A DNA stretch of 30,830 nucleotides from Candidatus Scatomorpha merdipullorum (GTDB lineage Bacteria; Bacillota; Clostridia; Oscillospirales; Oscillospiraceae), in assembly GCA_018716795.1 (NCBI GenBank), contig DVJK01000036.1, positions 1 through 30,830 on the forward strand, in the 5' to 3' direction. Within the stretch, counting starts at the first letter, position 1. Each line of letters starts with the position of its first letter. The notes beneath the pieces are model-generated. The model did not search any database. It saw only the letters and a program-made list of their open reading frames with translations, and was not told the DNA's origin. The translations under genes and the position numbers were made by a program. Positions 1-30,830 of the stretch are shown here, one piece after another.

Positions 1-490
1 AGGGGTTTCTTTTTGTCTTGTCAAAAAGAAACCCCTCAGACTCCAAAGGCGGCCAACGGCCGCTGGTATTTGCGCTGCGCGCCTCACTGTCGGAAACCTT
101 TCAGGAAACCGGGCCGTAGGCAGATGCCTCCTTATCGCAGCCTGGCTTCGCTTCGCTCGCGCCGCTGGCGGTCGGTCGACTATACGTTAGTGCCGCGAGC
201 GAAAGCGAAGCAGTGCACGGTCGGCCAAGCTGCGCTTGGATGCAAAGAAGCGCGCCTCACCAACGGATGACCTCCGTTAGTGAGGCGCGCAGCGCATCTG
301 CCTCCTTATCGCAGCCTGGGCGTTTTCCTTTGGGGCGCCACACCCGTTTCTTTGGGCAAGACCAAAGAAATGGGGTGGCAAGGCCCCATTGCGGGGGCCT
401 TCAGTCAGCGCGGCGCGCAGCGCAGCTGCATCCAAGCGCAGCTTGGCCCGCCGCCGCACTGCGGCGGCATCTGCCTCCAGGCGCAGCCTG
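1..490. repeat. Hairpin-rich non-coding repeat / MITE-like element, probably truncated by the window start
   Basis: Perfect 15-bp stem at 1-36 (AGGGGTTTCTTTTTG-tcttgt-CAAAAAGAAACCCCT) and a related inverted hairpin at 341-378. 22-bp inverted pair GGCCAAGCTGCGCTTGGATGCA (~223-244 / ~427-448), 16-bp inverted pair (72-87 / 280-295), three direct copies of TGCCTCC(TTATC/AGGC)GCAGCCTGG. No credible ORF. Confidence 0.75.
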
Positions 491-491
491 G

Positions 492-2195
492 TCAGATGAG
501 GCCGGTGAGGTCGTATTTTTCCAGCCAGGCGCCGGCGGCGGAGGCTATCTCGCGCAGGGCGTCCTCGCCGAAGGGGGAAACGAGGCCGGCGTTGGCGATG
601 AGCTCCTTGAAGGTCATGGTGCCGGCGGGGCGGGTGTACTTCATGTAGGTGTCCCAGGCGGCCTTGGGATCGGACTGGATCATGGCCCAGAACTCGAGGG
701 AGACGGTCTGCGCCAGGCAGTAGTCGATGTAGTAGAAGGGGCTCTCGTAGATGTGGCGCTGGCGCTGCCACGCCCTGCCCTCGCCGTAGAAGGGCTGGGC
801 CGCCTCCAGCTTCATCCAGGGCATGTAGATGGCGGAGAGGCGCGCCCACTCGGCGTTGCGCTCGGCGGGGGTGAGCTCCGGGTGCTCATAGGCGATGTGC
901 TGGAAGTGGTCCACCATGGTGCCGTAGGGGATGAAGGTGAGCGCGCCGGCCAGATGGGTGTAGCGGAACTTGCGCGCGTCGCCGCCGAAGAAGCTCTCGG
1001 CCCAGGGCCAGGCGAAGAACTCCATGGACATGGAGTGTACCTCGCAGCTCTCCATGCTCGGCCACTGGCAGGAGGCGGGGACGATGTCGCGGCCCATGTA
1101 GTTGGCGAAGGCGTGGCCCGCCTCGTGCGTCACGACCTCCACGTCGCCGCTGGTGCCGTTGAAGTTGGCGAAGATGAAGGGCACGTGGTAATCGCCGAGG
1201 CTGGTGCAGTAGCCGCCGCCGGCCTTGCCCTTGCGGGAGAGGACGTCGAGCAGCTCGTTGTCGTACATCACGTCGATGAACTCGGCGGTCTCCGGGCTCA
1301 GCTCGTGATAGAACTTGCGGCCCGCGGCGAGGATGTCCTCCGGCCCGCCGCAGGGCCTGGCGTTGCCGCTGCGGAACTCGAGGGCGTTGTCCGCGTAGCC
1401 CATCGGATAGGCCTTGCCCAGGCGCTCGGCCTGGCGGCGGTAGACCTGGTCGGCCAGGGGCACGATGTGCTTGACGACGGCGGCGCGGAAGCGCTCCACG
1501 TCCTCCTGCCCGTAGCAGTTGCGGCCCATGCGGTCGTAGCCGAGGGGGATGTAGTTTTTGTGGCCGAGCTTTTTGCCCATCGTGTCGCGCAGGTGCACCA
1601 GCTCGTCGTAGATGGAGTCGAGCTTCTCCGCGTTCTGCATGTACCACTCGCCCTCTGCCTTCCAGGCGGCGGCGCGGCGCGCGTCGTCCGGATCCTGCTT
1701 GAGCGGCGTGAGCTGGCTGACGGTGTAGACCTGGCCCTCGAAGGGTATCTGCGCGCTGGCGATGAGCTTTGAATACTCCGTGGTGAGCGCGTTCTCGCGC
1801 TGCAGCTCGGGGACGATCTCCGGGGAGAAGGTGCGCAGGGAGATCTCCGTGTTGAGGAACATGATGCGGTTGTACTTGCGCTCGAAGTCCGCGCGGAAGG
1901 GGCTCTTGAGCATGGCAAGGTCCCACTTCTGGGTGTATTCCTGCAGCTCCGGCAGGGCCTGGTCGGCGAACTCCACTTCCTTGTCGTAGAACTCGTCGGC
2001 CGTGTTTATGTCGTGGCGGATGTGGGCGATGGTGAGCATGGTCTCCGCGTGGGCGGTGCCGCGCTCCACCTCGAGAAATACGGCGTCCGCCTCCTCGAAG
2101 CTCCTGGCCGCCGCCAGGCGCCCGGCGGCGTCATCGAGGAACTTTTTCAGCGCCTCGATATCCGGGCGTTCATAGGGCATCTCTGAGAATTTCAA
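492..2195 (-). CDS. M3 family oligoendopeptidase (PepF-like, M3B), 567 aa, TTG start
   Basis: Zn-binding HEAGH (HExxH) followed by the CEVHSMSMEF third-ligand motif and the QRHIYESPFYYIDY motif. AGGAGG RBS upstream of the TTG. Confidence 0.93.
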   Translation of the reverse strand: MKFSEMPYERPDIEALKKFLDDAAGRLAAARSFEEADAVFLEVERGTAHAETMLTIAHIRHDINTADEFYDKEVEFADQALPELQEYTQKWDLAMLKSPFRADFERKYNRIMFLNTEISLRTFSPEIVPELQRENALTTEYSKLIASAQIPFEGQVYTVSQLTPLKQDPDDARRAAAWKAEGEWYMQNAEKLDSIYDELVHLRDTMGKKLGHKNYIPLGYDRMGRNCYGQEDVERFRAAVVKHIVPLADQVYRRQAERLGKAYPMGYADNALEFRSGNARPCGGPEDILAAGRKFYHELSPETAEFIDVMYDNELLDVLSRKGKAGGGYCTSLGDYHVPFIFANFNGTSGDVEVVTHEAGHAFANYMGRDIVPASCQWPSMESCEVHSMSMEFFAWPWAESFFGGDARKFRYTHLAGALTFIPYGTMVDHFQHIAYEHPELTPAERNAEWARLSAIYMPWMKLEAAQPFYGEGRAWQRQRHIYESPFYYIDYCLAQTVSLEFWAMIQSDPKAAWDTYMKYTRPAGTMTFKELIANAGLVSPFGEDALREIASAAGAWLEKYDLTGLI

Positions 2196-2215
2196 TGGGT
2201 CTTTCCTCCTGCATT

Positions 2216-2590
2216 TTATATATCGTATAGCGCCCCGGCGCTCTCCGCCCAGCCGATGGCGGAGGCGGAGGGCTCGGAGGCGTTGTGCGCGCGTAAAAAG
2301 GCCGAACCGATGAAAATGGCGGCGATGATGATGACGGTGACGGCGATGATGGTTATCCAGGGGCCCTTGTGCGTGGCCTTGTCCACGCCGTGGAACTCCC
2401 CGTCGGCGGAGAAATTCATGGTGACGGTGAAGAGTCCGTCGCTCCAGGTGGCGCGGCGGCCGGGGCCGATGTCTGAGAAGGTGAAGTCGCGCACCTCCTT
2501 CGGCTCGCCGCAGGCGGCGGTGAAGTCCTCAAAGCGCTTACCCTCCAGGTCGCCCATGGCGATCAGCTTTTCGTGCAGCTTGTCCTTCAT
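2216..2590 (-). CDS. Hypothetical membrane protein, 124 aa, single C-terminal TM helix
   Basis: GAAAGGAG RBS, own sigma-A promoter, hydrophobic stretch WITIIAVTVIIIAAIFIGSAFL, codon usage like neighbours. Confidence 0.75.
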   Translation of the reverse strand: MKDKLHEKLIAMGDLEGKRFEDFTAACGEPKEVRDFTFSDIGPGRRATWSDGLFTVTMNFSADGEFHGVDKATHKGPWITIIAVTVIIIAAIFIGSAFLRAHNASEPSASAIGWAESAGALYDI

Positions 2591-2636
2591 TGTTCACACT
2601 CCTTTCCGGAAGGCGGGCCGGCGTGCGGCCCGTCCC

Positions 2637-2665
2637 ATTATAAACGCAAAACGGCTTTGCGTCAA
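2637..2665 (-). promoter_or_regulatory. sigma-A promoter for the 124-aa gene
   Basis: TTGACG-N17-TATAAT on the minus strand. Confidence 0.7.
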
Positions 2666-2672
2666 CGGTGCG

Positions 2673-3152
2673 TCACTCCTGCATCCGGCTGCGGAAGGCG
2701 GCCACGATGCGGCGGATGGCGCCGGAGCCCAGCTTCTCGTCCAGCCGGGCGATGAGCTCGCGGGCCTTCAGTATGAGGTCGCCGTCGCCCAGCCAGTAGC
2801 GCTCGAGCACCTCGCCGTCCACGCTCGTGAGCAGCGAGTTCACCACCAGCAGCGCCACGTAGAGGTCGTCGAGCCAGCCGAGGCCGCCGAGGACGTCCGG
2901 TATCACGTCGATGGGGGAGACAAAGTAGGCCAGAGCGGCGGCGCACTGCGCCTTGCAGCGCCGGGGCACCTCCGCATCGCCCATCAGCTTCATCAGCAGG
3001 TAGAAAAAGTCCGGCACGCAGAGCACCAGCTCCGCCGCGGCGTCGTTCATGTGCCGGCGCGACCAGTCCTCCACCCGCCGGCGGAGGCGGAGATAAAAGC
3101 TGTCATAGTCCCGCCGGGGGCAGTCCTTTTCGTAGTCATACAGTTCGGACAT
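2673..3152 (-). CDS. DUF1232 / YkvA family membrane protein, 159 aa
   Basis: ALAYFVSPIDVIPDVLGGLGWLDD is the DUF1232 signature. Start reassigned to ATG at 3152 behind an AAAGGAG RBS. Confidence 0.88.
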   Translation of the reverse strand: MSELYDYEKDCPRRDYDSFYLRLRRRVEDWSRRHMNDAAAELVLCVPDFFYLLMKLMGDAEVPRRCKAQCAAALAYFVSPIDVIPDVLGGLGWLDDLYVALLVVNSLLTSVDGEVLERYWLGDGDLILKARELIARLDEKLGSGAIRRIVAAFRSRMQE

Positions 3153-3178
3153 GTTGTCAGCTCCTTTCACTCTACCTT

Positions 3179-3207
3179 ATTGTATACTGCCGGCGGCGTT
3201 TTGTAAA
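3179..3207 (-). promoter_or_regulatory. sigma-A promoter for the DUF1232 gene
   Basis: TTTACA-N17-TACAAT on the minus strand. Confidence 0.6.
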
Positions 3208-3262
3208 TCGGCAAACGCCGGGCGCGGCGCGCGAAGTTTGCCGGAAATGAACGGATATACGC

Positions 3263-3291
3263 TTGGCAAACGCCGCCGGGCGCGGTATAAT
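3263..3291 (+). promoter_or_regulatory. sigma-A promoter for xpt
   Basis: TTGGCA-N17-TATAAT. Confidence 0.6.
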
Positions 3292-3342
3292 CGGAGGACA
3301 GCCGGCGCCGCGCGGCGGGCCGGGACATGGGGGTGTGCGGAT

Positions 3343-3915
3343 ATGGAACTGCTTGAGCGGCGCATACGCGCCGACGGGGAAGTGCTGCCCGGGGGCATAC
3401 TGAAGGTGGACGGGTTTTTGAATCACCAGATGGACCCGCAGCTGCTGATGGAGCTGGGGCGGGAATTCCACCGCCTTTTCGCCGGCGAGGGCGTGAACAA
3501 GATACTGACCATCGAGGCCTCCGGCATCGGGCCGGCCTGCTTCGCGGGGCTCGTTTTCGGCTGCCCCGTGCTCTTCGCGAAGAAAAACCGCACGCGCAAC
3601 CTCTCCGGCGAGTTCTGGACAAGCACGGTGTTTTCCTTTACGCACCACGTTGAGAACACTATCCTGGTGAGCAAAAAATACCTCGGCCCCGGCGACCGCG
3701 TGCTGATAGTGGACGACTTCCTCGCCAACGGCGCGGCCCTGGACGGGCTCATCACCCTCTGCGAGGAGGCGGGGGCCTCCGTCGCCGGGGCGGGGATCTG
3801 CATCGAAAAGGCCTTCCAGCCCGGCGGCGAGCGCATCCGCGCGCGCGGCGTGCGCGTGGAGAGCCTGGCGCGCATACGCAGCATGTCTGACTGCGGTGAA
3901 ATTGAATTTTGCTGA
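3343..3915 (+). CDS. xpt: Xanthine phosphoribosyltransferase, 190 aa
   Basis: ILKVDGFLNHQMDP N-terminus, ILTIEASGI, FAKK and PRPP-binding VLIVDDFLANG motifs. Start taken at MELLERRI (3343). Confidence 0.93.
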   Translation: MELLERRIRADGEVLPGGILKVDGFLNHQMDPQLLMELGREFHRLFAGEGVNKILTIEASGIGPACFAGLVFGCPVLFAKKNRTRNLSGEFWTSTVFSFTHHVENTILVSKKYLGPGDRVLIVDDFLANGAALDGLITLCEEAGASVAGAGICIEKAFQPGGERIRARGVRVESLARIRSMSDCGEIEFC

Positions 3916-3943
3916 ATTTGTAGTTAAGGCTACGATATTGGAT

Positions 3944-3973
3944 ACAAAAGGCGCGTGGAACCGCGCCTTTTGT
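3944..3973 (+). terminator. Intrinsic (potentially bidirectional) terminator after xpt
   Basis: ACAAAAGGCGCG-tggaac-CGCGCCTTTTGT perfect stem with T-tract. Confidence 0.8.
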
Positions 3974-3987
3974 TATAATGTTGACAA
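3970..3987. promoter_or_regulatory. Rex-like operator upstream of the nfnAB fusion
   Basis: TTGTTAT-AATG-TTGACAA matches 12 of 14 positions of the clostridial Rex consensus TTGTTAA-N4-TTAACAA. Confidence 0.6.
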
Positions 3988-3995
3988 AAGTGGAG

Positions 3996-4025
3996 TTGAC
4001 ATGTCAAGCTAAGATAGTATATAAT
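3996..4025 (+). promoter_or_regulatory. sigma-A promoter for the nfnAB fusion
   Basis: TTGACA-N18-TATAAT. The -35 is half of a perfect TTGACATGTCAA palindrome. Confidence 0.6.
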
Positions 4026-4103
4026 TTGTCCAATTGCTGCTTTGCGGGGCTGAAGCCCGCAGGATATTTATTAATGAAAAAGTAAGAAAGGCGGACACTT
4101 CAA

Positions 4104-6389
4104 ATGTTCAGGATCGCGGAGAAATTCCCCCTAAACACGTCGAAGACTATCTTCAGAGTGAGCATCGAGGCTCCACTCGTCGCGCGCAGCGCCAGGCCGG
4201 GCCAGTTTGCCATCTTCAGGCTGGACGAGTACGGCGAGCGCTTCCCGCTGACCATCGCGGACTATGACCCGGAGAAGGGCACTGTCTCCTTCAACTTCCA
4301 GCCGGCGGGCAAGAGCACGTCCATGTTCTCGCTCATGGAGCCCGGCGACTACATCGCGGACATCGTCGGCCCCCTGGGCCGCCCGGCGGAGATCGACACG
4401 AACGCCAAGCGCATCTGCGTGGTTGGCGGCGGCACGGGCTGCGCCATCAACTACCCCGTGGCCAAGGAGCTCAAGCGCCTGGGCATCGGCGTGGACATGG
4501 TCTGCGGCTTCCGCAGCAAGGACATCGTCATAATGGAGGACGAGTTCCGCGCCGCCTGCGACAACCTCTATATCTGCACCGACGACGGCAGCTACGGCGA
4601 AAAGGGCTTCGTCACCGTCAAGCTCAAGGAGCTCATTGAGTCCGGCGTGCAGTACGACAGCGTCCTCACCTGCGGCCCTGTCATCATGATGAAGAACGTC
4701 GCCGAGGTCACCCGGCCCTACGGCATAAAGACCAACGCCAGCCTCAACCCGATAATGATAGACGGCACGGGCATGTGCGGCGGCTGCCGCCTCTCCGTCG
4801 CGGGCGAGCGGAAATTCGCCTGCGTCGACGGCCCCGAGTTCGACGCGCACCTCGTCGACTGGGACAGCCTGCTCGAGCGCAACAGCTTCTACACCGACGA
4901 GGAGGCCGAGGAGAACGAGCATATCTGCCGCATCACCGGCGGCGTCCGCCGCGGCGAGATAAAGCCCGTCAACCTCGCCGAGACGGAGGAGAACCCGGCC
5001 AAGCGCATGACCAAGCACCCCATGCCCGAGCAGGACCCCGTCATACGCGCCAAGAACTTCAACGAGGTCGCGCTGGGATACTCCGCCCAGGTCGCCCGCG
5101 ACGAGGCGGCGCGCTGCCTCGGCTGCAAGAACCCTCAGTGCGTCCAGGGCTGTCCCGTCAACGTCCGCATCCCCGAGTTCATCGCCCACGTCAAGGCCGG
5201 CGAGTATGAGGAGGCGTACAACGTCATCAACAGCACGAACTCCCTCGCCGCCGTCTGCGGCCGCGTCTGCCCGCAGGAGAAGCAGTGCGAGAGCAAGTGC
5301 GTCCGCGGCATAAAGGGCGAGCCCGTCGCGATTGGCCGCCTGGAGCGCTATGTCGCCGACTTCCACCTCGAGCATGGCGACACCCACGGCGCGGAGGCCC
5401 CGCGCAAGGCGCCGAGCAACGGACACAAGGTCGCGGTGATAGGCTCCGGCCCGAGCGGACTCACCTGCGCCGGCGACCTCGCCAAGAAGGGCTATGAGGT
5501 CACGGTCTTCGAGGCCCTGCACAAGTGCGGCGGCGTCCTGGCCTACGGCATCCCCGAGTTCCGTCTGCCCAAGGCGATTGTCGACCGCGAGGTCAAGAAC
5601 CTCGAGAGCTACGGCGTCAGGTTCGTCACCGACTGCATCATCGGCCGCACCATGCCGCTCGACCAGCTGTTTGCCGACGGCTTCGAGGCCGTGTTCATCG
5701 GCTCCGGCGCGGGCCTGCCGCAGTTTTTGAACATCCCGGGCGAGAACCTGCTCGGCGTCTACTCCGCCAACGAGTACCTCACCCGCATAAACCTCATGAA
5801 GGCCTATCGCGACGACTACGACACGCCGATAAAGTCCAACGCCAAGCGCATCGCCGTCGTCGGCGCGGGCAACGTGGCCATGGACGCCGCCCGCTGCGCC
5901 AAGCGCATGGGCGCAGAGGAGGTCTTCATCGTCTACCGCCGCGGCCGCGACGAGCTGCCCGCCCGCGCGGAGGAGGTCCACCACGCCGAGGAGGAGGGGA
6001 TAGAGTTCCGCCTGCTCAACAACCCGGTGGAGATTCTCGGCGACATCAACGGCAAGGTCGTCGGCCTCAAGTGCGTCCGCATGAAGCTCGGCGAGCCGGA
6101 CGCGAGCGGCCGCGCGAGCGTCACGCCCATAGAGGGCAGCGAGTTCGTCATGGTCGCCGACGCGGTCATAGTCGCGATAGGCACCACGCCCAACCCGCTC
6201 CTGCGCACCACCACTCCGGGCCTCGAGACCAACCGCAAGGGCTGCCTTGTGGTCAACGAGGACGCCATGACCTCCCGCAATGCCGTCTACGCCGGCGGCG
6301 ACGCCGTCACCGGCGCGGCCACCGTCATCCTCGCCATGGGCGCCGGCAAGAAGGGCGCCGAGAGCATAGATAAGTACCTTATGGGCTGA
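4104..6389 (+). CDS. nfnAB: Fused NfnA-NfnB (SudB-SudA) electron-bifurcating NADH-dependent ferredoxin:NADP+ oxidoreductase, 761 aa; often annotated PyrK-like/GltD fusion
   Basis: N-terminal half: PGQF..ERFPLTI, VGPLG, VGGGTG, CGP and DGTGMCGGCR..CVDGPEF (NfnA [2Fe-2S]). C-terminal half: EAARCLGC..CVQGCP, CGRVCPQEKQCE, IGSGPSG, VGAGNVAMD, YRR, GGDAVTGAATV (NfnB/GltD). Confidence 0.9.
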   Translation: MFRIAEKFPLNTSKTIFRVSIEAPLVARSARPGQFAIFRLDEYGERFPLTIADYDPEKGTVSFNFQPAGKSTSMFSLMEPGDYIADIVGPLGRPAEIDTNAKRICVVGGGTGCAINYPVAKELKRLGIGVDMVCGFRSKDIVIMEDEFRAACDNLYICTDDGSYGEKGFVTVKLKELIESGVQYDSVLTCGPVIMMKNVAEVTRPYGIKTNASLNPIMIDGTGMCGGCRLSVAGERKFACVDGPEFDAHLVDWDSLLERNSFYTDEEAEENEHICRITGGVRRGEIKPVNLAETEENPAKRMTKHPMPEQDPVIRAKNFNEVALGYSAQVARDEAARCLGCKNPQCVQGCPVNVRIPEFIAHVKAGEYEEAYNVINSTNSLAAVCGRVCPQEKQCESKCVRGIKGEPVAIGRLERYVADFHLEHGDTHGAEAPRKAPSNGHKVAVIGSGPSGLTCAGDLAKKGYEVTVFEALHKCGGVLAYGIPEFRLPKAIVDREVKNLESYGVRFVTDCIIGRTMPLDQLFADGFEAVFIGSGAGLPQFLNIPGENLLGVYSANEYLTRINLMKAYRDDYDTPIKSNAKRIAVVGAGNVAMDAARCAKRMGAEEVFIVYRRGRDELPARAEEVHHAEEEGIEFRLLNNPVEILGDINGKVVGLKCVRMKLGEPDASGRASVTPIEGSEFVMVADAVIVAIGTTPNPLLRTTTPGLETNRKGCLVVNEDAMTSRNAVYAGGDAVTGAATVILAMGAGKKGAESIDKYLMG

Positions 6390-6403
6390 AACGCATTTCA
6401 GCG

Positions 6404-6435
6404 AAAAAGGACCGGTCCTCGGACCGGTCCTTTTT
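6404..6435. terminator. Bidirectional intrinsic terminator after nfnAB
   Basis: AAAAAGGACCGGTCC-tc-GGACCGGTCCTTTTT. Confidence 0.85.
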
Positions 6436-6452
6436 GCGTGTTTGCGCCCACC

Positions 6453-8010
6453 GTAGGGGAGGGCTTCCACGCTCGCCCGGCGTTGGATGAAAGATGACGT
6501 GGGTTCGCCCGTAAGAAATGGTGCGCGGGCTGTGCCCGCGGGATTTGGATGCGTTGGGTGGTGGGCGCGAGGCATGCGCGCCGTGGGTGACGCGGGTGCG
6601 GTTGGTCAAGCCGGACGGGTGCGCCTAATGTGGCCCGGCAATCACGCAAACGCGGGGCGTCGAGGACGCCGCCCCTTACGGGCTGGAGGAAAACCACGGT
6701 ATCAGCATCACGGCATACAGATGCGCCATCGCCGCAAACCTCCGCCCACCCCTCGGCTCCCCTGAAAGGGGAGCTGTCGCGGCGCGAAGCGGCGTGACTG
6801 AGGGGTTGGTGCAAGGTCGGTGCGGGCATACCAGCGTTATCCGTCAACCGAGGCCGGGCGGGCGTGGAAGCCCGCCCCTACGGGGTGTGGGGAGGTGGGT
6901 GCGCGAAATACAGCGTCGCCCGTCGACCGGAGTCAGGCGGGCGTGGAGGTGGGTTGGCGCGTGGAACCAACGTTATCCATAGGCCGACGGCGGCGCACCC
7001 TACGGCGCGAGGAGAACGTTTCCACATCGTAATTACGTCGTCCGTCAACCAACGGAAGGGGCGTCGGGGACGCCGCCCCCTACGGGGTGTGCGTGTGGGT
7101 AGGTTTCAGCGGAGCCGTGAGGTGTTGTTTATCACACCCGTTACGGTGTATACCGCAAGCCCGGTTACGCTGCTGCATGTAGGGTGCACCGTCCTCGGTG
7201 CACCGTGGCTGCGGGATTGCCGGGGCGGGTTGGTTGCGGACGTTTGGCTTGACCGATTGCGCCAGCGTTTCCTACGGTGCATCCGCCTCGCGTCCACAAC
7301 CCAACGTATGCAATTTCGCGGGCACCGCCCGCGCACCATTGGTATGGGCGCGGAGTAATCACACCCGCCGCGTTGTATGCCGCAGCGTTCGTCTTGCACC
7401 CACCGTAGGGGGCGGCGTCCTCGACGCCCCTTGCTCCTTGTGATTGCCGAGCTGGGTTAGACGTAGCCGTTTGGCGTGGCCGATTGCACCCGCGTTTCCC
7501 TCGGTGCTCCTGCTTCGCGTCCACCACTCAACGCATCCAATCCCGCGGGCACCGCCCGCGCACCTTTGGCACGGGCGCACCCACGTTGTCCGTCCACCCA
7601 CGCCGGGAGGGCGTGGAAGCCCTCCCCTACGGCGGGTGTGGAAGGGTTCGGCGTGCAACCGGCGTCGTCCATCGACCAAAGGCGGGGCGTCGGGGACGCC
7701 GCCCCTTACGGGCGGTTTGTATACTTCGCGTTGCGGCGTACAACGTAGGGGCACCGCCCGCGCACCATTTCGTGCGGGCGTTCCGACGCCGTCCGTCAAC
7801 CCACGCCGGGATGGCATGGAAGCCCTCCCCTACGGTGGGTGGGGCGGTTGATGGGCAACGTGGTTGCGACGCACCAACGTCGTCCCCAACCCCTCAGTCA
7901 CGGCGCAAAGCGCCGCGACAGCTCCCCTTTCAGGGGAGCCGAGAGGGCGGGGTGCGGCGCGCCGACGTTATTCGTTCACCCGCGTCGTCCGCAACCCCTC
8001 AGTCGCGGCG
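6453..8010. repeat. Mosaic of GTAG-type REP-like palindromes and longer repeat cassettes (BIME/REPIN-like)
   Basis: Type A GTAGGGG(A/C)GGGCTTCCACGCCC(T/G)CCC at 6453(+), 6856(-), 7605(-), 7808(-). Type B GTA(A/G)GGGGCGGCGTCC(T/C)CGACGCCCC at 6654(-), 7058(-), 7405(+), 7684(-), with a variant at 7179(+). Double-hairpin type C at 6750(+), 7886(-) and a partial copy near 7994. Confidence 0.9.
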
Positions 8011-8016
8011 CTCCGC

Positions 8017-9039
8017 TTACTCCACGCTTATTTTTTCGGCGGTGATGTCCTTTATTGTGGGGCAGTTGGCCATGGTCATCATGTACTCGAGCTCGGCGCG
8101 CTTGGTGTTGGCATAGAGCTCGACGCCCTCGGCGCCGCCGCCGTGCGCGGCCACGACGAAGGGGCGGCCTATCATGGCGGCGTCCGCGCCCAGGGCCAGG
8201 ACCTTGAAGATGTCCGCGCCGGTGCGGATGCCGCCGTCGACGATTATCGTGAGCCTGTCGCCGACCGCGGCGCGTATCTCGGGCAGCACCTTGGCCGTGG
8301 CCTCTGCGTCGGTCATGACGCGGCCGCCGTGCGTGGAGACGATGATGCCCGCGCAGCCGGCCTCGGCGCATTTGAGCGCGCCCTCGGCGGTCATGATGCC
8401 CTTGGCGATGAAGGGCACAGGCAGGCTCTCGGCCACGGCGCGCAGGTCGGCGACGCTCTTGGACGAGAGCGTCTTGACCGCGGAGCCCATGTTGGCGAAG
8501 GCCGCGGCGTCTATGTCGCAGGCGACGGCGGGGCAGCCGGCCTCGGTGCAGCGCTGGGCCTGGGCGATGAGCTTGCCGTTGTCGCGCCAGGGCTTGACCG
8601 TGGCGACGTCGAGGCCGCCGTTGGCCTTCGCGGCCTCGAGCCCGTCCTTGAGCTGGCCGGGCGCGCCGTCGCCGGTGAAGGGCAGGATGCCCGCCCTGGC
8701 CGCGCCGGTGACGGCCATCATGGACCAGTCCGCCGTGGACATGGCCCCGTTATAGTTGTGCCCGTTGAGCCCGCCGATTGGCGCGAGGCAGAGCGGCGCG
8801 GCGAGCCTGACGCCGAACAGGGTGGTCGAGGCGTCCGGCTCCCAGGGCTCGTGAATGGTGTCCATGCGTATTTTGACGCGCCTGAGGTATTCCACGCAGG
8901 CCGTCCAGGCCGAGCCGTCTCCCATGGAGCCGACGCCCGGTATTTTGCCCTTGCAGCCGCGCCCGTCACATTCGGGGCAGACCCGGCAGTTCGGGCCCAT
9001 CATTTCGCGGGCCTTCGCCCAGATTTCGTCGAGTGTCAT
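8017..9039 (-). CDS. FMN-dependent alpha-hydroxy-acid oxidase/dehydrogenase family protein with N-terminal Cys cluster, 340 aa
   Basis: APLCLAPIG, PFIAKGI, IIVSTHGGR, IIVDGGIRTGADIFKVLALGADAAMIGRPF are typical of the LldD/glycolate-oxidase TIM barrel. N-terminal CRVCPECDGRGC. Confidence 0.88.
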   Translation of the reverse strand: MTLDEIWAKAREMMGPNCRVCPECDGRGCKGKIPGVGSMGDGSAWTACVEYLRRVKIRMDTIHEPWEPDASTTLFGVRLAAPLCLAPIGGLNGHNYNGAMSTADWSMMAVTGAARAGILPFTGDGAPGQLKDGLEAAKANGGLDVATVKPWRDNGKLIAQAQRCTEAGCPAVACDIDAAAFANMGSAVKTLSSKSVADLRAVAESLPVPFIAKGIMTAEGALKCAEAGCAGIIVSTHGGRVMTDAEATAKVLPEIRAAVGDRLTIIVDGGIRTGADIFKVLALGADAAMIGRPFVVAAHGGGAEGVELYANTKRAELEYMMTMANCPTIKDITAEKISVE

Positions 9040-9084
9040 AGCTTCTCCCTCCCGCCGCCGAGGCGGCTTTGCGAATATAAGCCT

Positions 9085-9113
9085 ATTTTACTACGTCAAA
9101 GCGCGAGAGGCAA
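9085..9113 (-). promoter_or_regulatory. sigma-A promoter for the alpha-hydroxy-acid dehydrogenase gene
   Basis: TTGCCT-N17-TAAAAT on the minus strand. Confidence 0.55.
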
Positions 9114-9170
9114 GAGCGGCTTGCCGCATACGCCGCCGGGGCGGAATAAGCTCCCGCAGAGCGAAGGCGC

Positions 9171-9196
9171 AAAAAAGACCGGCCCGCAGGCCGGTC
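9171..9196 (-). terminator. Intrinsic terminator of the moxR-vwa operon
   Basis: GACCGGCC-tgcg-GGCCGGTC-TTTTTT on the minus strand. Confidence 0.75.
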
Positions 9197-9226
9197 CCGT
9201 TTGCTCGCCGGTTTCCCGACGTGCTC

Positions 9227-10945
9227 TTACATTGAGCCTATGAGCTCGACTATAACCTTGCCGACGGCGTCGGCAAACTGGCTGATGTGGCGGATGCGGA
9301 CGAGCTCGCGGCCGTATATGCGGCGGGCGTTCGGAAGCTCCTCCTCCTCGCCGGTGAAGACGCACATGACGCTCACGCCCATGCGGCGGAGCTTTTCGAC
9401 CTCGGCGGAGGAGTCGGCGACGCCGGCCTCGCCCTGATAGTCCTTCTGGCGGCCCTGGGCGTCGGCGACCTTTTTGACGTCGTTCGGGCTGCAGTCGGAG
9501 AGGGTTATCAGTATCCTCCGCTCGTAGGGGCTGGAGGAGAGGAGATAGTTCGCGGCGCGCAGGGCCAGGCCGTCGCGGTTGAAGCCCGCGGCGGAGTATT
9601 CAAAAACGGCCTCGTTTTTCTCGGGCTCGTTGTAATCCCGGTAGATGCGCGTGACGGTGCAGCTGCCGACGCTGCAAAAGGACATGACGCGCACCGGCAG
9701 ACCGCAGCGCGTGAGGCTCTCGGCGAGGATATAGGCCTGGGAGGCCACCTTCTCCTGGCGCTGGAGCTGGCTGGCGGAGCCGTCGAGCAGCAGGTCGACG
9801 GAGAGCTCGGTGTCCGTCATGCGCTCGTGCTTTTCGAAGACGCTTCCGTCGTTCAAATAGACGCCGCGCCATATCCGGGCGGCGTTGAGCTCGCCCGCGC
9901 GGGACTTTATCATCGTGTCGTCGAGGTGGACGAGGATGCAGTTGCGCACCTTCTCCGTCAGGCGGATGATGGCCAGGCGGTGGGCGACGATGCCGTCGTT
10001 ATAATATTTCCGGTTGGCCTCGGCCTGGCTGCGCGAGGTCTGGCGCTGGAGCCGGACTTCGGCGTCGCGCGGTTCGGCGGAGAATTCGCCGCGCGTGAAG
10101 TGGAGCATACAGCCCGCGTGCCGGTCGCGGCAGAGGCGGTCTTCGATATTCGTGACGTCGCCGCGGCTGTACATGGACTCGCCGAAGCAGTCGGCGACAT
10201 AGCCGCGCAGCTGCTCGGGCGTCTTGTCGCCGGTGAGGCGGCCGATGGGGCTGAGCTTTCCGGCCTTGCGCCTGACCTCCTTCGAGCTCACGCGCGCGCC
10301 GAGGAAGTACCGCCGGCGGCCTATGCCGCCCATGAACTGCGGCAGCTTCGCAAGCGTGTCGTGCCGGAGCATGCCGCCGGTGACGCCGAAATAGTCCTTG
10401 AGTATGCCGCGCATTCGCTCGCAGAGCTGCTCGCTCGTGAGCTCGGGCGGGAACTCCAGCGCCTCGAGCAGCTTTTCCTCCCGGGGCGGGAGCCTGTGCC
10501 TCTCGCCCAGGACGCGGCGGTAGTGCTCGAGCTTTATGCGGTCGGCCATGGGCAGGTCGAGGTCGTTGAAGTCCGCGGCCTGGGCGACGACCGTGCGCGC
10601 ATAGCCCTGACGCAGCAATCGCAGGGCCGGCCGCTCCGCTATCGCGCGCTGATAGGCGCAGTTTTCAAGCCCCGTCCAGAAGAGGTCCTGCCAGGTCTCG
10701 CCCTGGGCGGCGTTCTCCATGCCGTCGAGCAGCTTCTTTATCGTGGGATAGTCGTAGTATTTATACACCGCGCCGACGATGCTGTTCATATACACGTCGG
10801 CATAGCCCTCCGGATCGTAGGCCCGGCTCTCGGGGTGGAGGCCGTAGTCCCCGGCGGCGTTCCAGATGAGGTTGGTGGCGCGGCGCTGCTGCCGCTCCTG
10901 CTCGACCTCGCTGAGCTCCTCATGAGCCCGTCTCAGGGCGCACAT
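9227..10945 (-). CDS. VWA-domain protein (NorD/CbbO/CobT-like partner of a MoxR ATPase), 572 aa
   Basis: C-terminal MIDAS LLLDGSAS, later NRDGLAL and LITLSDCSPND motifs. Starts 1 nt after the MoxR stop (TGA-G-ATG). Confidence 0.82.
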   Translation of the reverse strand: MCALRRAHEELSEVEQERQQRRATNLIWNAAGDYGLHPESRAYDPEGYADVYMNSIVGAVYKYYDYPTIKKLLDGMENAAQGETWQDLFWTGLENCAYQRAIAERPALRLLRQGYARTVVAQAADFNDLDLPMADRIKLEHYRRVLGERHRLPPREEKLLEALEFPPELTSEQLCERMRGILKDYFGVTGGMLRHDTLAKLPQFMGGIGRRRYFLGARVSSKEVRRKAGKLSPIGRLTGDKTPEQLRGYVADCFGESMYSRGDVTNIEDRLCRDRHAGCMLHFTRGEFSAEPRDAEVRLQRQTSRSQAEANRKYYNDGIVAHRLAIIRLTEKVRNCILVHLDDTMIKSRAGELNAARIWRGVYLNDGSVFEKHERMTDTELSVDLLLDGSASQLQRQEKVASQAYILAESLTRCGLPVRVMSFCSVGSCTVTRIYRDYNEPEKNEAVFEYSAAGFNRDGLALRAANYLLSSSPYERRILITLSDCSPNDVKKVADAQGRQKDYQGEAGVADSSAEVEKLRRMGVSVMCVFTGEEEELPNARRIYGRELVRIRHISQFADAVGKVIVELIGSM

Positions 10946-10946
10946 C

Positions 10947-11861
10947 TCAGCCGAAGAGGCCGCCGCGGCCCAGGTCGGCGGGGATGCGCGAGGTTATGAC
11001 GTCCTCGACCAGCTTGCGCTCGAAGGGATCGAAGGCCTTGTTGACCACGCCCATGCGCAGGCTGTCGACGGCCTTGAGGCCGCGCTCCATGAGGTCGACC
11101 GCGCTCATGAGGCCGCGCAGGTCGAGCGCCTTGGTCGAGATTTCCGCGCTGTCCACCTTGCGGCGGAGGTCGGAATAGAGCCCCGAGAACTGCTTTACCC
11201 ACTCGTCTTTGAGCGTGGGATGCTCGCGCTTCAAAAGCTTGGCGAGGTTTTCCTCGCTTATCGGCGGCATCTCGATGACGACGAAGCGGCTCACAAGCGC
11301 CTCGTTGAGCTCGCGCGTGCCGGCGTAGCCGTAGTTCATCGTGCCGATGAAGCGCGTCGCGCCGTCCATCTTAATGCGGTCGTATCCGGGCACGTCTATG
11401 ACGCGGCGGAAGTCCAGTGTGGCGTGCAGGACGGCCAGCGACTCGTTCTTCGCCATGTTTATCTCGTCGAGTATGCCGAAGCCGCCGAGCGTCGCGCACT
11501 GGGTTATCGGGCCGGGGCGGAAGCTGACCTCGCCGTTTTTGAAGGTGTCGGTGCCTATGAGCGAGGCGGCGTCGGTGTTTATATAAAAGCTGACGTCCCA
11601 GCTCGGGCGGCCGAAGGCCGCGGCCAGGTTCTCGGCCAGCACGTTCTTGCCTGTGGCCTTGGGGCCGACGAGCAGCAGGTTCTCTCCGCAGAGCAGGGCG
11701 GTGGCCGCCGCCTCCCAGATATCCCTGCCGTAGTAGTCGAAGCGCGGCTTGTCCAGAAGCCTGCGCCCGGCCTCCTCCGAGACGGGATGCTTCGCGCGGA
11801 ACTCCTCTATGGCGGATATTATGCCGGGATCTATGCCCTCCCGGCGCAGAAAGTCAAGCAT
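10947..11861 (-). CDS. MoxR-class AAA+ ATPase (CbbQ/NirQ/NorQ-like), 304 aa
   Basis: Walker A GPKATGKN, Walker B GILDEIN, FIGTMNYGYAGTRELNEALVSRF sensor/Arg-finger region. Confidence 0.9.
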   Translation of the reverse strand: MLDFLRREGIDPGIISAIEEFRAKHPVSEEAGRRLLDKPRFDYYGRDIWEAAATALLCGENLLLVGPKATGKNVLAENLAAAFGRPSWDVSFYINTDAASLIGTDTFKNGEVSFRPGPITQCATLGGFGILDEINMAKNESLAVLHATLDFRRVIDVPGYDRIKMDGATRFIGTMNYGYAGTRELNEALVSRFVVIEMPPISEENLAKLLKREHPTLKDEWVKQFSGLYSDLRRKVDSAEISTKALDLRGLMSAVDLMERGLKAVDSLRMGVVNKAFDPFERKLVEDVITSRIPADLGRGGLFG

Positions 11862-11898
11862 GATTCAACCTCCCAGGGGCGTTTTGTCTTCAACCCGG

Positions 11899-11927
11899 AT
11901 TCTACTACATTTTACGGCGGATGTCAA
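11899..11927 (-). promoter_or_regulatory. sigma-A promoter for the moxR-vwa operon
   Basis: TTGACA-N17-TAGAAT on the minus strand. Confidence 0.75.
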
Positions 11928-11988
11928 AACAATTCAACAGCGACTTAATCGTCGCCCTCATTTATTTCTTCCCGCGCGCCGAATACGT

Positions 11989-12025
11989 TTGACTATTCCG
12001 TCCGCATATGTTAAACTGTGAACGA
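11989..12025 (+). promoter_or_regulatory. Extended -10 sigma-A promoter for hypB-oxidoreductase-hypA with overlapping Rex-like box
   Basis: TTGACT-N17-TAAACT with TG at -15/-14. ATGTTAA-ACTG-TGAACGA (12008-12025) matches 11 of 14 Rex consensus positions and covers the -10. Confidence 0.6.
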
Positions 12026-12107
12026 TAAATTTTAACTTTTCCACAAGCTCTGGCCCTGATTTGACCAGGCATTTGTCAAAATCCACGCCTGAAAGGGGTA
12101 GTTATAC

Positions 12108-12773
12108 ATGCTCAGGACGATAGAAATAAAGCAGAGCATCTTTGCTGACAACGACAGGGATGCGGACGCACTCCGCTCGGAGCTCAGGGAGAAAGGCGTC
12201 TTCCTGCTCAACCTGATGAGCTCGCCCGGCTCGGGCAAGACGACGACGCTGGTCAAGACCATCGCCGCGCTTCAAAACGAGCTGCGGATAGGGGTTATCG
12301 AGGCGGACATAGACTCCGACGTCGACGCGCACACGGTGCAGCGCGCCGGGGCCAAGGCCATTCAGCTGCACACGGGCGGCATGTGCCACCTGACGGCGGA
12401 CATGACCCGCCAGGGCGTGGAGGCCCTGGGCGTGGAGGACGTCGACCTCGCCATACTCGAAAACGTCGGCAACCTCGTCTGCCCGGCGGAGTTCGACACG
12501 GGCGCGGCCAAAAACGCGATGATACTCTCGGTGCCGGAGGGGCACGACAAGCCCCTGAAGTACCCGCTGATGTTCGAGGTCTGCGACGTCATGCTGATAA
12601 ACAAGATAGACGTCCTGCCCTACTTCGACTTCGACCTCGACAAGGTCCGCGAGTACGCCCTCAAGCGCAACCCGAAGCTCGAGCTCATACCCATAAGCGC
12701 CAAGACCGGCGAGGGCATAGACAAGTGGTGCGATTGGCTCCGCCGCGAGGTCAGGGCCTGGCAGAACAGGTGA
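12108..12773 (+). CDS. hypB: HypB nickel-insertion GTPase, 221 aa, lacking the His-rich/N-terminal CxxCGC extension
   Basis: SSPGSGKTT P-loop, VIEADI, GGMCHL metal site, ENVGNLVCPAEFD, LSVPEGHDKPLKYP, NKID. Confidence 0.95.
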   Translation: MLRTIEIKQSIFADNDRDADALRSELREKGVFLLNLMSSPGSGKTTTLVKTIAALQNELRIGVIEADIDSDVDAHTVQRAGAKAIQLHTGGMCHLTADMTRQGVEALGVEDVDLAILENVGNLVCPAEFDTGAAKNAMILSVPEGHDKPLKYPLMFEVCDVMLINKIDVLPYFDFDLDKVREYALKRNPKLELIPISAKTGEGIDKWCDWLRREVRAWQNR

Positions 12774-12817
12774 ACAAAGGCGAAAGCCGTTAAAAATCTA
12801 AGGAGGGGAGGCCAGAT

Positions 12818-15505
12818 ATGAGAGCATCAATCCTCAAGCTGGCGACAAAGATAAGCCTGGAGTGCGGCACCTATACGGGCGTCACTCCCAACGACCCCGA
12901 GTATAAGATACTCGACCCGGTCATAACCGACGAGATGGCGGAAATCGCCATGGGCCTCAAGGTGCGCAAGTACGTCTCCGCCGCCGAGGTGGCCAAGAAG
13001 GTCAAGAAGCCCCTCGCGCGCGTGAGCGAGGTGCTCTACGAGCTGACGAACATAGGCCTGTGCCGCGTGAGCCTCAAGGACGGGGAGGACAAGTTCTTCC
13101 TGCCGATATGGGTGCCGGGCATCATGGAGATGATGGTCGGCAACAAGGAGCAGGTGGAGCGCTATCCGGTCATAGCCGAGTGCTTCGAGGAGTATACCCG
13201 CCGGCGCATCGCCCCGCTCGCGCCCTTCGTGCCGGTCGGCCAGGGCATGATGCGCGTCATCCCCGTCGAGATGGCGATTCAGAACGACGCCCACCGCGGC
13301 ACCTACGAGGAGATACACGAGATAGTTGAAAACTCCTGGGCCATCGCGGTCACCGACTGCTCCTGCCGCAGGAGCCGCCGCCTCATGGGCGAGGGCTGCG
13401 GGCATCTGGAGAAGGACGTCTGCATCTTCTTCAACGAGGGCGCGGAGTATCACATCCGCACGGGCCACGGCCGCGAGATAGACAAGGCCGAGTGCTATGA
13501 AATTCTCAAGCGCTGCGAGGAAAACGGCCTCGTCCACGAGATTTCGAACCTCGACCCGCCCAACGGCGCGGCCGCGATATGCAACTGCTGCGGCTGCTCC
13601 TGCTTCTCGCTGCGCATAGCGGAGTATTTCAAGACTCCGGACGTCATTCGCTCCAACTACGTCGCCGAAGTCGACGCGAGCAAGTGCGTGGCCTGCGGCC
13701 TCTGCGTTGAAAACTGCAACCTCGGCGCGCTCAAGCTCGGCCAGAAGCTCTGCTCCGAGCCCAGCCGCGCCCCCGAGCACGACACCCCGCACGACAAGCT
13801 GCTCTGGTTCGGCCAGGACAAGTACGACCCCTACTACCGCACCAACCGCGGGTACACCGCCGAGGACGGCACCGCGCCCTGCAAGACCCGCTGTCCGGCG
13901 CACATCCCCGTCCAGGGCTACATAAAGCTCGCCAGCCTCGGCAGGTTCGACGAGGCGCTTGAGCTCATCCGGCGCGAGAACCCCTTCCCCGCGGTCTGCG
14001 GCCGCGTGTGCCCGCGCTTCTGCGAGGAGGCCTGCTCCCGCGGCGAGGTCGACGCGCCCGTGGCGATAGACGAGGTCAAGAAGTTCCTCGCCCAGCGCGA
14101 GCTCGACCCCGAGACCCGCAGCATCCCCAAGATGCTCAACATGACCGGCAAGCCCTTCACGAACAGGATAGCCGTCGTCGGCTCCGGCCCCGCCGGCCTG
14201 AGCTGCGCGTACTACCTCGCGCTCCAGGGCTATCCCGTCACCGTGTTCGAAAAGCAGAAGACCGTCGGCGGCCTGCTGATGAACGGCATCCCCAGCTACC
14301 GGCTGGAGAAGGACGTCGTCGCCGCCGAGATAGACATCCTGCGCGAGATAGGCGTCGAGTTCAAGACCGGAGTCGAGGTCGGCAAGGACGTCACGCTTGC
14401 CGAGCTGCGCAAGGAGGGCTACGAGGCCTTCTTCCTCGCGATAGGCGCGTGGAAGTCCTCCGCGCTGAACATCCCCGGCGAGAAGTACCGCGGCGTCATG
14501 AGCGGGCTTGACTTCCTGCGCCGGGCCGAGGGGCAGCGCCCGCCCGCCGTGGGCGAGGACACCGTCATTGTCGGCGGCGGCAACGTGGCGATAGACGCCG
14601 CGCGCACCGCGCTGCGCCTGGGCGCGAAGAACGTCACCGTCTGCTACCGCCGCGCGCGCGAGGACATGCCCGCCGACCCCGAGGAGGTCGCCGAGGCCGA
14701 GGCCGAGGGCGTCAAGTTCCGCTTCCTCGTCAGCCCGCTGCGCATAAAGGGCTCCGACGGCAGGGCCGCCGAACTTGAGCTGCAGCTCATGGCCCAGGGC
14801 GAGGCCGACGGAAGCGGCCGCCGCAAGGCCGTCGCGCTCGAGGGGCAGACCGAGACCATCCCCGCGTCCACCGTTATCTCCGCCATAGGCCAGCGCGTGG
14901 ACTGGGGCGAGCTGCTCGCCGGCTCGCGCGTGCAGCTGCGCCGCTCCGGCGCGGCCATGGCCGACCGCGTCACGCTCCAGACCATGGAGCCCGACATCTT
15001 CGTCGGCGGCGACGCGCTGACCGGCCCGAGCTTCGTCATTGACGCCATTGCCGAGGGCAAGGAGGCCGCGATTTCAATACACCGCTTCGTCCAGCCCGGC
15101 CAGAGCCTCACCATAGGCCGCCGCGTCAAGGACTACATGGAGCTCGACAAGTCCGACGCCGACCTCAGCGGCTATGACCGCGCGCCCAGGCAGCACGTCG
15201 CCGTCCCCGACCCCGAGAAGGCGAAGGAGACCTTCCGCGACCTGCGCGGCACATTCACCGCGGAGCAGGTCCTGAAGGAGACCGAGCGCTGCCTCGGCTG
15301 CGGCGCGACCGTCGTCGACCAGAGCGCCTGCGTGGGCTGCGGCGTCTGCACCACCAAGTGCAAGTTCGACGCGATACGCCTCGTGCGTGTGACCGACTCC
15401 GCCGGCAAGGTCTACGAAAAGCTCATGCCCGAGAGCGGCAAGAACGCCGTCCGCCGCGTCAAGGAGATTGCCGTCAAGCGCGTCTCGCGCCCCGGCACGA
15501 AGTGA
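12818..15505 (+). CDS. Multidomain Fe-S flavoprotein, 895 aa: N-terminal HTH-like and Cys/His-rich domain, ferredoxin, GltD/NfnB-like FAD/NAD(P)H module, C-terminal ferredoxin
   Basis: DCSC..GCGH..VC..GLVH..ICNCCGCSC; CVACGLCVENC; PCKTRCP..CGRVCPRFCEEAC; VGSGPAG; VGGGNVAIDAAR; YRR; GGDALTGP; RCLGCG..CVGCGVCTTKC. AGGAGG RBS. Confidence 0.9.
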   Translation: MRASILKLATKISLECGTYTGVTPNDPEYKILDPVITDEMAEIAMGLKVRKYVSAAEVAKKVKKPLARVSEVLYELTNIGLCRVSLKDGEDKFFLPIWVPGIMEMMVGNKEQVERYPVIAECFEEYTRRRIAPLAPFVPVGQGMMRVIPVEMAIQNDAHRGTYEEIHEIVENSWAIAVTDCSCRRSRRLMGEGCGHLEKDVCIFFNEGAEYHIRTGHGREIDKAECYEILKRCEENGLVHEISNLDPPNGAAAICNCCGCSCFSLRIAEYFKTPDVIRSNYVAEVDASKCVACGLCVENCNLGALKLGQKLCSEPSRAPEHDTPHDKLLWFGQDKYDPYYRTNRGYTAEDGTAPCKTRCPAHIPVQGYIKLASLGRFDEALELIRRENPFPAVCGRVCPRFCEEACSRGEVDAPVAIDEVKKFLAQRELDPETRSIPKMLNMTGKPFTNRIAVVGSGPAGLSCAYYLALQGYPVTVFEKQKTVGGLLMNGIPSYRLEKDVVAAEIDILREIGVEFKTGVEVGKDVTLAELRKEGYEAFFLAIGAWKSSALNIPGEKYRGVMSGLDFLRRAEGQRPPAVGEDTVIVGGGNVAIDAARTALRLGAKNVTVCYRRAREDMPADPEEVAEAEAEGVKFRFLVSPLRIKGSDGRAAELELQLMAQGEADGSGRRKAVALEGQTETIPASTVISAIGQRVDWGELLAGSRVQLRRSGAAMADRVTLQTMEPDIFVGGDALTGPSFVIDAIAEGKEAAISIHRFVQPGQSLTIGRRVKDYMELDKSDADLSGYDRAPRQHVAVPDPEKAKETFRDLRGTFTAEQVLKETERCLGCGATVVDQSACVGCGVCTTKCKFDAIRLVRVTDSAGKVYEKLMPESGKNAVRRVKEIAVKRVSRPGTK

Positions 15506-15506
15506 T

Positions 15507-15851
15507 ATGCACGAGATGAGCCTGGCCATACAGGCCATTCGGAGCGTCCTCGACTTTGCCGACGAGAACGGGATTGACGCCATAGACACCGTCGTGCTCG
15601 AGATAGGCGAGCTGAGCCTCGTCGTGCCCGAGTATATGGAGGAGGCCTGGAACGCCGCCTGCCGGAGCACGATGCTCGAGCGCGCCAGGCTGCGCATAGA
15701 CGTCACACCCGGCAACGGCCTGTGCCAGGGCTGCGGCAAGGTGTATAACATCGTGGAAAACCGCGGAACCTGCCCGTACTGCGGCAGCCGCGAAAAGGAA
15801 ATCCTCTGCGGCCGGGAGTTCAACATAAAGGAACTCCTCGTGCCCGAATAA
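15507..15851 (+). CDS. hypA: HypA nickel metallochaperone, 114 aa
   Basis: N-terminal MHE Ni-binding motif, LEIGELSLV, Zn finger CQGC..CPYC, GREFNI. Starts 1 nt after the oxidoreductase stop. Confidence 0.95.
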   Translation: MHEMSLAIQAIRSVLDFADENGIDAIDTVVLEIGELSLVVPEYMEEAWNAACRSTMLERARLRIDVTPGNGLCQGCGKVYNIVENRGTCPYCGSREKEILCGREFNIKELLVPE

Positions 15852-15860
15852 ACGAAAAAA

Positions 15861-15885
15861 GGCCGGCCCGTTTCGCGGGCCGGCC
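15861..15885. terminator. GC-rich hairpin after hypA, probable terminator
   Basis: GGCCGGCCCG-tttcg-CGGGCCGGCC preceded by an A-run. The plus-strand T-tract is weak. Confidence 0.5.
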
Positions 15886-15922
15886 GCTTCGCAAAAAACT
15901 TGCGAAAAACGCAAAATAACTC

Positions 15923-15951
15923 TTGCATTTCAAAGGGAGCTGTGCTAATAT
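15923..15951 (+). promoter_or_regulatory. Extended -10 sigma-A promoter of tRNA-Arg
   Basis: TTGCAT-N17-TAATAT with TG upstream of the -10. Confidence 0.7.
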
Positions 15952-15973
15952 ATAAAGGCTCGATACGAGATAT

Positions 15974-16050
15974 GCGCCTTTAGCTCAGCTGGATAGAGCG
16001 TCTGGCTACGGACCAGAAGGTCAGGGGTTCGAATCCCTTAAGGCGTGCCA
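15974..16050 (+). tRNA. tRNA-Arg(ACG), 77 nt, CCA encoded
   Basis: Acceptor stem GCGCCTT/AAGGCGT, D-arm GCTC..GAGC, anticodon arm TCTGG-CTACGGA-CCAGA, T-arm AGGGG-TTCGAAT-CCCTT, discriminator G then CCA. Confidence 0.97.
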
Positions 16051-16077
16051 GCGTCAGAACAAACTGCGCTGCACTGC

Positions 16078-16440
16078 GTCAACAGGCACAGCCGAAAGGC
16101 TGTGCCTGTTGACATTCGTTCCGCTTCGTTTGTTCTTCCTTTCAAAACCGGACCCGCTATGCTGGGCTCCGGTTTTGTTTTTTATGGGATTCGGTTTGTT
16201 CCGACGTCTTTTTTTGCGAAGCAAAAAAAGGCCGTCATCCACTTCGTTACATCCGTTCCTCCTTTCAAAATTGAACCCGCTGCGCTGGGCTTCAATTTTG
16301 TGTTTGGATTGTGAAGTCCGCTCCGTTTGTTCTTCCTTTCAAAACCGGACCCGCTTCGCTGGGCTCCGGTTTTGTTTTATTTGGGGCTTGGTGCTTTCAA
16401 AGCGTGATTTAAAACCCGAAGCCTGGGCTTCGGGTTTTGC
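16078..16440. repeat. tRNA-downstream hairpin and direct-repeat cluster
   Basis: 16-bp perfect GAAA-capped stem at 16078-16113. Three copies of a ~60-bp unit ending in CTTTCAAAA-stem-CCCGCTNNGCTGGGC-stem-TTTTG (~16121, ~16245, ~16318) and a reduced copy at ~16411. Confidence 0.8.
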
Positions 16441-16448
16441 TTTTGGGC

Positions 16449-17435
16449 TTATTTGGCCAGCTCGTTTTTGCAGCGGCCGGTTTCTAGGAATTCGCGGAGG
16501 TTGTCGAAGGTGACGGAGTGGATGCCGCGGACGGCGGTGGCGGTGTAGAAGGCCGTGTGGGGCGTTATGAGGACGTTGTCGAGCGCGAGGAGGCCGGAGA
16601 TAACGGGATCCAACTCCTGCCCGGCGAGATTTTTGCGGATGAAGGACGTCTCGTTCGGGAAGACGTCCGCGGCGAGGCCGCCGAGCTTCCCGCTTCTGAG
16701 CGCCGCGAGCACGGCGGCGTAGTCGAAGAGCTCGCCCCGGGCGGCGTTGACGAGTATGGCCCCGTCGCGCATGGAGGCTATGCCCGCGGCGTTGACGACG
16801 TTCCTCGTCTCCTCCGTGAGGGCGCAGTGGAAGATTATCGCCTCGCTCTGCCGGAAGAGCTCCGCGCGGCTTACGTATTCGACGACGCCCTCGAGCTCCG
16901 GCCTGGGATGCGGGGTGTAGGCCAGGACGCGCGCGCCGAAGCCGCGGAGCAGCCGCGCCGTGCGGCTGCCTATGAAGCCCGTGCCGAAGACGCCGACGGT
17001 CATCTCGCCGAGCTCCCTCGCCGGCCGGCCCGGCAGGCCGAAATCCTGCGCGTCCGTGCGCCGCACCGAGCCCTTCACGTCCCGCAGCAGCGCGAGCAGC
17101 GACATGAGGGCGTACTCCGAGACGGCGTTCTGGCTGTACACCGGCACGTTCGCGCAGCGCAGGCCGTACTTGGCCGCGGCGGCGAGGTCGATGTGGTCCC
17201 AGCCGGTGCTGCGCGTTAGGACGTATTTGACGCCGGCGCCGCTCAGCGCGCGGGCGTTGGCCTCGTCTATGCGGCTGGCCGCGACAAGCGCGACGGCCTT
17301 TGAGCCGCGGGCGAGCGAGGCGGTCTCGGGCGTGAGCCGCCCGGAGCTTATGACGAGCTCGACGCCACGCTCCACCGCCATCTCGGCGAAGTCCCGGGCC
17401 TCGTCCTCGCGCATATCGTAGACAGTGAGCTTCAT
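16449..17435 (-). CDS. D-isomer-specific 2-hydroxyacid dehydrogenase (D-lactate dehydrogenase / VanH-like), 328 aa
   Basis: TRSTGWDHID, NVPVYSQNAVSE, GVFGTGFIG, VNAARGEL, ADVFPNE, LITPHTAFYT. Start reassigned to MKLTVY at 17435 behind a GGGAGG RBS. Confidence 0.9.
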   Translation of the reverse strand: MKLTVYDMREDEARDFAEMAVERGVELVISSGRLTPETASLARGSKAVALVAASRIDEANARALSGAGVKYVLTRSTGWDHIDLAAAAKYGLRCANVPVYSQNAVSEYALMSLLALLRDVKGSVRRTDAQDFGLPGRPARELGEMTVGVFGTGFIGSRTARLLRGFGARVLAYTPHPRPELEGVVEYVSRAELFRQSEAIIFHCALTEETRNVVNAAGIASMRDGAILVNAARGELFDYAAVLAALRSGKLGGLAADVFPNETSFIRKNLAGQELDPVISGLLALDNVLITPHTAFYTATAVRGIHSVTFDNLREFLETGRCKNELAK

Positions 17436-17465
17436 ATGAGTCCTCCCTTGCTTCCTTTTGCCCCT

Positions 17466-17494
17466 ATTGTAAGCCATCCGGCGCAAAACGGCAA
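17466..17494 (-). promoter_or_regulatory. sigma-A promoter for the D-2-hydroxyacid dehydrogenase gene
   Basis: TTGCCG-N17-TACAAT on the minus strand. Confidence 0.6.
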
Positions 17495-17495
17495 C

Positions 17496-17525
17496 AAAAA
17501 TCGCGCCGGGAGAGCTCCCGGCGCG
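17496..17525 (-). terminator. Intrinsic terminator of ktrB-ktrA-vanZ
   Basis: 10-bp stem CGCGCCGGGA / TCCCGGCGCG followed by ATTTTT on the minus strand. Confidence 0.7.
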
Positions 17526-17563
17526 CGGATATTGACGCGGAACGCAAAAACATCGCGGACTTT

Positions 17564-18091
17564 TTACCAGGTCATTTTCTCGTCCAGCGCCCTCAGCTTC
17601 GGCCTCGCGAGAAGGAAGAGGACATAGCCCAGGAGGCCGCCGAGGGTGTTCATGATGAGGTCGGTGACGTCGAAGATGCGCCGGTTCGAGACGCCGCCCC
17701 AGCAGTACAGCAGCTGCACGCCCTCGATAAAGAGGCTCAGGCCGAGGGAGGCGAGCGTGACGCGGACGGGGCCGCGCCTTCTGATGCAGGGCAGGATGAA
17801 GCCGAAGGGCAGGAACATGAGGCAGTTCAAAACCACGCCGCTGCGCGCGTAGAGATAGCCGCGCTTTATGTCCCGGAAGGGCTCGAGGTTTATCTCCTCG
17901 AGGAAGAGCCGGTTCGCGCCGGGTATGGGCAGGCGGAAGGGCATCAGCGTGACGCAGGCCACGGCGCAGAGATAGAGCCAGAGCAGCGTGAACCAGACCC
18001 TGTACCGCTGCTCGCGCCGCCGGAGCCGGAGCGCCCAGACGGCGGCGTATGCGAGCGCGAGCAGGCCGAAATCGAGCAGCAGCTCGGCCAT
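17564..18091 (-). CDS. VanZ-like family membrane protein, 175 aa
   Basis: INLEPF..LNCLMFLPFG..SLFIEGVQ..RIFDVTDLIMNTLGG VanZ signature with several TM segments. TGATG overlap with ktrA. Confidence 0.85.
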   Translation of the reverse strand: MAELLLDFGLLALAYAAVWALRLRRREQRYRVWFTLLWLYLCAVACVTLMPFRLPIPGANRLFLEEINLEPFRDIKRGYLYARSGVVLNCLMFLPFGFILPCIRRRGPVRVTLASLGLSLFIEGVQLLYCWGGVSNRRIFDVTDLIMNTLGGLLGYVLFLLARPKLRALDEKMTW

Positions 18092-18738
18092 CAGGCGGTG
18101 ACGCGGCGCACGTCGTCCATGCTGCCGAGGACGAGGATGTGCTCCGCCTCGTTGAACTTGTAGCCCGGATCGACCACGGGCCGCATCCTCTCGTCGTCCC
18201 CGCGGGCGGCGATGAGGTTGAGGTTATAGCGGTTGCGAAGGCCGACCTCGGCCACGGAGCGGCCCATCCACTCGCGCGGCGGCTCAATCTCGCATATCGC
18301 GCAGCCCTCGGCCAGGGCGATGAAGTCGAAGATGTGCTCGCTCGACTCGCGCACGGCGATGCGCTCGGCGGCGTCGCGCTCGGGGTAGATGATATAGTCG
18401 GCGCCGCAGCGGCGCAGGAATTTGGCCTCGAGGTCGCGGTCGGCCTTGGAGTATACGCGCTTCGCGCCCAGCTCCTTGAGCTGGTCGGTTATCTCGAGGC
18501 AGGCCTGGAAGGCCTGGTTGACGCAGACGAAGCAGGCGTCGAAGCTTGCGACGTCGAAGCTCTTGAGCACGTCGATGTTCGTGCAGTCGGCCACCTTGGC
18601 CTCCGTGACGTAGGGGAGCATGTCCTCCACGGCCTCGGAGTTCTGGTCGACTATCATAATCTCGCACTTGTTGCGGCAGAGCGCCTCGCAGAGGTGGTGC
18701 CCGAAGGTGCCCATGCCGATGATAAGGAAGGACTTCAT
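18091..18738 (-). CDS. ktrA: Trk/Ktr potassium uptake regulatory subunit (KtrA/TrkA), 215 aa
   Basis: LIIGMGTFG Rossmann (RCK_N) motif, LKELGAKRVYSKA, GADYIIYPE, C-terminal RCK_C domain. Confidence 0.9.
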   Translation of the reverse strand: MKSFLIIGMGTFGHHLCEALCRNKCEIMIVDQNSEAVEDMLPYVTEAKVADCTNIDVLKSFDVASFDACFVCVNQAFQACLEITDQLKELGAKRVYSKADRDLEAKFLRRCGADYIIYPERDAAERIAVRESSEHIFDFIALAEGCAICEIEPPREWMGRSVAEVGLRNRYNLNLIAARGDDERMRPVVDPGYKFNEAEHILVLGSMDDVRRVTA

Positions 18739-18756
18739 ATAAATAACCTCCTGTGA

Positions 18757-20085
18757 TTAACCGATGGTGACGGCCTCTTCCGGGCACCTCACGGGCGCCT
18801 GCGCGCGGCGCTCGAGAAGCGCCATCGCGAAGCTTATGCTGCCCACGCGGCCCAGATACATGAGTATGACGATGACGACGGCGGAAAAGTCGCACAGCTC
18901 GCGCGTGATGCCCGTGGTCATGCCCACGGTGCCCATGGCGGAGAAGACCTCAAAGAGGATGTCCGTGAGCTCAAAGTCCTGCGCGAGGGAGATGAGCAGC
19001 GCGCCGATAAGCGCGAGGGAGAGGTTCATGAACACCATGACGCCCGCGCGCCGCGCGTCGTCGTTGGAGATGCGGCGGCCGAAAATCTCGGGATCGCGCT
19101 TGCCCACGACGCCGGAGGCCAGGCAGACGGCCAGCACGGCCAGGGTGCCGGTCTTGACGCCGCCGGCGGTGGAGCCGGAGCTGCCGCCGATGAACATGAG
19201 GATGATTGTCAAAAGCTTGCTGCCCGGGCAGAGCGCGGCGGTGTCCACGCTGTTGTAGCCCGCGGTGCGCGGCGTGACGGAGGAGAAGAGGCTCACGAGT
19301 ATCTGCTCGTGCAGCGGCATGTCCGCGTTCATGCGGTTCCGCTCGAGGAAGAAGAAGAGCACGGCCCCGCCGAAGGTGAGCACGGCGCTCGTGACAATGA
19401 CGAGCTTGGTCTGGAGCTCCCAGCGGCGGAAGCGCAGCCCATTGCGCTTGAGGTCGTCCCAGACTAGGAAGCCGATGCCGCCTATCGTGATAAGCGCCAT
19501 GATGGTGCCGCAGACGAGCCAGTCGTCGGAGTACGCGGTGAGGGAGGCGTAGTCCCCGATGATGTCGAAGCCCGCGTTGCAGAAGGCGGTGACGGAGTGG
19601 AAGACGCCGAACCAGAGCCCGTCCCAGAAGCCGCGCTCGGGTATGAAGCGGATGCAGAGCAAAAGCGCGCCCGCGCCCTCAAAGAGCAGCGTGCCCCAGC
19701 CAATCGTGCTCGTTATCTCGGTGATGCGCCCGAAGCCGTTCGAGCTTATCGAGGCGGCCATGACGCCGCGCTCGTGCATGCTCATCCTCCGGCGCAGGAG
19801 CTTCGCGAAGAGCGTCGCGATGGTCATGAAGCCCAGGCCGCCTATCTGGATAAGCACAAGCACGACGACCTGGCCGAAGAAGGACCAGTGCGTGCCCGTG
19901 TCCACCATGACGAGGCCGGTGACGCAGCTCGCGCTTGTCGCCGTGAAGAGGGATGGGATGAAGCCGGTGGCCTCCCCGTCCGCCGAGGATACGGGCAGCA
20001 TCAGCAGAAGCGTGCCGCACATGACGACGAGGAAGAAGCCGAGGGCTATCGTCTGAACGTAAGTAAGCTGTCGTGGTTTTTTCAT
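18757..20085 (-). CDS. ktrB: Trk/Ktr potassium uptake membrane subunit (KtrB/TrkH), 442 aa
   Basis: Four pore loops: FTATSASCVTGL, VTAFCNAGF, VTPRTAGY, FSAMGTVGMTTG; also MFIGGSSGSTAGGVK. Start reassigned to MKKPRQ at 20085. Confidence 0.92.
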   Translation of the reverse strand: MKKPRQLTYVQTIALGFFLVVMCGTLLLMLPVSSADGEATGFIPSLFTATSASCVTGLVMVDTGTHWSFFGQVVVLVLIQIGGLGFMTIATLFAKLLRRRMSMHERGVMAASISSNGFGRITEITSTIGWGTLLFEGAGALLLCIRFIPERGFWDGLWFGVFHSVTAFCNAGFDIIGDYASLTAYSDDWLVCGTIMALITIGGIGFLVWDDLKRNGLRFRRWELQTKLVIVTSAVLTFGGAVLFFFLERNRMNADMPLHEQILVSLFSSVTPRTAGYNSVDTAALCPGSKLLTIILMFIGGSSGSTAGGVKTGTLAVLAVCLASGVVGKRDPEIFGRRISNDDARRAGVMVFMNLSLALIGALLISLAQDFELTDILFEVFSAMGTVGMTTGITRELCDFSAVVIVILMYLGRVGSISFAMALLERRAQAPVRCPEEAVTIG

Positions 20086-20119
20086 ACTCACCCGGGCCGT
20101 CAGCCCAGCCCGCGGGCAA

Positions 20120-20287
20120 AGAATTTGCGCAGAGCGCAGCTCGGAGTTTGGGGATATTATACCATAGCGGCAAGGCCGCCGGAAAACAGCCATAGCTGTT
20201 TTGGCTATGGTGTAACATCCCCGAACCGCTTTTGCTTCAGCAAAAGCGAGGGCGCGAAGCGCCCTTCCGAGCATAGCTCTGAATTTG
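20120..20287 (-). other. Multibranched palindromic element in the ktrB leader (structured 5' UTR or MITE)
   Basis: Outer stems AGAGC/GCTCT and GCTCGGA/TCCGAGC; a ~23-bp inner stem GTTCGGGGATGTTACACCATAGC / GCTATGGTATAATATCCCCAAAC; four short hairpins. Confidence 0.6.
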
Positions 20288-20292
20288 AGGCT

Positions 20293-20320
20293 ATTATACC
20301 ACACGGTTAGTTTAGTTCAA
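20293..20320 (-). promoter_or_regulatory. Extended -10 sigma-A promoter upstream of the ktrB leader
   Basis: TTGAAC-N16-TATAAT with TG upstream (TGGTATAAT). Confidence 0.55.
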
Positions 20321-20500
20321 TCAGCAACCTGCCGGATTTTGCCGGCGGCGGAGGCGCTTTTTGCACGTATTGATGCAGGGAGCGCAGCCGGCTGAAAAGG
20401 CCCCGGCGGATTCGGCGAATCCGGCACGAATTCGCCTGACATTTGAATCCGATGCCAATTATCTCGCCGCCTTGCGGCGAAGCTTAAGCGGGGCTTTTTC

Positions 20501-20533
20501 AAAAAACTGAGGGCGCCGCGAAAGCGGCGCCCT
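20501..20533 (-). terminator. Intrinsic terminator after the ABC exporter
   Basis: 10-bp stem AGGGCGCCGC / GCGGCGCCCT with tetraloop, followed by CAGTTTTTT on the minus strand. Confidence 0.8.
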
Positions 20534-20538
20534 TGCGC

Positions 20539-23493
20539 TTATTCGGTTCTCAGGGCCTCGACGGGGTCTCGCTTGGCGGCGAAGCGGGAGGGGATGAGGC
20601 CGGCGATGAAGGTCAGGAACATGCTTATCACAATAAGCAGCGCGCCGCCGAGGGCCGGCAGTATGGCCCGCAGGCTCTCTATACCGGTCAGGTGCCGGAC
20701 AATCATGTTTATCGGTATGTTCAGCAGCAGCGTCATGCCTATGCCTATCAGGCCGGCCGCCAGGCCCTCTATAAGCGTCTCGGCGTTGAAGACATTGGAG
20801 ACGTCGCGCTTGCTCGCGCCTATGGCGCGGAGGATGCCTATCTCCTTCGTGCGCTCGAGGACGGAGATATAGGTGATGATGCCTATCATGATGCTCGACA
20901 CCACCAGCGAGATGGCCACAAAGGCTATGAGCACGTAGCTTATCGCGTTGATGATAGTGGAGATGCTGCTCATGAGGATGGCGACATAGTCGGTGTAGCT
21001 TATCTGCCGCTCCTCGTCGGCGGAGGCGTTGTACTCGTCTATTATCCGCGCAATCTCGTCCTTGTCCGCGAAGCTGACGGCGTAGAGGTTGATGGCGTCC
21101 GGGCTCTCGAGGTCGACGTAGCCCAGGAGCTCGAGGTTCTCCTCATAGCTGCCCTCGGACCAGCGCGCCGGCATGAGCTCGTTGTAGATATACTCATACT
21201 GCCAGTCCGTGAGCTCGCTCATCTCCAGGGCCATGGCCAGCTGCTTCTCGCTCATGGCCGCGAGCTCGCCGCGCACGGCCTCGGAGTACTGCTCGGAGAT
21301 GGCCTCGCGTATCATCTCGCGGACATAGCCCATGAGCGTCTCGTCGTCCATGCCGTTTATATAGTCCTGCACGCTTGCGGCGTCGACGCCCATCTCCTCG
21401 GCGTAGCCCTCGGTCATCATCTCCTCGATGTCCTCGCGGCTGAGGCCGGAGACGGCGGCGTCCGCGGCGGCGTCGAGGTAGTCGTCGCTCGGCGCGGCGG
21501 TGATTTCAACGAAGAGCGCGGCGGAGTCGGCCTCGTTGAGGGAGGCGACGTAGCCGTCGACCTCCTCCCTTATCTCCTCGGCCGTGGGCTCCGGCTCGTC
21601 GCCGGTGAGGAAGGGCAGGCCGGTCATGACGTCGTAGTCGGGGTTCGCCATCTGGTCGACAATCACGTCGCTGTCCGCGGCGTCCTCTATGACATAGTCG
21701 GTGAGGGCGGAGGTGTATCCTATCGCGCCGGACTGCATCATGCCCGCGACGGCGTCCGGGTTCTGGCGGACGATGCCGGAGATTTTAAGCGTGACGCCTA
21801 CGTCCTCGTTTTCAAAGAGGTAGTCGAGGCCGGCCTCGCTGCCGGAGACGTCGGTGTACGTGCCGGTCTCGGCGTCGTAGACATATTTGTCGTAATAGCC
21901 GACGAGCTTGAAGCTGCGGCCGCAGATGTCCTCATAGCTCCAGCTCTCGACGGACATGTCCGCCGCCTCGCCGTCCAGATAGCCCTCGAGGGAGCTTGTC
22001 AGCTCCTCCTCGCTGCGCAGGCCCAGGGTGTACAGCACGAGGTCGCTGACCTCGTTGTTCTGGTCGACTATCAGCACGACCTCGTCGTAATTCTGCGGCC
22101 AGGAGCCGTATATCACGTCGTACTGGCTCGTGAGCGTGCTGTTTATAAGCTCGCCGTTGTCGCCGGGGAGCATCTCCGTCCAGGTCTCGAAGCCGGTGAA
22201 GAAGCTGCCCATGTCGGAGTTGAAGTAGCTCGAGAAGTCGCCGCCGTAGATGCCGCTCATGAGCTCGTTGAGAAGCGAGACGACGTCGCTTTTGACAACG
22301 GCCCCGTCGGTGTCCTTCGTGTATATGTCGAAGTTGGAGTTGTAGACGTACTGTATGGCGCTGGTGTAGTCCCTTATGCCGCCGCCGTTTTTGTCCAGGA
22401 ACTTCTTGAAGCTCTCGAGGTCGTTCGTCTCCGTGTCCATGTTGGTGAGGTTATCCATGAGGTCGTACATTATGACGTTGGAGTAGACCTTGTCGAGCCC
22501 GTGCTCCTCCTGGCCCTCGCCCGCGCCGGCCATGGCCTGCATGAGGCTCGAGAGGTCGGCGGCCTCGGCCTCTATGGTCAGGGGATAGGTGGAGAGCGTG
22601 TCCTCCTGCACCTGGTCTATGTAGGCCTGGATGCCGTTGGAGAGGGAGAGGATAAGCGCGATGCCGATTATGCCTATGCTGCCGGCGAAGGCCGTGAGTA
22701 TCGTGCGGCCCTTCTTGGTCTTGAGGTTGTTGAAGGAGAGGCTCAGGGCCGTGGCGAAGGACATGCTGGGCTTCTTCTTCCCCGCGTCCTCGCGCGGCGG
22801 CTCGGCGTCCTCGGGGTTGAAGGGCATGCTGTCGCCGGTTATCTCGCCGTCGAGCAGCTTGACGATGCGCGTGGAGTACCGGTCGGCGAGCTCGGGGTTG
22901 TGCGTCACCATGATGACCAGCTTGTCCTTCGCAATCTCCTTGAGGAGCTCCATTATCTGCACGCTCGTCTCGCTGTCCAGCGCGCCGGTGGGCTCGTCCG
23001 CGAGGAGGATGTCGGGGTCGTTTATGAGCGCGCGGGCAATCGCGACGCGCTGCATCTGGCCGCCGGACATCTGGTTGGGCTTCTTGCTGAGCTGGTCGCC
23101 GAGGCCGACGCGCTCGAGGACCTTTATCGCGCGCTCGCGGCGCTCGGCCTTGTCGACGCCGGAGATGGTCAGCGCGAGCTCGACGTTCGCGAGCACGCTC
23201 TGGTGCGGGATGAGGTTGTAGGTCTGGAAGACGAAGCCTATCGTGTGGTTGCGGTAGGTGTCCCAGTCGCGGTCCTTATACTCCTTGGTAGAGCGGCCGT
23301 TTATGACGAGGTCGCCCTCGGTGTACTGGTCGAGGCCGCCGATTATGTTCAGAAGCGTCGTCTTGCCGCAGCCCGAGGGGCCGAGGATGGAGACGAACTC
23401 GCTTTCACGGAAGCTGATGCTCACGCCCCGCAGCGCGTGTACGGTCATGTCGCCCGCCGCATAGTCCTTGCGGATGTCCTTTAATGTCAGCAA
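20539..23493 (-). CDS. Fused ABC transporter ATP-binding/permease (MacB/FtsX-like), ~984 aa
   Basis: GPSGCGKTT, GFVFQ, MSGGQMQRVAIARAL, ILLADEPTGALD, VIMVTH; TM1 ILTAFAGSIGIIGIALIL; large acidic extracytoplasmic domain; ERTKEIGILRAIGA FtsX domain. TTG start at 23493 behind GGAAAGGA. Confidence 0.93.
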   Translation of the reverse strand: MLTLKDIRKDYAAGDMTVHALRGVSISFRESEFVSILGPSGCGKTTLLNIIGGLDQYTEGDLVINGRSTKEYKDRDWDTYRNHTIGFVFQTYNLIPHQSVLANVELALTISGVDKAERRERAIKVLERVGLGDQLSKKPNQMSGGQMQRVAIARALINDPDILLADEPTGALDSETSVQIMELLKEIAKDKLVIMVTHNPELADRYSTRIVKLLDGEITGDSMPFNPEDAEPPREDAGKKKPSMSFATALSLSFNNLKTKKGRTILTAFAGSIGIIGIALILSLSNGIQAYIDQVQEDTLSTYPLTIEAEAADLSSLMQAMAGAGEGQEEHGLDKVYSNVIMYDLMDNLTNMDTETNDLESFKKFLDKNGGGIRDYTSAIQYVYNSNFDIYTKDTDGAVVKSDVVSLLNELMSGIYGGDFSSYFNSDMGSFFTGFETWTEMLPGDNGELINSTLTSQYDVIYGSWPQNYDEVVLIVDQNNEVSDLVLYTLGLRSEEELTSSLEGYLDGEAADMSVESWSYEDICGRSFKLVGYYDKYVYDAETGTYTDVSGSEAGLDYLFENEDVGVTLKISGIVRQNPDAVAGMMQSGAIGYTSALTDYVIEDAADSDVIVDQMANPDYDVMTGLPFLTGDEPEPTAEEIREEVDGYVASLNEADSAALFVEITAAPSDDYLDAAADAAVSGLSREDIEEMMTEGYAEEMGVDAASVQDYINGMDDETLMGYVREMIREAISEQYSEAVRGELAAMSEKQLAMALEMSELTDWQYEYIYNELMPARWSEGSYEENLELLGYVDLESPDAINLYAVSFADKDEIARIIDEYNASADEERQISYTDYVAILMSSISTIINAISYVLIAFVAISLVVSSIMIGIITYISVLERTKEIGILRAIGASKRDVSNVFNAETLIEGLAAGLIGIGMTLLLNIPINMIVRHLTGIESLRAILPALGGALLIVISMFLTFIAGLIPSRFAAKRDPVEALRTE

Positions 23494-23538
23494 GAGAACC
23501 TGTCCTTTCCAAGCCGGTGAATAATTTCGCAAACGCTC

Positions 23539-23567
23539 ATTATACAAGCAAATTGTGAACAATTCAA
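23539..23567 (-). promoter_or_regulatory. sigma-A promoter for the ABC exporter
   Basis: TTGAAT-N17-TATAAT on the minus strand. Confidence 0.65.
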
Positions 23568-23682
23568 CGCCGCGGCGCAAAAATCCCCGGTCAACAGGGA
23601 GTCAACCGGGGAATTTTCGTTCAGTTCGAGACGGGACGGCGCTTGCCGGCGGCACGATGCGCACCTCGCCCCTACTTTTTAT

Positions 23683-24390
23683 TTAAAGCTCGCACTCGAA
23701 GACGGGATTGTCCTTATCCACCATGCCGACGGCGGTCTTCGCGCCGAAGACGCGCTCGATAAGCTCGCTGAGCTCCCTGCGCGCCTCGAGCACGCGCTCG
23801 TAGTTGAAGCTCCGAAAGCCGTCTATCGGGAAGAGCAGGTCGGTCGTGGCCTCGGTTATCTTGCCAATCTCACTCTGCCGCCAGGTCCAGCGGCGGGTGC
23901 GCACCTGCCCGTCGGAGACGTAGACGACCTCGTTTTCGTCCGGCGTCTCAACCTCGCCGCCGCCGAAGGGGATGAAGGTGTCGCCGGGCCTCGCGTGGCG
24001 CACCTCGAGCGCGCGCGTCACCGTGCCCATGTCGTGCGCGCCTATCGGCAGGCGCGTGCGCAGGCTGACGGCGTTGCCGAGGTCGACAATCGGGCTTATC
24101 TCCGGGAAGCCCTTGCCCTTGGCTATGCGCGTGAGCAGGGCCTCTATCGAGCACATGAACTTGTTGGGGTTGATGCCCAGGGCCCGGAAGGCCTCGCGGT
24201 AGGGGATTATCTCCGGCGACTCCTTGACCTTCGCCCCGCCCAGCGCGGCCTCGCACTCGGCAATCGCCTGATGCAGCAGCTCGCCGACCTCGGGATAGGC
24301 GCGCGAATTGTCGACTCCGCGCACCGCGACAACGCCGAAGCAGGCGTCGGGGAGAAGCTCAAATACGTCGGGGGATACTTCGAATCTCAT
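23683..24390 (-). CDS. Stand-alone B3/4 domain protein (PheRS-beta editing-domain homolog), 235 aa
   Basis: YREAFRALGINPNKFMCSIEALL, ISPIVDLGNAVSL, PIGAHD, EVVYVSD..TRRWTWRQ are characteristic of free-standing B3/4 proteins. AAAGGAG RBS. Confidence 0.88.
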   Translation of the reverse strand: MRFEVSPDVFELLPDACFGVVAVRGVDNSRAYPEVGELLHQAIAECEAALGGAKVKESPEIIPYREAFRALGINPNKFMCSIEALLTRIAKGKGFPEISPIVDLGNAVSLRTRLPIGAHDMGTVTRALEVRHARPGDTFIPFGGGEVETPDENEVVYVSDGQVRTRRWTWRQSEIGKITEATTDLLFPIDGFRSFNYERVLEARRELSELIERVFGAKTAVGMVDKDNPVFECEL

Positions 24391-24451
24391 TGTTTATCGC
24401 TCCTTTAAATTGATAAAGTTATTATATAAAATAGTTCTTTTTTTAAACCGT

Positions 24452-24858
24452 TTCCCGGGGCGCTTTCTTTTGCTTGCGCCAAAAGAAAGCGTCCCGGACC
24501 CCGAAAGGAAAAGCGCTTTGCAGCTTGTCCGGTCGCGCGCAGCGCCGGTCGGAGGGAGTCTTGACCGCTTCGCGGTCAACTGCCTGAGCAAAGCTCAGGC
24601 AGAACTCCCCCAGTCAGCTTCGCTGATAGCCCCCTCCAAGAGGGGGCTGAAGGCCAGCCAAATCTTCAACCCGGCAGCGGCCAATCGCGGTCGGCGATGC
24701 AGTAAACGTTTACAACTTAGGCATGAAAACCTCGGTGTAGCGCCCGCTCAGTTACAACGAAAGCGCTGCGCGTCGTAAAGACAAGCGCCAACGCGCTTTT
24801 CCTTTCGGGGGTCCGGGGACGCTTTCTTTTGTCGCCACAAAAGAAAGCGCCTCCGGAA
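24452..24858. mobile_element. MITE-like non-autonomous element, ~407 bp, with ~65-bp imperfect terminal inverted repeats
   Basis: Left 24452-24516 TTCCCGGGGCGCTTTCTTTTGCTTGCGCCAAAAGAAAGCGTCCCGGACCCCGAAAGGAAAAGCGC. The reverse complement of 24793-24858 is TTCCGGAGGCGCTTTCTTTTGTGGCGACAAAAGAAAGCGTCCCCGGACCCCCGAAAGGAAAAGCGC. AT-rich flanks, no internal ORF. Confidence 0.65.
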
Positions 24859-24891
24859 AAAATTTAAATATGTTAAAAAATACGCTCAAGC

Positions 24892-26775
24892 TCACGAACA
24901 GGTAAACAAAATAACCTGCCTTTTCTCGCCTATCTCCTCCAGGAGCGCGAGCACGCGCTCGCGCCTGGCGGGATCGAGATAGGCCAGCGCGTCGTCGAGG
25001 ATTATCGGGCAGGGCTCGTCTCCGGGCAGGACGAGCTCGGCGATGGCGAGGCGCACGGCGAGGTACATGAGGTCGGCCGCGCCCGCGCTCAGGTAGAGGC
25101 TGCCGCGCGCCACCGTGTCGCCCGCGCGCTTGACGAGGACGGAGAAGTCGCGCGAGACGGCCAGCTCGTCATAGCGCCCGCCGGTGAGGCGGGAGAAGAG
25201 CTCCGCGGCGCGGCGGCCCAGGGCGGGCGAGAAGCGGCTTTGCAGCTCGGCCCCGGCCCTCTCGAGCGTGTTGACGGCGAGCTCAATCGCGTCGTACTGC
25301 CGCGTGAGCTCCTCGAGGCGCTCCTGCCGCTCGCGTATGCCGCTGCCGACGGCGACGGGGTCGCCCAGCGCGCCTATCGCGCCGGAGAGCTCGGCCGTGC
25401 GGGCCGTCAGGCTCTCGCGCCGGGCGTTCATGCTGGCGAGTTCCCACTCGAGCCGCCGGAGCGCGTCGCTCTCCTGCGCGCCGGTGAGGCGGCCCTCGTC
25501 GGCCCGGCGGGCGCTGCGCGCCGCTTCAAGCTCGCGCCGGGCCCGTTCGAGGGCGGCGGCGGCCTCGTCCGCGGCAGCGCGGCGCCGGGCGTAGCCGGCG
25601 GCCAGCTCCCGCAGCTCGTCGGGGGAGGCGACGCCGTAGCCTGAAAGGAGCTTCTTGTACTCCTCTATCGCGGCGGACGCGGCCTTTTTCGCGCCGGAGT
25701 ATTTGCCGTACTGCCAGGCGGCGAGAGCCGCAAACACGGCCGTGCCGATGAGCTCAAACGGGCTCACGGCTATGGCGAGCACGGCGAAGAGTACCGCAAG
25801 CGCGGCGCAGACGCCCGTCCAAAGCGGGCTGGGCCTGACCTCGCCGGCGCTTTTGAGCTTCCCGGCGCGCTCACACTCGCGCTCGGCCAGCTGCGCGGCC
25901 CCGGCGGCGTCCATGCCGTCGAATACGCCGCCCCTGGCCTCGGCCTCCCGCGCGGCGGCTTCCTTTACGGCCTTCGAATATTCCAGCTCCAGCTCGTTCA
26001 CCCTCTCGCCGGAGCGATTGAAGCTCTCGCGCGCGGCGCTGCGCTCGCCCTCCCGGGCGGCTTGGAGCCTTTCGGCGAGCTCCGCCGCGCTTTTTGAGCA
26101 GCTTTCGAGCTCGGCGCGGCTGCGTTCCCGCTCGGCCACCGTGTCCTGCACGCGGCGCAGGGCGTCCTCGCCCCGGGCGATCTCCCGCTCGAGCTCGGGG
26201 ATGGCCCCGCGCTTATTCCAGCGCCGCTTTCTCAGCCAGGCGCGCAGCCGCTCCGCCGCCTCGCCGGCGGAGACCTCCTCCTCGCCGGAGGAGACGACGC
26301 CGGCTATCCTCCGCTCGAGCTCGGCGGAGCCGGTGACCGCCGCCGCGCCCTGGCCTATGAAGGCGCTCGAGCAGAAGACCTCCCGGCTCGCGCCGGTGAG
26401 GTATTCGCCAACGTTGCTCCCGTCGAGGCCGGGCACGGCGTCCGCGGAGCCGGCGTAGGTCGCGGAGAAGACGCGCATTGGCGCGTTTGCGGCCTTGGTG
26501 GAGCGGGCGAGGGTTATCTCGCGCCCGCCGTGGCTTATCTCCATCGTGCCGGACATGGGCGAGCCGGTCCAGGGCGCGAAGCGGGTCTTGTCGGGCAGGG
26601 AGCCCTTTTTGGCGCGCTCGGCGCTGTCGATGCCGTAGAGCATGGCGCGGATGAAGGCGCACCAGGTGCTCTTGCCGCTCTCGTTGGGCGCGTTTATGAC
26701 GTTGAGGCCCTCGTGCAGCTCGAGCGTGTCGCCCTCCAGGCAGCCGAAGCGGGCCGTCAGCTTATGTATTACCAC
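24892..26775 (-). CDS. YhaN/SbcE-like SMC/Rad50-type ATPase, 627 aa, central TM segment, GTG start
   Basis: N-terminal APNESGKST Walker A, long coiled coil, C-terminal LSAGAADLMYLAVRL signature and IILDDAL Walker B/D-loop, VILFTC end. Confidence 0.87.
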   Translation of the reverse strand: MVIHKLTARFGCLEGDTLELHEGLNVINAPNESGKSTWCAFIRAMLYGIDSAERAKKGSLPDKTRFAPWTGSPMSGTMEISHGGREITLARSTKAANAPMRVFSATYAGSADAVPGLDGSNVGEYLTGASREVFCSSAFIGQGAAAVTGSAELERRIAGVVSSGEEEVSAGEAAERLRAWLRKRRWNKRGAIPELEREIARGEDALRRVQDTVAERERSRAELESCSKSAAELAERLQAAREGERSAARESFNRSGERVNELELEYSKAVKEAAAREAEARGGVFDGMDAAGAAQLAERECERAGKLKSAGEVRPSPLWTGVCAALAVLFAVLAIAVSPFELIGTAVFAALAAWQYGKYSGAKKAASAAIEEYKKLLSGYGVASPDELRELAAGYARRRAAADEAAAALERARRELEAARSARRADEGRLTGAQESDALRRLEWELASMNARRESLTARTAELSGAIGALGDPVAVGSGIRERQERLEELTRQYDAIELAVNTLERAGAELQSRFSPALGRRAAELFSRLTGGRYDELAVSRDFSVLVKRAGDTVARGSLYLSAGAADLMYLAVRLAIAELVLPGDEPCPIILDDALAYLDPARRERVLALLEEIGEKRQVILFTCS

Positions 26776-27857
26776 AGCGGTTCGGCCTCCTCTCTGCCGT
26801 CGAGCGCGGCGAGGCCCCAGCGGGCCGCGCGGGTTATCTCCTCGCGCTCGGCCTCCGTGCGCGCGCCGTCGTACTTTTCGCGCAGCATGCGCAGAAACAC
26901 CCCGCGCAGGCTGTCCTCGCCCGCGCGCTCCCAGACGTCGCGGCGAAGGCGCGTCTCGTCCCTGAGCCGCAGCGCGAAGACCCGCGGCTCAAGCGCGCGC
27001 CGGAGCGCGGCGAGGTCCGGCTCATGCTCGGTCTCGCCGGTGACGCATATCTCGTATATGTTCCGCTCCGCGCCCTCGGGCAGGCGGAAGGACCCGAGCG
27101 CGTCCGCGGGCACGCTGAGCCTTTCGTACCTGCGCGCCGCCGTGGGGATGAAGCGGGCCTTGACCGAGCCCGGCTCCACGTCGGCGACGATGATGCCCTT
27201 TTCCCCGCACTCGTCGAAGCCGCGCCCCTCGGGGCAGCCGGGCCAGGCGTAGTACGTGCTTCCGGCCTTCCTGAGCCCGGAGAAGCCGTGGTTGTGCCCC
27301 AGCGCGAGATAGTCGGCGCTGGTCGCGGCAATCTCCGCCTCTGTCATGGGATTATAGCGCGAGGCGGCGGCGCCGACCTCGCCGTGAAGGCAGACCAGCT
27401 CCGTGAAGCCGTCCTGCCTCGGGATGCGCAGCTCGGCGAGCTTGCCCTCGCAGTAGTTGTCCGTGAAGGCCGCGCCCCAGACGCGCACGCCCATGTCGTT
27501 GAGGACCTCGCAGTCGAAGTCCGGCGAGGTGAAGACGCGGACGTTGTCCGGAAGGCTCAGCCGCTCCCAGCGGCCTCCGGCGCGGTAGTAGTCGTGGTTG
27601 CCGGGCGCAATGAAGACGGGGACGGCCATCTCCGCAAGCGTGAGGCGCAGGAATTCGCCCGTCTCCGCCCAGACGGCGTCGCTGTCGAAGAGGTCGCCGG
27701 AGAGGAGCACAAGGTCCGCGCCCTGCTCGGCGCGCAGCCCGGCGAGGGAGCGCAGCAGCTCGCGCTGCTCGGCGCGGCGGAGCACGGCCTTCTCCTCGCT
27801 CAGGGCGTCGAAGGGCGAATCGAGGTGCAGATCCGCCGCGTGGAGGACGCGTATCAT
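26769..27857 (-). CDS. YhaO/SbcD/Mre11-like metallophosphoesterase (DNA repair exonuclease), 362 aa
   Basis: LHAADLHLD, LLSGDLFD, APGNHD, CLHG and YLALGHNH motifs; YPG-like WPGCPEGRGFDECG. Confidence 0.9.
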   Translation of the reverse strand: MIRVLHAADLHLDSPFDALSEEKAVLRRAEQRELLRSLAGLRAEQGADLVLLSGDLFDSDAVWAETGEFLRLTLAEMAVPVFIAPGNHDYYRAGGRWERLSLPDNVRVFTSPDFDCEVLNDMGVRVWGAAFTDNYCEGKLAELRIPRQDGFTELVCLHGEVGAAASRYNPMTEAEIAATSADYLALGHNHGFSGLRKAGSTYYAWPGCPEGRGFDECGEKGIIVADVEPGSVKARFIPTAARRYERLSVPADALGSFRLPEGAERNIYEICVTGETEHEPDLAALRRALEPRVFALRLRDETRLRRDVWERAGEDSLRGVFLRMLREKYDGARTEAEREEITRAARWGLAALDGREEAEPLW

Positions 27858-28627
27858 CTGTATCTCACCGCCCGCGCCTCGAGGCAGCGGCCGCTGGCCT
27901 CGTCAATCGTGAAGAGCGCGCCCTCGAGCTTCGCCGGGCCGGAGGCGCACTCATAGCGCCGCGGCACGTCGCCGAGGAACTTGCCTATGCTCTGCTCCGG
28001 CTTTATGCCTATGCAGCTCTCCGCCGGGCCGGTCATGCCGAGGTCGGTGATGAAGCCGGTGCCCTCGGGCAGGACGCGCGCGTCGGAGGTCTGCACGTGC
28101 GTGTGCGTGCCCCAGACCGCGCTCACTCGCCCGTCGAGGTAGTAGCCCATCGCGGCCTTCTCGCTCGTCGCCTCGGCGTGGAAGTCGACGAGGACTATGC
28201 CGCGCGGGGCCTCCTCCAGCAGGGCGTCGGCGGTGAGGAAGGGATTGTCCGTATTGGGGTCGAGCGTGAAGCGGCCTATCAGGTTTATGACCGTCACCGG
28301 GCCGGCGGGGCTGTCGAAGCTCGCCATGCCGCGGCCCGGGCACTGAGGGGCGAAGTTCGCCGGGCGCAGCACCCGCGGCTCCTCGTCCAGATAGGGCTGG
28401 AGCTCCCAGCGCGTCCAGGTGTGGTTGCCGAGCGTCACGCAGTCCGCGCCCGCGCTCAGCAGGCCGTCCACCTGCCGCGGCGTCACGCCCACGACGTTCG
28501 CGTTTTCGCCGTTGACGCAGACGAAGTCCGCGTTCAGCTCGCGCCTTATGGCGCGCAGCTGCCGTCTCACATATTCAAGCCCCGGCGAGCCGACCGTGTC
28601 GCCCACCGCGAGAACCCTGTATGCCAT
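27854..28627 (-). CDS. ymdB: YmdB family metallophosphoesterase (2',3'-cyclic-nucleotide phosphodiesterase), 257 aa
   Basis: VGDTVG, VNGENA, TLGNHTW, LRPAN, VDFHAEATSEK, WGTHTHVQT, ITDLGMTGP. ATGA overlap with the next gene. Confidence 0.93.
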   Translation of the reverse strand: MAYRVLAVGDTVGSPGLEYVRRQLRAIRRELNADFVCVNGENANVVGVTPRQVDGLLSAGADCVTLGNHTWTRWELQPYLDEEPRVLRPANFAPQCPGRGMASFDSPAGPVTVINLIGRFTLDPNTDNPFLTADALLEEAPRGIVLVDFHAEATSEKAAMGYYLDGRVSAVWGTHTHVQTSDARVLPEGTGFITDLGMTGPAESCIGIKPEQSIGKFLGDVPRRYECASGPAKLEGALFTIDEASGRCLEARAVRYR

Positions 28628-28668
28628 GAAAGTCTTCCTTTCCTGCGATTAAAGCGTTTCAATTGTAT

Positions 28669-28697
28669 AGTATAGCACATATTACCGGCGAGGGCAA
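28669..28697 (-). promoter_or_regulatory. Extended -10 sigma-A promoter of the ymdB operon
   Basis: TTGCCC-N17-TATACT with TG upstream. Confidence 0.65.
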
Positions 28698-28758
28698 ATT
28701 ATAAACCGGCCTTTTTTGCGCACAATGAAAACGCAAACATTTCAGGAGGTGCGTACAC

Positions 28759-28929
28759 ATGAGTCTAGACAGCAAGAGCTTCCTCAAGGGCGTCGGCATG
28801 GGCATGGCCATAGGCGCGTCCATGGGCATGCTGATGGCCCCTGCGAAGAAAAAGGGCGACAACGTGATAGGCAAGGCCCTGAAGGCCGCCGGGGAGCTGG
28901 CCGACAACATCTCGGACGCGCTGAGATAA
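28759..28929 (+). CDS. Small protein, 56 aa, YtxH-like (Gly-rich hydrophobic N-terminus), absent from the ORF track
   Basis: AGGAGGT RBS 8 nt before ATG. Translation MSLDSKSFLKGVGMGMAIGASMGMLMAPAKKKGDNVIGKALKAAGELADNISDALR; GC3-rich codons; 12-bp hairpin right after the stop. Confidence 0.82.
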   Translation: MSLDSKSFLKGVGMGMAIGASMGMLMAPAKKKGDNVIGKALKAAGELADNISDALR

Positions 28930-28947
28930 GCGGCCCGGACGCGAAAC

Positions 28948-28976
28948 GAGGCGCCGGCCCGCCCGGCCGGCGCCTC
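28948..28976 (+). terminator. Hairpin after the small gene, possible terminator
   Basis: GAGGCGCCGGCC-cgccc-GGCCGGCGCCTC; no clear T-tract. Confidence 0.45.
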
Positions 28977-29073
28977 CCCTCGCGTGACGTCCAAGCCGGG
29001 CAGCAGATTCCCGCCTTGCAATTTTCATCCCGCTGTGATAAAGTCATTACGTTTGAAAAAAGGGGTGAAATGC

Positions 29074-30327
29074 GTGAAAAAACCGGATTTTCCGGCCCGG
29101 GCGGCGCTGGCCTTTGTCAGGGCCTTTGTGAAATGGCTTGCGCTGGCGGCGGTGACGGGCGCGGCGGGCGGCCTCGCGGGCTCCGCGTTCTACCTCGCCG
29201 TGGCCTCGGCGACCGAGCTGCGCGCGGCGAGCCCCTGGCTGTTGTGGCTCCTGCCCGCGGCGGGCGCGGCGATTGCGCTGCTCTACCGCTTCACGAAGCT
29301 CGACGGCCTGGGCACGGACACGGTCATCGACGCCATACACGAGGGGCGGGGCATAAACATCCTGCTCGTGCCGGTGATTTTCGTCTCCACGGCGGCGACG
29401 CACCTCTTCGGCGGCAGCGCCGGGCGCGAGGGCGCGGCGCTCCAGATAGGCGGCGGCCTCGGCCAGAACATCGCGCGGCTCTTCCGCCTCGACGACAAGG
29501 ACACCCGCCTCGCCACGCTCTGCGGGATGAGCGCGCTCTTCTCCGCCCTCTTCGGAACCCCGCTGACGGCGACGATTTTCGCGCTCGAGGTCATCAGCGT
29601 GGGCGAGATTTATTACGCCGGCCTCGTGCCCTGCCTGGCCAGCTCGCTCGCGGCCTTCGGCCTGACGCGGCTTTTCGGCATAGCGCCGACGCGCTTTGAG
29701 GTCGCCGCGCCCGCGCTGACGGCGGATATGCTCTGGCGCGTGGCTCTGCTGGGCCTCGCCGCGGCGCTCATGAGCGTCATACTCTGCGAGACCATGCACC
29801 GAAGCGAGCGCGCGCTCAAAAGGCTCGTGCCGAACGGCGTCCTGCGCGCCGTCCTCGGCGGCTGCGCCGTCATTGCGCTTACATACATCGCCGGCACCAC
29901 GGACTATAACGGCGCGGGCGGCGAGGTCATCGCCGCGGCCATAGAGCGCGGGGAGGCCCGGCCCTGGGATTTCGCGCTCAAGCTCGTCTTCACCGCCGTC
30001 ACGCTCTCGAGCGGCTTCAAGGGCGGCGAGATGGTGCCCACGTTCTTCATAGGCGCAACGCTCGGCTGCGCGCTCGGCCCGCTGCTCGACATCCCGGCGG
30101 GCTTCGCCGCGGCCGCCGGCCTGGCGGCGCTGTTCTGCGGCGCGGTCAACTGCCCGGTCGCCTCGGTCATATTGGCCATAGAGCTCTTCGGCTCCGGCGG
30201 CGCGGTCTACTTCGCCGTCGCCATCGCCGTGGCCTACATGCTCTCCGGCTACTCCGGCCTCTACCGCAGCCAGAAGATAATCTACTCCAAGCTCAAGGCC
30301 GAGTATATAGACATCCACGCAAAATAA
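29074..30327 (+). CDS. CLC-family (EriC-like) anion channel/antiporter, ~417 aa, GTG start
   Basis: GGSAGREGAALQIGG, ALFGTPLTA, GFKGGEMVPTFFIG, AVNCPVAS motifs and many TM helices. AAAGGGGTG RBS. Confidence 0.9.
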   Translation: MKKPDFPARAALAFVRAFVKWLALAAVTGAAGGLAGSAFYLAVASATELRAASPWLLWLLPAAGAAIALLYRFTKLDGLGTDTVIDAIHEGRGINILLVPVIFVSTAATHLFGGSAGREGAALQIGGGLGQNIARLFRLDDKDTRLATLCGMSALFSALFGTPLTATIFALEVISVGEIYYAGLVPCLASSLAAFGLTRLFGIAPTRFEVAAPALTADMLWRVALLGLAAALMSVILCETMHRSERALKRLVPNGVLRAVLGGCAVIALTYIAGTTDYNGAGGEVIAAAIERGEARPWDFALKLVFTAVTLSSGFKGGEMVPTFFIGATLGCALGPLLDIPAGFAAAAGLAALFCGAVNCPVASVILAIELFGSGGAVYFAVAIAVAYMLSGYSGLYRSQKIIYSKLKAEYIDIHAK

Positions 30328-30356
30328 ACCGCCCGGCCGAAAACGGCCCCAACGGA

Positions 30357-30388
30357 AAAAAGGACCGGTCCGCAGACCGGTCCTTTTT
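30357..30388. terminator. Bidirectional terminator after the CLC gene, near-identical to 6404-6435
   Basis: AAAAAGGACCGGTC-cgca-GACCGGTCCTTTTT. Confidence 0.85.
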
Positions 30389-30441
30389 GCGCCCGCCCAC
30401 CGCGGGGCGACGGACAACGTCGACGCGCCGCCGCGCACTCG

Positions 30442-30830
30442 CCCTCGGCTCCCCTGAAAGGGGAGCTGTCGCGCCGCACTGCGGCGTGACTGAGGGGTTG
30501 GTGCCGACGTGGGTGAGAGGCGGATACGCCGTAGGGGCGGGCTTCCACGCCCTCCCGGCGTCGGTGAACGGAAAACGTGGGTGCGCCCGTAAAAAAAGGT
30601 GCGCGGGCTGTGTCCGCGGGATATGATGCGTGTGGCGGTGGACGCGAGGCGGATGCACCGTGGGTGATGTGGGTGCGGTTGGTCACGCCGAACAGCCGCA
30701 CCCAACCCACCCCGGCAATCCCGCAACCACGGGGCGTCGAGGACGCCGCCCCTTACGGGTAGCAGATAAACGTAGGTATCAGCATCGTGGGAAGCAGATG
30801 CGAAAAGGTAACCACCTCCGCCCATCCCTC
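30442..30830. repeat. Second REP mosaic, truncated by the window end
   Basis: Type C at 30442-30501, type A REP at 30531-30556, conserved core, type B REP at 30731-30756, then a tail homologous to 6680-6755. Confidence 0.88.

Follow-up and report, generated by a model that had tools for sequence, protein, structure and literature searches.

The window, that is, the whole stretch of 30,830 nt that was analysed, contains on the + strand a gene trio in the order hypB, Fe-S flavoprotein, hypA. The first gene (12108..12773, +) encodes a Ni-binding G3E GTPase of 221 aa, the second (12818..15505, +) an IsrA-like ('clade 9') Fe-S flavoprotein of 895 aa (P0002), assigned from domain profiles, the homologue alignment and the published IsrA architecture, and the third (15507..15851, +) a nickel metallochaperone of 114 aa counted from its MHE start. 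From the coordinates, hypB and the flavoprotein gene are separated by 44 nt, and hypA starts 1 nt past the flavoprotein stop. A promoter-like site (TTGACT-17-TAAACT with extended TG; 11989..12017, +) was recognized by consensus match only, about 90 nt upstream of hypB; three promoter-like sites were found versus 0.7 expected in shuffles. On the 3' side of hypA lies a perfect 10-bp GC hairpin (15861..15885), whose T-run is on the minus-strand side only. Since the hairpin is followed by GCTTCGC on the + strand, it does not represent a textbook terminator for the trio. Genes for hydrogenase, HypCDEF, urease and CODH were not found in the window, and neither hypA nor hypB stands there beside hypCDEF or hydrogenase genes as in a canonical hyp operon. 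The earlier note had described this gene order with its gaps, the upstream promoter, two intact chaperones and a window free of hydrogenase, hypCDEF and urease genes, all of which we could confirm, the promoter as a consensus match; of its terminal hairpin, the structure stands and the role as + strand terminator does not. A divergent pair on the minus strand (9227..11861), consisting of a MoxR-type AAA+ gene (10947-11861) and a VWA/CobT_C-like gene (9227-10945), adjoins the trio only in close Scatomorpha-clade loci (12/80, all within L007-L031), and we rejected it as part of the system and treat it as lineage-specific context.

HypA and HypB insert Ni into [NiFe]-hydrogenase and, in Helicobacter, also into urease, and we know of no non-Ni client of these chaperones. 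HypB matches TIGR00073 with 247.6 bits (cut-off 121.2) as well as PF02492, and it contains the P-loop GSGKTT, MCH (C93-H94), VCP (C125) and NKID motifs, so that both the G3E GTPase and the Cys-His...Cys metal site are present. HypA matches PF01155 with 104 bits and scores 86.5 bits against TIGR00100, slightly below the cut-off of 88.1. Its N-terminus has the M-H-E by which characterised HypAs bind Ni, and two Zn knuckles of the CxxC type follow (C73xxC76 and C89xxC92, numbered from the MHE start). Across 22 flavoprotein-linked HypA orthologues, neither M1-H2-E3 nor any of the four Zn cysteines varies.

Profiles and alignments show that the flavoprotein combines an NAD(P)H/FAD module and two predicted [4Fe-4S] sites of a GltD/NfnB-like core with two further ferredoxin-type motifs and a nine-Cys module. 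Residues 1-130 (12818..13207, +) form a predicted winged-helix-like domain (AF2 pLDDT 75-97), for which winged-helix regulators were the sole matches in Foldseek searches against the PDB and in VIA-align wide, with E no better than 5e-3 and Z of at most 7.1; weak Pfam matches to TrmB/DUF7342 were also seen there, and no Pfam family covers residues 1-283. The model of the N-terminal 350 residues has a mean pLDDT of 66 and is poor beyond residue 259. With the Cys-rich core modelled at medium to low confidence, Foldseek against the PDB and VIA-align wide gave no structural match for it, and in the ESM Atlas, residues 140-320 matched nothing but fragments from the flavoprotein's own family. The Cys-rich module itself (residues 157-262; 13286..13603, +), a candidate acceptor or catalytic site for a metal (Ni), comprises C181-x-C183, C194-G-H196, C202, H240 and C255-N-C257-C258-G-C260-S-C262, and corresponds to 'cluster V' of IsrA. 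Its nine cysteines (C181, C183, C194, C202, C255, C257, C258, C260 and C262) are invariant in 20 homologues. It is followed by a ferredoxin-type motif, C290xxC293xxC296xxxC300 ... C312 (13667..13753, +; homologue alignment and Fer4 match at residues 284-301), the Fer4_20 and Pyr_redox_2 core (residues 346-760; 13853..15097, +; PF14691 79.5 bits, PF07992 106.3 bits), and the C-terminal motif C825xxC828 ... C838xxC841xxC844xxxC848 (15290..15388, +; Fer4 match at residues 832-854).

We compared this architecture with known systems. The core resembles NfnB, GltD and domain II of DPD, with 37% identity to an NfnAB-like paralogue in the same window. However, the flavoprotein stays below the NCBIfam cut-off of every named member (PRK12771 465.7/516 as the best, gltA 334.6/471.75, gltD 319.3/482.95), is longer by about 345 residues at the N-terminus and about 130 at the C-terminus, which add three cluster sites, and has no NfnA or GltB partner gene. 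The chaperones share their Ni-binding motifs with those of [NiFe]-hydrogenase and urease maturation, and here too the gene of the putative client is translationally coupled to hypA, whereas the flavoprotein contains neither RxCGxC nor DPCxxC and a requirement for HypCDEF is not implied. The A-cluster of ACS and the C-cluster of CODH are Ni-Fe-S sites matured by CooC/AcsF-type ATPases. The idea of Ni held on a [4Fe-4S] cluster by clustered cysteines, including Cys-Gly-Cys (C258-G259-C260 here), is common to them and the flavoprotein, and a CooC-like ATPase is encoded at a second locus of the host described below, but profile and Foldseek/VIA-align searches detected no sequence or fold similarity between these enzymes and the flavoprotein.

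The closest counterpart is IsrA, the putative isoprene reductase of Acetobacterium wieringae ISORED-2 / strain Y described by Kronen et al. 2023 (mSystems, PMC10134865). By its published features and neighbourhood signature, compared with IsrA (VUZ27132.1) by description, P0002 is a predicted member of IsrA 'clade 9'. Both proteins have about 900 residues, with an unannotated N-terminus (~270-300 aa), Fer4, Fer4_20, Pyr_redox_2 and a C-terminal Fer4 in the same order; the two N-terminal CxC motifs stand at C181/C183 and C255/C257 versus Cys180/182 and 254/256, and Fer4 lies at 289-300 in IsrA. The clade-9 neighbours hypA and hypB both adjoin the gene in the window, and the relatives have a similar taxonomic spread. 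The earlier study had already described this architecture, with its CxC motifs and with HypA and HypB as neighbours, and had proposed Ni insertion at the Cys-rich site; across 988 homologues, it found HypA (0.73) and HypB (0.56) co-occurring within five genes, with DUF5692 (0.4) and TetR (0.21) as other neighbours (PMC10134865). Neither of the latter two is present in the window; DUF5692 (468.6 bits) adjoins the homologue of Metaclostridioides mangenotii, and TetR is found at the second host locus and its relatives. In A. wieringae, the operon proteins were induced by isoprene in proteomics, no redox protein other than the IsrA homologue was induced while isoprene was being reduced, and Acetobacterium homologues that do not reduce isoprene are only 47-49% identical to IsrA (PMC10134865). 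For Pelotomaculum, increases of 373-fold for hypA and 585-fold for hypB have been reported. The order of genes differs, being hypB-enzyme-hypA here and isrA-hypA-hypB-ferredoxin-hypA there. Moreover, our host is a chicken-gut-type Oscillospiraceae MAG with a [NiFe]-hydrogenase, and nothing speaks for isoprene as the substrate of its enzyme. A literature search found no purification, metal analysis or other biochemistry for any IsrA-like protein, including since 2023. The trio, which the earlier note had put forward as a candidate new system, is a new member of the still putative IsrA kind; the family, its neighbourhood and the Ni hypothesis were published in 2023 (PMC10134865), and the locus adds no new concept to them.

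The host also encodes the Cys-rich module outside the flavoprotein. Its second HypA/HypB locus (contigs C3/C214) contains two short Fe-S proteins with the same module, their own hypA and hypB, and genes for the CooC-like ATPase and TetR mentioned above. The IsrA genome likewise has a short 'ferredoxin' repeating the N-terminal module, whereas the short proteins of our host are at a separate locus with their own chaperones. When we compared the N-terminal domain of the flavoprotein with the 290-aa C3 protein by BLASTP, the ferredoxin motif alone was aligned, so that their homology could be seen only by profile comparison, in which all nine module cysteines find their counterparts in the family of short proteins (hhalign 98.5%, E 2.4e-15). 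In that family, the Gly of C-G-C is variable. A second locus built around the isolated module points to this module as the probable metal acceptor.

Which metal the chaperones deliver has to be considered here, since they might serve the flavoprotein without any catalytic Ni, either by delivering another metal such as Zn or by assembling or stabilising an unusual all-iron Fe-S cluster, double-cubane or P-cluster-like, in the nine-Cys module. HypB-type GTPases and HypA are generally known to bind Zn too. Furthermore, distant short Cys-rich-module proteins keep all the cysteines while 58/80 of their loci have no nearby HypA, so that the module can probably occur with no Ni chaperone gene beside it. 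Kronen et al. saw in the Cys6 site a likeness both to the A-cluster of ACS and to clusters of the P or double-cubane type (PMC10134865). On the contrary, the invariance of M-H-E in the flavoprotein-linked orthologues, the retained Cys-His Ni/Zn site of HypB and the restriction of known HypA/HypB clients to Ni proteins argue for nickel. Taken together, we regard a role other than the delivery of catalytic Ni as unlikely, and still as the strongest competitor of the nickel reading.

Another explanation is that hypB and hypA are ordinary maturation genes for a group-4 [NiFe]-hydrogenase, with the flavoprotein, containing only Fe-S clusters and FAD, being either unrelated to the hydrogenase or its redox partner. 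The earlier note had regarded the chaperones as orphans, and this does not hold for the host MAG (1.78 Mb, 266 contigs, 79% complete), in which hypF-hypC-hypD is found on contig C92, and hypD-hypE, a 30-kDa subunit, the [NiFe] large subunit, hypA and Mrp/Nuo-like membrane subunits on contig C144. The large subunit has RVCGICSHSH and a C-terminal DPCFSCLDR, as in an intact group-4 hydrogenase. The search for Ni enzymes that the note had proposed thus returned the NiFe large subunit and hypCDEF, while urease and CODH (no Prismane match) were absent from the host genome and LarA gave a sub-threshold match only; these three were rejected as chaperone clients, with two marginal 40-residue matches to urease among 20 genomes and true CooS in only 2/11 and 3/9 of the HypD-less carriers of the two samples described below. 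The hydrogenase cluster, with hypFCDE and hypA, has no hypB, and the MAG totals three hypA and only two hypB genes assembled. Because of this gap, the hypB of the window, or the second hypB (contigs C3/C214), probably also serves the group-4 hydrogenase. However, a hypA belonging to the hydrogenase cluster immediately follows the gene for the large subunit.

Comparative genomics also separates the trio from the hydrogenase. First, HypA adjoins flavoprotein homologues in 61/80 distant loci (HMM), most of the others being cut by contig ends, and about nine untruncated loci without nearby HypA belong to genomes that encode HypA elsewhere. These loci span Oscillospiraceae, Clostridium, Mogibacterium, Thermodesulfobacteriota, Anaerolinea and the isolate M. 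mangenotii; HypB is upstream in the Scatomorpha clade and in loci L073, L075, L078 and L082, and downstream of hypA in L051. Second, HypD is present in 39/50 homologue-bearing genomes, which would fit a hydrogenase role, but the remaining 11 lack both HypD and PF00374 and all keep true HypB. Seven of these 11 have 3-5 HypA, and in M. mangenotii a single HypA and a single true HypB are encoded, both flanking the flavoprotein. In an even sample of 199 Clostridia genomes (at least 90% complete), all 13 with a full-length homologue have HypA within ~3 kb, nine of them without HypD or NiFe hydrogenase, and every genome with canonical HypA and no HypD (9/9) carries the flavoprotein homologue. Three genomes that are 99-100% complete (G187, G058 and G105) lack the NiFe large subunit, HypD, CODH, urease and LarA altogether, so that carriers without any tested Ni enzyme, whose count the note had called for, do exist, and a NiFe-hydrogenase deprived of its own hypAB does not accompany every trio. 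A. wieringae has the operon as well, yet no hydrogenase or hypCDEF (PMC10134865). Third, in a HypA tree of 106 rows, the flavoprotein-linked HypAs are on one side of a branch with SH-aLRT 100, and 2 label changes are needed versus 39.5 in shuffles. The HypA paralogues in this tree sort by apparent client, the flavoprotein-linked lineage being apart from the hydrogenase-linked one. These results show that the enzyme and HypA have been passed on as a pair in several phyla, whether or not a [NiFe]-hydrogenase is present, and the hydrogenase explanation is improbable.

Based on the synteny across phyla, the persistence without HypD, NiFe-hydrogenase, CODH, urease or LarA, and the separate HypA lineage, the view that the chaperones serve the flavoprotein rather than the hydrogenase is well supported by the comparative evidence. 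It is very doubtful that the winged helix and the Cys-rich module form a redox- or metal-sensing regulatory domain, making the protein a sensor instead of a reductase of an external substrate, because the Z values for the modelled likeness of residues 1-130 to MarR/ArsR/TrmB regulators are no higher than common arrangements give, the same polypeptide contains an entire electron chain of NAD(P)H, FAD and multiple clusters, the homologue in A. wieringae behaves as described above, and the varied transporters adjoining homologues (MFS, SSF, LysE and DUF5692) suggest small-molecule substrates.

We therefore suggest, with a probability of about 0.6, that the trio is one operon for an IsrA-family Fe-S flavoprotein reductase and its own maturation chaperones, with Ni going into the Cys-rich module. 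Of the earlier proposal that the flavoprotein is the Ni client, the client part is supported by the evidence above, and the Ni-dependence is still conjectural. By analogy with hydrogenase maturation, HypB would load Ni(II) and pass it to HypA upon GTP hydrolysis, and HypA would put it into the Cys-rich module of the apo-flavoprotein to form a Ni-containing Fe-S site. Electrons would then run from NAD(P)H through FAD and the [4Fe-4S] clusters to this site, which may reduce a small C=C substrate, probably an unactivated or conjugated one, as in the conversion of isoprene to methylbutene by A. wieringae.

To our knowledge, the nickel enzymes described so far fall into only nine or so classes. A HypA/HypB-matured flavin/Fe-S reductase without HypCDEF would, if true, be a new class, and it could explain the anaerobic hydrogenation of unactivated alkenes, including isoprene, dienes and perhaps dietary lipids or terpenes. 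A wider proposal, which we hold tentatively and at somewhat under even odds, is that the nine-Cys module (CxC...C...GC(x)H...CxCCxCxC followed by a ferredoxin motif) is an autonomous Ni-accepting domain forming a new Ni-Fe-S cofactor. It would be encoded three times in the host, once fused to the flavoprotein and twice in short proteins, with a HypB and a distinct HypA lineage at each locus, and IsrA-like enzymes and short proteins together might make up a tenth Ni-enzyme class that is widespread in gut, rumen and sediment anaerobes and reduces unactivated C=C bonds. What this locus contributes to the family is the coexistence of the module with a true [NiFe]-hydrogenase having a separate hypA, HypA paralogues sorted by apparent client, and a second HypA/HypB locus around the isolated Cys-rich module, which narrows the search for the metal site.

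The operon consists of three genes in the same orientation, as the ORF listing and translation of the window revealed: hypB (12108-12773, forward strand; TIGR00073, 247.6 bits against a cut-off of 121.2), an ORF of an 895-aa flavoprotein (12818-15505, forward strand; ORF listing and profile search) and hypA (forward strand; PF01155, 104 bits), the conserved MHE start of which is the ATG at 15507. An alternative longer hypA ORF, with TTG from 15468, would overlap the preceding flavoprotein gene. The intergenic distances are 44 nt between hypB and the flavoprotein gene and 1 nt between the latter and hypA, and the metal-binding motifs are intact in both HypB and HypA. The ORF coordinates therefore agree with the trio and gaps described in the earlier note, and the family scores and kept motifs confirm its view that both chaperones look intact. 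The promoter and end hairpin it described correspond to a promoter-like site upstream of hypB (11989-12017) and a perfect 10-bp GC hairpin after hypA (15861-15885), except that the T-run of the hairpin lies on the opposite strand. A tRNA-Arg(ACG) gene (15974-16050) directly follows this hairpin. Further downstream, a terminator-like hairpin GCTGGGCTCCGGT with a T-run occurs in identical copies at 16161-16173 and 16358-16370, 197 nt apart, and the minus strand at 16449-18287 holds a 612-aa ORF with D-2-hydroxyacid dehydrogenase domains only in residues ~299-610. Its N-terminal ~290 residues gave no Pfam match, and the real start may be further downstream or the product may be a fusion protein.

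In the flavoprotein, residues 1-283 matched no Pfam family above threshold. They are followed by a Fer4-type motif (residues 284-301), a GltD/NfnB-like core (Fer4_20 and Pyr_redox_2, residues 346-760) and a C-terminal Fer4 (residues ~832-854), and the protein scored under the curated cut-off of all named NCBIfam equivalogs. Full-length homologues with 56-98% identity over ~895 aa were found in Candidatus Scatomorpha, other Oscillospiraceae, Clostridium and Spirochaetes. Twenty of these share a strongly conserved N-terminal region, in which C181, C183, C194, H196, C202, H240, C255, C257, C258, C260 and C262 are invariant, and C290xxC293xxC296xxxC300 comes after these residues. Scanning GTDB species representatives with a pattern gave 588 or more relatives of this N-terminal domain; judged by these sequence comparisons, the flavoprotein belongs to a large, conserved family. 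The Cys-rich module (residues ~157-262, nine cysteines) matched no solved fold, and its structure model was weak. The window also encodes an ordinary paralogue without this module, a 761-aa fused NfnA/NfnB-like protein (4104-6389, forward strand; DHODB Fe-S domain, Fer4_20 and Pyr_redox_2) sharing 37% identity with the core of the flavoprotein.

When the best 80 homologue loci were examined by tblastn and HMM, HypA was present in 61, almost always directly downstream of the flavoprotein gene or divergent upstream, and the loci without HypA were mostly interrupted by a contig end. HypB lies upstream of the flavoprotein in the Scatomorpha clade, in members of Thermodesulfobacteriota, Anaerolinea and Bacillota, and in the isolate Metaclostridioides mangenotii. 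Divergent from hypB in the window is a pair of MoxR-type AAA+ (AAA_5) and VWA/CobT_C-like genes (9227-11861, minus strand), similar to CobS/CobT-type metal-insertion pairs. Since it is kept beside the trio only in close Scatomorpha-clade loci (12/80), the pair is lineage-specific.

A second chaperone locus occupies positions 1-7563 of contig C3 (L002) and continues into contig C214 (L003). It comprises genes for TetR, HypA, a 290-aa Fe-S protein with the Cys-rich module, an MFS transporter, a second module protein of 277 aa, an unknown ORF, a CooC/MinD-like ATPase and HypB, and the flavoprotein is absent. The 290-aa protein is homologous to flavoprotein residues 145-312 (hhalign 98.5%, E 2.4e-15) with the nine cysteines aligned, and the 277-aa protein, whose motifs read HCGCRR...GC and CFCFC, is a remoter copy of the module (hhalign 90.9%). 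Conservation of this locus extends across Oscillospiraceae and, in part, to Smithella and Syntrophomonadaceae; HypA is also adjacent to relatives of at least 37% identity in Smithella, Syntrophomonadaceae, Bacteroidales and Limnocylindrales. These results point to the Cys-rich module as the common feature of HypA-linked proteins. This reading calls for caution because many short-family members, which carry the module outside a flavoprotein, keep all cysteines at loci without HypA, and HypA was found at only 22/80 short-family loci overall.

The earlier note regarded the chaperones as orphans, which is true of the window only. The MAG (1.78 Mb, 266 contigs, 79% complete; the window is contig C212) carries on contigs C92 and C144 jointly, in order, hypF, hypC, hypD, hypE, a Complex1_30kDa subunit, a [NiFe] large subunit and hypA, continuing with MnhE and further membrane subunits of Mrp/Nuo-like type, a small subunit and a ferredoxin. 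The 360-aa large subunit contains RVCGICSHSH and, at its C-terminus, DPCFSCLDR, and the cluster encodes a group-4, Mbh-type (Mbh/Mrp) [NiFe]-hydrogenase. The full-genome search that had been proposed thus recovered the large subunit and hypCDEF, and it gave no CODH, urease or clear LarA in the assembled part of the MAG. By tblastn there are three hypA and two hypB genes, the partial hypB pieces at the ends of C3 and C214 (1-211 each) being counted as one gene because they overlap over 211 nt at 96% identity; the overlap looks like an assembly break from strain heterogeneity. The hydrogenase cluster has its own hypA directly behind the large subunit and lacks hypB, and therefore the window hypB may serve the hydrogenase too: the latter must depend on a hypB at either of the other two loci or in the 20% of the genome that is missing from the assembly.

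We compared 106 HypA sequences, 62 linked to the flavoprotein, 23 to the short module protein and 21 beside HypD. Branches with SH-aLRT values of 100 and 87 put each class to one side, and two label changes were needed versus 39.5 in shuffles, in a tree from a 114-column alignment and a quick search with related, non-independent genomes. In this tree the flavoprotein-linked HypA is a dedicated lineage. Among 50 homologue-bearing genomes, HypA occurred in all (1-5 copies), true HypB in 47 and HypD in 39. The 11 genomes without HypD contained no NiFe large subunit, true CooS was found in only two, and seven nevertheless had between three and five copies of HypA. In M. mangenotii the only HypA and the only true HypB are the two that flank the flavoprotein. 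In an unbiased test on an evenly sampled set of 199 Clostridia genomes (at least 90% complete), 13 had a full-length homologue, all 13 with HypA on the same contig within ~3 kb; nine of these carriers, from six families, were without HypD. All nine sampled genomes with canonical HypA and without HypD contain the homologue, and the remaining six HypA-positive, HypD-negative genomes belong to a single family with a divergent HypA-like protein. This protein, present in 6/7 sampled genomes of Clostridia family f30 (G077, G111, G141, G194, G220 and G245), scores 58-68 bits with a profile match starting only at position 6-7, and neither HypD nor an IsrA-like gene was found in the six. Counting carriers without known nickel enzymes, as the earlier note proposed, gave three genomes, 99-100% complete, without NiFe large subunit, HypD, CODH, urease and LarA. 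Because of these three, it does not hold that every genome with the trio also has a [NiFe]-hydrogenase lacking its own hypAB.

In the putative isoprene reductase IsrA (901 aa) of Acetobacterium wieringae ISORED-2, the N-terminus lacks annotation and CxC motifs lie at 180/182 and 254/256, with Fer4 at 289-300, Fer4_20 with FAD/NAD(P)H domains and a C-terminal Fer4 (Kronen et al. 2023, PMC10134865). Its operon includes hypB, two copies of hypA and a 'ferredoxin' that aligns with IsrA over the first ~270 residues of both proteins, and A. wieringae has no hydrogenase and no hypCDEF (PMC10134865). Neighbours of 988 'clade 9' homologues include HypA (0.73), HypB (0.56), DUF5692 (0.4) and TetR (0.21), and nickel insertion was proposed at a Cys6 'cluster V' beside the predicted substrate tunnel (PMC10134865). 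Since DUF5692 adjoins the M. mangenotii homologue, the loci described here belong to the same family. No association of the 'ferredoxin' with HypA/HypB was reported by Kronen et al. (PMC10134865), so the partial one of the short-family proteins is a small extension. In an isoprene-reducing Pelotomaculum, hypA and hypB were induced 373-fold and 585-fold, respectively (2026 preprint). We found no purification or metal analysis of IsrA-like proteins in the literature.

Our analysis demonstrates how the domains are arranged, which motifs are present, that the flavoprotein gene is coupled to hypA and that the two are inherited together independently of hydrogenase. Synteny and this co-inheritance support the suggestion that the flavoprotein is the nickel client, which is not new, the hypothesis being already in Kronen et al. 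2023 (PMC10134865). Based on these observations, we suggest with a probability of about 0.9 that the flavoprotein belongs to the IsrA family and has chaperones of its own, and nickel is, on balance, probably inserted into it. Nickel would pass from HypB to HypA, which would hand it to the Cys-rich module, and a Ni-Fe-S site would receive electrons from NAD(P)H by way of FAD and four [4Fe-4S] clusters. The trio is a new member of the known IsrA family of putative nickel enzymes, and the substrate of its enzyme may be an unactivated or conjugated C=C compound.
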